From a virus (taxonomy: Duplodnaviria > Caudoviricetes), in IMG/VR virus record IMGVR_UViG_3300009671_000009, positions 1 to 64,000 of that record: DNA of 64,000 bases, one strand, 5' to 3'. The translations under genes were made by a program, and so were the position numbers. Every line of letters starts with the position of its first letter. The first letter of the stretch is position 1. The notes beneath the pieces were generated by a model. The model had not been told where the DNA came from. It saw only the letters and a program-made list of their open reading frames with translations, and did not search any database. Positions 1 through 64,000 of this stretch are shown here, in pieces.

Positions 1-55
1 TATGAACTGCCAATACAGCACATGTAAAACAATATAGAAAGGAGAAAGGAATAGC

Positions 56-268
56 ATGAGTACATTAAAGAAGATCGGTAGTAGGTTGGCCACAGCAGGC
101 AAGGCGGTAGGTACAGAGGTAAAGGGTATTGCCCAGGATATCGCAGCAGATCCCAAGGTGAAGAAAGTAACAGATAAGGTAGCTACTGGCGCAGCCAAAG
201 CATTACTTGTTACAGCAACGGTCTTAGCTAAAGGCGCAGACAAAATACTAGATAAGAAAAAGGAGTGA
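56..268 (+). CDS. hypothetical basic protein
   Basis: ORF with AGGA RBS; first of a co-directional run of small genes. Confidence 0.7.
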   Translation: MSTLKKIGSRLATAGKAVGTEVKGIAQDIAADPKVKKVTDKVATGAAKALLVTATVLAKGADKILDKKKE

Positions 269-273
269 GTTAA

Positions 274-507
274 ATGTTGATGTATTTAGACGGAACTTAT
301 TTTGCCATTCTTAATACCCACTTTGAAACTGTCCCGACATTCTTAGAAGCAATGGTTAAGAATCGACTTGTCAGGCTAGGCGCTTTTCCCTATTTCTTCT
401 TAGAGGAAAATGGCAACATCCGCATAACCGTTAGAGTACACGAAAATGCCACACATATGGAAATAGTCAAGAAAGAACTAGAACAAATTATAGAGGAGTG
501 GAGTTAA
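274..507 (+). CDS. hypothetical protein
   Basis: ORF with GGAG RBS, tightly packed. Confidence 0.6.
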   Translation: MLMYLDGTYFAILNTHFETVPTFLEAMVKNRLVRLGAFPYFFLEENGNIRITVRVHENATHMEIVKKELEQIIEEWS

Positions 508-845
508 TGAATAGTTTCTTCGAAAAAGGAATTGCAATCTCTGAAGATGTATACTTGCGCACTGGTGACGCAGCCCAAGCAATAGCAGTACTTGATCGTA
601 CCTGTTCTATGTGTAAGAGTCAATTGCCGTGCCGCTCATGTGTTATTGATCTGAAGCGCGGCGAATATGAGAATCCCAGAAAGGTAGTTATTAAAGAGTA
701 CGCTGTTACTGCCGAAACAAGAATGACATACCAAGCAGGGGAGGTGGTGCATATTCGCCGAAGAAGACCTGAGAGAAAAGAGAAGATTGTCGTCATAGAA
801 AGACATCCGACTATGCCTGGATTCATCAAATTTAAAAGAAAGTAA
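498..845 (+). CDS. hypothetical protein with CxxC pairs (start may be ATG 507)
   Basis: ORF; CSMC...CRSC. Confidence 0.6.
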   Translation: MELMNSFFEKGIAISEDVYLRTGDAAQAIAVLDRTCSMCKSQLPCRSCVIDLKRGEYENPRKVVIKEYAVTAETRMTYQAGEVVHIRRRRPERKEKIVVIERHPTMPGFIKFKRK

Positions 846-854
846 GGTGATACC

Positions 855-1052
855 ATGAAACCAACAGAAGTACAAGCCGAGCTTAACTACATAAGAGCTA
901 AGTTCGGTAGTGGTTCAGCAGTCCATGAGTTCAATAAAACAGTGATTGCCCTGGAACTTGCAGCCTCGTACTGTGACGAACAGGGCAATATTGTTTTAGA
1001 GGACAGAGTCAAACACCTGTTAGAGTGCTTACATAAACTATTAAGGAGGTAA
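855..1052 (+). CDS. hypothetical protein
   Basis: ORF with AAGGTGA RBS. Confidence 0.6.
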   Translation: MKPTEVQAELNYIRAKFGSGSAVHEFNKTVIALELAASYCDEQGNIVLEDRVKHLLECLHKLLRR

Positions 1053-1054
1053 AG

Positions 1055-1432
1055 ATGATGTCAAAAGGATGCGGACATTGCGATCCAGAACTATGTACCG
1101 AATGTGGTGGCTTTGACCCTACTCCATCTGATGAAGAATTAAGGGCGGAGTATGAAGAGCTGCTAAGAGAAGAAGTCATGGATGGTATCCCGTGTGAGAT
1201 GTGCGGATGCTCAGCTGCAGTAGTTTACAACATGTGCAAGGCATGTATTATGGAAACAACAGGTCTCACTGGCGAAGAGGTTGATTCATTGATACAACAA
1301 GATCGTAAGCAAGAATTAGATGAGTTCCAACACTTCGTAGAAAACTACAACCAGTGCGAAGTATGCACAAGCAAAAGAGATGATTGTCATGAGTGTCATC
1401 TCAGACCTGGCTTCTTTAATAAAAACAGGTAG
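1055..1432 (+). CDS. Cys-rich hypothetical protein
   Basis: AGGAGG RBS; several CxxC motifs. Confidence 0.7.
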   Translation: MMSKGCGHCDPELCTECGGFDPTPSDEELRAEYEELLREEVMDGIPCEMCGCSAAVVYNMCKACIMETTGLTGEEVDSLIQQDRKQELDEFQHFVENYNQCEVCTSKRDDCHECHLRPGFFNKNR

Positions 1433-1447
1433 AAAGGAGGCTTAATT

Positions 1448-1714
1448 ATGTTTAGAGATGAATCTAAGCATTGCAAAGATTGTAAGGTTACGAATGAACG
1501 AGAGAAAAAAGCGAGTGACTGTAACTTATGTTGTAACTGTGGTGGAATTGTCGTCAATCAAGGGTGCGCTTCATGTGGAGCTGGTTATGCTACAGAGGAT
1601 TATCCAGATGCATCTGCCTCCTGGATGGAAGATCCCTGTCAGGGATGTAATTCTACAGATTGTGAAGATTGCCCCCCATACGAAAGATACCTTGAATATT
1701 TAAAAAACAGGTAG
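1448..1714 (+). CDS. Cys-rich hypothetical protein
   Basis: AAGGAGG RBS; several CxxC motifs. Confidence 0.7.
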   Translation: MFRDESKHCKDCKVTNEREKKASDCNLCCNCGGIVVNQGCASCGAGYATEDYPDASASWMEDPCQGCNSTDCEDCPPYERYLEYLKNR

Positions 1715-1758
1715 ACACCCATTGTGGACTACAGAGCCTGTTCAAAGGAGAATGTATC

Positions 1759-2241
1759 ATGTTAGAAATTAAAATTAAAGTTCCACTGAGTCTTATAGGT
1801 AAGCTTACGTCGTTTGTTGCAAAGATAGCCTTACTTGCAGATCAAAAGGTCGATCTCAGCAAAAAAGAAAGCAAGACAGGAAAGATAGTATCGTATCGCT
1901 ACAATATTTTAACTGGTACTGCAACAATCTACATTAGTGAAGAGTTTGTATCTGATTATCTAGATCTTTACGGCAACATAATCCTCAGCGGTTTCATGTT
2001 CGGCAAGAGCCTGGCAGATGCAATTGATACCGAATCTAAATTAACACAGAAGTGGTTTTTAGATAGCAACACCGCCGATGTGATAATTCCTGAAGAGGAA
2101 GAAGAACCAGACGTTACTGTAGAAGACTCGCCAATTGTAAACAGGCCGTGTATTTGTTGCGGCAACGTTGATGTACCAATGACCCTTGAGGAAATAGAGA
2201 AGGGTTGTATTGCACTGTGTCCTGTCTGTAAACAAGCTTAA
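1759..2241 (+). CDS. hypothetical protein with C-terminal zinc ribbon
   Basis: AAGGAG RBS; CICC...CPVC. Confidence 0.7.
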   Translation: MLEIKIKVPLSLIGKLTSFVAKIALLADQKVDLSKKESKTGKIVSYRYNILTGTATIYISEEFVSDYLDLYGNIILSGFMFGKSLADAIDTESKLTQKWFLDSNTADVIIPEEEEEPDVTVEDSPIVNRPCICCGNVDVPMTLEEIEKGCIALCPVCKQA

Positions 2242-2740
2242 GGTCGAAACGGGGGGCAGCCCCCGTCCTAGCGTGAGGCGCTAGCTGATGATGACCATCA
2301 GATAATACAAGAAAGGAGGAATGTCCAATGTACATTATGGGGTTACTCATGGTAGCGGTATTTGGAATTAAGTTCCTTATCGTCTACCACTACAACTTTG
2401 CTTAAGCTTAATTAAAATCTAACCAGAAGGGGGTGAGACCACTATGCCTAAAAGAATGATTGTTATCCAATCAACAGAAGGCGAACGCGCATATGAAGTT
2501 GTAACGATCCCGACATGGCCACTTGTTCTTATCTTGGGAATATATTACAACGCTGTATTTGTGTGGCCTAAAGTAGCAGAGATCATCTTTGATTTAATGC
2601 CACTACAATGACACTTAGGAGGTGATTGTTTTGAAACGAAGAGGCTTCTGGTTCTGGCTAGGCGCAATATGCACGCTATTCGTTGGCTTGCTATTCGCGA
2701 TGTCCCTCGATTACATTAAGAAATAAAGGAGTAGTGTCTA

Positions 2741-3184
2741 ATGAACCTACTAAACACAAATCCTCTCACCATGAAAAGTGAAATGTCAGCAGAAAGACAG
2801 CTTAGAACTGCAAACGGTATCATTGCCGTGATGTTTCTCATCATAGTAGGCATTCTTATCTCTAACTGGATAGGCGCAGCAAATAAAGTACGCCATGATA
2901 AAGAAGTGCGCCTGCAGCAAGAACGAGATAAGGCCCAAATTGCTATACTGGAAGATGAGAACGAACTTCTACGAAAAGAACTCAAATCTCTGAATGCTCG
3001 TGTTGACCAATTGATCGCTATCAGTAAAAGATCAACCACAGTGAACCATTATTATTATTACTTCTATGAAGGCGAATTGGTTGAGCAAGAGACCGAGAAA
3101 GTAGAATGGACACAAGGTAGCCCTGACCCACATACTATGCAACTGCCTAGAACAAAACCATTTGAAAGGAGGGAAGAACAATGA
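2741..3184 (+). CDS. membrane-anchored coiled-coil hypothetical protein
   Basis: hydrophobic helix followed by heptad-rich segment; RBS. Confidence 0.65.
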   Translation: MNLLNTNPLTMKSEMSAERQLRTANGIIAVMFLIIVGILISNWIGAANKVRHDKEVRLQQERDKAQIAILEDENELLRKELKSLNARVDQLIAISKRSTTVNHYYYYFYEGELVEQETEKVEWTQGSPDPHTMQLPRTKPFERREEQ

Positions 3185-3444
3185 ATGCAGATTGCAAATA
3201 TCCAGGCATCAAAATTGCAGAAGGTATTATCGAGAAATTCGAAGACCAGATAGAACAGATTCGACTATATCTTCTAGCATGTACTACCATTGGATCCCGT
3301 CCATCTGTCAACGTTATGAAGTCTACCTACCCGTTGTTTGATTTCGATCTAGTTAACCAAAAACAACTAGGTAAGATATTCGTAGGCGGTGAATTGGTTG
3401 TATCTCACCAATGTAAAGAGATAGCTCGGTTCAAGCTTATATGA
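3181..3444 (+). CDS. hypothetical protein
   Basis: ORF, overlapping start/stop, RBS. Confidence 0.6.
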   Translation: MNADCKYPGIKIAEGIIEKFEDQIEQIRLYLLACTTIGSRPSVNVMKSTYPLFDFDLVNQKQLGKIFVGGELVVSHQCKEIARFKLI

Positions 3445-3485
3445 ACGACTTAGTGACCACTGACTAGGTAAACACCACCACAATA

Positions 3486-3926
3486 GTGGCAGAAAGGAGG
3501 GTTGGAGACTTTGTGCAACAAAAAATTATATATAAAAAGGGGGATGGTTGCAGCATGAAGTCTCCAAAGTTAGACTTGTTTGTGTTCAGTGGATGTGAGA
3601 ATTGTCCTCTGAATAAAAACGGCGGCCCTTGTGACCGCAAAACATTTGAGGTGGAAGTCCGCTTTCACACAGATCATTTCAAGGATGGTATCCACTTCAG
3701 GCTATGGCGTAAGACTGAAAAAGTACGTGGGGATGCCGTGATAGATAGCGGTATCATTTATTGCATCAAGGCTTTCTCCACTGAAGTGAAACACCTCTAT
3801 GATTACGTCTGGTTTAGTGAGCGGACTGTTAGTGTCAGGATGATGATGCCTAAGAAACCAAAGAAGAAAGCTATAACATCTTATGGGCAGCGTTTTCTAA
3901 GAAGCCAATCCTCAAGGAAGGAGTGA
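3486..3926 (+). CDS. hypothetical protein (start uncertain)
   Basis: 146-aa ORF; AGGAGG at about 3496 suggests a later GTG start. Confidence 0.55.
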   Translation: MAERRVGDFVQQKIIYKKGDGCSMKSPKLDLFVFSGCENCPLNKNGGPCDRKTFEVEVRFHTDHFKDGIHFRLWRKTEKVRGDAVIDSGIIYCIKAFSTEVKHLYDYVWFSERTVSVRMMMPKKPKKKAITSYGQRFLRSQSSRKE

Positions 3927-4398
3927 ACTGACAGTGAGGCTACACGATACGGCCCGTAAGTAGCCCACCACGTCCTGGGTAAGACGTTAAACTGCATCCT
4001 AGAATAAGGAGCGCCAGTGCGCAATGGGCTGGAGAGATCTATAGAGATCCGCGCCTAGAATAGGAGGATTACTACCATGCGACAGCACGAACTGGGCCAT
4101 TTAAACCACCCTATCGCAGGATGGAGAGGGGTGATGCCTGTCTAGCACGGAGGCTAGATGAACGGCAGGGCTTTGGGTGCGGCCCATCGCCACTAAATCG
4201 CACCCGAAACATCGACTTAGTTTTCACTAAAGGATTGGGCCAAATAAAAACAAAACAAGGAGTGTTGTTCAATGTTTAAAACTGTAGAGATATTCGGATA
4301 CCCTGTTTGTTGGAATGCAATTATCAGTACGATCAGCGTTGTTGGCGTAACATTATTATTCTTCATTGGTGCCTATCGTCTCGAGAGGAGGAATACCA

Positions 4399-4584
4399 AT
4401 GGCAGAAGTAATTAACTTAGAACAATACAAGCAACGCAAGGAAGCGAATCGCAAGAAACTAGAGGAGCTTTTATATAGTGCGGTCGCTAAGATGAACGCA
4501 GAAGCCAGTAAGTGTCCTGTTGAAGCAATAGATCGTTTGTTGTGGGACTTAGGCTACAGTCCTGAAGATTTGTTAGATCCATGA
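4399..4584 (+). CDS. hypothetical protein
   Basis: GAGGAGG RBS before ATG 4399. Confidence 0.65.
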   Translation: MAEVINLEQYKQRKEANRKKLEELLYSAVAKMNAEASKCPVEAIDRLLWDLGYSPEDLLDP

Positions 4585-4609
4585 ATAAAAATATTAGGAG
4601 GCGATTGCA

Positions 4610-4978
4610 ATGTCAAAAGTAGTAGAGTACAAAGGCAAGATCTATTTGTGGTACAAGACCAACAGCGCAGGGTTTGCTCAACTGATCAACGAGAATGGTA
4701 TCAAGTTTACTGGTACTCCTCTTCCTGACAAATTAACAGTACTTAAGGAAGTACCGACCATTGATTTCAATGGTAATAAGTATGCCATAACCAAGAAGGG
4801 AATCTTCTCTTGCACTACAGGAGAAAGAATCGTACATCCTGAGATACTTAGCCGTGCTAACAAACTGGTACAGGAATTGCAACAACACGAAAGATATTAC
4901 TGTGTGGTATGCCACAAGAACATTGTGGATGTAGACAATGGGTTCGACACATGCCCAGAATGTGCCAATAAAATATGA
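4610..4978 (+). CDS. hypothetical protein with C-terminal zinc ribbon
   Basis: AGGAGG RBS; CVVC...CPEC. Confidence 0.7.
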   Translation: MSKVVEYKGKIYLWYKTNSAGFAQLINENGIKFTGTPLPDKLTVLKEVPTIDFNGNKYAITKKGIFSCTTGERIVHPEILSRANKLVQELQQHERYYCVVCHKNIVDVDNGFDTCPECANKI

Positions 4979-4991
4979 GGAGGCGTTTATT

Positions 4992-5645
4992 ATGGCAATG
5001 ATTATCTTAGACCGTTTGAACCAAAAGCTTAATGTGGAGCAAGTACGTACTGCAATGCTTGAGAATCCTCTGGTCAAAACCAAGATTCGTCGTGAGATAC
5101 TTACTATCAAATTAGTGCCCGTTGGTACTGGATATCTCACCAAGAAATACATTACAGGTAATGCAACATGGAAAAGCGACAAGATCAACTTTAGCGTTGG
5201 GCTAATAGGCAATCTTTGTGAGCTCAAAGACGGCAGACAAGCCCTAACTCTACAGAAGATCAATGGCGTATACTTGAATGAAGCATGGTATAGACGCCTT
5301 GATGAAATCCTTGAGAAGATCTTAAGAAATCTTCTCCCTTGTATCCTCAAGATTAATCCTGAAGAGATGGAGTTTACTGAGCCTGTTGTGGGCGCAACTG
5401 GTAGAGAAATTGCCCTGATTAACCCTGGTAGTTGGGGCAAACAGTCATGTGGTAACTTCGAGTGGTCTGAGGAAGCCAAGGCAAGGATGCAACACGGCGC
5501 AACCCTACATAAGTGGTGTTCAAGATGCGCCCATCTCAAGGACGCTGAGGGTGAAACCCTATGTCCTGTTGCAGCCCAGATTGCAGCTAACAGAAGAGCA
5601 CCATTGGCACAAGATGAGCCCCAGTTAAAATTAGCAATGGTGTAG
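4992..5645 (+). CDS. hypothetical protein
   Basis: GAGGAGG RBS before ATG 4992; followed by terminator. Confidence 0.7.
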   Translation: MAMIILDRLNQKLNVEQVRTAMLENPLVKTKIRREILTIKLVPVGTGYLTKKYITGNATWKSDKINFSVGLIGNLCELKDGRQALTLQKINGVYLNEAWYRRLDEILEKILRNLLPCILKINPEEMEFTEPVVGATGREIALINPGSWGKQSCGNFEWSEEAKARMQHGATLHKWCSRCAHLKDAEGETLCPVAAQIAANRRAPLAQDEPQLKLAMV

Positions 5646-5647
5646 AG

Positions 5648-5681
5648 AGAGGCAGCTTTATTGGCTGCCTCTACTTTTTTT
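5648..5681 (+). terminator. intrinsic terminator
   Basis: AGAGGCAGC/GCTGCCTCT stem plus T-run. Confidence 0.75.
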
Positions 5682-5700
5682 AAAAAGGAGGCGCAAACAG

Positions 5701-6285
5701 ATGAGAAAGTATCTTGTATTATTATTAGTTCTTATTATCTCTGTATTCTATATTGTTCCTGTCATCTCAAGTGCCTATGAGAGACAGCTTGAGTTTGAAA
5801 GACAGAAACAACTAGAAGAGATAAGGAGACAAGCCGAGGAGGCAGAGAAAGCAAGACAACAACAGATCAGAAATACAGTACGTAGTATTATGAATCGATA
5901 CAACTGTGATGATGAGGAACTTCTCGAAATCATCATGGATCAACAGGAGGTGATGAACCCTGTAGTAACAGCTATAGTGATTGGTATTGAGTCTGGTTTC
6001 AGAAGGAATGCCCGCAATAGATATTCTGGCTGCGAAGGATTGATGCAGATTCATACAGTACATAAACTCAAGAATCCTTACGATGCACGCTCGAATATTG
6101 AGTTTGGCACCAGATACCTGAGAGAGTTACACTTAAGGTTTGGCTCGATAGACCTTGCTCTGGCTGGCTATAATGCTGGCCCTGGACATGTAGTCAGGTA
6201 TGGTGGCATTCCGAACTTCAGAGAGACCAAGAACTATGTTAAGAAGTTCAATCAAATGTATGAGGAGGTATCGCTGTATGTCTGA
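5701..6285 (+). CDS. membrane-anchored lytic transglycosylase (SLT domain)
   Basis: N-terminal hydrophobic helix; ESGF, GLMQ, ALAGYNAGPG, ETKNYV motifs. Confidence 0.9.
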   Translation: MRKYLVLLLVLIISVFYIVPVISSAYERQLEFERQKQLEEIRRQAEEAEKARQQQIRNTVRSIMNRYNCDDEELLEIIMDQQEVMNPVVTAIVIGIESGFRRNARNRYSGCEGLMQIHTVHKLKNPYDARSNIEFGTRYLRELHLRFGSIDLALAGYNAGPGHVVRYGGIPNFRETKNYVKKFNQMYEEVSLYV

Positions 6286-6421
6286 TGAACGTAATAGAGA
6301 ACTATGTGAGATTCAGGTTCTCTATCTGTTTGGCAAGATCCATGGTATGCATGATTATTCATATGATCAGATTGCTTACCGATGGTATTTTGGAGTATAA
6401 TAAAAAATAGGAGGTAGTATT

Positions 6422-7042
6422 ATGAAAAGAGAGAAATTACAAGTTCATGGAGAACCTACTTGCTCTAGTTGTGGAGGACATCTTGAAATCCTAGATGAGG
6501 TAACAAACCATTTATGCTGTGATACCTGTGGGTATGAGGAAGACTTACTTGGTGTTATCAATCCAGGTGCATACGTCGATGATGAGTTCGATCCCTTGGC
6601 TGATAACATCATGAAAGAACATGAATGTGGTAATGGTATTGATACCTCTATCTTAGAAGAATCCAAAGTTGAACCTTGTTCTCAAGACTGCAAGGAGTGC
6701 GATGAAACATGCTACGGCAAACTTGCAATATGCTTTGATGATTCTGCATGTATGGACGGACACACCGATTACAGTCATTGTGATAATTGTTTCAAACATC
6801 AAATGACGGAACATCCTGAGCTAAATTGCTGGGACGTTAATGATTGTACCAAATGTGACTCTGTTAAATGTGAAAGGAGTCCGCACTTTGAAAGTCCCAA
6901 GTGCAGTATCGATGGAAGGTTATGCAACAAAGAGTCCTGTGAAGGCTGTTCCCTTATCTGTAAGGGCTGTGGCTACCCAGAAGGCGATTGCAGATGTGGC
7001 AACACAGTCTACGAAACATCTCATGATTACTATAACAGATAA
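6422..7042 (+). CDS. very Cys-rich hypothetical protein
   Basis: AGGAGG RBS; many CxxC motifs. Confidence 0.7.
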   Translation: MKREKLQVHGEPTCSSCGGHLEILDEVTNHLCCDTCGYEEDLLGVINPGAYVDDEFDPLADNIMKEHECGNGIDTSILEESKVEPCSQDCKECDETCYGKLAICFDDSACMDGHTDYSHCDNCFKHQMTEHPELNCWDVNDCTKCDSVKCERSPHFESPKCSIDGRLCNKESCEGCSLICKGCGYPEGDCRCGNTVYETSHDYYNR

Positions 7043-7280
7043 GGCCTACGGCCTTTACCTCCTAGCTAGATTGTCTTTAACAAAGGGGCCTACGGCCCTT
7101 GGGTCACTGCCACAAGTCTCTTGAGGTTTGTGGTAATGGAGAGGCTTTCCACAGGAAGGCTTCTCCCCCAAATAATATGATATCAGGAGGATTATTATGG
7201 AAAGAAAATGTACGAAATGCGGGGAAATGCTGCCATTTGAGGCATTCTATAAACACAATTATGTAGCGATTGTCATAAAA

Positions 7281-7306
7281 AGATCCCTCCCCGAGGGGAG
7301 GGATCT
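7281..7306. repeat. near-perfect palindrome
   Basis: AGATCCCTCCCC-GA-GGGGAGGGATCT (12-bp arms). Confidence 0.85.
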
Positions 7307-8050
7307 GGGAGGGGGCTCAGGTAAGTTGAGGTTATCAATCTTACCTGAGTGGGTCAACCTCTTTGAGGTCTGACTAGGTAGTGTGTTAGTCTCTTTGAGG
7401 CTAACTACGATTTTGTATAATTATAACAGTAGTCTTCATGAATTGTTATTTTAGTGATATTACCCTCTAGGGAAAAATGTCACTTTGATGAAATAATATT
7501 CATGAAGAAAGTATAATTATTCGAAGGAGGTGAAGACATGAACTCACCGATAGAAGAAACAAACAAGAAGATACTCTGGGCTTGTTGTATCTTAACCGTG
7601 GTATTCTACATTATAGGTCAGTTAGTCTCCCGACCCTGATTCTGTCACAGCGAGAATTTTAATATCGAGCGGGGTGGGAGATAGCCGATTTGACCTAGTG
7701 GACTAATTCTGAGATATGAATTCTAATGAATCAACATCTTGAGTACCACTACTTGACCTTGTAGTTCAATCATCAGTTAGAGACCAACTATATCTGATGA
7801 GGAAATTCTCTCTATGTAAAACTCATAACTTCGTAGTTAGATACTATATCATGATAAATTATAAAAATGGAGGTTTGATAACTATGACACATCCTATCGT
7901 TGAAGCTAATCAAGATTTAGAGATGTATAATGTAGGTAAGGTTATTTCGAGAGAGACTCATACAGTTGGTGTATTAACCAGACCTAGTACTAGGCAGAAT
8001 ATGATTTCTGCCTCTTTTTATGCAAATAAATAAATAGGAGGAATGTACAT

Positions 8051-8455
8051 ATGGATAAAACTGTTTTCGCCTGCTTGTGTGAAGGTCTTAAAACTGCTAG
8101 TGAAACTATGGCCAAGGAAGGTAACCGTCCTCTTGATGTCGATTATATTATACGGCATGGAGACAAGGCAGTTACCGATGTTATTCTAGCCATAGCAAAC
8201 ATCGACCCAGCTTGGTTTCTTGTTGATGAGAAATCAATGACAGCCTTGTTGTGTGCGAAGTATCCTGAAAAAGCATACAAAGTTGTCGTTGAGAAAACCG
8301 AGCACTTTACTGATGAAGAAATCTGTTATACTTTCGATTTAAATCCGAGAAAGTTCAGATTAGCCAAGCAAGTAAACAGTTCAGGTAGAACTGACTTAGC
8401 CGAAATGGTTAAGAATAACTACCTGTCTGTTGAAGCTGCTGTTTCCTTCTTATAA
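8051..8455 (+). CDS. hypothetical protein
   Basis: AGGAGG RBS. Confidence 0.7.
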   Translation: MDKTVFACLCEGLKTASETMAKEGNRPLDVDYIIRHGDKAVTDVILAIANIDPAWFLVDEKSMTALLCAKYPEKAYKVVVEKTEHFTDEEICYTFDLNPRKFRLAKQVNSSGRTDLAEMVKNNYLSVEAAVSFL

Positions 8456-8694
8456 GCCTTGGAGTCAATATCCCAAGAAAGAAGATAAACATGATTCTAT
8501 ATGTGATTGAGTACGAAAACTACAAACTTATATTCTAATTAAGGAGACTCCATTTCTAATATGGATGTCTCCTTTTTAGTTGAGGTTAAAAACCTTTGAG
8601 GTTACTAGGAGAATCTTTTTCCAGTAGTTGGTGAACTGAATCAAAATCTATATTGGTTCAGTTAATCTTAAATCAAAGAAAGGATTGGTGCTAA

Positions 8695-10032
8695 ATGAAC
8701 GAATTGTTACAAAGACAACCGAAGTTCGAAAATCTAATGGCGGAATTCAAAGTAGTCGATATCCAGGAGATTATCGCTGGACGCAAAATTCAGGTGACCG
8801 TTGATTTAACGGACAAAAATGCCTGGATTAAGCACACCCACTTTGACCGCACCGACGGCACTCGGACGGAGCACATGATTCCTGTAGGACTTGTCAGAAT
8901 TACGTGTGAATACCTAAGCCCGACTGAAGCGCTGCTTCGGAGAAACGATTTCGGTGACTACCATGGTTGGTACGCGACCATTGACGACATCGAGTATGAA
9001 TTCGCACCTGAAGAAGATGAAGAACCTCAGAAGTTTACCAGACCTGGCATGAGTCGTCAACCGAATCGTGACCTCGGCTGCATGGCAGCTAAACTTAATC
9101 TTGGCTGGGACAACGAAGGCAAAGCCATTGAGTTGCCAGAAGAACTCCTAGCCGAACTTGGTAATGATGCGTACATCATTCACCGTGACGACGATTGCGG
9201 TATCAGAAAGCGCAGCCTGATTTTCAGTGAAAAGTTTATGGAGGATATTCTCGCAGCGACAACCATCGCTGGCTGGGAAGTAATCGAACATAGCTTCACC
9301 AAATCAGGCAGGATTAAAGTCCTGTTTACTGTGCCCGCTTGTCAGCACCATGCGGCTTGCAACCAAAAAATGAAGTACAAATACTTCCCGTCGTTGCATA
9401 TTCCGTATCTCGGTCAAGAAGTCGAGAAGGCGACGACAGGTGCAACTCGGTATTTGGCAGCGTCCGTGGCTGGCATGGTTGCTCTGATGAAAGACCCCGC
9501 GATGTTCAAACCTGGTGTGTATTCGGCTCGCGGAATTCAACCGAAATATCGGAACAAATCCGACCAAAGAGCCAAATGTACATCTTGTATCATGCGCAAA
9601 ATCGTTGGTCGTTCCAACGATGAAGAGGCCGAAATGGGTCAGAGCTCAATTGCTCAAATGAAGACCGACGGTCTTGACCCAGTATGCGGATGTGTGCTTA
9701 CTGGTGAATGGAACGAAGCCGCTTGGTTGGCTCAGAATGAATGTAACCAAGCTGGTTTAACTGGCGATATCGCTCGTTCAGTTATCTGGAAGGCTGAAGG
9801 TTCCCAAGCATGTGAACGCTACATGTGGGATATCAGATTCAGTGGTCGGAATAAGTTTGACGCTGACCGCAATCCTGAATCGGTTGGTTTCTTCAGAGCA
9901 TGGATTCCTGCTTCAAGAACCGCTGATTTCGTTGACAACACAATCGTAACCAGAATGCCTGGTGTCGTAGTTATCAATGATATTATGCCTGCCGAGTTCT
10001 TCGAATGGGCAAATCAGTATGTTTTGGTATAA
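8695..10032 (+). CDS. hypothetical protein (445 aa)
   Basis: long ORF, RBS, downstream terminator. Confidence 0.85.
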   Translation: MNELLQRQPKFENLMAEFKVVDIQEIIAGRKIQVTVDLTDKNAWIKHTHFDRTDGTRTEHMIPVGLVRITCEYLSPTEALLRRNDFGDYHGWYATIDDIEYEFAPEEDEEPQKFTRPGMSRQPNRDLGCMAAKLNLGWDNEGKAIELPEELLAELGNDAYIIHRDDDCGIRKRSLIFSEKFMEDILAATTIAGWEVIEHSFTKSGRIKVLFTVPACQHHAACNQKMKYKYFPSLHIPYLGQEVEKATTGATRYLAASVAGMVALMKDPAMFKPGVYSARGIQPKYRNKSDQRAKCTSCIMRKIVGRSNDEEAEMGQSSIAQMKTDGLDPVCGCVLTGEWNEAAWLAQNECNQAGLTGDIARSVIWKAEGSQACERYMWDIRFSGRNKFDADRNPESVGFFRAWIPASRTADFVDNTIVTRMPGVVVINDIMPAEFFEWANQYVLV

Positions 10033-10064
10033 CCAGTTGAGATGAGTTTGAGGTAAGTCAGAAG

Positions 10065-10099
10065 AAGGAGACAGCCTTTGCGGGTTGTCTCCTTTTTTT
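10065..10099 (+). terminator. intrinsic terminator
   Basis: AAGGAGACAGCC/GGTTGTCTCCTT plus T-run. Confidence 0.8.
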
Positions 10100-10130
10100 A
10101 TTCTAAAAAATAAATTGGAGGTCGATACTA

Positions 10131-11276
10131 ATGTCGGAACAAATCATGCTTGAGTACGGTACTTTTGTAGTAATCAGAGACAATCTGAAGTCTGCTAGAA
10201 CTGTGCTTGACTGCCTTGGTTCAATTGAGCAGATAATGGAAGTTAGAAAGCTTGACCAACTTCCACTCCGTGTTCGTACGCTCAAACAAGGCTTTACCTA
10301 CAGTTATGGTGAAGACCAGATTGTGCCGCTGACTCTTGAACAAGTTGCGGCAATTACCAAAGAGCATGAGGTAAATGCAAAGCATGCATTGAAAATGCTC
10401 AAGCAGATAGTTAAGGACTTTAAAGATGATGTCCTTATACCTGCTGAAAAACAAGGTATTTATCTCTCTGACGGAAAACTCTATACTGTTGACAATATCC
10501 CGTTCGAGAAAAGTACCTTTACAGAAGAGGAGCGTGAGTTATTGAAAAAGACTTACGAAGAAAGCCCCGAAAAGGCAGTTAAGCTCCTCGAAGAGCTTGA
10601 CAAGAAAGCCAATGAGGAAGTCAACCCAACCGCCTCTGAATGTATAGTAGTGGTAGCTGCTACCCCGAAGGCTGACCCTGCCCAGTGTGGAGTTAAATTT
10701 AACTGGGGAGACGATGAATCCTTCGAGCCGAAGAAGGCGGATATCGACTTCGAGAAACTGGCGAGAGAAGCTCGCGAACGTCGCGAGCGAGAAGCCGCTG
10801 CCGAACCAACGGAGAAACATCTTGGATTTACTGTGGAGGAGCAGAGCAAATCTTACCAACCACAGATTGCTCAGCGGACTCAGTCCACTGTTGTGGCTGA
10901 ACAACCGCCTATAGCTCCCGCTGACGACAATTTCGTCGAGCCGTACTTACGTGATGTTGGCGAAACTGGATACAAAATTATGTTGTATTCCAGGTTTGGG
11001 AATCAATCTCCCTCTGTGACTAAATGTAACTTCTTGGTGGTTCAACCCGACAAGAAAATTGTTACAAATAGTCATATCAACATTAGTAAGTATCCGCCGT
11101 ACAAAGATTACATCTCCGTAGTTAACGAGGACTCTTATCCGATAGCGGTTAAGATTGCCATTCGGAAAGCGGTTAGTGACCTTTACTACCAAAATGTTGG
11201 CTTGGTAAGGGTCGGAAATGGTGACGAGGCTAAGTTCCTCGCCCAAAGTCTTATCAAGGAGGCTGCCGTAAGGTAG
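10131..11276 (+). CDS. hypothetical protein (381 aa)
   Basis: long ORF, GGAGG RBS. Confidence 0.85.
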   Translation: MSEQIMLEYGTFVVIRDNLKSARTVLDCLGSIEQIMEVRKLDQLPLRVRTLKQGFTYSYGEDQIVPLTLEQVAAITKEHEVNAKHALKMLKQIVKDFKDDVLIPAEKQGIYLSDGKLYTVDNIPFEKSTFTEEERELLKKTYEESPEKAVKLLEELDKKANEEVNPTASECIVVVAATPKADPAQCGVKFNWGDDESFEPKKADIDFEKLAREARERREREAAAEPTEKHLGFTVEEQSKSYQPQIAQRTQSTVVAEQPPIAPADDNFVEPYLRDVGETGYKIMLYSRFGNQSPSVTKCNFLVVQPDKKIVTNSHINISKYPPYKDYISVVNEDSYPIAVKIAIRKAVSDLYYQNVGLVRVGNGDEAKFLAQSLIKEAAVR

Positions 11277-11895
11277 CCTCCCCCCTTCGGGGGTATAGCG
11301 TTGAAAGGTACTCTCCTTCTCGGATGAGGAGGAGATTTTATATAGAGGTGGAGCGATTTGCATGAGACATATGTTAAGTGCGATGTACTCTTTTTTTCCA
11401 CCAAATGTCACGAGACTTCAGTCTCGTTTTTTTGTATAAATAAGTTATCATTGAGGTGAGTGCTATGTCTGATGAACTAGAAGATATTATTGGACAAGGA
11501 TTTGTTACAGAGCGTTGTCCAGATGTTAAGCCTACTAAGGAGCACGATATCGCAGGCTGGCATGTTCCATCATGCCCTGAATGTTCAGGGAAGATAGCAT
11601 GTGACACTTGTCCAAAATTTACCTCTGGAGGTGCAAAGACATGAACTGTAAACGATGTGGTAACCCCATTCCTTTTGAAGCTCAAAAAAATAATCCTCGT
11701 CAGTGGTGCCCAGACTGCAACGGTTGCAGCGAATGTAATTACGAGCGTGTATGTCGTGAATATAATCAAAAGAACAACACCAACTTGTGTGTTGGACGCG
11801 CCATTGCCGAGGGCAACTCTGTTCTTGGCGACCATCTAATGCAAGAATGCACCTAAGATGAGTCCCACTTAATTTTAGAAGGGAGTGTATCGCCA

Positions 11896-12192
11896 TTGAG
11901 AATACGAAAATGGATAGCATGGCAAGTATTTAAGTTTATGTTATGGCTTGAATACCGACAGGAAATTCTGTTGATTGATAAAGCTTGGAAGAAAATCCGC
12001 AATCTAGGTGAATATAAGAACAACGAACTCAGGCAATCAACACTTAAAACAGTAGTAAGCGGTAAAAAAATTGCTGCTTTAATAATCTATTCCAAGCAAA
12101 AAACAGATGCTCGTAAACTACTTTATGAGCATGTTAATAAACTAGTTGCTAAAAAACAATCAGCGGAGGTAGATGCTCGTGTCGTGCACTAA
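11896..12192 (+). CDS. hypothetical protein
   Basis: ORF with GGGAG RBS. Confidence 0.55.
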   Translation: MRIRKWIAWQVFKFMLWLEYRQEILLIDKAWKKIRNLGEYKNNELRQSTLKTVVSGKKIAALIIYSKQKTDARKLLYEHVNKLVAKKQSAEVDARVVH

Positions 12193-12376
12193 CCAATTCA
12201 AAGCTACTTGCCCCGTTTGCGGAAAAGAGCACAACGTCAAATGTTTTAACAACATGTGTAAGCGCTGCATGGAATGTGAAACTGGTATTTCGCTTTGCAA
12301 GAAATGTAAAGCAGTCCAAGCCTCTAAGGTAAGCTAGAATAGCTTACCTTATTTTATGAGGAGGTGAAGTCATGAA

Positions 12377-12634
12377 ATGGACAAGATAGTTAATGTTGTT
12401 AAAGCCTATCTGCATGTCATTATTACATGGCTCAAAATCAATTTCACTTCAGACGGCGCACGAGATGCAATTATATTCTCTTCTCTTATTATCATAGTCG
12501 GCCTAATTTTGGGCGCAATATATTTTCTCCTGGCAGTACTAGGAGTAACCAAACCTGGGTTGTTATTAGTGATAATAATAGGCCTGTTTGTACTGATGTG
12601 GTATCGATTTAGCCAGCAGGACGGTGACCTATGA
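12377..12634 (+). CDS. small membrane protein
   Basis: two hydrophobic helices; GAGGAGG RBS. Confidence 0.65.
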   Translation: MDKIVNVVKAYLHVIITWLKINFTSDGARDAIIFSSLIIIVGLILGAIYFLLAVLGVTKPGLLLVIIIGLFVLMWYRFSQQDGDL

Positions 12635-13037
12635 TGAGTACCAAAGAAAAGTTTTTGGCTTCATAGGTGTATTACTGATAGTTACTTTGGCTTTCGCTAT
12701 AACACTCTTTATTGAAGGGCGTATCGAAGAAACCACAGTAGCTTCTGAACCCACCGCCGCCCAAGTGAATACACAAGAAGGTTGTATAATTATCCTTCTC
12801 GATGCATTCCACAAAACCGTTCATTGGTGGGATGTGCCCGCTTCAGTCTGTGAAGGCGATGAAACAGTAACCGCTAAGTGGAGCGACAGTTCGTCACCAT
12901 GGAGATATTGCAACTTCATTGCCAAAGGAGTCAACGATACTTTAATTGTTGACGATTATGAAACAGCGGGAGAGCGTGAACAAGTTATAACGGAGTTTGA
13001 ACTACACAATGTTCCCTTTTCGATTAGGAACAAATGA
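12624..13037 (+). CDS. membrane-anchored hypothetical protein
   Basis: N-terminal hydrophobic helix. Confidence 0.6.
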   Translation: MTYDEYQRKVFGFIGVLLIVTLAFAITLFIEGRIEETTVASEPTAAQVNTQEGCIIILLDAFHKTVHWWDVPASVCEGDETVTAKWSDSSSPWRYCNFIAKGVNDTLIVDDYETAGEREQVITEFELHNVPFSIRNK

Positions 13038-13099
13038 GGGGAGCTCAGTCTCCCCTTCTTCTACACAAATATTACCTGTTAAGGATAGGAGGAATTCTC

Positions 13100-13564
13100 A
13101 TGTTTAACAATAGCACAGCAGCAGGTCAGACTGTTGACCAAATGCGAGACGAAGTTAACAAGCAGATTAAGAATGTTGGTGAGAAGTTCCATGCCATGGT
13201 TACCAATGGCACATTACAGCGGGGAGTTAAGAATGCAGCCTATAAAACGACTCTAGGCCTTGGGGCCATAGGCGGAGCAGGATTAATATCCAGTGCCATA
13301 TCAACTGGCAGCGTAGGTGTTGTTATGGGTCTTACTGGCCTCGAAGCTTTACTTCACAAAGCATGGGAAAAATTCGCAACCAGGTATAGTCACAACAACA
13401 CTATACTATTCGTTCTCGAAGAGTTAGTACTAATAGAAAAAACTCTTCAAGAGAAAGGCCGTTCTCTTAAAGACCTCGAGCTAAACGAAGTCAGAGTACT
13501 CCATGATATGGTTGCTCCGATTGCGGAGGAAGCACAGCGCAAAAAGATTGACAGATATAAATAA
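13100..13564 (+). CDS. hypothetical protein with Gly-rich hydrophobic segment
   Basis: AGGAGG RBS before ATG 13100. Confidence 0.7.
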   Translation: MFNNSTAAGQTVDQMRDEVNKQIKNVGEKFHAMVTNGTLQRGVKNAAYKTTLGLGAIGGAGLISSAISTGSVGVVMGLTGLEALLHKAWEKFATRYSHNNTILFVLEELVLIEKTLQEKGRSLKDLELNEVRVLHDMVAPIAEEAQRKKIDRYK

Positions 13565-13849
13565 GGAGGCTTCTCTGATGTTCGAGAAATTAAAGAAATT
13601 ATTGAGGCGCAACTGGGATATTGCTATTATTCCAAATAGCACACTATTCTCATCTGAGATTGGAAATCCTGTCCGCATGAGAATTATTCGTCGAGGTTGG
13701 GTCATTATTAGAGTATTCAAAGACAAGAGTCTTCTTAATCTTGTTGACCCAAAACCGATACGCTTTATATTCGGACAATAACTGTAACGGGACGGGACAT
13801 TAAGTTCCCGTCTTTTTTATAGAACAAATCACTGAAGGAGTGAGCCATT

Positions 13850-14320
13850 ATGAAACATGTAGTTATCTACTGTGACGGTGCATGCCCAGGCAATCCTGGC
13901 CCTGGTGCTGTTGCTTACAGGATTAAAGTAGACGGTGAGATTAAGATTGAACAAGTTCATCCTTTTCCCGAGACTACTACCAATCAACGAATGGAGCTTA
14001 CAGCAGCAATTGAAAGTTTAATCGAAGCATCCAACATGGACGAGAAATCTGAATCCATAACTGTGTATTCCGATAGCCACTACTTGGTTGAGGGAATGAA
14101 CAGTTGGATTGCAACCTGGATGAAAAACGGGTGGAGAAATTCTAAAAAGAAACCCATTGAGAACCAGGATTTATGGCTTAAGCTTAAGCTGTTATCTTCT
14201 CAATTCAAGATCGACTGGATTGAAACCCGCGGTCATGCCGACGACAAAAATAATAACTTTGTCGATGAATTGGCGCGTGACACCGCACAAGGTCTCAAGC
14301 TAATTAATTCGCCAATTTAA
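13850..14320 (+). CDS. rnhA: ribonuclease HI
   Basis: YCDGACPGNPGPG, TTNQRMEL, YSDSHY, GHAD...NNFVDELA. Confidence 0.92.
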   Translation: MKHVVIYCDGACPGNPGPGAVAYRIKVDGEIKIEQVHPFPETTTNQRMELTAAIESLIEASNMDEKSESITVYSDSHYLVEGMNSWIATWMKNGWRNSKKKPIENQDLWLKLKLLSSQFKIDWIETRGHADDKNNNFVDELARDTAQGLKLINSPI

Positions 14321-15015
14321 ATTGCCTCCTTTCCTTTCTAGGCTGCGAGAAATCGCAGCCATTTTTATGAGGTGAATCAAATGGTTAAGAAAATAAGACG
14401 GCGTATCCGTAGATTCTTAAAACGCACTGGTCTCAAATATTACTTGTATTATATTGATGTTAAAATAAGAAGAGCCCTGTGGAGGATAAAAATGTTTATT
14501 AAAGGCTCCAAATAATATACTATCTATCGCCACAGTCGCAATATTATGTCAAAAATGATTATACTGATAACGAAGTACTAATTCTCGCTTAGCATCTAGT
14601 AAGGAAAAATATCAATTTTACGAGATAGGTTTCCTGCTATAGCAGGGCTTTTATAATTTTTGGACTCCTGAATGCCTCTTTATTTTAGACTAACAAATGG
14701 TCACTATTGAGGCATTTCTAAATACTTTGTACTCATTAGCATCTTATTTCAATGATTTGCACAATCAAATTAATAAAATTTTGGAGGTGCTACGTTGAGA
14801 CCAAGAAACTTATTGAAAAACTGGAGTATCATGAGTGCCTTACTGATACTATAATCATCCAGCTAGACTCTGCTACTGGTACTATGAGAGGCATTCTTGA
14901 TGAGCTTCAGACACAAGAACAACTTGTACGGATGAGGCGGAACCACTAGTATTCAGGCGAGTCCTTGCTCTGGTACTTGCCTTTTACATAGATAGTTTTC
15001 TCAAGGTGGTACAAC

Positions 15016-15213
15016 ATGAACTCAAATGTTATTTGGGCACTTTTTGGTTGTCTTGTAGGAAGTACATTGATAACCTATGTACCCGCAGGATACCAAAAGC
15101 TCGTATCAGTGTTAAGCGGATTAGTGATAGGGATGATTATTGTTATGATAGTAGTATTTGACTACCATTCCTATAATGAAACCACCCGCAACACAATACG
15201 AGGAATCAGGTAA
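15016..15213 (+). CDS. small membrane protein
   Basis: two hydrophobic segments; RBS. Confidence 0.55.
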   Translation: MNSNVIWALFGCLVGSTLITYVPAGYQKLVSVLSGLVIGMIIVMIVVFDYHSYNETTRNTIRGIR

Positions 15214-15287
15214 GGGAACTGTTGATGACAACGGTTCCCTTACTGTATTTGCAAATCGCGCAAGTAAATACAGAGGGAGTGACTTAA

Positions 15288-15596
15288 ATGGCTAAAAACA
15301 AGACACAAGCTAAAGACGTCCGTGTAGTAGAACATGTGTATAACGATCCGTTTACCATGGTTAGGGTTGAACACGACGTTGTTGTCGGCTTCAAAGCTGG
15401 CAAGGTGGATTTTCCGCCGCTGCAAGCCACGGTGACAGGCGTTGGTATGTCCAAGCGTAACGAAGATGATGGCGACATCCCGAATCGTAAAGAAGGATAC
15501 AAACGAGCTTATGCTCGCGCTATCAAGGACATGAAGAAAAATAAGCTTCATTTATTTATGGAAGTAGCCGACAAAGCTGAGCTTGTAATGTCATAA
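15288..15596 (+). CDS. hypothetical protein
   Basis: GAGGGAG RBS; downstream hairpin terminator. Confidence 0.7.
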   Translation: MAKNKTQAKDVRVVEHVYNDPFTMVRVEHDVVVGFKAGKVDFPPLQATVTGVGMSKRNEDDGDIPNRKEGYKRAYARAIKDMKKNKLHLFMEVADKAELVMS

Positions 15597-15770
15597 TAGC
15601 TTCATCTTAGTCGTACCAAAGGAAGGCTCCAGATAGGGCTTTCCTGTTTTTTTGGAGACACTGTCGGACATCAGTTTAGACGTTGTCGGACAAATATAAT
15701 CAATCTGTTGGTACTGTAAGGATTGTGACCATTTGTTAGACACTGGGCTACAATGTCACACAATTACCTT

Positions 15771-15900
15771 TATTGCTTGGTAGGGCTAGGCCGCAACCTA
15801 AGCTGAACGATCAAAGCCGACTATACACTTGCCCGAGAGGTTAAACAACTCTAGTGAGAGTTGGCGAGTTCTGAATCTGAGGGTCGGATTCTAAGCAATA
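15771..15900 (+). ncRNA. candidate structured ncRNA
   Basis: terminal stem TATTGCTTGG/CTAAGCAATA enclosing hairpins CAACTCT/AGAGTTG and GAATCTGA/TCGGATTC; no ORF. Confidence 0.45.
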
Positions 15901-15907
15901 CAAAATA

Positions 15908-16168
15908 ATGAGGAGGAACAACAGTATGATGTATTTGATTGATTGTCAACACAATCGAATCGAACCTGTAACAAAAGTATCAGTTGTAGACAACACATTG
16001 CATGTTAAGACAGAATCGCAAGAAGAAGCTATAGTGTATGATACCCATAGCAAAGCGCTTGATGACTTTGATAAAATCACCGACACCATAGTTTCCAACG
16101 GTACTGCTGCCTTTATTAAAGACCTTGGTATTATCAACATTCGTTGTACCAGGGGCTTTAGAGGATAA
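15908..16168 (+). CDS. hypothetical protein (start probably about 15926)
   Basis: GAGGAGG RBS. Confidence 0.6.
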   Translation: MRRNNSMMYLIDCQHNRIEPVTKVSVVDNTLHVKTESQEEAIVYDTHSKALDDFDKITDTIVSNGTAAFIKDLGIINIRCTRGFRG

Positions 16169-16354
16169 ACTTCCCCTCTCTAATTGGCTGTACTCAAGTA
16201 CAGCCTTTTTTAATGCTGCTAGGAGGTGATTGAGGTTGCACAAATATTCGAGGCTTTTAGACAAAGCAATTATTGCAGTAGATAATTTTATGATTGACTT
16301 AGAGTGTATTGTTAGATACATTATAAGTGCAATCTTTAGAAGGGAGCTGTAAAA

Positions 16355-16414
16355 ATGATTGTATTCTTTACAGGCCACAGACCAGACAAAATGAGCGGTT
16401 ATCATGTGTTATAA
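16355..16414 (+). pseudogene. truncated YspA/SLOG-like (DUF1273) N-terminus
   Basis: MIVFFTGHRPDKM then stop after 19 codons. Confidence 0.55.
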
Positions 16415-16433
16415 TCTGTGAGGAGGAATTGTT

Positions 16434-16778
16434 ATGCCGCTACAAGTATACACAACAGTTATCAGAAGAGGAAATCCTGCTTGTGAGAACATATATTTTA
16501 TGAACATTACAGTAAAGAGCGGAAATACAGCTTTTGCGCCAACTTGGCCCATGGTGATGGGCATTAAGAATGGCACTATGACTGAAGCCGAATACTCGCG
16601 CAGATATAGCAATATTATGCAGTTAAGCCAAGAACAAAACCCACAGTTATGGAAAGATCTGCTGAACAGAGAAAAAGCAATCCTTGCTTGCTTTTGTAAA
16701 CCTGGTGAGTTTTGCCATAGAATTTTACTTGCTAAAATTCTTGAGCAAATGGGAGCTCAATACGTCGGTGAAATATGA
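16434..16778 (+). CDS. DUF488-like protein
   Basis: FAPTW...CFC...FCHR motifs. Confidence 0.65.
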   Translation: MPLQVYTTVIRRGNPACENIYFMNITVKSGNTAFAPTWPMVMGIKNGTMTEAEYSRRYSNIMQLSQEQNPQLWKDLLNREKAILACFCKPGEFCHRILLAKILEQMGAQYVGEI

Positions 16779-16880
16779 ATATGGAAAGCTTTTGCAAGGC
16801 CACAGAAACTCATTTTAGTAAGAAATAGGCGGGTAATCCCCGCCTATTTTTGCTACAACAGAGAGAAGAGGAGGATTTTA

Positions 16881-17315
16881 ATGAAACTCACTCAAGGACT
16901 ATTGCCCGCTTCTAAAGTCAAAGATGGGCCTGACAATCCTATCACGAGTTCTCCTTACGACAACGGAGGAGCCGAATTTGGGACGTGGTGCTTCTGGCAT
17001 CCTTGGCATGCTCTAAATCTGAAGAAGTTCAATATCCGTCCAGTTAAAAAATGTAGTCATGGCGTACAATGTTGCCATAAGTTTACTCCAGATGAATGTA
17101 ACCGAATAGTAGATTATTTAAAAAGCTACACACCGATTAAGAAACCCGACAAACGATTCAAGAAAGGCTATCGGGAATACTTTAAAGACTCAATTCCTTG
17201 TAAAGATTTCACGGGACAAACCGATAGAGTTTTACTGACCCCGTATATTTACAATCGTCTGATCGAGTTATTCTCCAACACAGAAGATCCACCTATTTAT
17301 TATTGGGCAGACTAA
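16881..17315 (+). CDS. hypothetical protein
   Basis: GAGGAGG RBS. Confidence 0.7.
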   Translation: MKLTQGLLPASKVKDGPDNPITSSPYDNGGAEFGTWCFWHPWHALNLKKFNIRPVKKCSHGVQCCHKFTPDECNRIVDYLKSYTPIKKPDKRFKKGYREYFKDSIPCKDFTGQTDRVLLTPYIYNRLIELFSNTEDPPIYYWAD

Positions 17316-17360
17316 AAGAAGGTGAGAGACTTTGGATATAAAAGCGGTTTTGTAATTAAT

Positions 17361-17391
17361 AAAAAGCCAGGATTATTCGTCCTGGCTTTTT
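17361..17391 (+). terminator. intrinsic terminator (possibly bidirectional)
   Basis: AAAAAGCCAGGA/TCCTGGCTTTTT. Confidence 0.75.
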
Positions 17392-17425
17392 ATTTGATAC
17401 AAAACTACAGAGGAGGATAGTAATC

Positions 17426-17914
17426 GTGAAACAGATAATTGATAACTTTGAAGAGGAACCTTTTAAGTTCATGTCGAACTTCTTTTACAGTCCTTATCGG
17501 CATAACGACACTTGCTTTAACTACGTCGAAAACGGCTTTCAGTCTGAAAAGAACCCTGAAAAATTACGCAATCTTTTATCTGTCTATCCTGTAGACGAAA
17601 AAGGAAATCCTCTTACTCCGCTAGGGCCTGGAAAGGCTAAACGCGAAGGTCGCCGATGTAAACTATTCAGTAAAGCCGAATGGGATGCTAAAAAAGATGC
17701 CGTCATGCTTGAACATGTACGGCTAAAATTTCAGCATAATCCCGATTTAGCTAAGAAACTCATTGCCACAGGAGATGCCCTTCTTGTAGAAGGCAATACT
17801 TGGCATGATAATTACTGGGGCGACTGTCATTGCGAGGAATGCAAAAATATTCCTGGCCGTAACCAACTAGGCAAAATTTTGATGTTTGTCCGTGAGGAGC
17901 TGATGAAGAAATGA
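17426..17914 (+). CDS. NADAR family (YbiA-like) protein
   Basis: FMSNFF, KFQHNPDL..KLIATG..LVEGNTWHDNYWG, GRNQLGKILM. Confidence 0.9.
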   Translation: MKQIIDNFEEEPFKFMSNFFYSPYRHNDTCFNYVENGFQSEKNPEKLRNLLSVYPVDEKGNPLTPLGPGKAKREGRRCKLFSKAEWDAKKDAVMLEHVRLKFQHNPDLAKKLIATGDALLVEGNTWHDNYWGDCHCEECKNIPGRNQLGKILMFVREELMKK

Positions 17915-18067
17915 AAAAGATTGATATATGGCATCCATATACTTTTGCTATGACATTTATTATTCTTATGAAACAACACAATCCTGCAGCTGACCTCAAG
18001 GCATTAGGAATAAGCCTTGCAATAGCTGCTTTGCTTTGCACTATTATTTTTAAGGAGGAGTAAGAAA

Positions 18068-18790
18068 ATGCCTTTCATTACAGATTTATCTGATCCAGTA
18101 TTTCATCCAAAAAAAGTCGTGGATGCAATTAATTCTGGCGAAAAGGGGATTCTCATTACCAAAGACCCAAGCCAATTACATGAAATTCTGATGGACTCAG
18201 TCAAAGACAAATCTCTGCTTGACAACATACTGGTAGAGGCTACTATAACTGGGCTTGGTGGAACAATCTGGGAACCACATGTTCCCGATTATGAGGATGC
18301 CATGGGAGGTATTGGTGCTCTTCAGGTTGAAGGCATCAAAACCGTATTACGTTATGATCCAATAATTCCTGAAGTTAACTCATCAGCTACAGCGATAAAT
18401 AAAGTTTTGCAACTTGCCAGTTCTTTGGGTATACGTCAAGTTACAGCTTCTGTAATTGATATGTATCGTCATGCAGCTGAAAGAATTCAGGCCGAAGGGA
18501 TAACTCTTCCGTTCAAAAACTTTACCTACGAACGCTGTAATGAGTTAATCCAAGTATTTTGTGTGTTAGCTCAGAGAGCTAACATGGAAACTCGTATATG
18601 CTGTGAACATGGATGGTCTAATGGAAGCTTTGGCTGTGACTGGCCAGAGCTACTATTCACTAAAGAAGAGCTTCTTGCGCTTCCCAGGTCAGCTGCCCGT
18701 CAGGGGTGTAACTGTCCAAAATACAGACAACTACTTACTTATGCTGATAAGTGTTTCCACAACTGCCTCTACTGCTATAGGAAGACTTAA
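18068..18790 (+). CDS. DUF1848-like (radical-SAM-related) protein
   Basis: RYDPII; C-terminal CNC...CFHNCLYCY. Confidence 0.7.
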   Translation: MPFITDLSDPVFHPKKVVDAINSGEKGILITKDPSQLHEILMDSVKDKSLLDNILVEATITGLGGTIWEPHVPDYEDAMGGIGALQVEGIKTVLRYDPIIPEVNSSATAINKVLQLASSLGIRQVTASVIDMYRHAAERIQAEGITLPFKNFTYERCNELIQVFCVLAQRANMETRICCEHGWSNGSFGCDWPELLFTKEELLALPRSAARQGCNCPKYRQLLTYADKCFHNCLYCYRKT

Positions 18791-18837
18791 TGGGAAGCTC
18801 TCCCATGAGATTCAACAACAAAGGAAGGGGGACGAAC

Positions 18838-19277
18838 ATGGGAAAGTAACAATTTACTCAGACGGAGCTTGCAGCGGCAACCCTGGCCCTGGTGGCTGGG
18901 GTGCCGTTATATACTACAAAGGAACATACCGCGAAGCCAATGGATTTATCAGTTACACGACAAACCAGAAGGCTGAATTAACTGCAATAATCGAAGCATT
19001 CAAGCTCATTCCTCTTAGGTCTAAAGTTGAGGTGTATACTGATTCCTTGTATGTTATCAATGGAACTAATCGCCTTGATATATGGATTATGTTCAACTGG
19101 AGGAATTTTAACGCAAAACCTATACAGAACAAACTGATGTGGTCTGCTCTTTATGAGGTAATCAAAGATCACGAAGTAAAGTGGTTTCATGTTAAAGGTC
19201 ATGCCGACAACAACCTGAACAACAGGGCAGATGAGCTAGCTAGACTAGCAATATCTAGGGAGGTATCTGTGATATGA
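18838..19277 (+). CDS. rnhA: second ribonuclease HI; ATG is out of frame (candidate -1 frameshift at G GGA AAG, or a lesion)
   Basis: YSDGACSGNPGPGG, TTNQKAEL, YTDS, KGHADN..NNRADELA; RBS precedes ATG GGA AAG TAA. Confidence 0.8.
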
Positions 19278-19693
19278 AAATGAATTTTTCACTTAAAGTC
19301 ACAAGTTTTGGTATCAAGAACGGTGACAATGTCGCTACGGTACTTGCCGATACTGTCAAAGTTACATCCAATGGTGTCATTGTTTCTCACTTCAAAGGTG
19401 ACTGTACTTCAGTTTGTGAATACAATCCCAATACTGTGACGCTTAACCGAGATCAAATGACTGTCCATGATAAGAACGGCAAACCACTGACCTTTATTAT
19501 TAAGCCTGTTGATGGCAAATCACTCATTGAAGCTCTCTTTGAGATAGCTTTATTGACAGGCTTTAACATGGTTATGGAAAATGTTCCAAAATGTGAGTTC
19601 ATAATTATGGAAGACTGCTCAAGTCCATTTTCACTTGGTTCTGAAAAACTTGTGGATATCTTGGAAAAAATTTCTCAAAATTTTTCACAATGA
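19274..19693 (+). CDS. hypothetical protein
   Basis: GGAGG RBS, ATGA overlap. Confidence 0.65.
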   Translation: MKMNFSLKVTSFGIKNGDNVATVLADTVKVTSNGVIVSHFKGDCTSVCEYNPNTVTLNRDQMTVHDKNGKPLTFIIKPVDGKSLIEALFEIALLTGFNMVMENVPKCEFIIMEDCSSPFSLGSEKLVDILEKISQNFSQ

Positions 19694-19999
19694 CTCATAT
19701 GTTAGTCACATACTTCTATCTATAGAAGATAGATTCTTCTACGTAAGTTCAACAGAAGTTAAATGGTAAATATCATCATCTAACTAAAGTCTAGTAACTT
19801 GACTACGTAGTCATATATGTAGGTGGAGGTGTTACTTAATGAGTTACCAATCTCGTGCTGGCGATAAAACCCGTGACAAGGCTAGCCGCAGGAGTAAAAC
19901 TCAAAAGGAAGCTGGCAAACGTATGGCTAAGTCTTTTAAACGCGAAGCCGAACGCCAGGCACGAATGTACACTATGTTCTACCGTTAGGAGGTGCTGAC

Positions 20000-20299
20000 A
20001 TGTGCACCCAACTCAATGACCACTGTGCAGTATGTTTTAAAGGGTATAACCCCAATGTTCCAACGTCTAAGAGGTTTTATGGTAACCAATTAGATAGGAT
20101 CGCCGTGCGAGATCGCGAATGTTGCACTATGTGCGATCCATTGCCAAAGGAAAAGCTACCCGAGGGCTTGGAAGAAGGTACTACTGCTTTTCAAGTGAAG
20201 GAACACCTTTACACCCAAGGCTTAGATCTCCATAATCCTTGCGGTTTATGTGGCAAACGAGACCGCTGTGGACTTCAAGTTAAAAAAGGTTATACTTAA
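20000..20299 (+). CDS. Cys-rich hypothetical protein
   Basis: AGGAGG RBS. Confidence 0.65.
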   Translation: MCTQLNDHCAVCFKGYNPNVPTSKRFYGNQLDRIAVRDRECCTMCDPLPKEKLPEGLEEGTTAFQVKEHLYTQGLDLHNPCGLCGKRDRCGLQVKKGYT

Positions 20300-20328
20300 T
20301 TGACACGTATTGCATAATGTGGTATAAA
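20300..20328 (+). promoter_or_regulatory. sigma-A/70 promoter
   Basis: TTGACA-17-TATAAA with extended TG. Confidence 0.7.
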
Positions 20329-20399
20329 TCAAGCCTGTGTTGAAAAACAATGCAGGCTTTTTATTTTTGGTGAATTTACTAAAAAGGAGTGAGAGTAAG

Positions 20400-20909
20400 A
20401 TGAGGTTTATTAAAACCCTTTTTGTGGCTCTCGTTGTCCTAGGATTGTGGTACATAGCCAGCAGGCATACCAATCCATTGTTTTTGCCCAAACCTGAGAA
20501 AGTTTGGCAAGACCTGGTTGAGCTTACTCAAAACGGAATGCTTGCAAAGTCTGCATGGATTAGCTTCTATCGTATCACACTAGCCGTGTCGCTGGCATGT
20601 CTTGTCAGTATCCCGATAGGTCTTTTAACAGCTAACTACAAAGTCTGGGATCGATTGATCACTCCGTTTGTTGACTTTTTGCTGGCTTATGGAGTAGGAT
20701 GGACTTATGTTATCATCGTTGAAGTCATTAATTCCGTTTCAGGACTAGGCCATATTATTAATCTTGGCACATCCCGCGGACGTACGGACTTAGTATTTGC
20801 TGCCGTATTTGTAATCATCGCTATTAGCGTTGTATTCGATGTAATAGGCAGGAAAATCATTAGGAAAGCATTTCCTTGGAAATTTGCTCGTGAGATCAGC
20901 GGGGGGTGA
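20400..20909 (+). CDS. ABC transporter permease (SsuC/TauC-like), internally deleted
   Basis: LPKPEKVW...SFYRIT...IPIGL and GWTYVIIVE...GLGH; central EAA-loop region missing. Confidence 0.7.
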   Translation: MRFIKTLFVALVVLGLWYIASRHTNPLFLPKPEKVWQDLVELTQNGMLAKSAWISFYRITLAVSLACLVSIPIGLLTANYKVWDRLITPFVDFLLAYGVGWTYVIIVEVINSVSGLGHIINLGTSRGRTDLVFAAVFVIIAISVVFDVIGRKIIRKAFPWKFAREISGG

Positions 20910-21691
20910 ACAATGTGGCAGTTAATACTTGCCACAGAAGATCACCTAATTGGAAGCAACGTCCAGAGAAGGAGAAAAACAGGCTACGGATTTATGCCAA
21001 TGCCAAACGTCACAAGCGAAGATGTTTCAGATATGCATTTGAACTGCCAGGAACTAAGTATGAATATACAAAGTATCTTGAAAGGTTAATGCAAGGAGAA
21101 ACTAAAGAAGAAAGGCTCAGTAGAATACTAGGAGCTGAATCTGTTTACAAAGAAGAAGCCGAGAGAAATAACCCAGGTATTATGTTATGTACAACAGATG
21201 CCTATAAAGCTCTTAACTACTTCTTGTATGGACTACAGCGTACATACTTTGACTTCATGTGGCTTGACTTTGTTGGATGTTATGGCAAAGACAAAGAAAA
21301 GCTACTAGATCTTATATTTACTGTTAATGGGCCACTTATTAGACGCGACTCCTTACTGTACTTTACTTTTAATAGGAATTCTCGTGGCTGTGATAAGAAA
21401 ATGCTCGATAGAGTTCTGAAAACTCGGATATCATTAGACTCAAAGCTAGTGTGCAATGCTAAAGACGAATTGGTATTATCTATTCCTTATTATATATTAT
21501 TCAAAGCTTACCACAATAGCTATTCTTTGGTTCCGATATTCCAAGACTTCTATAAAGATAACAACAAGCACGTAATGTATGTATTTGGATTTAAAGTAGT
21601 TGACGCTTACGAATGTTCTTATAGTTTTTTACAAGAACAAGTTAATATTTTGGACACAATCAATAACTCAAAAGGTAAAATTCTGTATTAA
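20906..21691 (+). CDS. hypothetical protein (possible methyltransferase-like fold)
   Basis: 261-aa ORF; FDFMWLDFVG segment. Confidence 0.55.
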   Translation: MNNVAVNTCHRRSPNWKQRPEKEKNRLRIYANAKRHKRRCFRYAFELPGTKYEYTKYLERLMQGETKEERLSRILGAESVYKEEAERNNPGIMLCTTDAYKALNYFLYGLQRTYFDFMWLDFVGCYGKDKEKLLDLIFTVNGPLIRRDSLLYFTFNRNSRGCDKKMLDRVLKTRISLDSKLVCNAKDELVLSIPYYILFKAYHNSYSLVPIFQDFYKDNNKHVMYVFGFKVVDAYECSYSFLQEQVNILDTINNSKGKILY

Positions 21692-21741
21692 AGTTTTGAC
21701 AGTTAACTGTCAAAAAACACATATAAGGGAGTGGATTGTAT

Positions 21742-22035
21742 ATGTCCAAAACTGCAGGAAAGAAGTTCACAGTACCGACTGTCAGGATGAAAATCGGCAA
21801 TGTCCATTTTTCAGTCACTAAAAGTGGCGCGATCATGGGCAATAACCCGACTGCTCGTCAGTTGGTAGCCAACCTTGAGTCTCAAGGTATTAACTGGAAG
21901 CGCAGAGCGCGGATGGTTACTGTGGCTTCCACTCCGAAGAAGGCTTCCAAAGTGGTTGCTAAAGCTACTTCCAAAAAAGTTGCCAGCAAGAAAACCGCTT
22001 CGAAAAGCGCTTCCCGCAAGACCTCTCGGAAATAG
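21742..22035 (+). CDS. small basic protein with histone-H1-like Lys/Ala/Ser tail
   Basis: KKASKVVAKATSKKVASKKTASKSASRKTSRK. Confidence 0.7.
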   Translation: MSKTAGKKFTVPTVRMKIGNVHFSVTKSGAIMGNNPTARQLVANLESQGINWKRRARMVTVASTPKKASKVVAKATSKKVASKKTASKSASRKTSRK

Positions 22036-22288
22036 AGGACACGTCTTTATCCCGTAGGGGCAGGGGTTCTGCCCCTTTTGAAGGTAATACCGACAATGTT
22101 GGTGATTATAACATGAATAAAGCTCTGCACCGAAACAGGTCGGGCTCAAAACAGGCGCACCGACGTCTATTTCAAAGTAGTGCAGTAACAAGATAAGGGA
22201 AGCCCAAAGGCTTCCCTTCTCCTATTGTGATGATTTAGGTAGGAAATCATATATCAAATCTCTAAATCAAAAGGAGCGTGAAAAGATT

Positions 22289-23530
22289 TTGCATAAACTG
22301 TTCGTTGCAATTATCGTAGCACTCATCGCTATAATGATCGTACCAATGTCTGCAAGTGCAGATTTTCATTTTGGCCTTGGTTACCAAATCGAGGACAAAG
22401 AATTTACCGTTGAATCGGAAAACAACTTAGGTTTTACCTATGAAAGTGTTGCCGTGTTTAATTCTCCAATCGAAAGCGGCAGGATTGACTTTGGATTTGA
22501 CATAACCAAAAACCTGGGTATGGAATTTTCCCTATACAGGTCAGCTGAGTCAACCATATATAGTCAGTCCTTCTACGGTGCAATGACCCCCATCGGTTTA
22601 CCAATTGGTATTCCGTATGACGAAAGTCCATACTTTTCCATAAGTAGCTTTGGGTGGAGGGACAATCCTGTACTTGTGAGTGGCAACCTATCTGGGGCCA
22701 CCAAAGTGAAATACCGCACTAGTGGTGGAAGCACTGAGTTTGTTTACAATTTCCCATCTAGCTGGCCAAAAAAAGATGTTGTCCGATTCAAAGGGTTCTT
22801 GGGCTACATGAAATCCAATGGAATAATGACCACTGACTTTGAAGTCAAGGGATCTGGATCAGCAAGTGGCGGCGATATTATTATCGTTGGCGCTTATGAT
22901 AAGACAACCACTAAAAATGAATCACATCCATACACCGTAGAGGTAGAAGACGTTATAGTAGGTTATGATCCTAGTACACAAACACAAAAATACTATAAGA
23001 AAACTCCTTTTGCTTTTGGAGGTGGTTATGGAATAGGATTGTTCAAGGAAGTAGCGCTTACCGACATACTTAAACAGGAATTCGTTGATAAGTTATACAG
23101 TGGAGAAATATCCGATGAAGATATTTATATCGTGTCAGATTCTGGTATCTCAATCATAGTTCCTATGGATCCAACAGGTATTAGTGGTTCCCAAAACACC
23201 TCAATCCGTCAGGAGCAAGAGGTGGAAGGAACCTACCTAGGCTTGTCCATGACTTATGATGTAATTAAAAACTTGGACATGGAACTGGCCTGCCGACATG
23301 TTGTTTATGGAAGCGTTGAAAACACCGTCAGTGGCCCTGGATTCTCTTCGAGCCTCGAAGATGATCGTCCCGACATAACCATGGTTGATCTTATTTTCAC
23401 CGCTCACTTCGTCAAAGGTGTAGACCTTAAAGCTATCTACTCCAAAACCTTTGCTCGTTACGAGCTAAGCGGAGCAGACTTTGATGAAGAAACAGGTAAA
23501 ATTTCATTAGTTCTCGACTATCGGTTCTAA
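22289..23530 (+). CDS. secreted, probable outer-membrane beta-barrel protein
   Basis: signal peptide ending ASA; amphipathic beta strands; C-terminal LVLDYRF. Confidence 0.6.
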   Translation: MHKLFVAIIVALIAIMIVPMSASADFHFGLGYQIEDKEFTVESENNLGFTYESVAVFNSPIESGRIDFGFDITKNLGMEFSLYRSAESTIYSQSFYGAMTPIGLPIGIPYDESPYFSISSFGWRDNPVLVSGNLSGATKVKYRTSGGSTEFVYNFPSSWPKKDVVRFKGFLGYMKSNGIMTTDFEVKGSGSASGGDIIIVGAYDKTTTKNESHPYTVEVEDVIVGYDPSTQTQKYYKKTPFAFGGGYGIGLFKEVALTDILKQEFVDKLYSGEISDEDIYIVSDSGISIIVPMDPTGISGSQNTSIRQEQEVEGTYLGLSMTYDVIKNLDMELACRHVVYGSVENTVSGPGFSSSLEDDRPDITMVDLIFTAHFVKGVDLKAIYSKTFARYELSGADFDEETGKISLVLDYRF

Positions 23531-23567
23531 AAACGAGAGTGGGCACCTACCGTCCACTCTTTATTTT

Positions 23568-23777
23568 TTGCAGAGAGGAGTGAAAGCCATGGAATCTCTT
23601 AACAACGTCATGGCTACAATTTTTGTAGGGCTCACAGCTATTTCGATAATAGCAGCAGCAATCTTTATAATTGCTAAACTCTGGTGGTTTTTGCTTGGCT
23701 GTGTAGTGTTTCTACTATCTTGTCTTGTTTTATACGGAATCGGAACGATGATTCTTGTTCTATTTGGACACATATAG
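23568..23777 (+). CDS. small membrane protein (start probably 23589)
   Basis: hydrophobic ORF, GAGGAG RBS. Confidence 0.6.
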   Translation: MQRGVKAMESLNNVMATIFVGLTAISIIAAAIFIIAKLWWFLLGCVVFLLSCLVLYGIGTMILVLFGHI

Positions 23778-23895
23778 GAGGAGCACAATGAAAGAGTTCT
23801 TTGATTTTATCAATCGGTATTTGTGCATTAATAATTCTTCCATAACCCAATACAGGCCAGTAACTCAGTTGGTTTAGAGTACAGAGGTATTTAAA

Positions 23896-24411
23896 TTGAA
23901 ATTATGCTTAAATTGTAATAAACCTATTAAACCCAGAAATAAGTTTTGTAACAGTCATTGTGCTGCTTCCTATAACAATCGTATTAGGAGCATTCATAAA
24001 AAGATTAAATACTGCTTAAAGTGCGGGCTAGAACTAAAATCTGGGCAATACAAATTCTGTAGCAGTCAATGCAAAAGAGATTATGATTACGATACATATA
24101 TTTCCAGATGGAAACAGAGACTGGAGTCGGGGACTCAACCCAGTTTATGGGGAGGAGTCTCAAAATATGTGAGCCGATATTTGTTTGAAAAGCATGAAAA
24201 CAAATGTTCAAAATGTCAATGGGGAGAAATAAATATTTACACCAATAGTATACCATTAGAAATTGAACATATTGACGGCAATTATCAGAATAATTATGAG
24301 GAAAACCTGACTTTGTTATGCCCAAACTGCCATTCTTTGACTTCTACTTATAGAGGCGCAAACAGAGGAAAAGGTCGCCCTATTACATGGCATCCAAATG
24401 TAATGGGATAG
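23896..24411 (+). CDS. HNH endonuclease
   Basis: LEIEHIDGNYQNN..ENLTLLCPNCH; N-terminal zinc fingers. Confidence 0.9.
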   Translation: MKLCLNCNKPIKPRNKFCNSHCAASYNNRIRSIHKKIKYCLKCGLELKSGQYKFCSSQCKRDYDYDTYISRWKQRLESGTQPSLWGGVSKYVSRYLFEKHENKCSKCQWGEINIYTNSIPLEIEHIDGNYQNNYEENLTLLCPNCHSLTSTYRGANRGKGRPITWHPNVMG

Positions 24412-24480
24412 TAGCTCAGTCGGTAGAGCAAGGAGCTTTTAACTCCGAGGTCATAGGTTCAATTCCTATCTATCCCACCA
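24405..24480 (+). tRNA. tRNA-Lys(TTT)
   Basis: cloverleaf, loop CTTTTAA, encoded CCA. Confidence 0.93.
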
Positions 24481-24545
24481 AGTATAAAAGGAGTCGTGGG
24501 TTCGAGTCCCACCTGGCCTACCAAATATATAAAGGTGGAATCAGC

Positions 24546-24764
24546 ATGAAAGGATACCAAATAGCTTGTAGTGGTATCATGGCTCTATTTAACAATAAAC
24601 TCACTCATCACAGTAGAAAAATTTACTTAAACCCACCATCTCAAGAAGAGATCGACGGGTTTATTAAGCGTTGTTGTACTCCAATCAATGACCACGATAT
24701 GAAATATCTCGATGACTCCTCTGATATTGAAGTAAAAATAGTCGAGGTTGAAATTATAGAATAA
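24546..24764 (+). CDS. hypothetical protein
   Basis: AAGGTGG RBS before ATG 24546. Confidence 0.6.
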   Translation: MKGYQIACSGIMALFNNKLTHHSRKIYLNPPSQEEIDGFIKRCCTPINDHDMKYLDDSSDIEVKIVEVEIIE

Positions 24765-24767
24765 TTC

Positions 24768-24796
24768 TTGACATTTAAAATAATACTTAATATAAT
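24768..24796 (+). promoter_or_regulatory. sigma-A/70 promoter
   Basis: perfect TTGACA-17-TATAAT. Confidence 0.85.
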
Positions 24797-24804
24797 AGAA
24801 GGAA

Positions 24805-25170
24805 GTGGTAATTGTGGTTATCTTTACACTTCTGTGTACTCATTGTGTTTTTGACTGGCTACTCCAAGGAAGAGCAGCAGCAAGACTAAAACTAACCCAT
24901 GTATGGGTAAGACTTATGCATTGCCTGTGTTATACCTTCGGAGTCGGCTTTGTGATGTCATTTGTTGCCGTTAAAAACCAACAATATGTTGGTTGCATAT
25001 TGCCTTATATATTAGTAACTCACTTTATTTTCGATACGCCTGCTATTAAAAAGTGGTGGGTAGAGAACGTACTCATGTTAACTAGAGATGAACCAGACTG
25101 GTTCTGGGTCGGACTCGATCAATCATTCCACCTAGTTTCGTTATGGCCCGTAGTTTACTTTTTCTGTTAG
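24805..25170 (+). CDS. DUF3307-like membrane protein
   Basis: H..FDWLLQ, HCLCY, HFIFD, DQSFH motifs. Confidence 0.7.
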   Translation: MVIVVIFTLLCTHCVFDWLLQGRAAARLKLTHVWVRLMHCLCYTFGVGFVMSFVAVKNQQYVGCILPYILVTHFIFDTPAIKKWWVENVLMLTRDEPDWFWVGLDQSFHLVSLWPVVYFFC

Positions 25171-25183
25171 GAGGATTCCTCTT

Positions 25184-25468
25184 ATGGCTTACAAAGATAA
25201 AGAAATTTCTATATGTAGAAATTGTGGTACAGAAATTATATATAACGAAACATATCGTTATTGGGCACATGCCTCAAGTTTTGAAGAAACTAAATGTAGA
25301 AGCGCGCGACCTGAGATTAAAGCTCTTACCACTGATGAACTCCAACAAAAGTACCCAGGTAAAAAAATCTTTGTCTACGGTGCGCACTTTGACCAACTCT
25401 GGGAACTAACAGAAGAAGAATTATCGTTGTTTGATGAAGATAAACTCCGAATATATGTTGAAAACTAA
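25184..25468 (+). CDS. hypothetical protein
   Basis: AGGAGG RBS. Confidence 0.65.
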   Translation: MAYKDKEISICRNCGTEIIYNETYRYWAHASSFEETKCRSARPEIKALTTDELQQKYPGKKIFVYGAHFDQLWELTEEELSLFDEDKLRIYVEN

Positions 25469-25599
25469 GAGGTGTTTTAAATGTTTACACCTGAAAGAAT
25501 GAAAAAATTAGTGTATTCCTTCTTTAGCGATCTTTCTTGGAAATGTATTTTAGTTTGTGCCAACTGCCATCGAGAGATCGAGACAGGTTTAATCGATAT

Positions 25600-25674
25600 G
25601 GGCTTGTGGCGCAATGGTAGCTCACACGACTCTTAATCGTGGTGTTGAGAGTTCGAGCCTCTCCAAGCCCACCA
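25600..25674 (+). tRNA. tRNA-Lys(CTT)
   Basis: cloverleaf, loop CTCTTAA, CCA. Confidence 0.88.
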
Positions 25675-25693
25675 AATAAGTAGGAGATTTAAA

Positions 25694-26044
25694 ATGGAAG
25701 ATTTTTTAGGAATGTTCATGAGTATATTTATACCGTTGTTTACCTGTGTTGGTATTATATGGGCAATAATTTCTGCTTGTTCTCAAAAATCATTTGAGCA
25801 AATTAATGCTGAAGTTGTTCAACCAGGAATACAACTATGTAAGAAATTTATTTCTCTTGGGAATGTTAAAGGAAAAACTCTTGAAGAAATAGAAGAAGTT
25901 GTTGGGCCACCAAATAGTTGGGCTTTTGTAAGTGGAGACACAAAACTATTACAATGGATGGCATCAGGTTATCATATTTGCGTAATATTTTCTCTTGATG
26001 ATATATGCCAAGGTATAACGTCAGAATCACGCCATTTTAATTAA
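25694..26044 (+). CDS. membrane-anchored hypothetical protein
   Basis: N-terminal hydrophobic helix; AGGAG RBS. Confidence 0.65.
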   Translation: MEDFLGMFMSIFIPLFTCVGIIWAIISACSQKSFEQINAEVVQPGIQLCKKFISLGNVKGKTLEEIEEVVGPPNSWAFVSGDTKLLQWMASGYHICVIFSLDDICQGITSESRHFN

Positions 26045-26056
26045 ATTAGTTTACAT

Positions 26057-26124
26057 GGGAGTGCCCCTTTAAAAAGGGAATCGCGCATATGGGTAGTGTC
26101 CGAAAGGGCCGCCCGCTCCCACCA
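26057..26124 (+). ncRNA. small non-cloverleaf RNA with acceptor-like stem and CCA
   Basis: GGGAGT/GCTCCC-A-CCA closing two hairpins (one GAAA tetraloop). Confidence 0.45.
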
Positions 26125-26125
26125 C

Positions 26126-26201
26126 AGGGTTGTAGCCAAGCTGATAAGGCAGATGACTGTTAATCATCCATGCGCGGGTTCAACTCCCTCTAGGCCCACC
26201 A
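26126..26201 (+). tRNA. tRNA-Asn(GTT), mispaired acceptor stem (possibly pseudo or chimeric)
   Basis: GATGA-CTGTTAA-TCATC, T loop TTCAACT, CCA. Confidence 0.65.
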
Positions 26202-26226
26202 AATTACTTAAAAAGGACTGATACTG

Positions 26227-27654
26227 ATGATCAGAAGAGAGCCCTTACCTGAATCATGGGCACCCTTAATTCTTATGAAGGTGCCAGATGATGTTAAGTT
26301 TATAACACAAGAACTTAATAAAGCTGGATATGCGGCCTATCTTGTCGGAGGCGCAGTTCGAGACCTTCTGTTAGGCCTTGAGCCCAAAGACTGGGACGTG
26401 GCCACTAATGCCCCTGTTGATCTTATGTTAGAGATCTTTCTAGGATCTGAACTTGTAGGAGCCTCTTTTGGTGTAGTGTTATGGAAAGGTATCCAAATAG
26501 CCAAATTCCGTCAAGAAGAAGGCTATTCTGACAATAGACATCCTGATGAAGTTAGATTCGTAGGAACCCTTGAAGAAGATCTTGAACGTAGAGACTTCAC
26601 GATCAATGCTATTGCTATTGGACGAGATAGCTCTACAGATCCATTCTGTCAGGTTTTCCCAGAATCTGCACTTAAAGATCTTAATGCGGGTATAATCTCT
26701 GCTGTTGGGAATGCCAACGAAAGATTCAAAGAGGATGCCTTGAGGATGATGAGAGCAGCAAGGTTTACTGCTAAACTTAAAGGATTCGAGATTGACGATC
26801 GCACGTATTATGCAATGATATACAATGCAAAGCTTTTGCAGAATATATCCGCAGAACGAATCCAAGAAGAGCTAAATAAAACTCTTCTTTCACAGAATCC
26901 TGTGAAGGGTATTGATGTAATGAGGCATACGCATCTTTTAGAATATGTCATTCCTGAAATGCAGTCATGTTATGGTTTTCCTCAAAACGGATGGCACCGC
27001 TATGATGTGTTCACTCACATCTTAAAAGTATTGTCATATACCGCTGAAAGATCTGATTCTCTTACGATGAGACTAGCCGCTTTATTCCACGATATTGGAA
27101 AACCAGCAAGTCTTACTATTGATGAGGAAGGTAAGCGGCATTTCTATGGAAATCGATCTGATATCCCAACGCATTGGGATGCAGGAGCAAACATTACTTA
27201 TAAAAGGTTAAGCGAGCTTCGCTATGACAAACAAACTATTAAAGATGTTTGCACTCTTGTAAGAAATCATATGAATATAAATAAAGACGGCTTGTCACCA
27301 AAGGCTATTCGTAAACGACTTAACAAAGTTGGATATGATATGCTTATAAATCTTGTTGAACTCAAGCGAGCTGACTTTAAAGGAAGCGGAACTGAGAACG
27401 ATGCAGAAATCGATCAATTTATCGATAGTCTCTTAGCTAAAGTGAACCAAGTTACGGAATCAAATCCGCCAACCTCATTAAGACATTTGGCTGTCAATGG
27501 TGATGACATCATAGCAGCTATCGGTGTCAAACCTGGCAAGTGGATTGGTACTGTTCTATCAATAATGATGGATGAAGTATTAAACGATCCATCTAAAAAC
27601 ACAAGAGATTATCTGCTCCAACGAGCAGTTGAAATCTATAAATCAGGGGAGTAG
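26227..27654 (+). CDS. cca: CCA tRNA nucleotidyltransferase with HD domain
   Basis: VGGAVRD, DWDVAT, RRDFTINA, EDALRMMRA, ERI..EL, LFHDIGKP. Confidence 0.93.
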   Translation: MIRREPLPESWAPLILMKVPDDVKFITQELNKAGYAAYLVGGAVRDLLLGLEPKDWDVATNAPVDLMLEIFLGSELVGASFGVVLWKGIQIAKFRQEEGYSDNRHPDEVRFVGTLEEDLERRDFTINAIAIGRDSSTDPFCQVFPESALKDLNAGIISAVGNANERFKEDALRMMRAARFTAKLKGFEIDDRTYYAMIYNAKLLQNISAERIQEELNKTLLSQNPVKGIDVMRHTHLLEYVIPEMQSCYGFPQNGWHRYDVFTHILKVLSYTAERSDSLTMRLAALFHDIGKPASLTIDEEGKRHFYGNRSDIPTHWDAGANITYKRLSELRYDKQTIKDVCTLVRNHMNINKDGLSPKAIRKRLNKVGYDMLINLVELKRADFKGSGTENDAEIDQFIDSLLAKVNQVTESNPPTSLRHLAVNGDDIIAAIGVKPGKWIGTVLSIMMDEVLNDPSKNTRDYLLQRAVEIYKSGE

Positions 27655-27681
27655 ACAAGCTGGTAAGTCACTAGATTACAT

Positions 27682-27757
27682 TGACGGGTAGCTCAACAGG
27701 TGGAGCAATCGGCTGTTAACCGATAGGCTGGAGGTTAGATCCCTCTCATGTCAGCCA
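27682..27757 (+). tRNA. tRNA-Asn(GTT)
   Basis: ATCGG-CTGTTAA-CCGAT; G discriminator, CCA; atypical T loop TTAGATC. Confidence 0.8.
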
Positions 27758-27766
27758 ATTATAAAT

Positions 27767-27843
27767 AGCCGTGTGGCCAAGTCTGGTAAGGCTCCGTTCT
27801 GATACAACGGCAATCAGTGGTTCAAATCCACTCGCGGCTACCA
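27767..27843 (+). tRNA. tRNA-Ile(GAT)
   Basis: CCGTT-CTGATAC-AACGG; T arm; CCA. Confidence 0.88.
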
Positions 27844-28051
27844 AACTAAATATCAGGAGTAATACTATGAAAAAAATATATGTAAGAGGAATATATCAGC
27901 TTATCATGACAATCCTGTGTCTTATTGGGGTATCTATATTGATAGCCCAAATGGGAGCGCACGGTTTTAATTGGTGGAAACTATTTGCAATGGTATCTCT
28001 ATTTACAATATGGATTAAAGATTTTAAGTAGTCGAAATAGGAGGCTTTATT

Positions 28052-28552
28052 ATGAGACCGTCTGTCGAAAAATTTTTATCTAAAAGGTACGATAGGCTCT
28101 TTGCTAAAGCTTCAAAACTTATCAAGGAATATGATCCGTGCAGATTTGAAGGAAGCTTATGCAAACTCAAACGTGGCAGAGATTACTTTTATGAAGCAAA
28201 TATTTATAAATATAACGGATGTTGTGGCAAATGTTCACATTTGACTAAAAATGGTTGTTCTGTTCAATCTCTTGGATGCAAATTATTTCTATGTGAAACC
28301 GTTAGAAACGAAAACCCTATTTTGACTAGGAAGATCAACAAAATAACATGCGCAGCTCATTTATTTAGCATGGCTCGTGTGTTCATGTCAAAAGAAGAAC
28401 TTTTTAATGAATTTAAACATGAACACACGTTCGAATACTCACTCATATTTACTATTTGTAAGGCATATTATCGGCCTATCAGGCAGTTTCTTTGGAACCA
28501 AAAAATACGACTACGCGATTACTATGCTAGATTTAAATATTTGGTACATTAA
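28052..28552 (+). CDS. Cys-rich hypothetical protein
   Basis: GCC..C.HL...GC......CKLFLC; AGGAGG RBS. Confidence 0.65.
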   Translation: MRPSVEKFLSKRYDRLFAKASKLIKEYDPCRFEGSLCKLKRGRDYFYEANIYKYNGCCGKCSHLTKNGCSVQSLGCKLFLCETVRNENPILTRKINKITCAAHLFSMARVFMSKEELFNEFKHEHTFEYSLIFTICKAYYRPIRQFLWNQKIRLRDYYARFKYLVH

Positions 28553-28745
28553 TGTACCATATTTTCAATATAGGAGGGATATCTTAATGAAATGTCCAGA
28601 TTGCAACAAGGACACTAAATACCAAAAGGTATATTGTCCGCATTGCAGCGCCGATCTTTGCGTTGCGAAAAAACCACATGGGAACGAATAAACCCATGTG
28701 GTGCTGCGAAACTGAGACATAGATATCCAAAAACAGAGTTAAGTT

Positions 28746-29119
28746 TAGTACCAGACAGGTGAAAATTCTAGGCCAGAAGAAGTAATCCTTGCCGCACAAA
28801 ATCTGGTGGTGCGATTAGAAAGTGTTCCAACGGCTCCAGTAGTAGGCCATGGACAAACCTGGAGTGACGCAGTCTGGTACTATTAAAGAAGTTCTGTCGT
28901 TCAGCCCCAAGAAATCCTCGCATGCTATTGAGGATTTTAATTCTAGGAGGACGCGCTTGCCCTAGCATAAGGGCCATACGGCGTATGCAGATGCAAATCC
29001 TGCCAGAACTTCGTAGTAGAGAGACTTCTAGCTTAAAAAGTAAAGCGCCTGCTTTCAATAGCAGGAGATAGTGGTGGGGCCGCAGATGCTGCCGCAATCC
29101 ACTGTTGTCTCTCTATCTA
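28746..29119 (+). ncRNA. three tandem structured RNAs, the last two expanded tRNA-like folds
   Basis: closing stems 28746/28882, 28888/29012, 29014/29119; D-, anticodon- and T-arm-like elements with hairpin insertions. Confidence 0.55.
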
Positions 29120-29273
29120 TTATATTGCAAAAGATGAGTATATTAACTCTTAAAGATATGGTTAAAGATAACAAAAAAGCAAGGTGTAAAAAACTGCAAG
29201 AGAATACGGCGTTAGCCATGTAACAATTATAAGAATCAGAGACTATAAAGATTGGAAATATTTAAGTTAATAT

Positions 29274-29350
29274 GGCCCTATCGTCTAGTGGCTTAGGACA
29301 TATCTCTTCTCGGAGATAAGACTGAGATTCGAATTCTCATGGGGCTACCA
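29274..29350 (+). tRNA. tRNA-Glu(CTC)-like, 8-nt anticodon loop
   Basis: TATCT-CTTCTCGG-AGATA; Glu-type D arm; CCA. Confidence 0.75.
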
Positions 29351-29379
29351 AATATATCAAGAGGACAACATGGAGATTA

Positions 29380-29730
29380 ATGTTAATAATTGTCCTATCT
29401 ACCATTTATGTGACAAGTGTAACACCCGACCTTAGGGAAAACTATATGGGTATATATCCCCAAGGAGTGAATAATATGATATTTGTAATATTATATCAAA
29501 GTGGCGCTGTACTTGCTACAACCCTAGAGGTTCACCTTAATGAAGAAGACGAATTTGTATTATATGCCACTGATTCATCTACTGGCAATATTACTATAAT
29601 TAAATACCTTGGTAGCGACGAAAAAGAGGCTGAACAAATTGTATCAACTATTCACGAAAAAATAATAGAAAGATTCACCTGTTATACAGTAGACACATAT
29701 AATAAACCGATATTATTTGACTTCCGATAA
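29380..29730 (+). CDS. hypothetical protein (start probably about 29476)
   Basis: internal AAGGAG RBS. Confidence 0.55.
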   Translation: MLIIVLSTIYVTSVTPDLRENYMGIYPQGVNNMIFVILYQSGAVLATTLEVHLNEEDEFVLYATDSSTGNITIIKYLGSDEKEAEQIVSTIHEKIIERFTCYTVDTYNKPILFDFR

Positions 29731-29748
29731 AGAAAGGCAGACAATGCT

Positions 29749-30027
29749 ATGGATAAAAGTCTATATAACTTTTATATTAAAGTCGGCATGGCGAGTGGTA
29801 AGGAGAATGTCTGCGATGGAAAGAAACAGCTTACAAGTGAATCATATGCTAGAAAAGTGGCTCTAAAATCCACTTTACTATATAAGGCGCAAATGGTACA
29901 CTATCCATGCGTGTTCTGCGGAAATTGGCATGTTGGGCACAAAATGCCCTTCTCCAAAATGTTAATACTTGAGAAAAGAGGAGAAGAATTTCTAAAGCAG
30001 CACGGATTAAAACCTAAAACAAGTTAA
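29749..30027 (+). CDS. hypothetical zinc-binding protein
   Basis: YPCVFCGNWHVGH. Confidence 0.65.
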   Translation: MDKSLYNFYIKVGMASGKENVCDGKKQLTSESYARKVALKSTLLYKAQMVHYPCVFCGNWHVGHKMPFSKMLILEKRGEEFLKQHGLKPKTS

Positions 30028-30031
30028 TTAT

Positions 30032-30106
30032 GGCCCCATCGTCTAGTGGTTAGGACTCCTGGTTCTCAGTCAGGGTACGCGGGTTCGAATCCCACTGGGG
30101 CTACCA
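30032..30106 (+). tRNA. tRNA-Glu(CTC), canonical
   Basis: CCTGG-TTCTCAG-TCAGG; CCA. Confidence 0.92.
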
Positions 30107-30122
30107 AATAATTAGTTAATCT

Positions 30123-30199
30123 GGCCCCTTCGTCTAACAGAACTAAGGACGCCGCCCCTCAAGGCGGAGATGTGCGTTTGAGCCGTGCAGGGGCTACCA
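30123..30199 (+). tRNA. tRNA-Glu-like, 6-nt anticodon loop
   Basis: CCGCC-CCTCAA-GGCGG; CCA. Confidence 0.6.
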
Positions 30200-30221
30200 A
30201 TATACAAAAGGAGGCACAATA

Positions 30222-30851
30222 ATGGCAAAGCTAATTATGTTCAGTAGCTTAACACCTTTTGCAAGACAAGAAGCTAATAAAGTCATTAGGATGCTTCCTG
30301 AAATATCAGGGACAGGCTACTTGTCAATTGGTTATCTGCCATGTACAGATGAAGTCTACTTAGATCAATTAACAGAATCAGTTATGCTTAATTGTTACCT
30401 TGAGTCTCTAGGTATTGGAACAGTTAAACCTATCTTAGATATTGATGAAGACTTGGGCCTGTATGACGGTATCTTCCTTCCAGGAGGAAATACTTTCGAG
30501 ATACTAAGCTATCTTAAAAATAGCAAATTCTTTTTTAAATTGAAAACATTTGCTGATGATCAAAATAAAATACTTATTGGAAAATCAGCAGGTTCTATTA
30601 TTATGACTCCAACTATCAAAATAGCTCAGTTTGCTGACGACAACGAAAGCGAACTTGATGACCTTAGAGCTCTTGGTTTGGTTGACTTTGAAGTCAAACC
30701 TCATTGGAATCAGTGGAAAAATAAGAAACAAGTATTTCTCGACTATTCCTTACTTTCCAATTCATTAATTTACGGAATTCCAGAAGGTGAAGCAATTATT
30801 GTCAACAATGGCGATGTTCAGTTCACATCAGGAATAGTAAAAATAGCTTAG
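30222..30851 (+). CDS. peptidase S51 (dipeptidase E-like)
   Basis: GGNTF, GKSAGS, LGLVDF..PHW. Confidence 0.85.
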   Translation: MAKLIMFSSLTPFARQEANKVIRMLPEISGTGYLSIGYLPCTDEVYLDQLTESVMLNCYLESLGIGTVKPILDIDEDLGLYDGIFLPGGNTFEILSYLKNSKFFFKLKTFADDQNKILIGKSAGSIIMTPTIKIAQFADDNESELDDLRALGLVDFEVKPHWNQWKNKKQVFLDYSLLSNSLIYGIPEGEAIIVNNGDVQFTSGIVKIA

Positions 30852-30858
30852 CTAATAT

Positions 30859-30959
30859 GGGGGTTTCGTCTAGCGGAGACTATGTCTGCAGAGACAAGGT
30901 CATAGGACATTCACCTTCTCGGGTGAAAGATGTGAGTTCGAATCTTACAACCCCTACCA
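30859..30959 (+). tRNA. tRNA-Glu(CTC)-like with D-loop hairpin insertion and 8-nt loop
   Basis: TTCAC-CTTCTCGG-GTGAA; about 24-nt insert in the D loop; CCA. Confidence 0.7.
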
Positions 30960-30972
30960 ATATAATCAACAT

Positions 30973-31088
30973 GGCCCTTTCGTCTAGTGGTGAGTAAGCA
31001 TGTTACTGTAGTAGGTAACGCATTCTCTTTTAAGGACATCTCCTCTCTCAGGGAGAAGACGTTGGTTCGAATCCAGCAAGGGCTACCA
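30973..31088 (+). tRNA. tRNA-Glu(CTC)-like with D-loop hairpin insertion and 8-nt loop
   Basis: TCTCC-TCTCTCAG-GGAGA; about 36-nt insert in the D loop; CCA. Confidence 0.7.
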
Positions 31089-31224
31089 ATACAATATGAG
31101 GATAAGTTTGGCCACATCCCATGCATGATTGAAAAATGGGCTTTGGAACTAAACCATGCTGAAGAAAGAAATACCGTACTTGACCTATGTCAGCGCCAGC
31201 TCGACCGAATAATTCGTTAACACA

Positions 31225-31253
31225 TTGATATATGTTGCATCCTATGGTATAAT
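31225..31253 (+). promoter_or_regulatory. sigma-A/70 promoter
   Basis: TTGATA-17-TATAAT, extended TG. Confidence 0.7.
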
Positions 31254-31270
31254 AACCATGGTGATACAAC

Positions 31271-31753
31271 TTGAACAACGAAAAATCCAACCAATTAGGT
31301 ATATCCTTTTCAACTGCATGTGGGAGACTTCGTAAAGAAGTAATGTTTCATCTCGTACAAAAATGTGAGATGGATATATGCTGTAGATGTGGAACCAAAA
31401 TATTATGTTCTCAGGATCTAACAATCGATCATATAATGCCGTGGCTACATAGCGAAAATCCAGCAGAAAGTTTCTTTGACATAAACAATATTGCTTTTAG
31501 CCATTCAAAATGTAATTACGGCCTTAATCGCGGATCGTTTAAGCCAAAAAGCTCTACTGGCTACAAAGGGGTATACTATCAGAAAGATAGGAAGCGTAAT
31601 AAGAGATTTAAAGCAATGATCTCTATTAAAGACAAAATGAAAGTTATAGGATACTTCGATACACCAATAGAAGCAGCGAAAGCATATGACGAAGTAGCGG
31701 TAGCTACGTTCAACGAAAATGCAGTAACTAACAAGTCGCTAGGTTTAATTTAA
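31271..31753 (+). CDS. HNH endonuclease with AP2 DNA-binding domain
   Basis: TIDHI...NIAFSHSKCN; STGYKGVY...GYFDTPIEAAKAYD. Confidence 0.88.
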   Translation: MNNEKSNQLGISFSTACGRLRKEVMFHLVQKCEMDICCRCGTKILCSQDLTIDHIMPWLHSENPAESFFDINNIAFSHSKCNYGLNRGSFKPKSSTGYKGVYYQKDRKRNKRFKAMISIKDKMKVIGYFDTPIEAAKAYDEVAVATFNENAVTNKSLGLI

Positions 31754-31756
31754 TAC

Positions 31757-31845
31757 GGGCGTGTAGACCTCTAAGGAGGGGGCGCTGACTGTAAATCAGC
31801 TATCCGAAAGGATCCGAGTGGGTTCGATTCCCTCTATGCCCACCA
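31757..31845 (+). tRNA. tRNA-Tyr(GTA)
   Basis: GCTGA-CTGTAAA-TCAGC; long variable arm; CCA. Confidence 0.9.
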
Positions 31846-32288
31846 TATATTATCTACGGAGTGCAAGTACGTAGAGAACGCCCGAACAAGGGGCAACAGT
31901 AGGGCAAACGTTCCACGTCAGTGCCCCTGAGCCACATGTGGCAATAGTCGGCGGGTAATCGCGGATGAGACGCTGCTACGTGGGACACCAAAAAACCATC
32001 CACGTAAGGCAAATGAGTTTCTGGGATGAACCCAGAATTATTTCATTATATGTGGGGTGGCTTTATGATCACTAAGATCAGGCAAGAAGCCTATGTTCCT
32101 ATGCGTCGTGCATTTAATGACTTTAAAATAGTCGTTGATAAACACACTACTGCTAGGAACATCCAACTCTTCGCAGCCTATAAAGCAGTCAGAATTGATT
32201 GCTACGAAGGATCGAAGACTAGGAACAAGAAAAAAACGGCATAATACGAGGGGTATTATTTGCCCCTCGCCCCACACAAATTTATGTA

Positions 32289-32317
32289 TTGACAAAAGTA
32301 ACAAAGCATGGTAGAAT
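32289..32317 (+). promoter_or_regulatory. sigma-A/70 promoter driving the Y-RNA-like array
   Basis: TTGACA-17-TAGAAT with extended TG, 7 nt before unit 1. Confidence 0.85.
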
Positions 32318-32324
32318 AGGAAAT

Positions 32325-32390
32325 GTGAGGCGTTTAAGAAGAGCTACTTCGATTTGGACGAAACACGGCTTTTCTAGCAATTTTCCTCAC
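32325..32390 (+). ncRNA. Y-RNA-like unit 1 (cargo: anticodon-like stem-loop, TTG)
   Basis: GTGAGGCG..TACTTCG...TTTTCCTCAC. Confidence 0.75.
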
Positions 32391-32408
32391 GTATAATAAG
32401 TATATAAG

Positions 32409-32552
32409 ATCAAATGAGGCGTTTTGTGGCGATACTTCGACTTTTTTAGCTAAAGAGGGGTCTGGGTTCGAATCCCAGCTTACAGGGAAACCTGCATGTG
32501 GTGTAACGGGAGCACGTAAAAGGACGCGTCACTACCTTTTTCCTCATTTGAT
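32409..32552 (+). ncRNA. Y-RNA-like unit 2 (YrlA-like permuted tRNA domain)
   Basis: scaffold plus T arm CTGGG-TTCGAAT-CCCAG, GAAA-capped acceptor, D arm. Confidence 0.8.
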
Positions 32553-32566
32553 TTAAATAAGATTAC

Positions 32567-32709
32567 AACTGAGGCGTTAGAAAGAGTTACTTCGCATTAG
32601 GAGCGCGGCTGTGGAGGTTCAAGTCCTTCTCCCCTGACCAATTTTATATCAGGGGATAGCTTAACTGGCAGAGCACGTAAACGTTACTTTTTCGCTATTT
32701 TCCTCAGTT
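32567..32709 (+). ncRNA. Y-RNA-like unit 3 (complete permuted tRNA with internal CCA, TAG loop)
   Basis: scaffold plus T arm, TCCCCTG-A-CCA, linker, CAGGGGA-TA-D arm. Confidence 0.85.
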
Positions 32710-32718
32710 AAGTTTAAC

Positions 32719-32813
32719 AAATGGGGCGCTTGATTGGGATACTTCGAGGATTATCAAATCTTCACCAGGGCGGCAGCCGACATACATGCACCTAGCCTAT
32801 ATTTACCCCATTT
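32719..32813 (+). ncRNA. Y-RNA-like unit 4
   Basis: compensatory GGGG/CCCC outer stem; CG-N11-TACTTCG. Confidence 0.75.
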
Positions 32814-32827
32814 AAATAAGCTCAATA

Positions 32828-32969
32828 ACAGTGAGGCGTCAGATAGAGTTACTTCGTTGCAGCCAAAAATTGCGATATAGTTTAACACTGGTTAAAACAC
32901 CAGGGAAACCTGGAGAATTCGGTTCAAGTCCGTCTTAATAGGAACTTTGTCGCCCATTTACCTCACTGT
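32828..32969 (+). ncRNA. Y-RNA-like unit 5 (tRNA permuted at the T-arm/acceptor junction)
   Basis: scaffold plus GTTGCA-G-CCA, TGCGATA-TA-D arm, GAAA-capped anticodon stem, T arm. Confidence 0.8.
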
Positions 32970-32976
32970 AAATTTT

Positions 32977-33108
32977 AAACTTGGGTGTCGGTTACATACC
33001 GACAGGGAAACTAGATAGGGACGTGCCGCCCCTAATAACCTACCATTACCCGTTCTACTGCTTCTAGTGCTGTAGGTAGACGCTGTGAAAGTCAGCAAGC
33101 CCAAGTTT
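32977..33108 (+). ncRNA. structured RNA inside the array lacking the Y-like scaffold
   Basis: AAACTTGGG/CCCAAGTTT closing stem, several internal hairpins. Confidence 0.55.
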
Positions 33109-33124
33109 TTATAAAGTTTAATAG

Positions 33125-33340
33125 TAAGCGAAGCGCTTGAAGGGGTTACTTCTTAATTCTAAAAGATGAATTGGTTTAGAAGGAAACTTCTATCTCAAGC
33201 ACGACGGGCGGGTGCCACCCCGATATAACGGCATGGCTGCGTGAGCCAAGAGCGCTTTCACCCTAATGGCCTCCTTTCCCAAGTTAAGGCCCCTTTCGAG
33301 GATAATGGGTGGGTTCCCTCTTCACTAATTTCTTCGCTTA
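33125..33340 (+). ncRNA. Y-RNA-like unit 6 (large non-tRNA cargo)
   Basis: compensatory GAAG/CTTC outer stem; CG-N11-TACTTC. Confidence 0.75.
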
Positions 33341-33386
33341 TTTAAGTTTCCCTTGATGGGTTTCCATTATAAGCATCACTCCTTCA

Positions 33387-33485
33387 TAACTAAACGAGGC
33401 GACAGTAAGGGATACTTCGCACAAGAACCTGGCCTAGAGCTTGGTAAAAAAACGAGCCTTTACAGCCATTTCCCTCGTTTAGTTA
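33387..33485 (+). ncRNA. Y-RNA-like unit 7
   Basis: TAACTAAACGAGG/CCTCGTTTAGTTA; GTAAGGG/CCTTTAC. Confidence 0.8.
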
Positions 33486-33548
33486 CGTAATCAAAGTGAG
33501 ATTTTACCTCGCTTTAAAATAAAAGTTTGTCCACTAAATTATACAACT

Positions 33549-33623
33549 AGAGAGGCGTCAGTCAGGGATACTTCGATAACTGTTAATTATCTAAAAAGGG
33601 CCTTGGCAAACTTTTTCCTCTCT
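33549..33623 (+). ncRNA. Y-RNA-like unit 8 (cargo: bare Asn anticodon stem-loop)
   Basis: scaffold plus GATAA-CTGTTAA-TTATC. Confidence 0.8.
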
Positions 33624-33637
33624 CGATAAAGTTCAAC

Positions 33638-33780
33638 AATCGAGGCGACAGAGAGCGTTACTTCGCCTGTTAAGCCGTAGGTCGTAGGTTCGAATCCTCC
33701 CGCCCCCGTCAAATTATATGGGGGTGTAGCTCAGTGGATAGAGCAACGTAAACGTACGTTCTCGACCTTTTCCCTCGATT
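33638..33780 (+). ncRNA. Y-RNA-like unit 9 (complete permuted tRNA, GTT loop)
   Basis: scaffold plus CTGTTAA loop, T arm, CGCCCCC/GGGGGTG acceptor, D arm. Confidence 0.85.
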
Positions 33781-33790
33781 AAAAAAATTC

Positions 33791-33931
33791 AGATGAGGCG
33801 ACAGTAAGGGATACTTCAAAGGAAATCAGCGTGTCGTGGGTTCAAGTCCCACTCCCCTGACTAATCAGGGGGTAGCTCAGTTGGCAGAGCAACCGACAAT
33901 AAAGAGGCCTTTACAACCATTTTCCTCATCT
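33791..33931 (+). ncRNA. Y-RNA-like unit 10 (YrlA-like permuted tRNA domain)
   Basis: scaffold plus GTGGG-TTCAAGT-CCCAC, TCCCCTG/CAGGGGG, D arm. Confidence 0.85.
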
Positions 33932-33948
33932 AAATTTAAGCTAACTTT

Positions 33949-33990
33949 AACGGGAGTGGTCTATCTAAAGGTAGATTGCTCACGTTTTTT
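33949..33990 (+). terminator. hairpin plus T-run between the array and the Ro60 gene (terminator or attenuator)
   Basis: AACG..GAGTGGTCTATC/GGTAGATTGCTC..CGTT then TTTT. Confidence 0.5.
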
Positions 33991-34016
33991 ATTACTTCCA
34001 ATAAGGAGGCGTTCGA

Positions 34017-35519
34017 ATGGCAAGAGTAAAACAAATGTTTGGCACTCCGCAAATTCCTGTTGCGGACACCACGAATCGTGATGGGTATGATGCTTACACC
34101 CGAAGCATCTACGAGCAATTCGTTCAAACTCTGTTCTGCAATACACTGGGTAATACCTACTATGCAGACAGCAAAGAAATGCTCAAAGAAGCCAGCAAAG
34201 TGCACCAAGACATGCTGAAGGAAGACAAGTTCTTCTTTGCTGACGCGCTACCCGTAGCACGCCAAGAAGGGTGCATGAAACTTCAACCTGTCTATGCTCT
34301 GTCTTTGTTAGCTGCAACCGACCCAGGCTTGTTTGAAAAAACATTCCCTGGAGTGGTATTGATCCCATCCGATCTCCAAGACTTCATGACTATCCTTGAT
34401 AGTGCTGGTCGTGGACAAGGTGGCCGCGCTGTAAAGCGAACAGTTGCCAACTGGATGAATGAAAAGATGTCCGAATACTGGGCGATTAAATACGACGGTG
34501 ACGCTCGTGGCTATTCTCTCGGTGATTTGGTTCAGACCATTCATCCGAAACCTAAGAACAGCTTTGTCTCTGGTCTTTATGGTTACTTAATCGGCTCAGA
34601 AAAGGTTAATCTTGCAGAGTACAAGCAGTTAACTGCTTATCAGGCTCTGAAGAAGACGACCGATCCGAAGGAACAGATTCGTCTGGTGCGCGAAGGCAGA
34701 CTTCCCCACGAAGTCGTGACTGGCGTAACCAAAATGAGTCCCGACCTTTGGGACGCTCTTGTCCAAGATATGCCTGTCTTTGCTACCTTACGTAACCTGA
34801 ATGCCCTGGATAGGGTTGGTGTCCTCGACAAAAATCGTAAGATTATCGAAGAGAGACTCACCAATCCTGAAATACTGGCTAAGTCCAAGATTCTGCCGTT
34901 CAGGTTCCTAAATGCCTTCGACAACGTATCCAAGGCGTGGGTCAAAGATGCTCTACGGTCGGCGGTTGAAGCTACCTTCAATAACCTACCTGAGATCTCT
35001 GGCAAAACTGCGATCTTCTTGGACGTCTCTGGGTCGATGAGCGGAGAATATTTGAAGATCGGTTCGGTCTTCGCAATAGCTCTCTACAAAAAGACTCGTG
35101 GCAACGGTTTGTTCTGGTTGTTCGATACTCGTGTATTTGATGGACAACCTTCATTGCATGATTCGATCTTAACCCAAGCAAACAAAATCCACACCAGAGG
35201 CGGCACCAATACAGGTGCTCCGATGCGAAAATTATGGCAAGACCGTGAAAAAGTAGACAACATCATCATGATTACTGATGAACAGCAAAACACTGGGAAT
35301 CCGTTTTATGGTGAGTTAGCTGAATATCGGAGACACATTAACCCGAATGTAAAAACATTCATTATTGATATCTCTGGTTATCGGCAAGCCATGGTTCCTC
35401 AAGGCGATCCGAATACTTTCTACATCTACGGATGGTCGGATCAAGTCCTCAACTATATTTCAATGGCCTCCAAAGGCTTTGGAACTATCGTTGATGCGAT
35501 CAAAGCCAAAAGAAAGTAA
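34017..35519 (+). CDS. rsr: Ro60/TROVE domain RNA-binding protein (Rsr) with C-terminal vWA
   Basis: TNRDGYDAY, NTYY, MP..ATLRNLN, ILPFRFL.A, vWA DVSGSM and ITDEQ, GWSD. Confidence 0.93.
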   Translation: MARVKQMFGTPQIPVADTTNRDGYDAYTRSIYEQFVQTLFCNTLGNTYYADSKEMLKEASKVHQDMLKEDKFFFADALPVARQEGCMKLQPVYALSLLAATDPGLFEKTFPGVVLIPSDLQDFMTILDSAGRGQGGRAVKRTVANWMNEKMSEYWAIKYDGDARGYSLGDLVQTIHPKPKNSFVSGLYGYLIGSEKVNLAEYKQLTAYQALKKTTDPKEQIRLVREGRLPHEVVTGVTKMSPDLWDALVQDMPVFATLRNLNALDRVGVLDKNRKIIEERLTNPEILAKSKILPFRFLNAFDNVSKAWVKDALRSAVEATFNNLPEISGKTAIFLDVSGSMSGEYLKIGSVFAIALYKKTRGNGLFWLFDTRVFDGQPSLHDSILTQANKIHTRGGTNTGAPMRKLWQDREKVDNIIMITDEQQNTGNPFYGELAEYRRHINPNVKTFIIDISGYRQAMVPQGDPNTFYIYGWSDQVLNYISMASKGFGTIVDAIKAKRK

Positions 35520-35527
35520 CAATTAGG

Positions 35528-35555
35528 AGGCGATCAGAAATGATCGCCTTTTTTT
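35528..35555 (+). terminator. intrinsic terminator
   Basis: AGGCGATCA/TGATCGCCT plus T-run. Confidence 0.8.
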
Positions 35556-35564
35556 GTTCCCGAG

Positions 35565-35894
35565 GTGAGAACATTGGATAGTAATTGGATATATGAAATG
35601 CAAAACAATCTAGTTCACAAGTGCTATCATTGTTATGAACAGCATAAAAGTGAAACTAAAATGACACTAAAATCGCAACATAAAGATAAAGTTATAGCCC
35701 AATGCTGTTATCTTACTTATCTGTGTAAACATTTTTACCACATTGATAATATAACTGATCAAGCTTTCTATGATGATTGTTTAGATCACAACAGGCTAGG
35801 AACGTGCACTGCGTTTGTTAAAAAGAAACCTCCTGTACCGTTTAAGATAAAGTTACTTCGATGGTGGAAAAGGAAATTTGGCAATGTTCACTAA
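35565..35894 (+). CDS. hypothetical protein
   Basis: ORF rich in Cys and His. Confidence 0.5.
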   Translation: MRTLDSNWIYEMQNNLVHKCYHCYEQHKSETKMTLKSQHKDKVIAQCCYLTYLCKHFYHIDNITDQAFYDDCLDHNRLGTCTAFVKKKPPVPFKIKLLRWWKRKFGNVH

Positions 35895-36687
35895 ACTTAT
35901 AGATAAATATCTCAACGACATCTTTACTCCAGAGCAGCAGAAGATAGACCATGTGTCAAAATTTGTAGACTTTATCTATAGGCAACCTCAAGGAAACGCC
36001 GAGGTGTCTAGAAAGGTTAAAGGAAGCCAATATAACCAAGCGCGTCTATCTGTTGGATTCTGCCACAATACTTTAGAAAGTCTATTTAGAGTAATCAAGT
36101 TTCTCTCGGGTATCGAGGGAGTAAACTTAGATCCTATGTTGGAATTTTTACTTCAATCAGATCAATCACAAATCCAACTGATAGTTTTTGGTCTAGAGCT
36201 GGGAGCCTCTGCCAGCAAGACACGATATAAAGTTCACATTCAGTATTACAAACATCCTCGAATCGTGGATGTTATATTGAACAATCCCTGCTCTAATCCT
36301 AAATCGTTTAATTTCTTACCGTTTGGAGAAGCCACTGTGGGATTTGATTTATTTCTGGATGGAAGAACAGAATATCGGGTATATGTTTCATTCGATACTC
36401 CGCAACGGTATAAACTTTTATTCGGAAGATTCTTTGAGCCACATATTGTAGATGCCCTATATCGTTCGGAAAACGCATGGCTTGCCTGGAAAAACAGCAA
36501 CTCTGAAACATTTGTTTATTTCCTGGATGATAAGTTAGATCCAATAATTGATAGTTTACAATTTGAGGATCTAGACCAGAATATGTTGGACTTTAATGGA
36601 ATTCGTCCTTATATTTTTGGTACAACTCTTTCTGACTTACAAACTAGGAAACTTAACGAATATAATATTTATTTTTCATTAGCTTAA
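35884..36687 (+). CDS. possible LynF/TruF/PatF-like (ABBA-fold) prenyltransferase
   Basis: VFGLEL....SKTRYKVHI and VGFDLFLDGRTEYRVY resemble remembered family motifs. Confidence 0.45.
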   Translation: MFTKLIDKYLNDIFTPEQQKIDHVSKFVDFIYRQPQGNAEVSRKVKGSQYNQARLSVGFCHNTLESLFRVIKFLSGIEGVNLDPMLEFLLQSDQSQIQLIVFGLELGASASKTRYKVHIQYYKHPRIVDVILNNPCSNPKSFNFLPFGEATVGFDLFLDGRTEYRVYVSFDTPQRYKLLFGRFFEPHIVDALYRSENAWLAWKNSNSETFVYFLDDKLDPIIDSLQFEDLDQNMLDFNGIRPYIFGTTLSDLQTRKLNEYNIYFSLA

Positions 36688-36708
36688 AAATGGTGGCGAA
36701 ACTAATTA

Positions 36709-37065
36709 ATGGCATATACTAATGAACAAAAGAAAGAATGGGCATCACAAAAACGGGCAACAAGAAGGCAATTTGCCTATAGCTATCTTGGTGGAAAGTG
36801 TGCCGTTTGTGGACTAGCAGAAGACTTAGAATTTGACCATATAGATCCTGCTACCAAAATATGTAACATAAGTTGCCTGTGGACTGCATCTGAGGAGAAG
36901 TTCATAGCATAACTGGATAAGTGTCAGTTATTATGCCCGACTCACCACAAAGAAAAAACAGCCAGAGAATGCGGCTATGTTCCTATTGATTATATATGTG
37001 AATTTTGTCATAAAATATTCTCATTAATGAAACACGATGCTTCTCATGGTCGTCGTTTTTTGTAG
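36709..37065 (+). pseudogene. HNH endonuclease pseudogene
   Basis: LEFDHIDP...A*LDKCQLLCPTHH: in-frame TAA at 36910. Confidence 0.8.
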
Positions 37066-37096
37066 TAGGTATTGCTATCTAAAAAGTATAAAACAC

Positions 37097-37174
37097 GGTG
37101 ATGGTAGCTTAATTGGCTAGAGCCCCAGACTGTGAATCTGGAGAGTGCGAGTTCGAATCTCGTCCTTCACCCCA
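37097..37174 (+). tRNA. tRNA-His(GTG)
   Basis: G-1:C73, CCAGA-CTGTGAA-TCTGG, CCA. Confidence 0.92.
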
Positions 37175-37198
37175 ACTTTAAATATCAAAGGAAGAAAT

Positions 37199-37615
37199 AT
37201 GGCATATCCATACAAACGCCTCAAAATAAAAGGTAAATGCATTGATAGGCATAGGCTAGTGATGGAAGAAAAACTAGGTCGAAAATTAGAATCATGGGAA
37301 ATAGTCCATCACAAAGACGAAGATAAATCCAATGATGAAGCAAACAATTTGGAACTAAGAACAAGATCGACCCATATAATTGATCATCTACCAAAACCTA
37401 TAGTTATGACTGAAGAAGTAAAACAGAAAATAAGTATTTCCAAACAAGGTTCCAAAAATCCAAGAGCAATTCTCACCGAAGAACAAGTCATTAGAATTAA
37501 AAAAGATCTTGGAGAAGGAATGGGCGTTAGATCATTAGCAAGAACGTTAAACATAGACCATAAAATAATTTCCGATATTAAAACAGGCAAAACATGGAAA
37601 CATGTTGTATTATGA
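37199..37615 (+). CDS. HNH endonuclease with C-terminal HTH
   Basis: HRLVME..LGR.L...EIVHHKDEDKSND..NNLEL. Confidence 0.88.
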   Translation: MAYPYKRLKIKGKCIDRHRLVMEEKLGRKLESWEIVHHKDEDKSNDEANNLELRTRSTHIIDHLPKPIVMTEEVKQKISISKQGSKNPRAILTEEQVIRIKKDLGEGMGVRSLARTLNIDHKIISDIKTGKTWKHVVL

Positions 37616-37754
37616 TCTATTCAGAACGGGGAAACGTTTCGGGGTGGTGTCCGAAATAAGGTATAGACACACAGCCCTACAGTGACTCCCGCTGTGACAA
37701 GGGGCTAGAGGAGTGAGAGGACTACACCGCCTCTCTCCTCGCTCTGAGTGGATC
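37614..37754 (+). ncRNA. candidate structured ncRNA
   Basis: 12-bp closing stem GATCTATTCAGA/TCTGAGTGGATC and three internal hairpins. Confidence 0.5.
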
Positions 37755-37780
37755 GTGTTAAATAACATTTTCATCCAGTG

Positions 37781-37809
37781 TTGCATTTTATTTCTCTCTG
37801 TGATATAAT
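37781..37809 (+). promoter_or_regulatory. sigma-A/70 promoter
   Basis: TTGCAT-17-TATAAT, extended TG. Confidence 0.65.
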
Positions 37810-37892
37810 GAAATTGAGAGCAGGGAAGCTCCTGCTAAAACACTATATTATACAGAGGAAGTGTAGCAACATATGATTTTTTATTCAGATGG

Positions 37893-38399
37893 ATGTTAAC
37901 AGCAGAACAACTTTTTGAGAACAATGAGAAACTTGCTTATGATGTTGTACATAGAATGAAGATTTCAATACCAGGATTTGCACAAGAAGATTTATTTCAA
38001 ACGGCAAAGATGGGTCTCTGGCGAGCATGCCAGAAGTATGACGAAAAGCGAGGCAGGTTTTCTACATGGGCAGTAACATGCATTACAAATGAACTACTTA
38101 TGGCTTACCGAAAACATGCAGGCAAAGGCAGGAAAAAAGTAGAAGTTCTATCACTAGAAGGTTTGTGTGAGTCATGTGACGAAGGTCTCAACCCATACTA
38201 CTTCGCGCCACGCGTTGAATCTTTCGAAGATAGTCTGATAGGACTTATAGACACCGAAAACTTAGATCTTGAGACCGAAGAAAAAATAATTCTTGATATG
38301 AAGAAATATTTTACTGAATCCGAAGTCGAACAACTTCGTGATACTAGCAAGTGGAATCAACGAAAAATCCGTATGCGTGCCAGGGAACAAGCAGAATGA
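37893..38399 (+). CDS. sigma-70 family sigma factor (region 2)
   Basis: EDLFQ...GLWRA..KYD..RGRFSTWA..CITNEL. Confidence 0.85.
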   Translation: MLTAEQLFENNEKLAYDVVHRMKISIPGFAQEDLFQTAKMGLWRACQKYDEKRGRFSTWAVTCITNELLMAYRKHAGKGRKKVEVLSLEGLCESCDEGLNPYYFAPRVESFEDSLIGLIDTENLDLETEEKIILDMKKYFTESEVEQLRDTSKWNQRKIRMRAREQAE

Positions 38400-38515
38400 C
38401 AGGCATCTATTATATCAAAAACAAAAATACTGGGAAGATCTATATCGGCAGTACTATAGACATAGAACATAGATGGTATCGTAATAGACTTAACCTACAA
38501 ATATGCATCAATTAA
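38396..38515 (+). pseudogene. truncated GIY-YIG endonuclease
   Basis: MTGIYYIKN..TGKIYIGST.D...RW then stop at 39 codons. Confidence 0.75.
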
Positions 38516-38554
38516 TCACAGGAAAACGCAGAAGTCACAAAGGGTGGACTTATA

Positions 38555-38884
38555 ATGAATAGTGGCATTAAGATTATTATCAACAAAGGCTTTTTAGGCT
38601 TGGGAAAAAAAGAATTGGATATCTTAGAGCTGGACGATGTCCAGTTTCTTTCTGTTATAGTAAATTCATTAAAAAGTTTCAATTGGAACAATGAAGGCGT
38701 TGGTCTAACCCTAATGGAAAAAGTTGTTACAACGTATCTAAAATTCATTTTTCACAATCCAGAAAAGAAAAACCAATGTCGAATAAGTGCGATCCTAACA
38801 CTTGAAGAGATGGGTAAACGATTCGTTAAAAACGAACATCAGTGGGAGGCCTGTCTTAAAGAGCTAGGATTAGCAAAGGATTAA
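38555..38884 (+). CDS. hypothetical protein
   Basis: ORF, RBS, downstream hairpin. Confidence 0.6.
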   Translation: MNSGIKIIINKGFLGLGKKELDILELDDVQFLSVIVNSLKSFNWNNEGVGLTLMEKVVTTYLKFIFHNPEKKNQCRISAILTLEEMGKRFVKNEHQWEACLKELGLAKD

Positions 38885-38931
38885 AAACTTAAGAAAATTG
38901 AGGGCCAATAGTGGCCCTCTTTCACTTTGTT

Positions 38932-39112
38932 ATAAAGACTGACTGCCAACGACAGTGAGGCGGAAAGCGTTCAGCACTTTGGGCATAGCATTTATGATAA
39001 ACCTGTCTTTGCTATGACAAGTGACTAGTTAGTAGATGCTGAAACAGAGTCTGGGTAGCTCCTGGACAGGAATAGGGACTCGGAAGGGGTAAAACCGAGA
39101 GTCAGTCTTTAT
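38932..39112 (+). ncRNA. candidate multibranch ncRNA (about 180 nt)
   Basis: 13-bp closing stem ATAAAGACTGACT/AGTCAGTCTTTAT with nested helices. Confidence 0.55.
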
Positions 39113-39176
39113 CATATATAGGCTATTACGGCATGTGCCGTTAGCAATATAGTGTAAACTGTGAGGTGTAGTAGTA

Positions 39177-39632
39177 ATGAGTGACCAGAACTTGGCTGTT
39201 GAACGTCAAAAACAGGTCGATCCCCGATCTCTCGGATTGTGTAACATTGTGTTTGAACAACCGAGCAAAGATCAAAAAAGGGTTTTCCCGCACATCGCTG
39301 CCCAATTAAAATTCAGTCTCATTTTGAATGTGACTGATCCTGATGCCAAGACCGAAGACATGATCTTGGATGTTCAAGGATTCAAAATTACCCGCAGCAC
39401 CAAAGAAGAAACCTTTGGTCAGTTATTCTTGATTGGCCCAAACTTCCAATATGATAAAACTCGACCCCCGTTCTATCCGATCAACCGCCTTGGCGCACTT
39501 CAGACTGCATACTTACTTGAGAGATTTAAAGCTCAAGAGGCTTTGTGGAATGCGCAACCGACCTTGCCCGAAGACATGCCCTTAACTATTACTGTTAAGG
39601 ATAATGTTCCAGCGGGTGCTGCTTCTAATTAA
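39177..39632 (+). CDS. hypothetical protein (weak SpoVG-like resemblance)
   Basis: VQGFKI....GQLFLIGP...FYPIN; GAGG RBS. Confidence 0.6.
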   Translation: MSDQNLAVERQKQVDPRSLGLCNIVFEQPSKDQKRVFPHIAAQLKFSLILNVTDPDAKTEDMILDVQGFKITRSTKEETFGQLFLIGPNFQYDKTRPPFYPINRLGALQTAYLLERFKAQEALWNAQPTLPEDMPLTITVKDNVPAGAASN

Positions 39633-39647
39633 ATAGAAGCCCAACTC

Positions 39648-39679
39648 AAGGGACAAGTGAAATATCTTGTCCCTTTTTT
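39648..39679 (+). terminator. intrinsic terminator
   Basis: AAGGGACAAG/CTTGTCCCTT plus T-run. Confidence 0.8.
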
Positions 39680-39737
39680 AGTTGACAGAAGACTATCAAA
39701 GAAACAAGATAGCATAATATATTAAGGAGAGGATTAA

Positions 39738-39998
39738 ATGGATCCCATAACTCTATTGGTCATGGCAGGAGTTGCCTTTGGAGTCAACGTAGTATGTGAT
39801 AAGGTTGACTTTTTAAGGAATATTACTCACAGTCGAGTAATGAGTGCTTCCACCGAAGAGCTAATCAAACAACTCAAGGGAGTACAAACTAACCCCGAAT
39901 TATTTACAGCCATGGTAAGTAGCAAAGAAGGAAGAACACTAGATGAAACTACTTGTGGGTTTAACCCCCCAAAGGACAGCATTAACACTCAGCTTTGA
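39738..39998 (+). CDS. hypothetical protein
   Basis: AGGAGAGG RBS. Confidence 0.55.
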   Translation: MDPITLLVMAGVAFGVNVVCDKVDFLRNITHSRVMSASTEELIKQLKGVQTNPELFTAMVSSKEGRTLDETTCGFNPPKDSINTQL

Positions 39999-42900
39999 TT
40001 ACAATCCTGCCATCATTACTCGGCTCAAGAACCGAGTTTATGGGCGTGCATATGATGGAGATCTAAAATGCTGGGTGTTGCCATTAGCAAGCTTTGACGA
40101 TCTTGTTCAAGAGTTTGGAGCAATGATTGAATTAACTGTGCCATTTAAAGAAATAGTGGAGGCTATAGATAGTATTGCCCCAGTAGTTGGTACTGTTGAT
40201 ATGCAAGCAGCTCAAGTTTTAAAACTAAAACCCTATGACTATCAAATTATAGGAGGAGCGGCGTTTCTTCCTAATATTAAATGTGGAATACTGGCAGATG
40301 TGCCAGGGTTAGGTAAGTGCCTAACGCCTGACTCTCGCATTTACATGAATGGTGCTAATACTACACTTCAGCAAATATGGGATAGCTATGTACGAGAATT
40401 GTCTTTTGACGGAGAAGGATATTGGTCTTCTCCGTCAAAAGACCTGTATGTTCCATCGTTGGACAATGGCAAGTTAATATATTCTAAGGTTAAACGAATA
40501 TATCGACAATGGATAGATGCACCCATCAAAGTCATAAAACTCACAAATGGTTCTGTTTTGAGAGCAACATTAACTGAAAAATTATTCGATGGCTATAGCT
40601 GGAGCAATAATTTGCAACCTGGAGATTGTGTAGCTATTCCAAATGTATTGCCTGATTTCAAACACAATATTAATGCGCAGTCGCAAATCGTGAAACTAAT
40701 TGCATGGCAACTAGCTGAGGGACACGAAGCTTCCCATGGCCACAGTTTCAGGATATATCAAGATAATATTGATGTATTGAACCATATAGCAAGTTTATTA
40801 TCCTATTTGAATATTCAATTTGATATAAAGCATGAACCTGGGAAATGTCCATATATAAGAGGCCGTAGTAAAGAATATCATAATATAATGACTAGTTATG
40901 ACTACGCCTGGGGAGCCAAGTCTAAAGACAAAAGAATTCCTAGCTTTATTTTTAATTTGCCTGACAAACTGCTACGGACTTTTCTTTCGGTCTTTTTTGA
41001 CGCAGAATCAAATGTTAATGTGTCAACTAGCAACATGGAAATAACAAGTGCTTCTTCTGAAATAATATTTGGTATTAAACAACTCTTGCTTCGTTTTGGC
41101 ATTAAAATGAATACTGCAGAATACATGAAATGTGCCACTAACGGAACAAGAATTAAAAGAAAATATTACAGAGGATATGTCTCTGGAGAAGACCTTGTGA
41201 GATTTTATCATACTATAGGCTATTGCTACGAATATAAAATGTCTGCATTGTCAAAGGTAGCCAATAAAAAACATAATAGCAACATATATGTATATCCAAT
41301 TAAAAAAGCATTTGAGAACTTCACAGATTCTGTGAAGATTCCTCCAAGATATTTCAAGTACAGGAAAGATTACTTGACTACAAATAAACTACCTAGTATA
41401 GATGGCTTAAGAAAGATGTCAAAAGGTTTTGATTATGTATTGTCTGGAGAAGCTGAATCAGACTATAAGAAGCTAAAGCCTAGTAAATGGACAGTCAAGA
41501 CCTTGGAATCTTTCAAAAACGCAGATTACTTACAAATTGCCAACGTAAAAGATAAAATAAATCATTTTTTGCACAGTGACGTAGCATATGTACGAATAGA
41601 CTCAATAAGCTATGAACAATATTCTGGCTGGGTATATGATTTGGAAATAGAAAATACTCACAACTTTATTGCAGAAGGAATGTGTGTTCATAATACAATT
41701 CAGACATTTTTGGGCTTTGCTTCACTGTGTGAGCGAGGCTTAGCCCAAAAGTGCCTTGTCTTTTGCAAAGCAAACCTGAAATCGCAGTGGTTGTCAGAGT
41801 TAGAGAAATTTACTTCTTACAAAGGAATCAAAATCAAAGGAACACCAGAACAAAGGCTTGCTTTGTACGAGGAGGCAGCAAAACCTGAATATCAGTTTAT
41901 ATTTGTTAACTACGAATTCCTGATTCATGACAAAAAATATGTTAAAGAGTGCGAACGCAAGACCAAAGAAAATGAAAAGCTAAAAGCGGCAGGTAAGAAA
42001 ACTAAAAGAGCCGCGAAGGGCTTTGACGATTTCGAGAATCTAGAATATCTAATGAGGCAGTGTCAAGTCCTTGTAATGGACGAGGCCCAAAAAGTAAAGA
42101 ATGATTCATCTCAAATTCATAAGAATCTGTTTAAAATGGTATATGGCACGAAAACATATCCATCGATACCGCCAGAATACCGCTGGCTACTAACAGGAAC
42201 CCCAATTGAGAATGAACCTGAAGATATTTATAACTTATTTAAGTTTGTAAACCAGTCCGTACTTGGACATAATCCAAATACCTTCAAATACCGTTATTAT
42301 GAAGGAAGGTACCACGAAAAAGTAAGAAAAGACATGCTTAAAGACCTCAGTATGAGGATCGCACCGTATATGTTACGGAGAACCCAAGAAAATGTCAAAC
42401 GAGCGTTTCCTAAAGTCCGTATTGATGAAATGCTTCTAGACATGACAAATGATCAAATTATCTTACATGATATTCTTAAAGAAATTACTAGGGATCTTAT
42501 AGATGGTGTAAAACACCCTGAAATAGGAAACGATGATTATTCACCAATCGGGATATTTAGTTTGTTGCTAAGAGTTGCAGATAATCCTGATTTGCTATTT
42601 ACATCTGAAAGTGACCTGGCTAGAAGTCTAGCTAAGAAACATTTAAAAACTCCTGGGCATGAATGCCCTAAAATAGAATGGATATGCGATTACTTAGAAG
42701 CACGCAAACAATTTGAACCTGATGCAAAGACCATTATATTTACCAGAAGTGATGATATGGCACATCTTACACGCGAATCATTACTTCAAGGTACTTACAA
42801 AGACAACGATATCATCTTGTTTGTAGGAGGCATGTCCGAGAAACAGCGGGATACAGCAAAGGCAAGATTTTGGAAAGACGGAAAGATCTTTATATCAACT

Positions 42901-43182
42901 GATGCTGGTTCGGAAGGGCTTAACCTCCAATGTGCCAACGTGGAAATCAACATTGATCTTCCGCCTACTCCGTCAAGACTTGCACAGAGAATTGGCCGCA
43001 TTAAACGAGATCAATCTGAGTTTTCACATGTTAGGATTATTAATCTTATTTCAAAAGATTCTATAGATGAGCGAATCCTCAAAATAATCTATGATAAACA
43101 ATCTATTATTGACAGTGTCATTGAAGGTAATATTGCAGACATCAATCTTACGCAAAGCGTGCTTCTGGAACTACTGTCGTAA
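39943..43182 (+). CDS. SNF2-family helicase containing an intein
   Basis: LADVPGLGK|T, DEAQ, LLTGTP.EN, STDAGSEGLNLQ, QRIGRI.R. Confidence 0.92.
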   Translation: MKLLVGLTPQRTALTLSFDYNPAIITRLKNRVYGRAYDGDLKCWVLPLASFDDLVQEFGAMIELTVPFKEIVEAIDSIAPVVGTVDMQAAQVLKLKPYDYQIIGGAAFLPNIKCGILADVPGLGKCLTPDSRIYMNGANTTLQQIWDSYVRELSFDGEGYWSSPSKDLYVPSLDNGKLIYSKVKRIYRQWIDAPIKVIKLTNGSVLRATLTEKLFDGYSWSNNLQPGDCVAIPNVLPDFKHNINAQSQIVKLIAWQLAEGHEASHGHSFRIYQDNIDVLNHIASLLSYLNIQFDIKHEPGKCPYIRGRSKEYHNIMTSYDYAWGAKSKDKRIPSFIFNLPDKLLRTFLSVFFDAESNVNVSTSNMEITSASSEIIFGIKQLLLRFGIKMNTAEYMKCATNGTRIKRKYYRGYVSGEDLVRFYHTIGYCYEYKMSALSKVANKKHNSNIYVYPIKKAFENFTDSVKIPPRYFKYRKDYLTTNKLPSIDGLRKMSKGFDYVLSGEAESDYKKLKPSKWTVKTLESFKNADYLQIANVKDKINHFLHSDVAYVRIDSISYEQYSGWVYDLEIENTHNFIAEGMCVHNTIQTFLGFASLCERGLAQKCLVFCKANLKSQWLSELEKFTSYKGIKIKGTPEQRLALYEEAAKPEYQFIFVNYEFLIHDKKYVKECERKTKENEKLKAAGKKTKRAAKGFDDFENLEYLMRQCQVLVMDEAQKVKNDSSQIHKNLFKMVYGTKTYPSIPPEYRWLLTGTPIENEPEDIYNLFKFVNQSVLGHNPNTFKYRYYEGRYHEKVRKDMLKDLSMRIAPYMLRRTQENVKRAFPKVRIDEMLLDMTNDQIILHDILKEITRDLIDGVKHPEIGNDDYSPIGIFSLLLRVADNPDLLFTSESDLARSLAKKHLKTPGHECPKIEWICDYLEARKQFEPDAKTIIFTRSDDMAHLTRESLLQGTYKDNDIILFVGGMSEKQRDTAKARFWKDGKIFISTDAGSEGLNLQCANVEINIDLPPTPSRLAQRIGRIKRDQSEFSHVRIINLISKDSIDERILKIIYDKQSIIDSVIEGNIADINLTQSVLLELLS
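40318..41694 (+). mobile_element. intein with LAGLIDADG homing endonuclease (459 aa)
   Basis: CLTPDS...VYDLEI..THNFIAEG.CVHN|T inserted in Walker A. Confidence 0.92.
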
Positions 43183-43319
43183 AAAGAGGCCAAAATTTGA
43201 AAAATTTTTGTAACAGATTTTCCGATTTTACAATTTCATCTGGAAATGAGGCTGAGGGCGATTGCTTTCAGCCTTCTTTGTTTTTGAAATCATTTATATT
43301 TCATAAGGAGGCGATTTAC

Positions 43320-43970
43320 TTGTTTAAGAAAGTGTATACAGCTATTGCAGTATTTATGCTAACCTTGTTGTTATCTATAGTCAGTTTTCATGGAAGTAAA
43401 CAACTATTTGTATGGCTTGCAGAAACGAACTGGATAATAGTAGGTTCTGCATTTATCGGAACAATTTTGCTTGCAATCTTATCTAATCTATGTTATAATT
43501 ATTTTGTAAAACACCGTGAGACAGTGACCGACGCGCTTGAAGGTTTTAAAAACGACATCTTAGTCGTATGGAATATAATTTCCAAATACTTCATGCCGCC
43601 TCAACTTAAAGGAACCTTAACTCATTTGTTTGTCTTTATAATTTTAGTAAACTTCTCTGTGGGTTCCGTGGTTGTAACCAAAAGCATTATCAATACTTGC
43701 GACATAGTAGCTAACTTTGACGCCAAACTAAAGACCATCGAGGATAGATATATTTCTCGACTGGATCGGCAGGAAGACGAGATTGAGTCTTTAAAGCAAT
43801 CCGACCATGACAAGGACATGGTAATTAATCAGATGAAAAAAGATATGGAAATTCTTAAGAGTGACAATCTTTCTCTGCTTAATACCGTCAAGAGAGCATT
43901 CAGCTCTGGTGATACAAAAAACTCCCCAAGCCGCCCCTATTTGGGCAAAACTCCCGTGGTGCTACAGTAA
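43320..43970 (+). CDS. membrane protein with coiled coil (N-terminal part of a probable frameshifted 3D-domain protein)
   Basis: AAGGAGG RBS before TTG 43320; three hydrophobic helices plus coiled coil. Confidence 0.75.
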   Translation: MFKKVYTAIAVFMLTLLLSIVSFHGSKQLFVWLAETNWIIVGSAFIGTILLAILSNLCYNYFVKHRETVTDALEGFKNDILVVWNIISKYFMPPQLKGTLTHLFVFIILVNFSVGSVVVTKSIINTCDIVANFDAKLKTIEDRYISRLDRQEDEIESLKQSDHDKDMVINQMKKDMEILKSDNLSLLNTVKRAFSSGDTKNSPSRPYLGKTPVVLQ

Positions 43971-44323
43971 GGTGGCGGCGTCCTGAGAATCTAATTGGCA
44001 GTTGTCATATAACTGCATACACTGTATGTGTAGAAGAATGTGGCAAAGACGATGGTATCACCTGGTCAGGCCGTAAAGGCGTACTCGCTATTAGTGGAGC
44101 GTTTGATGATACCTTCTGGGGTCAACATATCAAGCGCGGAGACTGGGTATATGTCGATGGGTTTGGATACATCCGCATGGACGACACAGGAGTAAAAGCT
44201 CCTTGGGGTGTCCAAGGCAGAAACAGGATAGACATACTTGTTGCCACTAAGCAACAAGCGTATCTGTTAACATCGATCCTGAAGAATGCTAAAGTGTGGT
44301 ATGTAGGCCAGAGAAATACATAA
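43913..44323 (+). CDS. 3D (MltA-like) peptidoglycan hydrolase domain in the -1 frame, no start of its own
   Basis: SRG...ITAY...CGKDDGITWSG...DDTG...NRIDI; missed by the ORF track. Confidence 0.8.
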   Translation, partial: YKKLPKPPLFGQNSRGATVRWRRPENLIGSCHITAYTVCVEECGKDDGITWSGRKGVLAISGAFDDTFWGQHIKRGDWVYVDGFGYIRMDDTGVKAPWGVQGRNRIDILVATKQQAYLLTSILKNAKVWYVGQRNT

Positions 44324-44577
44324 AAAGGATGGTTATCATGGGTGCTCTAGTCGTTTTAGGTATTGTTTTACTTTTAGTTGCAAGGATAAGAGCCTGCAAC
44401 CATGGCGGTAGAGTAGCCAGGGCATTACATTCTTCTGATCCTGAGATCAAAGCTAAGGCGGAGAGATTTCTCACTTTTCTTGTAATTGTGGGAGCCCTCT
44501 GCCTAGTCTTCTATGTGTGGCCCCTGATACTTATCCTTGTGGCTGGCTATGTTATTTGGAAACTGTTAAGTGTGTAA
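44296..44577 (+). CDS. small membrane protein (start probably about 44329)
   Basis: hydrophobic helices. Confidence 0.55.
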   Translation: MVCRPEKYIKRMVIMGALVVLGIVLLLVARIRACNHGGRVARALHSSDPEIKAKAERFLTFLVIVGALCLVFYVWPLILILVAGYVIWKLLSV

Positions 44578-44603
44578 ACTATCATGAAAGGAAAGATTTT
44601 TAA

Positions 44604-45611
44604 TTGAGTCTAAACATAGGTATTGACGTCGGATTTGGCAACGTCAAAGGAGAATCAGATCTTTGTAAGATCGATTTCTGCTCACAAATCGGAGAATTCT
44701 CTCCAGTTAAGTTTTCATCAGGAATGGAGGAAGCCACGGATCCAACGCTAAATATGGTAATAGAATACAATGGTAAGCGCTGGTTCGTAGGCCCGTCTGC
44801 TGTAAGACAGGCAGTTCCTCAGAATACAATCGAACATACACGTACCGTAACCGAGGAAGGTCAAATCCTAATGCTTTCTGCGCTAGGGATCTTAGCTGGA
44901 AATGAAACGCAAACTAATCTCGTTGTAGGATTGCCAGTCAAACAATATTCCGATCTCAAAGATCGGTACATAGTACAGGCATCTGGCACTCATGTATTTA
45001 GCTATCTCACTATGACTGGAGAGGTTAAAAGCAAGAAAGTTATTACTGTAAAAAACTTGAAGGTGCTACCACAGCCATTTGGAACCGTGTTTGATATTAT
45101 CTTAGATGAAAATGGCAAAGTTAAAGATCCTAAAGCAGCCACTGGCAAGATAGGCGTTGTTGATATTGGATATAATACCTTAGATTTGTTACGTGCTGAT
45201 TCATTACAGTATATTAACAAACGAAGTACATCCTTCTCTGACTATGGAATGTTTGCAGTTTATCGTGAACTGTCTTCGTTAATCCAAGACAGATACCATG
45301 TAGAGATTCCTCCAGAGAAACTCGAACAAATTGTTCAGCGTGGTACAGTTAATATTGCTGGAAGAACACAGCCTATTAATGATTTAAAACAACAAGCTTT
45401 TGAAACTGTAGCAAATGTAATTGCAAGCCGCATTCAATCTTACTGGCCTGATAACTGGGAGCTGGATAAGATTATTATCACTGGTGGCGGAGCAGTTCAT
45501 CTTGGTAGTTTCATATGTCCGTCGTTTGCACAAAGTGAAATCTCCAATGATCCCCTTTACTCCAACGTGAATGGCTACTACAAGTGTGCTCGTTTCACTT
45601 GGAGGGATTAA
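44604..45611 (+). CDS. parM: ParM/StbA family actin-like ATPase
   Basis: GIDVGFGNVK, VVGLP, VLPQP, VVDIGYNT, ITGGGA. Confidence 0.9.
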   Translation: MSLNIGIDVGFGNVKGESDLCKIDFCSQIGEFSPVKFSSGMEEATDPTLNMVIEYNGKRWFVGPSAVRQAVPQNTIEHTRTVTEEGQILMLSALGILAGNETQTNLVVGLPVKQYSDLKDRYIVQASGTHVFSYLTMTGEVKSKKVITVKNLKVLPQPFGTVFDIILDENGKVKDPKAATGKIGVVDIGYNTLDLLRADSLQYINKRSTSFSDYGMFAVYRELSSLIQDRYHVEIPPEKLEQIVQRGTVNIAGRTQPINDLKQQAFETVANVIASRIQSYWPDNWELDKIIITGGGAVHLGSFICPSFAQSEISNDPLYSNVNGYYKCARFTWRD

Positions 45612-45612
45612 T

Positions 45613-45972
45613 GTGGCAAAGCGCAAATGGCGTGAATCAGATCTAAAAATAGGATGTCGTCTACTTCCAGGTAGGGATGACGACATCCTAGAATACTTCT
45701 CTGAGGTTGGAAGAAACGAAAAGAGCTACAAGATCAGAGAGGCTTTAAGAATGTATACTAAGGTACAAATGGGATTAATGCCAATGCCAGGAGCACCACT
45801 CATAAGAGAACGGTGGCTACCACCAGTTAGCGATCCAAACAAAATGATATCAGTTGCTAATAACATTGTAGCAGCTAAGAATACTCCTATGATCACTGCT
45901 AATGAGGGAGAAGAATTGACTCCCGAACAAGTAGAAGCTAACCTATTTGGACTACTTAATTCATTTGAATAA
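45613..45972 (+). CDS. ParR-like ribbon-helix-helix adaptor
   Basis: follows parM; RL....DDDI.......KS..IREALR; acidic tail. Confidence 0.7.
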   Translation: MAKRKWRESDLKIGCRLLPGRDDDILEYFSEVGRNEKSYKIREALRMYTKVQMGLMPMPGAPLIRERWLPPVSDPNKMISVANNIVAAKNTPMITANEGEELTPEQVEANLFGLLNSFE

Positions 45973-46127
45973 GAAAGGGTGCCTTGACATGATATCGCTA
46001 GTACAGTTGCGTTTTCGTAATTGTATAATTATGATTGGTGTACTAGTAACTATCATCATGGGCACTCTTTTATTTTGCAAGGCATATTTGGTAATAAAAG
46101 AATATAAACAGGAGGTTGAACGACACT

Positions 46128-46582
46128 ATGATTCACTATCTAATTGGTGATACTACCCAACCCATTGGAGCTGAGCATAAATACATAGTACATATTGTCA
46201 ATGACATCGGCGCATGAGGCAAAGGTTTTGTTCTCGCCCTTTCAAAAAGATGGGCTAACCCAGAACAAGCCTACCGACGTGACTGGAAGTCGTATAGTCT
46301 CGGTCAAGTACAGCCTGTTTCTATTCCTGGTACTGATATAATTGTATGGAATATGTTTGCTCAGCACGGTATTTATACATACAAAGACCTACCACCAATT
46401 AGATATGTTGCCTTAGAAGCATGCCTAAATGTGGTCGTTTTCCAGATACAACAGTACATATGCCTCGTATCGGATGTGGGTTGGCTGGCGACGACTGGAA
46501 ACGTGTTGAAGAGATTATCAATAGCACTTTAGTAGCTAAGTGTATCGAGGTGTATGTGTATGACCTACCAAAAAAATATTAG
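46128..46582 (+). pseudogene. macrodomain (Appr-1-p processing, TARG1/DarG-like) pseudogene
   Basis: HIVNDIGA*GKGFV...NMFAQ...PIRY; frameshift; MPRIGCGLAG.DW..VE.II. Confidence 0.85.
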
Positions 46583-46732
46583 TAGAATCCTATACAAGAT
46601 TGCTCGTGGTACTAGAGCTGCAGAAGTCATCTCCACAGGCGATCCTAAAAAGATAGGAAAATACATTAAGAATGTTGCTCTTAGCAGCATAATTTGGAAC
46701 ATCATCAGAAGACTTAAGTAGGAGGAGACCTA

Positions 46733-47104
46733 ATGTATATTTTTCAGCAGCTACAGAAGTATGTTGAAGAACACGGATTAGAATTTACCGTAAGCCCAAA
46801 AGTTGCAGAGAAAAAAATCTTCGAAGAGATTGTTGTCGGAGGAAAAATAACAGACATAGTTCCAGACTTTTTACATATGGAACTAGGCCATAACTTTATT
46901 CAGATTGACGACGACATTTCCACAACAAGTCTTTATGTCATAAAGAGAATTTGTGATGAATACAGTGACATATTAGTTAAAGGCAACATTATTTTAGCAA
47001 AAGGGTATGTAATTGAAAAAAGAATTGAGGGAACCAAAACTGTTTCACGTCATGTTGCGGTTAACTCTATAGATGTGGTACGTGTAGTAAGTTCAACACA
47101 ATAA
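46733..47104 (+). CDS. stand-alone OB-fold protein (resembles the DnaE OB domain)
   Basis: VGGKITDI...FIQIDD...ILVKGNIILAKG.V. Confidence 0.55.
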   Translation: MYIFQQLQKYVEEHGLEFTVSPKVAEKKIFEEIVVGGKITDIVPDFLHMELGHNFIQIDDDISTTSLYVIKRICDEYSDILVKGNIILAKGYVIEKRIEGTKTVSRHVAVNSIDVVRVVSSTQ

Positions 47105-47115
47105 CAGTAGGAGGT

Positions 47116-47397
47116 GTGCAAATGAGCAAAAAGAAAAATCAAGCTATAGTTACACTAGAACCTCATATAAGGTCTGCCGATGAGGTACTTGACGCTGCAA
47201 TTAAACGGTATAATATTGCTATTAATCATTTTAATTCTATTCCTAATGAACCTAAGCTAGTGGACTTGGCTTCATATGAACTTAATCAAGCCATTAATGA
47301 CATCCAGCTTGCTGTTGCCAAAGCAAAGGTCAGAGATGGTGACGAAGTAAAATCACGAATAATTAATTTCAATCAAAGCCATTTTCTGCCAACATAA
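47116..47397 (+). CDS. YaaL/DUF2508-like protein
   Basis: A.NHFN....EPKLVD.A.YEL..A. Confidence 0.55.
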   Translation: MQMSKKKNQAIVTLEPHIRSADEVLDAAIKRYNIAINHFNSIPNEPKLVDLASYELNQAINDIQLAVAKAKVRDGDEVKSRIINFNQSHFLPT

Positions 47398-47412
47398 AGG
47401 AGGGAATTACAC

Positions 47413-48138
47413 TTGGAAACTGAAAAAACTTTTCAAATAGTGGGCAAAGAATTTATCGTAGGTGGAGATATATTAAAAGTAAGGTTTTCGTTCTCCTATG
47501 GAGAAACGCCATATCTTAGAGTGCAAGTTATTAACATGGATGAAAACCTACGGGGAGCAGGAAGGTTACTTATGCACTCTGAACGTGATGAAACGTATTG
47601 TATTGCTTCTAATGCAAGTCCCGAGCTACGAGATAAAGAACTATTCTTGCCAGGTAGAAACAAAGAATGGGATGATAACTGTGTAAGCTTTACATATGCA
47701 AACATTGAAAAAAGGAATATTGCTCTCAATGCATTTGTTAATATGGTTAAAGCTATGAATGTCTGTGCGGCACCTATTGTTACTAAGATTAAAGACATGA
47801 CTACAGTTGAGGTCGGTGGCCCTAAACTAAGAGTTACATTTAGGTATTCCGACAACGACGAAATCTTAGTTGTTACTATCAATGAGCAAGATAATGATCT
47901 ACGGAATAATCTTGAAATAGAATACAATGGTTATCTATTAACTTCATGTAGCACTCCAGAAATTAATGGAGGAAATACACTATACGTCCGTGGTGACGAC
48001 AGAAGACGAGATCGAGATGAACCACGGTATCGTTATGGAAGTACGGAAAGAAGGCAAAACGCCGTTGACGCCTTCAAAAAATTAATTATGGAAGTCAATT
48101 ATCCATGGTTAAAGGCAGTTACCCTTGACAATCAATAA
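47413..48138 (+). CDS. hypothetical protein with a tandemly duplicated domain
   Basis: two copies of LRV.F.YS...SPEL/TPEI...L...G...R..A..AF. Confidence 0.7.
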   Translation: METEKTFQIVGKEFIVGGDILKVRFSFSYGETPYLRVQVINMDENLRGAGRLLMHSERDETYCIASNASPELRDKELFLPGRNKEWDDNCVSFTYANIEKRNIALNAFVNMVKAMNVCAAPIVTKIKDMTTVEVGGPKLRVTFRYSDNDEILVVTINEQDNDLRNNLEIEYNGYLLTSCSTPEINGGNTLYVRGDDRRRDRDEPRYRYGSTERRQNAVDAFKKLIMEVNYPWLKAVTLDNQ

Positions 48139-48189
48139 GAGAGCTTAAAAAGAGAGCTTAACTAGCTCTCTTTTTATTTTCATTAAGAT

Positions 48190-49752
48190 TTGGAGGTGTT
48201 GAATAGAATGGATAAAAAGTACTGGGAATATGCAGCAGAACTCATTAGAGCAGCAACAGGATTGAGGAGCGTTGACAAGGCAGTCGACGAACTGAAAAAG
48301 CGGTGGAAATTAAACAAAGGATATCTTGAACCATTCTTTGATGACAACGGACAAAGAGTTGTTATCATGGAGGAGGGAGAAATATCCCCTCACTGTCTTG
48401 AACAAGCTATTAATGAGATGCAAAGGATCGCTGCAGTTATCGCTAACAATAATCCCAAGTACCAAGGAAAGATCTACAGCGATGGTCGCTGTATAGCCAA
48501 CTATCTTGCTACACTGCTTACCACTAATCAGATAAGCCCAAAAGAGTTTATGAAAAATACTCTTGGCTGTGGACACAGGATACCTGGGCAACCAAAGTAT
48601 TTCCAAGAAGGTACAAAAGTTACAAAATTCATAGCTGCTGACCTTGCATATAACGATAGCAAATACAATGGCTATGGCAGGCTAAGCCAATACAGCGTCA
48701 CGGATGCTGAATTACTCACGAGCTTTGCACTAGATGTTAGTTCCCAGATCATGGGGATTCTTCGGGTTGGCAACGATAGGGTCATCTTATCGATCAATCC
48801 TGTAGATTTTCTCATGACTAGCTTGCATAGCAGCTGGTCGAGTTGCCACAACCTCTACGATGGCGATTGGAGAACTGCTTCGTTCTCTTTCATTTGTGAT
48901 TCAGTATCAGCTATTGCGTATGCTACACAACAAGAGCCTTCTAGAGTAGACGACGTGAATTTCTTATGGCCCAAAAAGAATTGGCGTCAAATGGTCTACT
49001 TTGACAAAGATTTCATGGCTGCCTTCCAAGGAAAAGAATACCCAAACCGCATATGGGGTTACTCGGAAGCCATTCGTCCTGAGATCGCAGATGTGTTAGC
49101 TAAGATCTGCGGTGCTACCTCATCTGATTTCCATTTTATTAGTTACGACACTAGAAGGGATGGAAGCGATGAATTTGCATCTTATGGTGCGGAGAAAGAT
49201 GTAGACCGTAGCTATATCCGTGGAGTCGAAGGAACCGAATGGATGTCTTGTGATTCGCCATGTCTTATTTTAAGACTTAAAGATGGTGGACGATATCCGA
49301 CAAGGTATCTTGAAGTATCATCTAATGAAATACCTTGTGCAAAATGTGGGCAATCAAGATATGACTACGAATCACCAACGTTGGTTTGTGATGATTGTGA
49401 GGGCTATCATTGTTGTTGCTGTGATGACCGCATCGAGGATTGGTGCTTAGTAGATGGCAGATACTATTGTTCGTGCTGCTACGAAGATAAGTTTGCATCA
49501 TGCGAAGTCTGCGACACCACAGATATTGCGATAGACGAGCTTGATGAACTAACTGTGTACGATTGTGGCAGACGGTTAGGACTGTTAGTTTGCGAACACT
49601 GCAAGAAGCACGAGCTAACTAGATGTAACGACTGCGGTGACTATATCTACAAAAGCGACGTTAAATGCCTTGAGGGTAATGAATATTGTCCTGATTGTTT
49701 CCACGAGAAAATGTCAGAGCTAGAAGAGGAAGAAGAAGAAATTCCATTCTAA
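48190..49752 (+). CDS. hypothetical protein with C-terminal CxxC repeats (paralog of 56364)
   Basis: shared NPVD..S..W.SCH...G..RT, WP.K.WRQM, EYPN. Confidence 0.8.
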   Translation: MEVLNRMDKKYWEYAAELIRAATGLRSVDKAVDELKKRWKLNKGYLEPFFDDNGQRVVIMEEGEISPHCLEQAINEMQRIAAVIANNNPKYQGKIYSDGRCIANYLATLLTTNQISPKEFMKNTLGCGHRIPGQPKYFQEGTKVTKFIAADLAYNDSKYNGYGRLSQYSVTDAELLTSFALDVSSQIMGILRVGNDRVILSINPVDFLMTSLHSSWSSCHNLYDGDWRTASFSFICDSVSAIAYATQQEPSRVDDVNFLWPKKNWRQMVYFDKDFMAAFQGKEYPNRIWGYSEAIRPEIADVLAKICGATSSDFHFISYDTRRDGSDEFASYGAEKDVDRSYIRGVEGTEWMSCDSPCLILRLKDGGRYPTRYLEVSSNEIPCAKCGQSRYDYESPTLVCDDCEGYHCCCCDDRIEDWCLVDGRYYCSCCYEDKFASCEVCDTTDIAIDELDELTVYDCGRRLGLLVCEHCKKHELTRCNDCGDYIYKSDVKCLEGNEYCPDCFHEKMSELEEEEEEIPF

Positions 49753-49834
49753 AAGTATAGGCCCCCGTTATGGGGGTCTATATTGTTGTTGCAAAATTAT
49801 ACTAAATATGCTACGATAAGGGAGGAGGACACAA

Positions 49835-50869
49835 ATGAAATCAGCTACTGAAATTCTGAAGATAACAGAACCAGGAGAACTGTTCTCAAATCCTGATGAT
49901 ATTCGTAGTGAATATAGAGATTTAGCTAGATCATATCACCCAGATCTAAACAGCGGATCTAAAGAAGCTCAGGAAGTGATGACTCACATAAATAAACTCT
50001 ATCAAAAAGGGTTAACAATGATAGATTCTGGCAACTGGGTCACTCCTAATCTTATCAGAGTCCGTTGTAAAGATGGTAAGGTACGGGAGATTCATTACCA
50101 AGCATGCTATCCATTTGAACTCGGTATGATGTATATCTCTAACAGAATCGTTGCTTATTTTGTCGAGTCTAAGCATAAAAGCCTTTTTGATAATGCTAAG
50201 AAAATTATCAGTAATTTTAGATATGCTAACGACAAAATGAAACAAGAAGTGTCCAAATACTTACCTAGCATAATTGATTCCTTCGAAACTAATGAAGGAA
50301 AACTAGTAATGGTCATTGGAAAGACGGCAGATGTCTTACTGCTTAAAGATGTACTAAAATGGCATAAAGGACAGCTATCGGATAGACATGTAGCGTGGAT
50401 CCAAAGTACTTTACACAATCTAGCATGCTATATAGACTATGTAAAGCTATCACACAATGCAATATCTGCTGATACTTATTTTATTTCGCCTGAGCACCAT
50501 AGTGGATTACTGCTAGGTGGATGGTGGTATTGCGTACCACAGGGCAACAAAATGATTTCTGTTCCTTCGGCCACTTATGCTGTGATGCCGCCAAGTATTA
50601 AACGCGATAAAATTGGCAGTATCCAAACCGATATGGAACTTATCCGCGCACTAGGACGCGAGCTCCTTGGCGACCGTAATGGGACTCGCCTTTCAGATAT
50701 AAAAGCAGCACCAGAGCCTATGATAAACTGGTTAAGAGGGGCTACTTCAGACAAAGCTGTATCTGATTATACTACATGGCGCAAAGTACTTGATGACAGT
50801 TTCGGATCAAGGAAATTCGTTGAGATGAAACTAACAGCCGACATGCTATATACGAAAGGAGGTTGTTAA
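49835..50869 (+). CDS. J-domain protein fused to a kinase-like domain
   Basis: YRDLARSYHPD; H..I....YFI.P..H...LLGGWWY. Confidence 0.75.
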   Translation: MKSATEILKITEPGELFSNPDDIRSEYRDLARSYHPDLNSGSKEAQEVMTHINKLYQKGLTMIDSGNWVTPNLIRVRCKDGKVREIHYQACYPFELGMMYISNRIVAYFVESKHKSLFDNAKKIISNFRYANDKMKQEVSKYLPSIIDSFETNEGKLVMVIGKTADVLLLKDVLKWHKGQLSDRHVAWIQSTLHNLACYIDYVKLSHNAISADTYFISPEHHSGLLLGGWWYCVPQGNKMISVPSATYAVMPPSIKRDKIGSIQTDMELIRALGRELLGDRNGTRLSDIKAAPEPMINWLRGATSDKAVSDYTTWRKVLDDSFGSRKFVEMKLTADMLYTKGGC

Positions 50870-50871
50870 GA

Positions 50872-51000
50872 ATGGGTTTAGGTGGAGATCAAGTTAATTG
50901 GGCTGATTACACAGCTGAGAACACTGCTACAAAGTCCGAGGAAGTTGTTGCTGAAGCTACTGAAACTGTTGAGGCAACTGAAGACAAAAAAGAAGGATAA
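50872..51000 (+). CDS. 42-aa acidic peptide
   Basis: AAAGGAGG RBS; MGLGGDQVNWADYTAEN...KKEG. Confidence 0.6.
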   Translation: MGLGGDQVNWADYTAENTATKSEEVVAEATETVEATEDKKEG

Positions 51001-51012
51001 GGAGGGATTACT

Positions 51013-51939
51013 TTGGGTTCAGGACGATGGTCAGATTCAGACTGGGCCAGCTATTCAACTACACACGTTAAAAGCGCTAGAACGGTTGACGACATTTATA
51101 AATCACGTGGCCTTGCGACAGAACTAGATCCATCAGGTGTCAAGATTCGTGAATCTTGCGATTCAGAAGACAATCCAAATTCGAACGCAATCATTGTAGC
51201 TCTTGATGTAACTGGATCAATGGGTATGGTATTGGATACTGTAGCCCGTGAAGGCCTGTCAACTCTAGCTACTGAGATCTATGATCGTAAACCGATTACG
51301 GATCCGCACATTATGTTTATGGGCATTGGCGACTGCCACGCACACGACAGAGCTCCGCTTCAGATAACCCAATTTGAAGCAGATATTCGTATCGCCGAGC
51401 AGTTAACAAAACTATACTTGGAACGGGGCGGCGGGGGCAATGACTATGAGTCTTATGCGCTTGCTTGGTACTTTGCTGCAATGCATACACGGATTGACTG
51501 CTTTGAGAAACGTCAAAAGAAAGGTTATTTATTCACCATTGGTGATGAGGAACCGACGCCGTATCTGTCAGCTGCCGACATCGAGAGAGTCCTTGGCTAT
51601 AAACCACAGCAAGACAGGTTTTCAACTCAAGATCTATATACAATGGCGTCTCGATACTACAATGTTTACCACTTAATGGTCGAAGAAGGCAGCCATTTCA
51701 GAACTGATCCAGACGGTGTTGTCCGTGCTTGGACAGACGTCTTAGGTCAAAACGCTATCAGGCTTGCCGATCATACAAAAGTGGCCGAGGTTATTGTATC
51801 AATTATCCAGGTCGCAGAAGGAGCCGACAATAAAGATGTATCGGCCAGCTGGGACGGAAGCACTGGCCTTGTAGTAGCGAAAGCTATCAATGGTCTTGCT
51901 AAAACAGCTGTTGATGACAACGGAATAGTTGTATTATAA
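51013..51939 (+). CDS. vWA-domain protein
   Basis: DVTGSM, GGGGN..ESY, FTIGDE (MIDAS). Confidence 0.85.
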   Translation: MGSGRWSDSDWASYSTTHVKSARTVDDIYKSRGLATELDPSGVKIRESCDSEDNPNSNAIIVALDVTGSMGMVLDTVAREGLSTLATEIYDRKPITDPHIMFMGIGDCHAHDRAPLQITQFEADIRIAEQLTKLYLERGGGGNDYESYALAWYFAAMHTRIDCFEKRQKKGYLFTIGDEEPTPYLSAADIERVLGYKPQQDRFSTQDLYTMASRYYNVYHLMVEEGSHFRTDPDGVVRAWTDVLGQNAIRLADHTKVAEVIVSIIQVAEGADNKDVSASWDGSTGLVVAKAINGLAKTAVDDNGIVVL

Positions 51940-51993
51940 TTTGAAGGGCGGCTAAACCCCGCCCTTATTTTGTGAAATAAAGGAGGGCACACC

Positions 51994-53202
51994 ATGAGTA
52001 TTAAAGTTGTAATCGGAGCAAACTTCGGTGACGAAGGAAAAGGTTTGATGACTGATTATTTTGCATCACGTACCAATAAAGGGATAGTCGTACGTTTCAA
52101 TGGTGGTGCCCAAGCAGGACACACTGTAGTATTGCCAGATGGACATCGACATGTCTTTGGACACTTTGGATCTGGAACCCTGCAGGGATTGCCTACCTAT
52201 CTTAGCAAACATTTTGTAGTTAATCCTATGATTTTTTGTAAGGAACTTGATAGGCTACAAACAAAGATGAGTGTGCTACCTAATGTCTATATTGATCTAA
52301 GGTCTGCAGTAACTACACCATATGACATAATGTTAAATCAAATGGTTGAAAAATTGCGCGGCAATAACAAACATGGTAGTTGTGGTCTCGGCTTTAATGA
52401 GACAATAGTCCGCCAGGACTGGGTTCCTTTAACAGTCAGAGATCTGTGCGACTTTAAAAATTTAGTACAAACACTGAACATAATAAGGAACCACTATTTA
52501 CCGATACGGCTACAACAATTAGGAATTAAGTCTATTCCGTCAGAGTTTGAAACACTTATCGGTAATGATAATGTAGCTATTCGCTACATTCAGGACATCG
52601 AAAGGATGTTTGAGTTCACCCAACTAGGAGACCAGGATATTCTTAAGAACTTTGACGATATAGTGTTCGAAGGAGCTCAAGGATTAATGCTTCATCAGAG
52701 ACATGGATTCTTCCCTTATGTTACAAGATCAAACACGGGAATTGAAAACGTAATAGAAGTTCTCGAAGAGGCAAGCTTAATCCAACCGATGGAGGTATGT
52801 TACGTTACACGTGCATATCTTACTCGGCATGGAGCTGGCCCATTTCTAACCGAAATTCCTGTCAAGCCATATAAAAGAATCATTGATCTAACCAATGTTC
52901 CAAATCCATATCAAGGCACTCTGAGATTCGGTCTATTAGATATTGATATCTTGGAACAAACAATTTCTAACGATTTGTTACTTGCAAGTGCATATAATAA
53001 TTTTATTAGTCCCAGTCTCGCAGTGACATGTGTAGATCAGCTTGATGATCGAGCTCATTTCTACTGGAATACTGAACTCAAGGACTATCATATTTATGAT
53101 TTTCTTGAAGTTTTATTCTCTATACCACGAATCAAAAATGGTTATATCAGTAAAGGTATGACCAGAGAAACTATCAGGTGCTCCAATTTACTATGGGGGT
53201 GA
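51994..53202 (+). CDS. purA: adenylosuccinate synthetase-like protein (divergent)
   Basis: GANFGDEGKG, GGAQAGHT, FEGAQG, PYVT.S, TRHGAGP. Confidence 0.85.
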   Translation: MSIKVVIGANFGDEGKGLMTDYFASRTNKGIVVRFNGGAQAGHTVVLPDGHRHVFGHFGSGTLQGLPTYLSKHFVVNPMIFCKELDRLQTKMSVLPNVYIDLRSAVTTPYDIMLNQMVEKLRGNNKHGSCGLGFNETIVRQDWVPLTVRDLCDFKNLVQTLNIIRNHYLPIRLQQLGIKSIPSEFETLIGNDNVAIRYIQDIERMFEFTQLGDQDILKNFDDIVFEGAQGLMLHQRHGFFPYVTRSNTGIENVIEVLEEASLIQPMEVCYVTRAYLTRHGAGPFLTEIPVKPYKRIIDLTNVPNPYQGTLRFGLLDIDILEQTISNDLLLASAYNNFISPSLAVTCVDQLDDRAHFYWNTELKDYHIYDFLEVLFSIPRIKNGYISKGMTRETIRCSNLLWG

Positions 53203-53567
53203 GACACATGACCAGAGAAGATTTTATTGGCAAGACTATCAAAGATATCAGAACCGACAATACTATAATTGGCGACAAATTTAGAGAGGGTTTTGATATA
53301 AACAAAGTGGATCTTTCTGATAACGAAAAAGGGCCATATGTGCGCTGGAAGCTAGAGGAAGAAGGAAGCTTTGCGATATTGTATAGTTGTGATACAGGAT
53401 TCGTTATTTGCTTCAAAGACGAAGAGCCAACTTTAATCTTCCATGTTTACGAGTTGCAATACATTAATTTGAATGCAAAACGTGGACGAGTAACAGCGTC
53501 AGGTCATGAAACTACACATGAATACTGGTTCGATGACAACGAATACTCACGGAGCTATACTAGGTAG
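53178..53567 (+). CDS. hypothetical protein (start probably 53208)
   Basis: ORF, RBS. Confidence 0.6.
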   Translation: MLQFTMGVRHMTREDFIGKTIKDIRTDNTIIGDKFREGFDINKVDLSDNEKGPYVRWKLEEEGSFAILYSCDTGFVICFKDEEPTLIFHVYELQYINLNAKRGRVTASGHETTHEYWFDDNEYSRSYTR

Positions 53568-53576
53568 GAGGAACAG

Positions 53577-53810
53577 ATGAAAATAGATACCCCACATACA
53601 TTTGAAGATGGCGATCTTCAAGGCAAATATTTAATCTGTATCTCCGACAAATACGGAAATTTCACCAAGGGACGCGAATATCCCGTGATGACTCCGTACA
53701 TACGTATCTCTGATAATAAACCTGCGGAGTATAGGATACCAGATAACGACTGGGATTACTATACTATAGGAAAATGGGATATAGGAACCCTGTTTGAATT
53801 GCGGGTGTAG
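53577..53810 (+). CDS. hypothetical protein
   Basis: AGGAGG RBS. Confidence 0.6.
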   Translation: MKIDTPHTFEDGDLQGKYLICISDKYGNFTKGREYPVMTPYIRISDNKPAEYRIPDNDWDYYTIGKWDIGTLFELRV

Positions 53811-53878
53811 CTCAACTGGACTAGAGTGCTGCCTTGCCAAGGCAGAAGTTGTGGGTTCAAGCCCCATTACCCGCTCCA
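53801..53878 (+). tRNA. tRNA-Gly(GCC)
   Basis: CTGCC-TTGCCAA-GGCAG; T discriminator, CCA. Confidence 0.93.
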
Positions 53879-53904
53879 AAATATATAATAATGAGGTGAC
53901 TCAG

Positions 53905-54366
53905 GTGCCAACAATATTACTTGAGAAATTAAAATCTGATTGGATTGAGGCCAGGAAAGCTGGCGCAGCAGGCTGTTCTCTTTCTCTGCGCAAGGGAATT
54001 ATTTTAGGTGGAATTATTTCTGATATTAACTTATCTGCAAAAAATTCAAAACAGGAAGCCTCTGATGAAGACGTACTTAAAGTAGTCAAACAAAGCTACC
54101 GAGGAGTCACAGAAGCTAAGGAGAAAGCAACTCAAGCCAATGCAACGCCCGAGCAGATTGATAGTTATGACTTTACTTTATCTTGCCTAAAACCATACAT
54201 GCCTGCTGAGATCTCCAGGGAAACTACAGAGAGTTCTGTTATGGCAGCTATCAACGGAGGAGCAAAGAACGTTGGAGACATAATGAAATACATCAAGGCC
54301 AACAATCTTCCTGCTGATATGAAAACGGCTAGTCAGATAGCTAAAGAAGTTCTAACATATTTATAA
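53905..54366 (+). CDS. GatB/YqeY domain protein
   Basis: L.SD...ARKA...DEDVLKVV...L.PYMP...GDIMK. Confidence 0.75.
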   Translation: MPTILLEKLKSDWIEARKAGAAGCSLSLRKGIILGGIISDINLSAKNSKQEASDEDVLKVVKQSYRGVTEAKEKATQANATPEQIDSYDFTLSCLKPYMPAEISRETTESSVMAAINGGAKNVGDIMKYIKANNLPADMKTASQIAKEVLTYL

Positions 54367-54382
54367 ATAAGGGCGTGAGAAA

Positions 54383-54667
54383 ATGGGCTGGTTGACATTT
54401 TGTCTCAACTTAATAATTATGTATCTCGGTATTGCAACCACCAGCCTTCTCAACACCAAGCCTTTTGTTAGTACAATTATAGGTTTTCTCTACGGAGTAG
54501 TTTTTTGTCTTACGGATAATTTAATAACCAAACATATCCAAAGAACAGGAAGACCTATACTGAGACGGAAGAGCTGTGCCAATTGTAAGTTATTATGGAA
54601 GCCTTGCAAAGGTTGCACTGCTAGATTTGAGAACTGGAAAATGAATAAGGATAAGTATTACGCTTAG
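54383..54667 (+). CDS. membrane protein with Cys cluster
   Basis: two hydrophobic helices; CANC...CKGC. Confidence 0.55.
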   Translation: MGWLTFCLNLIIMYLGIATTSLLNTKPFVSTIIGFLYGVVFCLTDNLITKHIQRTGRPILRRKSCANCKLLWKPCKGCTARFENWKMNKDKYYA

Positions 54668-54678
54668 CTCCATCTTAA

Positions 54679-54754
54679 GCTGGTGTAGCTCAACAGGCAG
54701 AGCAGCGGTATTGTAAACCGACGGTTGAGGGTTCGATTCCTTTCACCAGCTCCA
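54679..54754 (+). tRNA. tRNA-Thr(TGT)
   Basis: loop ATTGTAA; cloverleaf; CCA. Confidence 0.9.
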
Positions 54755-54776
54755 CTATATTTCTGGAGGGATAATA

Positions 54777-54971
54777 ATGGGACAAACCAGGATCGCACAC
54801 GATAAATGTAATGCATGCCATTTGTGCTCATTAATGTTTCCGAAAACATTCAAGTGGGAAAACGATACTCTAATATTAGCTAAGCCTGAAGAACAGCTTA
54901 CAAGGGAAGACGACGACGCCATTGGATATATGATAGAGTATTGCCCTCGCGGAGCACTTTCTTGGAATTAA
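54777..54971 (+). CDS. ferredoxin
   Basis: CNACHLC...CPRGAL. Confidence 0.75.
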   Translation: MGQTRIAHDKCNACHLCSLMFPKTFKWENDTLILAKPEEQLTREDDDAIGYMIEYCPRGALSWN

Positions 54972-54977
54972 ATTAAC

Positions 54978-55071
54978 TGGGGAGTCGCCAAGCTGGCAAG
55001 GCATCGGACTTTGACCCCGACAAGTGTTGCGATAAGCTTCCACGGAGGTTCGAATCCTCCCTCCCCAGCCA
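54978..55071 (+). tRNA. tRNA-Gln(TTG) with long variable arm
   Basis: T1-A72, loop CTTTGAC, 23-nt variable region, G-CCA. Confidence 0.85.
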
Positions 55072-55089
55072 ATAAATAAGGAGTTTGAC

Positions 55090-55308
55090 ATGTTTGTACA
55101 ATGCAATCTGCAGAAAGGGAATGTTACAGAAGTAAGCTGGATTCCCGAACGATACGCAGTAATAGGAAAATTTCTTAAAATTAAAAATAGCAAAGATGAG
55201 TGGGAAGATGGATGGCAAGTAACAGCAACATTCGGTAAAAGATTAGAGACGGAAGTTATAGCTGCCAGCCAATTCTATCGCCATCATAGAGAAGCAACTG
55301 ATATTTAA
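55090..55308 (+). CDS. hypothetical protein
   Basis: AAGGAG RBS. Confidence 0.65.
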   Translation: MFVQCNLQKGNVTEVSWIPERYAVIGKFLKIKNSKDEWEDGWQVTATFGKRLETEVIAASQFYRHHREATDI

Positions 55309-55322
55309 GGAGAATTAAATTA

Positions 55323-55532
55323 ATGACATACATCTACGATTGTGAAAAGTGTGGCAAGTTTGAAGCTCATCAAAGCATTAAAGATCCAGCTTTCTCTGTG
55401 TGTCCAGTGTGCGGATCACCAGTCAGGCGCATTATCACAGGTGGAACAGGAGTAATCTATAAGTGCGGAGGATTCTATAGCAAGCCTTTACACTTTAATA
55501 CTGACAACGTAAGTGAACCCAAGAGTATTTAA
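55323..55532 (+). CDS. FmdB-family zinc ribbon protein
   Basis: Y.YDCEKCG.FE..QSI....CPVCG...RII...YK.GGFY. Confidence 0.8.
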   Translation: MTYIYDCEKCGKFEAHQSIKDPAFSVCPVCGSPVRRIITGGTGVIYKCGGFYSKPLHFNTDNVSEPKSI

Positions 55533-55777
55533 ATTTACCCTCCCCATGGAGGGTTTTAAATTTATAGGAGGTGTTGACATGAAAACTATGGAAGTGTTAC
55601 AGAAAGAAGCAGCAGACGCTCACAAACTACTCGACAATCTAGGAATATCAAAAAAAGATAAAGCTGACCAAGAGTATGCTTTAAGTTTTCGCATACATCT
55701 TCTGATACACAAAATTAAACAAAGCTCACTGAGCTGATCTACGGCCAAGATAAATTCTTGGCTGTTTTTGTGATCTT

Positions 55778-56290
55778 ATGGAGGTGATTATGATGGCTGA
55801 AACCAAAGAAATGGAAGACGGAGTTTTACAGACATTAGGCGAAACAGATATCGACTCAGCTATCCATGTCAAGATGGATCTTAGTCTTATATTCGACGGC
55901 ATAGGCCCAATCGGTCTTCGCCATATCGCTAACAAGATAGCGGAACTAATATTAAAGCATGCCGACGATCATCTAATACCAAAGTATAATCGGTCTGAAA
56001 TCATAGGAGTTAAGGTATGTTTTAATAAGAACGATGCTTACGGCGAGGAACCAAAAGATACCCCCGTTGTACCATCAAAATACTCTATTAGTTTTGATAC
56101 TGTTAATTGGGATCAATACACCGCCAACCATACTACCTATGTTCCGAATCCTGATATAAGACGCGTGTTCGAGGCTTATTTCGGAGATCATTTGATCGGA
56201 AGAGCCGCAGCACCAGTATTCAATCATCTAGATATAGCAGAAGTAGTACCGCCAAACGTTCTTGAAACAGAGGATGAAAATTCATTTTAA
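55778..56290 (+). CDS. hypothetical protein
   Basis: GGAGGTG RBS. Confidence 0.65.
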   Translation: MEVIMMAETKEMEDGVLQTLGETDIDSAIHVKMDLSLIFDGIGPIGLRHIANKIAELILKHADDHLIPKYNRSEIIGVKVCFNKNDAYGEEPKDTPVVPSKYSISFDTVNWDQYTANHTTYVPNPDIRRVFEAYFGDHLIGRAAAPVFNHLDIAEVVPPNVLETEDENSF

Positions 56291-56291
56291 G

Positions 56292-56320
56292 TTGCAATTA
56301 CTTTCTAGTTATGATATAAT
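56292..56320 (+). promoter_or_regulatory. sigma-A/70 promoter
   Basis: TTGCAA-17-TATAAT, extended TG. Confidence 0.7.
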
Positions 56321-56363
56321 ATTCAATGTTATACAATGTTTTCTAAAGGGGGTTTAAAGCATT

Positions 56364-58055
56364 ATGGAACAAATTTGGGATCTTGCAACCAAAATTCTTC
56401 GCAAGGCAGAGCCCAATATACGCAACACTGACAAAGGAATACAAGCATTGCGAGACCTCTGGTTTAATAACAAGAACTGGATGTTTCCATATCTCGATAG
56501 CAATTATCGAATGACTATTGATATTCAGGGCAGCTTCAATAAAGAAGATTTAGAATCTGCAATGTCAGAAGCAATGCGCATGGCCTACAGATTGTCACAA
56601 AAAGAGCGGTATTATACTGTATTATTACAAGACCATGGCGAGAACGCAGTAAGATTTTTAAGACACTTCTTAAATGAAAGGCTTAGTCAAGACGAAGTGC
56701 TTGATAACAAGCTCATCGATAAGAAAGACGATCCCAATCGCGAAGGCAAGTTCTTACCAGCTGGCACCAAAGTATCGAAGTATCTTGCTTCGTACATAGT
56801 TAATACTCCCAAACTGTTTAATCGAGGAGAAATACTCTCGATATATGGAATCGCCAATGCTGGAATAGTGATCGATTTTATGGTAGATCTTTATTCCCAG
56901 GTTATTTCTATCCTGCGCAAGGGCAATGACACTGTGGCTATTTCAGCTAACCCTGTAGATATTATTCTTGCTAGCAGTCATACTCACAACTGGAGAAGTT
57001 GCCATAGAATATTCGGCGGTGAGTATCGTACAGGCCCGCTTGCATATCTTTGTGACGAGGTATCGCTTATTGCTTTTGCGTATCGCACAATTGATAAAAT
57101 AGATTGTCTTGATGCTGTATGGCCACGCAAATTGTGGAGACAAATGATATTCCTAGACAAGATAGGACTTAGTGCCTTCTTTAGCAGAGAATATCCTAAC
57201 GCTAGTGGAGCCTATGCCCGCGCCGTTAGAGGCCTTGGTGCAATGTTGCTATCCAAACATGGCAACACCGAATATAAATGGAAATACAAATGTATAGGAA
57301 GAGACGATTGTGATTTTGATGATCCTAACGATAGCGGTATGCACGACATGTGGCTTGGAGAAAGCCCATGGCACTATCGAGATAGACCCACAAGCGCTAT
57401 TAGGATGTTGCCAGATGGAAAATACCCCAGAGTACAGCCAGGCATAGAAGAACTGCCCTGCTGTGCTTGTGGATTGATCCGCGATGAAACAGTTACAAGC
57501 GAATTAGTTTGTGAAGATTGTAATCCAAGATTACATTGCTATTACTGCGGAGAGCCAGTTGACGAATCAGATTGTCGCTCCGATAACGAAGGTCTATACT
57601 ACTGCATGGACTGTTGGGATAGACATTTTTTCCAATGTAGCTGTTGCGGTCAGTACCGTCGCAAAGACGAATCAATTCACATCACAGATAGATCAGAAAA
57701 TGTATGTCTATCTTGTGTTGCCAAGTTCTTCACACAATGTGACTGTTGCGGAGATTACTATCGGAATTCCGACGTAGCAACATTAGTAAACGGATACAAG
57801 TATTGTGAGCATTGTATTGATAAACATGCGTTCTACTGTGAAGTCTGTAACGAATATTATCCTGAGACTGAACAGAAAAATGTTACATCCGATTGCTACA
57901 CCTACTGCTCATCTTGTGAATCGAGAATTTCCAAATGTAGTGAGTGCAACCTGGCATTCCGTTATGACTATGCAATGATTGACGGAATGTGTGGGGTGTG
58001 TATCACAGAGAAAGCAAATAAAGAAGAGATAGGTGTGATTACAATTGAAGTTTAG
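56364..58055 (+). CDS. hypothetical protein with C-terminal CxxC repeats (paralog of 48190)
   Basis: motifs shared with 48190; many CxxC repeats. Confidence 0.8.
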   Translation: MEQIWDLATKILRKAEPNIRNTDKGIQALRDLWFNNKNWMFPYLDSNYRMTIDIQGSFNKEDLESAMSEAMRMAYRLSQKERYYTVLLQDHGENAVRFLRHFLNERLSQDEVLDNKLIDKKDDPNREGKFLPAGTKVSKYLASYIVNTPKLFNRGEILSIYGIANAGIVIDFMVDLYSQVISILRKGNDTVAISANPVDIILASSHTHNWRSCHRIFGGEYRTGPLAYLCDEVSLIAFAYRTIDKIDCLDAVWPRKLWRQMIFLDKIGLSAFFSREYPNASGAYARAVRGLGAMLLSKHGNTEYKWKYKCIGRDDCDFDDPNDSGMHDMWLGESPWHYRDRPTSAIRMLPDGKYPRVQPGIEELPCCACGLIRDETVTSELVCEDCNPRLHCYYCGEPVDESDCRSDNEGLYYCMDCWDRHFFQCSCCGQYRRKDESIHITDRSENVCLSCVAKFFTQCDCCGDYYRNSDVATLVNGYKYCEHCIDKHAFYCEVCNEYYPETEQKNVTSDCYTYCSSCESRISKCSECNLAFRYDYAMIDGMCGVCITEKANKEEIGVITIEV

Positions 58056-59388
58056 GTATATGAATATTTTCCGCGAGACAGCAGAGAATCTTCTATACTT
58101 GACACTACCACTACATCTGATGGAGCTGGGATATAAGATACACGAGGGGCAGACATATTTGTATGCCCCTGGTGAAATTCCAGTATGTCTACTAGCTCAT
58201 GTCGATGTAGTGCATAAACGTGTCGAGCCAGAGATTTTCTTTGATAGTAAGAAAGGAGTTCTATGGAGCCCTGACGGCATAGGAGGAGACGACCGAGCAG
58301 GAGTAGCAGGGATTATGGAGCTACTTAATCGAGGCTATAAACCTCACGTACTGTTCTTGGACTATGAGGAAACTGGTTGCGTCGGAGCTATGGACGCAGC
58401 TAAAGAACTAAAGGCTCCCGAAGTAAACTGCTTAATTGAACTTGACAGAAAAGGTCATGTTGATGCTTGCTTCTACGATCTCGATAATAAAAAATTTGAA
58501 AAGTATGTTGAGAGTTTTGGATTCAAGTACGAATGGGGCATCTACACGGACATTTGCGAGATCTGTCCGACCTGGGGTATTGCAGGTGTTAATCTATCTA
58601 TTGGATATTACAACCCTCATACTAATGAGGAGTTTGTGCGACTCAATGAATGGTTGGATACTGTAAACAAGGTAGAAAAAATCTTAAAGAGACCACCGCA
58701 GCATGTTTATAAGTATACTGCAAAACGCTGGGGCAAATACGATTACGACTATGGTTATAACAACTATGGTTACTGGCAGAATGGTCAGTTTCATAGATAT
58801 AACGATTACTATGATGATCACTATAGTCATTGCCAACCAATTACTACTGCCAATACTCAGTTCAATAAGTCTAACCCACAAACGTATGGATCTTCTGGGT
58901 TAAGCAGTGCAGACCGAGAGAAGCTCTTGAGAGCGTGTGGTGAATACGCAGTAAAGCCTAAGACCGAGGCAACAGCAAGTGGAGGAAAATCTACTGCTCT
59001 TGCGAAGGCTGGGCCAGTGCCGAAGTACAAGTATAACAACGATCCAGACAGTCCCCACTACGGCTGTAGAGAATACTATGAAGACAATTTCATTGATCTA
59101 CCAGAAGAACCCGAATTAGAAGTTGAAGGTTCTAGAGTATATAGCGGATCTGTTTCTAAGTACGGACACAATGGATATGTTGAAAAAGAATTTACACTCA
59201 TAGTAACCCTTGCTGCTTCTCATCTAACATCAATATATGGTGGATCAACACTGAAGTGGGCTGAGTGGCTTACTAACAGAATAAGAAGAATTGAAACCAC
59301 AACCCAAGACAAAGTGTTTTCGATCATAGATGAAATGATCATGGAAGATTACAACTACGTATTTACAAATATAATTACAGTGAAATAA
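58045..59388 (+). CDS. M28/M20-like zinc peptidase with low-complexity tail
   Basis: AHVDVVH, GGDDRAG, EETG..GA, ELDRKG, NLSIGYYNPHT. Confidence 0.8.
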   Translation: MKFRYMNIFRETAENLLYLTLPLHLMELGYKIHEGQTYLYAPGEIPVCLLAHVDVVHKRVEPEIFFDSKKGVLWSPDGIGGDDRAGVAGIMELLNRGYKPHVLFLDYEETGCVGAMDAAKELKAPEVNCLIELDRKGHVDACFYDLDNKKFEKYVESFGFKYEWGIYTDICEICPTWGIAGVNLSIGYYNPHTNEEFVRLNEWLDTVNKVEKILKRPPQHVYKYTAKRWGKYDYDYGYNNYGYWQNGQFHRYNDYYDDHYSHCQPITTANTQFNKSNPQTYGSSGLSSADREKLLRACGEYAVKPKTEATASGGKSTALAKAGPVPKYKYNNDPDSPHYGCREYYEDNFIDLPEEPELEVEGSRVYSGSVSKYGHNGYVEKEFTLIVTLAASHLTSIYGGSTLKWAEWLTNRIRRIETTTQDKVFSIIDEMIMEDYNYVFTNIITVK

Positions 59389-59398
59389 ATCCACGGAG

Positions 59399-59878
59399 GT
59401 GGCCTTGGTGCCTAAGCCAAAGAAATTCAGATACGAACGCAAAGAAATATACACCGTTGAAGCTGTATTGAGTAAAGTTTTATTTAAATCTAAGCTTCCC
59501 AAGGGTGCAAGCACCAAGGTTAACTTCGATGGCGACCTTGTAAGAATGACATCGACGATGTACCAGAACTTTCTTGTTCATGGTACTAAATGTGTTCGAT
59601 GTGGAGTAGAAGGAAAATTCTTTGCCAAAGAGCGTAGTCCTAGAGACAAATCATATCACTTCAACCTCTACGGCTTTGACGAAAATGGCAGAGAATTAAT
59701 GATGACTCGGGATCACATAATTCCAAGATCCCGAGGCGGCAGCGATCATCTTTCAAACCTACAACCTATGTGCGAAAGATGTAACTCCGCCAAAGGAAAT
59801 GTGTTGGAGGAGGAGATACTAAGTGTCACAGCTTATTGTGGAGATCTGCAAGATTCAGAATCTCTCGAAGCATCCTAA
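59399..59878 (+). CDS. HNH endonuclease
   Basis: TRDHIIPRSRGGSD.LSNLQPMCERCN. Confidence 0.88.
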   Translation: MALVPKPKKFRYERKEIYTVEAVLSKVLFKSKLPKGASTKVNFDGDLVRMTSTMYQNFLVHGTKCVRCGVEGKFFAKERSPRDKSYHFNLYGFDENGRELMMTRDHIIPRSRGGSDHLSNLQPMCERCNSAKGNVLEEEILSVTAYCGDLQDSESLEAS

Positions 59879-59943
59879 TTTCTTTTAACTAGTCTGCAAT
59901 CGGTTGTTGTGTACCTAATATAATAGTATTAGGTGATACAACA

Positions 59944-60468
59944 ATGTATGATAAAGATGATTTTATTATTAGAGAATTCCCAGGTAGCAAAAGAAAACTC
60001 TACAGAGTTATATGTGATATATGTGGAGAAAAACAAGGATATTCATATCCAAGTTCAAAATTTAACTATTGCAAGAAGTGTCAATATGCAAAACTTTCTC
60101 AACAGTTTTCACGAGAAAAAATAGTAGGATTCTGTGAAGTATGCGGCACTAAAATAGAAAGATCTAAAAGCCAATGGGATCGTGCCAAACACCATGTATG
60201 TAGTAACAGTTGTCTAGGTATTTTTAGGCGAAAAGACATAACACAAGTTTCTAGAAGTCATTTAAGAATAAAAATGCTCCAATCAGGAATCCAACCTGCA
60301 TGTGTTATTTGCGGACATGATCATATATGGAATCTACAAGTACACCATAAGCAATTTGTTTGCATGGAAGGTGCTAATAAATTAGATAACCTTCAGTGGA
60401 TGTGTAAAAATTGCCACGGGGATTTGCATTATATGGAAGGAGAAGATACTGAAGAATGTCAAAACTAA
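59944..60468 (+). CDS. HNH endonuclease with zinc fingers
   Basis: LQVHHK....G.N.LDNLQWMCKNCH. Confidence 0.85.
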   Translation: MYDKDDFIIREFPGSKRKLYRVICDICGEKQGYSYPSSKFNYCKKCQYAKLSQQFSREKIVGFCEVCGTKIERSKSQWDRAKHHVCSNSCLGIFRRKDITQVSRSHLRIKMLQSGIQPACVICGHDHIWNLQVHHKQFVCMEGANKLDNLQWMCKNCHGDLHYMEGEDTEECQN

Positions 60469-61577
60469 TTGTTGAAATTGTCAGAATGAAATCTATGGAA
60501 AAGATTCCTACTGCTGATACTCTTTTAATTACTCAAGTAAAAGGCTGGTATTGTATCCTCAAAGATGATGGTACAATTAAGGATGGGGATCTTGCAGTAT
60601 ACATACCTATCGATTCAATCGTCCCTAACGAATTAGCTGACAAGTACAATCTCGAATACCTTAAAAATGGCAGTCGAGTTCGTACAGTCAAGCTCAGAGG
60701 CTACATAAGTCAGGGACTTGTTCTTCCTATTGATTGTCTCCCCGATGGAGACTGGAAAGAGGGCGACGATGTAGCTGAAGTTCTTGGTATTAAGAAATGG
60801 GAACCACCCAGTGCTGCTTGGCAACAGCCAGCAGCTAAGGGTAAGCGCACACGGAGCATGAAGAACAATCCCAATCCAGACTTTCGTAAATACACAGATA
60901 TTGACAATATCAAAAACTATCCAGGTATTTTCAATGAAGGTGACGAAGTTGTAGTCACAGAAAAGATACACGGTACGAATTTCAGAGTAGCGTACATAAA
61001 AAGATATACCAAAGGGGTATGGAGCAAGATTATATCTTGGCTCCTAGGAAAATACCAATTCCTAGTAGGTTCACACAATGTTCAGATCGGAGAAGGTCGT
61101 GAATGTGCATTTTATGGCGCTGACGTGTATAGCAAAATTGCTAAGCGGTATAAGCTGTACGACGTCATGAAAGAAAACCCTGGCTGTGAACTCTTCGGTG
61201 AAATCTACGGAGTTGACAGCGATACAGGGGCTAAGATCCAAGACCTTACATACGGAAAACCCGAACTTGACGTTGTATTTTTTGATCTTATCAAGGATGG
61301 ACAGTATGTGCCATTCGATGAGTTCATGAACTTCTGCAATCGATACAGCTTACCCACTGTGCCACTGCTATTCAGAGGGATTTTGACCCAAGGTATCATA
61401 GAAGCCTGTACTGCAGGCGAATCAGTGCTGGCCAACATTAATGGCGCTAAACAAATTCGTGAGGGAGCTGTTGTTAAGGATCCACTGGAGACCAGTCATC
61501 CAAGACTGGGTCGTAAGATACTTAAATCAATTAGCGAAGATTACCTATTACGTAAAGACGGTACTGAAAATCACTGA
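60456..61577 (+). CDS. RNA ligase, DRB0094/Rnl2-like family
   Basis: N-terminal OB fold (IP.AD, LRG.ISQGL); EKIHGTN, GEIYG, FFD, REGAVVK, KSISEDYL. Confidence 0.9.
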   Translation: MSKLIVEIVRMKSMEKIPTADTLLITQVKGWYCILKDDGTIKDGDLAVYIPIDSIVPNELADKYNLEYLKNGSRVRTVKLRGYISQGLVLPIDCLPDGDWKEGDDVAEVLGIKKWEPPSAAWQQPAAKGKRTRSMKNNPNPDFRKYTDIDNIKNYPGIFNEGDEVVVTEKIHGTNFRVAYIKRYTKGVWSKIISWLLGKYQFLVGSHNVQIGEGRECAFYGADVYSKIAKRYKLYDVMKENPGCELFGEIYGVDSDTGAKIQDLTYGKPELDVVFFDLIKDGQYVPFDEFMNFCNRYSLPTVPLLFRGILTQGIIEACTAGESVLANINGAKQIREGAVVKDPLETSHPRLGRKILKSISEDYLLRKDGTENH

Positions 61578-61588
61578 GGTGTTTATAG

Positions 61589-62482
61589 TTGGAATCAATT
61601 TTAAAGCCGATGTTGGCTGATAAACTAACCAAGGATGGCGTTATCTTATGGAACGCCATCCGTTATCCTTTACTGGCAACTCCAAAACTTGACGGCATTA
61701 GATGTTTAAAAATTAACGGACGATGTGTATCGCGTAAGTTTAAACCTATTCCTAATGTCTATGTAAGAAAGTTCATAGAACAATACTACCCAGATAATGT
61801 AGATGGCGAGCTAATGGTGCATGGTGCAACATTTAGCCAAACTTCATCTGCCATCATGAGTCGTGATGGTCAACCAGATTTCTATTTCTGTGTGTTTGAT
61901 TGGGTTAGAGACTCTCTAAAAAAGCCCTATAGCCAACGTATGGAAGATCTACAGACTTTATCAGAGTTGCCAAAAATAAGCTTGCTCTTGCCAACGTTGA
62001 TCGAAAACGAAACTCAGCTTCTTGAATACGAAGAGCGTTGTTTGGATGTGGGATATGAAGGAGTTATGCTTCGTGATCCATATGGGCCATACAAATGCGG
62101 GCGTAGCACAGTAAAACAATTCTATCTTGTTAAACTCAAAAGATTTGAAGACAGCGAAGCAGAAATCATCGGCTTTGAAGAAAAGATGCACAATCTAAAC
62201 GAAGCTAAAGTCGATGAACTTGGTCATACCAAACGAAGCTCCCACAAAGAAAACTTGGTTCCTGCTGGTACATTAGGCAAACTAATAGTCCGCGATATAC
62301 ACCATCCAGAATGGGTACTAGGCATTGGAACAGGTTTTGATGCAAAGCTTGCCAAAGAAATTTGGGATCATCGAGATGAGTGGTCACATCAGATAATCAA
62401 ATATTCATATCAGCTGGCAGGGATGAAAGACCTGCCAAGATTCCCTTCATTTGAAGGAAAGAGAAGTAAGGATGATATGTAA
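61589..62482 (+). CDS. ATP-dependent DNA ligase
   Basis: PKLDGIRC, DGEL, GYEGVMLR, KLK.FED.E, PRFP. Confidence 0.92.
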   Translation: MESILKPMLADKLTKDGVILWNAIRYPLLATPKLDGIRCLKINGRCVSRKFKPIPNVYVRKFIEQYYPDNVDGELMVHGATFSQTSSAIMSRDGQPDFYFCVFDWVRDSLKKPYSQRMEDLQTLSELPKISLLLPTLIENETQLLEYEERCLDVGYEGVMLRDPYGPYKCGRSTVKQFYLVKLKRFEDSEAEIIGFEEKMHNLNEAKVDELGHTKRSSHKENLVPAGTLGKLIVRDIHHPEWVLGIGTGFDAKLAKEIWDHRDEWSHQIIKYSYQLAGMKDLPRFPSFEGKRSKDDM

Positions 62483-62685
62483 TGGATAAAACATTAGTTA
62501 AGTTTTTAAAAATGTTATTTAACATTTCCATAGCCATATTTGTACTATTCGCTACACCCCTGGCCTTCGAATCAATTATATGTATATTATCGGATAATGT
62601 ACTGACTGGAATCGGAGCAGCGTTAGGAATATTAGCTGACGCACTTGCCTTAGTTTGGTTTGTTACAATGGGTCAAACCCATTGA
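62482..62685 (+). CDS. small membrane protein
   Basis: two hydrophobic helices. Confidence 0.5.
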   Translation: MDKTLVKFLKMLFNISIAIFVLFATPLAFESIICILSDNVLTGIGAALGILADALALVWFVTMGQTH

Positions 62686-62710
62686 CATTTTCACCATGAT
62701 TTGTTATAAT
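62682..62710 (+). promoter_or_regulatory. sigma-A/70 promoter
   Basis: TTGACA-17-TATAAT, extended TG. Confidence 0.85.
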
Positions 62711-62734
62711 GTATAATACATGGAGGAAGTAAAC

Positions 62735-62809
62735 AGGAGGGTCGTCTAGCGGCTAGGATAAGGGTCTCCAAAGCCTTTGACTTCGGTTCGAGTCCGAACT
62801 CTCCTGCCA
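62735..62809 (+). tRNA. tRNA-Trp(CCA)
   Basis: AGGGT-CTCCAAA-GCCTT; G-CCA. Confidence 0.9.
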
Positions 62810-63034
62810 TATAGAAAGAAAGAAGGATCCAATATTCAGTACATATTATACATCCTAAGATGGGCACTGTTGGCATATCCTGGAGCTAAGCTTATTGAGT
62901 TCCTAGATACCAAATGGAAATGGCTTAGTAAACAGTCATTCAAAGTTAAGATGATTGTAACACAGGCAATACTTGGTGCTCTTGTGTATTGGGTAGACCT
63001 AGTTATATTTTCATATATCTAGAGGTGATCTTCA

Positions 63035-63634
63035 ATGAAAGTAGTAGCCATAGCAGGCGGGATATCCTCTGGCAAATCCATGGTGTGCAGCACTATCGAA
63101 CAACTAGGCGGCTATTTCGTTGGTGTTGATGGGTTGTCCAAAAATCTTATGGATCCCCATTCGAGTCCTTCTTGTTTTGATCAAGTGGTCAAAGAATTCG
63201 GCAAAGAGATTCTAAATAATAACAAGATAGACAAATGCCGATTAGGCCAAGTGCTTTTTAAAACAAACGGCTTTAATAGAATTAAGAGGATAATAATGCC
63301 GAGTTTGTTTGAGATCGTATCCAATGAAATAGAACAATGCCGTTCACGCAATTATCAATACGTGTTTGTGGAAGTTCCACTTACGTATCTGACAGAACTC
63401 AGTTCACTATTTGACGAGATAGTACTGGTTGTAACAACAAGACAGGTCGAGAGAGTTATGAAAGACGAGAAGATATCAGAGAAAGAAGCAATCGCGATAG
63501 TTAACTCTCTAGGAGTTGCTGAAGATTATTTAAACCTTGCAACAAGGACTATAACCAACGAAAATGGGATAGACGATCTCAAGGATCAAGTCAATGAATT
63601 ACTTAAACAATTAGGGTGGTCAGATGTTTATTAA
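63035..63634 (+). CDS. coaE: dephospho-CoA kinase
   Basis: IAGGISSGKS, EFG..IL....ID...LG..LF, EVPL. Confidence 0.8.
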   Translation: MKVVAIAGGISSGKSMVCSTIEQLGGYFVGVDGLSKNLMDPHSSPSCFDQVVKEFGKEILNNNKIDKCRLGQVLFKTNGFNRIKRIIMPSLFEIVSNEIEQCRSRNYQYVFVEVPLTYLTELSSLFDEIVLVVTTRQVERVMKDEKISEKEAIAIVNSLGVAEDYLNLATRTITNENGIDDLKDQVNELLKQLGWSDVY

Positions 63635-64000
63635 CCTGCATAACCACAGTGCCCAAGGAAGTTTATTAGATGGATTAAGCCGTGTTAAAGAACTGGCAAG
63701 CCGAGCTAAAGAGCTTGGTCAACCAGCTGTCGCGCTGACAGAACATGGAAGTTTATATAGCATGCTTAAGTTTTACAAGGCATGCAAAGAAACAGAAATC
63801 AAACCTATCCTGGGTTGTGAAGTATATGTCTGTGAAGACAGAACATATAAAGAAAGAGATGTTCTTAACCAGTACTTTCATTTGGTACTACTGGCCAAGA
63901 ACGAAAAAGGATTAGAGAACTTAATAAAAATCGTATCAGATGCAAGTCTGACAGGGTTCTACCAGAAACCTAGAACTGATTTCGCTTTCATGAAACAGCA
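63624..64000 (+). CDS. dnaE: DNA polymerase III alpha subunit, PHP domain (runs off the window)
   Basis: LHNHS..SLLDG, A.ALTEHG, IKPILGCEVY, HLVLLAKNEKG..NL. Confidence 0.92.
   Translation, partial: MFINLHNHSAQGSLLDGLSRVKELASRAKELGQPAVALTEHGSLYSMLKFYKACKETEIKPILGCEVYVCEDRTYKERDVLNQYFHLVLLAKNEKGLENLIKIVSDASLTGFYQKPRTDFAFMKQ

What the first reader, a model, noticed from the sequence alone, without database searches (positions are those of the whole stretch)
32828..32969. Unit 5 uses a different permutation point and an anticodon replaced by GAAA
Seen: the cargo order is acceptor 3' strand (GTTGCA-G-CCA), linker, acceptor 5' strand (TGCGAT), D arm (GTTT/AAAC), CCAGG-GAAA-CCTGG in the anticodon position, then T arm (CGG-TTCAAGT-CCG). 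The scaffold is therefore attached at the T-arm/acceptor junction. Unit 2 instead caps the acceptor stem with CAGG-GAAA-CCTG, and unit 10 is opened at the anticodon loop. Inference: one array holds at least three topologies that expose different faces of the tRNA L-shape, consistent with diversifying selection against different tRNA-recognising proteins.
Basis: partly seen in the sequence, partly recalled or inferred. Interest (0 to 1): 0.75.

Follow-up and report, generated by a model that had tools for sequence, protein, structure and literature searches.

The report
Phage Y RNA with re-permuted tRNA mimic
One unit of a ten-unit array of Ro60-associated "Y RNA-like" genes in a 224-kb phage carries an almost complete tRNA look-alike wired into its scaffold at a different point from the described YrlA type, and related phages keep this wiring with compensating base changes, so it is a real, conserved variant of a known RNA class.

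Summary
Window 32831-32966 (+) is one unit of a ten-unit array of Y-RNA-like (YrlA-scaffold) genes. The array has one promoter and one terminator and lies directly upstream of a phage Ro60/Rsr (TROVE) gene.

Four other units (starts 32416, 32571, 33642, 33795) have the published YrlA order: T arm, loop-closed acceptor, D arm. Unit 5 instead runs acceptor 3' strand, GCCA, 5-nt linker, acceptor 5' strand, U8-A9, D arm, 5-bp anticodon stem capped by GAAA, variable loop, T arm. The scaffold therefore enters between tRNA positions 65 and 66.

An ortholog sits in a roughly 17-unit array of another contig (L275:2031-2165). A diverged relative in a sludge metagenome also keeps the architecture. On these three sequences 94% of cells pair, against 36-48% when the partners are slid, and 10 pairs change on both sides. 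GCCA, the GNRA cap and an R15:Y48 pair are kept. The L275 copy scores 39.4 bits on Rfam's tRNA model.

A looser analogue (L252) occurs in an unrelated tRNA-rich phage.

The array holds two permutation points, not three. Diversifying selection is not shown; what is seen is structure-preserving change and segmental mosaicism. Function is inferred: an Rsr-bound tRNA mimic showing a different face, possibly cut at the acceptor loop. Verdict: a new variant of a known kind.

The parts
32289..32317 (+). sigma-70-type promoter of the whole array (TTGACA-17-TAGAAT with a TG extension)
   Evidence: 11 of 12 hexamer matches. In RNA library X3 one contig ends at 32288 and the next starts at 32326. This is only a weak hint of a transcription start.
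32831..32966 (+). unit 5, the complete Y-RNA-like RNA (scaffold plus tRNA-like cargo)
32831..32836 (+). outer scaffold stem, 5' strand (GTGAGG); pairs with 32961-32966
   Evidence: Two pairs change on both sides relative to L275 (helix 1).
32835..32842 (+). GGCGTCAG, the local form of the 5' GNCGAAN0-1G motif proposed to contact Rsr
   Evidence: Sequence; motif from PMC4201824. Only 4 of the 6 specified positions match.
32842..32850 (+). inner scaffold stem, 5' strand (GATAGAGTT); pairs with 32943-32951
   Evidence: helix 2: 92.6% of cells paired; U.G, U-A and C-G seen at one pair
32850..32855 (+). conserved scaffold junction TACTTC; its last C takes tRNA position 66
   Evidence: The motif is present in all ten units. 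C66 pairs with G7 in L275 (pair 25-47).
32856..32861 (+). acceptor 3' strand (positions 67-72), GTTGCA
   Evidence: Four of its pairs change on both sides relative to L275 (helix 3).
32862..32865 (+). discriminator G73 plus CCA, internal and not a free end
   Evidence: Identical in the window, the X8 relative and L275. Absent in the L252 analogue.
32866..32870 (+). 5-nt linker AAAAT that closes the acceptor hairpin
   Evidence: L275 has a 5-nt linker of different sequence, ACTTT.
32871..32877 (+). acceptor 5' strand (positions 1-7), TGCGATA
   Evidence: Position 7 faces C66 as an A x C mismatch here, is a G-C pair in L275, and is deleted in X8.
32878..32879 (+). U8-A9 connector
   Evidence: Invariant TA in all three orthologs.
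32880..32898 (+). D arm: stem GTTT/AAAC; loop with A14, A15, G18, G19, A21
   Evidence: Rfam tRNA alignment. Helix 4 is 100% paired, with one pair changed on both sides and two on one side.
32900..32913 (+). anticodon-position hairpin CCAGG-GAAA-CCTGG (5 bp plus a GNRA tetraloop)
   Evidence: The loop is GCAA in X8 and in L275. The A-U pair becomes U-A in L275 (helix 5). The 12-mer CAGGGAAACCTG also occurs at 32483-32494.
32914..32918 (+). variable region AGAA(T); U48 is the candidate Levitt partner of A15
   Evidence: The 15:48 combination is A:U in the window, A:U in L275 and G:C in X8.
32918..32934 (+). T arm: TTCGG-TTCAAGT-CCGTC. Only three Watson-Crick pairs in this copy; five in X8 and in L275.
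   Evidence: helix 6
32935..32942 (+). A-rich 3' junction (TTAATAGG) between the T stem and the inner scaffold stem
   Evidence: An A-rich junction lies at this place in the orthologs (ATAAATGG in X8, AAAAAACGT in L275); several other units of the array have TAAA-containing stretches there.
32943..32951 (+). inner scaffold stem, 3' strand (AACTTTGTC)
32961..32966 (+). outer scaffold stem, 3' strand (CCTCAC), preceded by TTTA
33954..33981 (+). intrinsic terminator-like hairpin after the last unit
   Evidence: 12 pairs followed by a T run
34017..35519 (+). phage Ro60/Rsr gene (500 aa; TROVE plus Ro60 vWA domains), the presumed protein partner
   Evidence: Pfam TROVE, E 9.8e-17. Over 1000 homologs; the closest named ones (TROVE-domain proteins of Thermoanaerobacter/Thermoanaerobacterium) are about 60% identical.

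Best explanation
Unit 5 is a Y-RNA-like non-coding RNA. It is very probably co-transcribed with the other nine units from the promoter at 32289, and its paired 5' and 3' ends form the scaffold shared by all units. That scaffold comprises the outer GAGG/CCUC stem, the GGCG..AG motif, a unit-specific inner stem, and the UACUUC / A-rich internal loop. It is presumed to bind the phage Ro60 (Rsr) ring encoded just downstream.

The effector module is a tRNA mimic that folds into the L shape. It differs from canonical YrlA in how it is wired:
- The tRNA body runs in its natural order: acceptor 5' strand, D arm, anticodon stem, variable loop, T arm.
- The anticodon loop is replaced by a GNRA tetraloop.
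- The acceptor 3' strand plus GCCA lies upstream, joined to position 1 by a 5-nt linker.
- The scaffold therefore leaves the tRNA body between positions 65 and 66, in the middle of the acceptor/T-arm coaxial stack, not at the anticodon end.

Inferred consequence: Rsr would sit beside the acceptor/T minihelix, leaving the elbow and the capped anticodon stem exposed. This Rsr particle would then present, or tether, a different tRNA-binding partner from the canonical units, or none of those that grip the minihelix.

Shown here: the sequence anatomy, conservation and covariation of all helices, tRNA-model similarity, synteny with Rsr, and presence in RNA libraries.
Inferred, not shown: Rsr binding, the L-shaped fold, and partner specificity.
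For: Array membership and scaffold:
- Ten units share GRRGCG-N9-13-YACTTC and lie only in this array, on the strand of Rsr.
- Three other units give sub-threshold Rfam YrlA matches of 34.1, 32.6 and 18.6 bits.
- The same scaffold lies upstream of Rsr in Thermoanaerobacterium and in several phage or metagenome loci.

Fold:
- MFE and centroid structures give four hairpins inside the scaffold.
- The tRNA model aligns at 21.4 bits.
- The ortholog L275:2073-2140 scores 39.4 bits, above the 29-bit cut-off.

Orthologs:
- L275:2031-2165 keeps the unit-specific inner stem: scaffold identity is 79%, cargo paired positions 56%, cargo loops 74%.
- It sits in a partly syntenic array.
- The X8 relative covers the unit collinearly.

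Covariation:
- 94.1% of cells pair, against 36-48% when partners are slid.
- 10 pairs change on both sides, 4 of them in the acceptor helix.
- Only 1 of 500 shuffles reaches the observed values.

Conserved unpaired features: GCCA, U8-A9, the D-loop GG, GNRA (GAAA / GCAA / GCAA), the T loop, and R15:Y48 as A:U, A:U, G:C.

Other support:
- In X8 and L275 the T stem is a full 5 bp.
- RNA libraries of two studies hold the array.
- Published work shows YrlA folds like tRNA and that Y RNAs tether Rsr to partners.
Against: - No experiment shows that this RNA exists as a discrete species, binds Rsr, or folds as drawn.
- The covariation test rests on only three sequences. One of them was rebuilt from a difference table and is known only up to 32953.
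- In the window copy the T stem has just 3 Watson-Crick pairs. Thermodynamic z-scores are modest (-1.95 for the unit, -1.2 for the cargo).
- Unit 5 gives no YrlA match in Rfam at E up to 10.
- In the X8 relative one acceptor pair is broken (A5 to C) with no compensating change listed.
- A helix inserted at 65|66 breaks the direct acceptor-to-T connectivity that a recent survey treats as the core of tRNA mimics. The L shape is therefore not guaranteed.
- A distinct partner for this unit is pure inference.
Confidence: 0.6

Rival explanations
1. Processed two-piece tRNA mimic. RNase P cuts 5' of position 1 (between 32870 and 32871) and the 5-nt trailer is trimmed back to GCCA. The RNA becomes two strands held together by the acceptor and scaffold stems, with a free CCA-3'OH. 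This is what happens to Mycobacterium smegmatis YrlA. The free end could then be repaired by the CCA-adding enzyme or even charged.
For: - GCCA is identical in the window, X8 and L275, while four of the seven acceptor pairs have changed on both sides and the linker sequence differs.
- The linker is 5 nt in both the window and L275.
- The L275 copy has a full 7-bp acceptor stem, with C66-G7.
- The phage itself encodes a CCA-adding-type nucleotidyltransferase and an RNA ligase.
Against: - The window copy has 6 pairs (two G.U) plus an A x C at 7-66, and X8 has 5 of 6. Chen et al. found no cleavage of YrlAs with short acceptor stems.
- The scaffold interrupts the acceptor/T stack that RNase P measures.
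- GCCA could be conserved by descent alone, given only three sequences.
- The L252 analogue has CCCT instead.
Confidence: 0.3
2. Functionally equivalent shuffle. Unit 5 arose by recombination between tandem tRNA-like units. The tRNA fold serves only as a compact, nuclease-resistant cap, and the attachment point has no specific meaning.
For: - The nuclease-protection idea is one of the two published proposals for the tRNA module.
- Several attachment points occur across loci: the anticodon arm; the variable region in L248:551-430, L275:3631 and L240:2344; and 65|66 here.
- Arrays gain and lose units. X8 has 152 extra letters at 32560/32569 and 450 letters replacing 33419-33548.
- A divergence boundary (about 1.6% against about 9%) lies inside unit 5.
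Against: - The same unusual wiring, GCCA and GNRA cap persist between arrays whose Rsr proteins are only 60% identical.
- A similar wiring occurs in an unrelated tRNA-rich phage.
- Loops are more conserved than stems.
Confidence: 0.25
3. Decoy for host tRNA-directed defence. Unit 5 would be a stabilised bait that soaks up a host nuclease or other factor recognising the tRNA elbow, D/anticodon stem or acceptor end.
For: - Context: 24 tRNA genes in the genome, a CCA-adding-type enzyme and an RNA ligase, i.e. a tRNA supply-and-repair toolkit.
- Jumbo-phage TROVE proteins have been placed in RNA-repair and conflict systems (PMC7824862).
- Phage phiLo Ro60 with its Y-like RNAs binds host PNPase (PMC12135203).
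Against: - Unit 5 has no anticodon loop, so it cannot bait anticodon nucleases.
- No defence target is identified.
- No signature of positive selection was measured.
Confidence: 0.15
4. Not a Y RNA: an ordinary or decaying tRNA gene that happens to lie between two scaffold-like repeats.
For: The tRNA body is in natural order, and the L275 copy passes Rfam's tRNA threshold.
Against: - ARAGORN calls no tRNA here.
- The anticodon loop is a 4-nt GNRA in three orthologs.
- The sequence downstream of the T arm cannot pair with the acceptor 5' strand in the window copy, whereas the upstream strand pairs and covaries.
- Both scaffold stems flank the body and covary.
Confidence: 0.03

Closest known systems
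YrlA (Rfam RF02553), the bacterial and phage Y-RNA-like tRNA mimics next to Rsr (Chen et al. 2014, PMC4201824; structure in bioRxiv 10.1101/312249)
   Same: - Lies upstream of Rsr on the same strand.
- Has a terminal stem with a GGCG-type 5' motif.
[quoted passage not shown]
- Its acceptor stem is closed by a loop.
- The neighbouring units at 32416, 32571, 33642 and 33795 have the YrlA order.
   Different: - In YrlA the order is T arm, acceptor hairpin, D arm, and the Y stem replaces the anticodon arm.
- In unit 5 the order is acceptor hairpin, D arm, a complete capped anticodon stem, variable loop, T arm, and the Y stem enters at 65|66.
- Unit 5 does not match RF02553 at all.
Deinococcus radiodurans Yrn1
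   Same: Chen et al. describe Yrn1 as having the opposite orientation of the D-like and T arms relative to YrlA. The stem-loop between them takes the anticodon-arm position, with a 5-bp stem and a short 6-nt loop. Unit 5 has the same order. The L252 analogue even has a 6-nt loop.
   Different: - Yrn1 lacks a full D arm and a variable region, and no separate acceptor hairpin with GCCA is described for it. Its Ro-binding helix resembles that of metazoan Y RNAs.
- Unit 5 has a complete D arm, a variable loop, an acceptor hairpin and the YrlA-type scaffold.
- I did not have the Yrn1 sequence, so this comparison rests on the paper's text.
Circularly permuted tRNA genes of the red alga Cyanidioschyzon merolae, and two-piece (permuted) tmRNA
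   Same: The acceptor 3' part, with CCA, is encoded upstream of the 5' part and joined to it by a short intervening sequence. Several different permutation points occur within one genome or family. This rests on my own knowledge of that literature and was not checked here.
   Different: Those RNAs mature into functional tRNA or tmRNA with free ends and, for the tRNAs, a real anticodon loop. Unit 5 has no anticodon loop, is embedded in a Ro60-type scaffold, and no processing is shown.
Thermus phage phiLo Ro60 with Yrl1 and Yrl2 (PMC12135203)
   Same: A phage-encoded Ro60 with Y-like RNAs encoded just upstream of the gene. Binding of the RNAs to the phage Ro60, and ternary complexes with host PNPase, were shown there.
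   Different: That phage has two RNAs and no tRNA-like permutation is described. Its Ro60 is only about 24% identical to the window's protein.

Membership tests
Y RNA-like / YrlA (RF02553) | Encoded within a few kb of a Ro60/Rsr (TROVE) gene, on the same strand | tested here: met
   Unit 5 lies 1.05 kb upstream of the TROVE ORF at 34017-35519, on the same strand.
Y RNA-like / YrlA (RF02553) | 5' and 3' ends pair into a long stem that carries the 5' GNCGAAN0-1G motif | tested here: inconclusive
   The two-part stem is present and covaries. The motif reads GGCGTCAG, so 4 of the 6 specified positions fit. This whole clade uses GGCG-NN-AG.
Y RNA-like / YrlA (RF02553) | Reaches the Rfam gathering score of 69 bits | tested here: not met
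   No YrlA match for unit 5 at E up to 10. The best sibling units reach 34.1 and 32.6 bits.
Y RNA-like / YrlA (RF02553) | Effector module ordered T arm, acceptor-like stem-loop, D arm, with the Y stem at the anticodon-arm position | tested here: not met
   The order is acceptor hairpin, D arm, anticodon hairpin, T arm, and the Y stem enters at 65|66.
Y RNA-like / YrlA (RF02553) | tRNA-type tertiary-contact nucleotides, including covarying 15:48 | tested here: met
   U8, A14, G18, G19, A21, T54, T55, C56 and A58 are present. The 15:48 combination is A:U, A:U, G:C in the three orthologs.
Y RNA-like / YrlA (RF02553) | Bound and stabilised by Rsr | not testable with these tools
   Needs EMSA or co-immunoprecipitation.
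tRNA (RF00005) | Cloverleaf that reaches the 29-bit gathering score | tested here: inconclusive
   The window copy scores 21.4 bits over model positions 7-64. The ortholog L275:2073-2140 scores 39.4 bits. ARAGORN calls nothing here.
tRNA (RF00005) | 7-nt anticodon loop | tested here: not met
   The loop is a 4-nt GNRA in all three orthologs.
tRNA (RF00005) | Acceptor stem formed by free 5' and 3' ends, with the 3' strand downstream of the T arm | tested here: not met
   The 3' strand lies upstream and is joined to position 1 by a 5-nt linker. The sequence downstream of the T arm does not pair in the window copy.
Yrn1-type Y RNA (D. radiodurans) | D-like element, then anticodon-like arm, then T arm, inside the Y stem | tested here: met
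   The order matches the description in PMC4201824.
Yrn1-type Y RNA (D. radiodurans) | Metazoan-like Ro-binding helix with both strands conserved; sequence homology to Yrn1 | not tested
   No Yrn1 sequence was at hand. The scaffold here is the YrlA/Bacillota type.
Permuted tRNA gene (C. merolae type) | Matures by circularisation and end processing into a functional tRNA with an anticodon | tested here: not met
   There is no anticodon loop, and no bulge-helix-bulge motif was looked for. RNA-library contigs span the unit without a break, though contigs cannot show RNA ends.

The most novel reading that the evidence does not exclude
A clade of large phages carries arrays of 10 to about 17 Ro60-scaffolded tRNA mimics that act as a display library. 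The same tRNA core would be wired to the Ro60-binding stem at different backbone positions (anticodon arm, variable region, 65|66), so that each particle offers a different tRNA face. Some would offer a processable CCA end. Together they would capture, recruit or misdirect distinct host tRNA-processing or tRNA-targeting defence proteins during infection. On this reading the unit 5 type is the member that hides the acceptor/T minihelix while keeping a conserved GCCA and a GNRA-capped anticodon stem.
Probability: 0.15. Interest if true: 0.85.

Novelty: new variant of a known kind. Interest (0 to 1): 0.6.

Why it matters
Bacterial Y RNAs are known tRNA mimics whose tRNA-like module still has no established partner. 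This phage and its relatives carry many Y-like RNAs side by side, with the same scaffold but the tRNA core attached at different points.

That amounts to a natural structure-function series. If the units bind different proteins, comparing them would show which face of the tRNA shape matters. That would make the long-open question of what the YrlA tRNA module does directly testable.

It also shows that a helix can be inserted at position 65|66, in the middle of the acceptor/T stack, while the other tRNA signatures are kept. This is relevant to how tRNA mimics are recognised and searched for. The conserved internal GCCA raises the possibility of a Ro60-tethered RNA with a processable tRNA-like 3' end.

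Tried and rejected
Searches that found no usable relative:
- The single-protein Rsr search of viral contigs found nothing.
- Two scaffold-only patterns in viral contigs were too unspecific: 117 single chance hits each.
- The unit-5-type pattern gave 0 hits in viral contigs. A pattern built from what unit 5 and L252 share also gave 0.
- The same unit-5-type pattern gave 10 metagenome hits and 4 genome hits. Most were ordinary tRNA genes or coding DNA behind a chance motif. Only L252, L257 and L256/L258 looked like Y-type units.
- BLAST against isolated phages found no unit 5 or L252 homolog.

Relatives without useful variation:
- The near-identical genome L003 shows no variation.
- All six copies of the L252-type unit are identical. 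The neighbouring protein of that unit has no other homologs.

Contigs cut short by assembly:
- The 83%-identical Rsr contig (L001) begins only 46 nt upstream of the gene. L002 begins inside a unit.

Weak or uninformative results:
- Thermodynamic z-scores (-1.95 and -1.2) are not decisive.
- tRNA ancestry: the nearest phage tRNA is tRNA-His(GTG) at 37098, with 54 of 75 positions identical. That is too weak to name a donor.
- RNA evidence: metatranscriptome contigs hold the array, but contigs cannot show ends, strand or level. Stretches without cover in X3 and X6 are not evidence.
- Covariance model R1 found no further unit-5-type copies among 26 held sources; it mainly matches the scaffold.
- Two reviews were not held in the library.

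Considered and dropped:
- The scaffold as a ribozyme or other known RNA: there was no Rfam match.
- The L275 G3.U70 pair as an alanine identity signal: the window copy has the G.U at 4-69 instead.
Full report
**What is at the coordinates**

The window belongs to a 224,466-bp virus record with direct terminal repeats. It carries 24 tRNA genes.

Between a strong promoter-like site (32289-32317) and a terminator-like hairpin (33954-33981) lie ten units. They share a 5' motif GRRGCG-N9-13-YACTTC and a 3' TTTNCCTC. In the whole genome the 5' motif occurs only in this array on this strand; one chance match lies on the other strand. A 500-aa TROVE/Ro60 (Rsr) ORF follows at 34017-35519.

Rfam's YrlA model gives sub-threshold matches to three units, at 34.1, 32.6 and 18.6 bits against a cut-off of 69. 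The same scaffold precedes Rsr in several other places:
- Thermoanaerobacterium thermosaccharolyticum (L272, three units);
- a related assembly (L276, two units);
- several phage or metagenome loci: L002, L239, L248, L257, L273, L277.

The array is therefore a set of Y-RNA-like genes.

My numbering counts the scaffold-less RNA at 32975-33112 as a unit.

**Check of the observation**

After TACTTC the sequence runs:
- GTTGCA, then G-CCA, then AAAAT, then TGCGAT, then A;
- U8-A9;
- D arm GTTT/AAAC, with an 11-nt loop holding A14, A15, G18, G19 and A21;
- A26;
- CCAGG-GAAA-CCTGG;
- variable AGAA(T);
- T arm with loop TTCAAGT;
- an A-rich junction and the 3' scaffold.

Counting back from U8, the acceptor 5' strand occupies exactly seven positions. 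It pairs with the upstream strand at six of them (two G.U), with an A x C at 7-66.

RNAfold's MFE and centroid structures recover the four hairpins within the two scaffold stems. Rfam's tRNA model aligns 32877-32935 to positions 7-64 at 21.4 bits.

The weak points of this copy are a T stem with only three Watson-Crick pairs and modest folding z-scores.

**Comparative evidence**

Three independent sources bear on the unit.

*(a) A relative in an activated-sludge DNA run (X8).* One contig aligns collinearly from 32285 to 33251. Inside unit 5 it differs at 14 positions and has three 1-nt deletions. Applying these to the window sequence gives the following:
- G10-C25 becomes G.U.
- The tetraloop becomes GCAA, still GNRA.
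- The changes at 32918 and 32933 create pairs 49-65 and 50-64, so the T stem is a full 5 bp.
- The D loop shortens to the canonical AGCTGGTTA.
- Position 15 changes A to G while a C appears at 48. This is the R15:Y48 switch that Chen et al. used as evidence for the tRNA fold in YrlA.
- One acceptor pair (5-68) is broken, and the mismatched position 7 is deleted.
- GCCA is unchanged.

*(b) Locus L275.* This is a 23-kb JGI contig whose Rsr is 60% identical to the window's. It carries about 17 units, partly in the same order as the window's. The unit at 2031-2165 is an ortholog of unit 5. It reads: TACTTC, GAATCC, GCCA, ACTTT, GGGTTT, G-TA, D arm GCTT/GAGC, CCTGG-GCAA-CCAGG, AGGT, T arm GTGGG-TTCAATT-CCCAC.
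- The unit-specific inner scaffold stem is almost unchanged, while the cargo stems have been rewritten. Identity is 79% in the scaffold, 56% at paired cargo positions and 74% at unpaired cargo positions.
- Its tRNA body scores 39.4 bits on RF00005, above the threshold.

On the three-sequence alignment, the structure I named scores as follows:
- 94.1% of cells form standard pairs, against 36-48% for slid partners.
- 10 of 36 pairs change on both sides: four in the acceptor helix, two in the outer stem, and one each in the inner, D, anticodon and T helices.
- Only 1 of 500 shuffles reaches the observed values.

Three sequences are few, and one was rebuilt from a difference table. Still, the signal is consistent across all helices.

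*(c) A looser analogue, L252.* It is identical in six samples and lies between tRNA-His and tRNA-Asp genes of another tRNA-rich phage. It has the same order of elements: a 5-bp hairpin with a 9-nt loop, a D arm, the hairpin CCAGC-CCAAAA-GCTGG, and a T arm next to the 3' scaffold. It has no GCCA and no tRNA-model match.

That condition is not met.

**How many topologies**

The units at 32416, 32571, 33642 and 33795 all have the published YrlA order: T arm, loop-closed acceptor, D arm, with the scaffold at the anticodon arm. The literature already describes this as a circularly permuted tRNA.

The 32416 unit differs only in capping the acceptor with GAAA. Such caps are normal in bacterial relatives: GAAA and AAAT in L272, GGAA in L275:805.

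This array therefore holds two permutation points, not three. A third point does exist elsewhere: the T arm follows the scaffold directly in L248:551-430, L275:3631 and L240:2344, and L248:551-430 also ends in a closed anticodon-like hairpin, so the opening is at the variable region.

Among the scaffolded units in the loci I held, only unit 5, L275:2031 and the L252 type have the T arm last together with a full tRNA body.

**Relation to the literature**

Chen et al. 2014 describe Deinococcus Yrn1 as having the opposite orientation of the D-like and T arms. In Yrn1 the stem-loop between them takes the anticodon-arm position and has a short loop. Unit 5 shares that order but differs in three ways:
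- it has the YrlA-type scaffold;
- it has a complete D arm and a variable loop;
- it has an extra acceptor hairpin with GCCA.

Full-text searches found no description of this wiring or of arrays this large. Known phage cases have one to a few Y-like RNAs.

**Mechanism**

Shown:
- the anatomy, conservation and covariation of the unit;
- synteny with Rsr;
- one promoter and one terminator for the array;
- presence of the array in metatranscriptome assemblies of two studies. In one of them the contig depth varies between 6 and 59 across adjacent pieces, and a contig starts at 32326, a few bases after the -10 box. These are weak hints only.

Inferred:
- the scaffold binds the phage Rsr;
- the cargo folds into the L shape;
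- because the scaffold leaves between 65 and 66, Rsr sits beside the acceptor/T minihelix instead of at the anticodon end. This unit would then expose the elbow and the capped anticodon stem, and would hinder proteins that grip the minihelix.

A sub-hypothesis also deserves testing. GCCA and the 5-nt linker are conserved, L275 has a 7-bp acceptor, M. smegmatis YrlA is a known precedent, and the phage encodes its own CCA-adding-type enzyme and RNA ligase. RNase P cleavage at the acceptor loop, giving a two-piece RNA with a free CCA end, is therefore plausible. The short, mismatched acceptor of the window copy and the interrupted acceptor/T stack argue against it.

**On diversifying selection**

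In the X8 comparison, divergence is about 1.6% from 32569 to 32874 and about 9% from 32875 onward. The boundary falls inside the unit 5 acceptor hairpin. X8 also has inserted or replaced units. This looks like mosaic recombination plus structure-preserving drift. It is not evidence for diversifying selection, and that claim remains open.

**Verdict**

It is a new variant of the Y-RNA-like tRNA mimics: a new attachment point with a GNRA-capped anticodon stem and an internal GCCA. Function is inferred.

Noticed in passing
L275:262-3880 (JGI 3300068451, Ga0613826_001831); L240:1495-2850; L277:3585-4870: Other contigs carry large arrays of the same scaffold upstream of Rsr: about 17 units in L275, at least 6 in L240 (with a tmRNA and tRNAs) and at least 5 in L277. 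L277 and L001 share the downstream synteny Rsr, DUF5838, sigma-70 region-2 protein with the window. Bacterial loci (L272, L276) have only 2-3 units.
   Followed up: partly
window 32560-32569 and 33419-33548: The sludge relative (run X8) has 152 extra letters between 32560 and 32569, and 450 letters in place of 33419-33548. Units are therefore gained, lost or replaced between close relatives. I could not read the inserted sequences.
   Followed up: no
window 32483-32494 and 32901-32912 (also 33003-33014): The same 12-mer CAGGGAAACCTG caps the acceptor-like stem of the 32416 unit and the anticodon-position stem of unit 5. A near copy, CAGGGAAACTAG, lies in the scaffold-less RNA at 32975-33112. 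The GNRA character is kept in relatives (GCAA, GGAA, GAAA).
   Followed up: partly
L248:551-430 (minus strand); L275:3631-3736; L240:2344-2440: In these units the T arm follows the scaffold directly. In L248 the order is then acceptor hairpin with GCCA, D arm, and a closed anticodon-like hairpin CCCCA-CGCAA-TGGGG. This is a further permutation point, at the variable region.
   Followed up: partly
L275:2056-2079: The ortholog of unit 5 has a full 7-bp acceptor stem with a G3.U70 wobble, the classical alanine identity pair, followed by GCCA. The window copy has its G.U at 4-69 instead, so this may be coincidence.
   Followed up: no
window 26335-26634 and 60942-61529: The phage encodes a CCA-adding/poly(A)-polymerase-family nucleotidyltransferase (PF01743, 88 bits, among the tRNA genes) and an RNA ligase (PF09414, 87 bits). 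No RtcB was found in the genome.
   Followed up: partly
L264:2627-2755 (= L252:917-1045, minus strand): A unit-5-like Y scaffold unit stands alone between tRNA-His and tRNA-Asp in another phage contig. That contig has 17 tRNA genes and a tmRNA in 11 kb, and no TROVE gene is called within the 11-kb and 8.5-kb loci that were read. The rest of the 47.9-kb contig could not be searched.
   Followed up: partly
L275:1422-1656: The counterpart of the window's 32571 unit has a much longer insert than the window's 9-nt AT-rich spacer between the acceptor 3' strand plus CCA and the acceptor 5' strand. L248:786-640 has a hairpin at the same place.
   Followed up: no
window 37098-37174: Among the 24 phage tRNAs, tRNA-His(GTG) is the most similar to the de-permuted unit 5 body, with 54 of 75 positions identical. 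The L252 analogue also lies right after a tRNA-His gene. This is too weak to claim ancestry.
   Followed up: partly
window 33122-33412: In one metatranscriptome (X3) the contig covering the large 33131 unit has about 3 to 10 times the depth of the neighbouring array contigs. A read-through into Illumina adapter sequence marks a fragment end at 33412.
   Followed up: no
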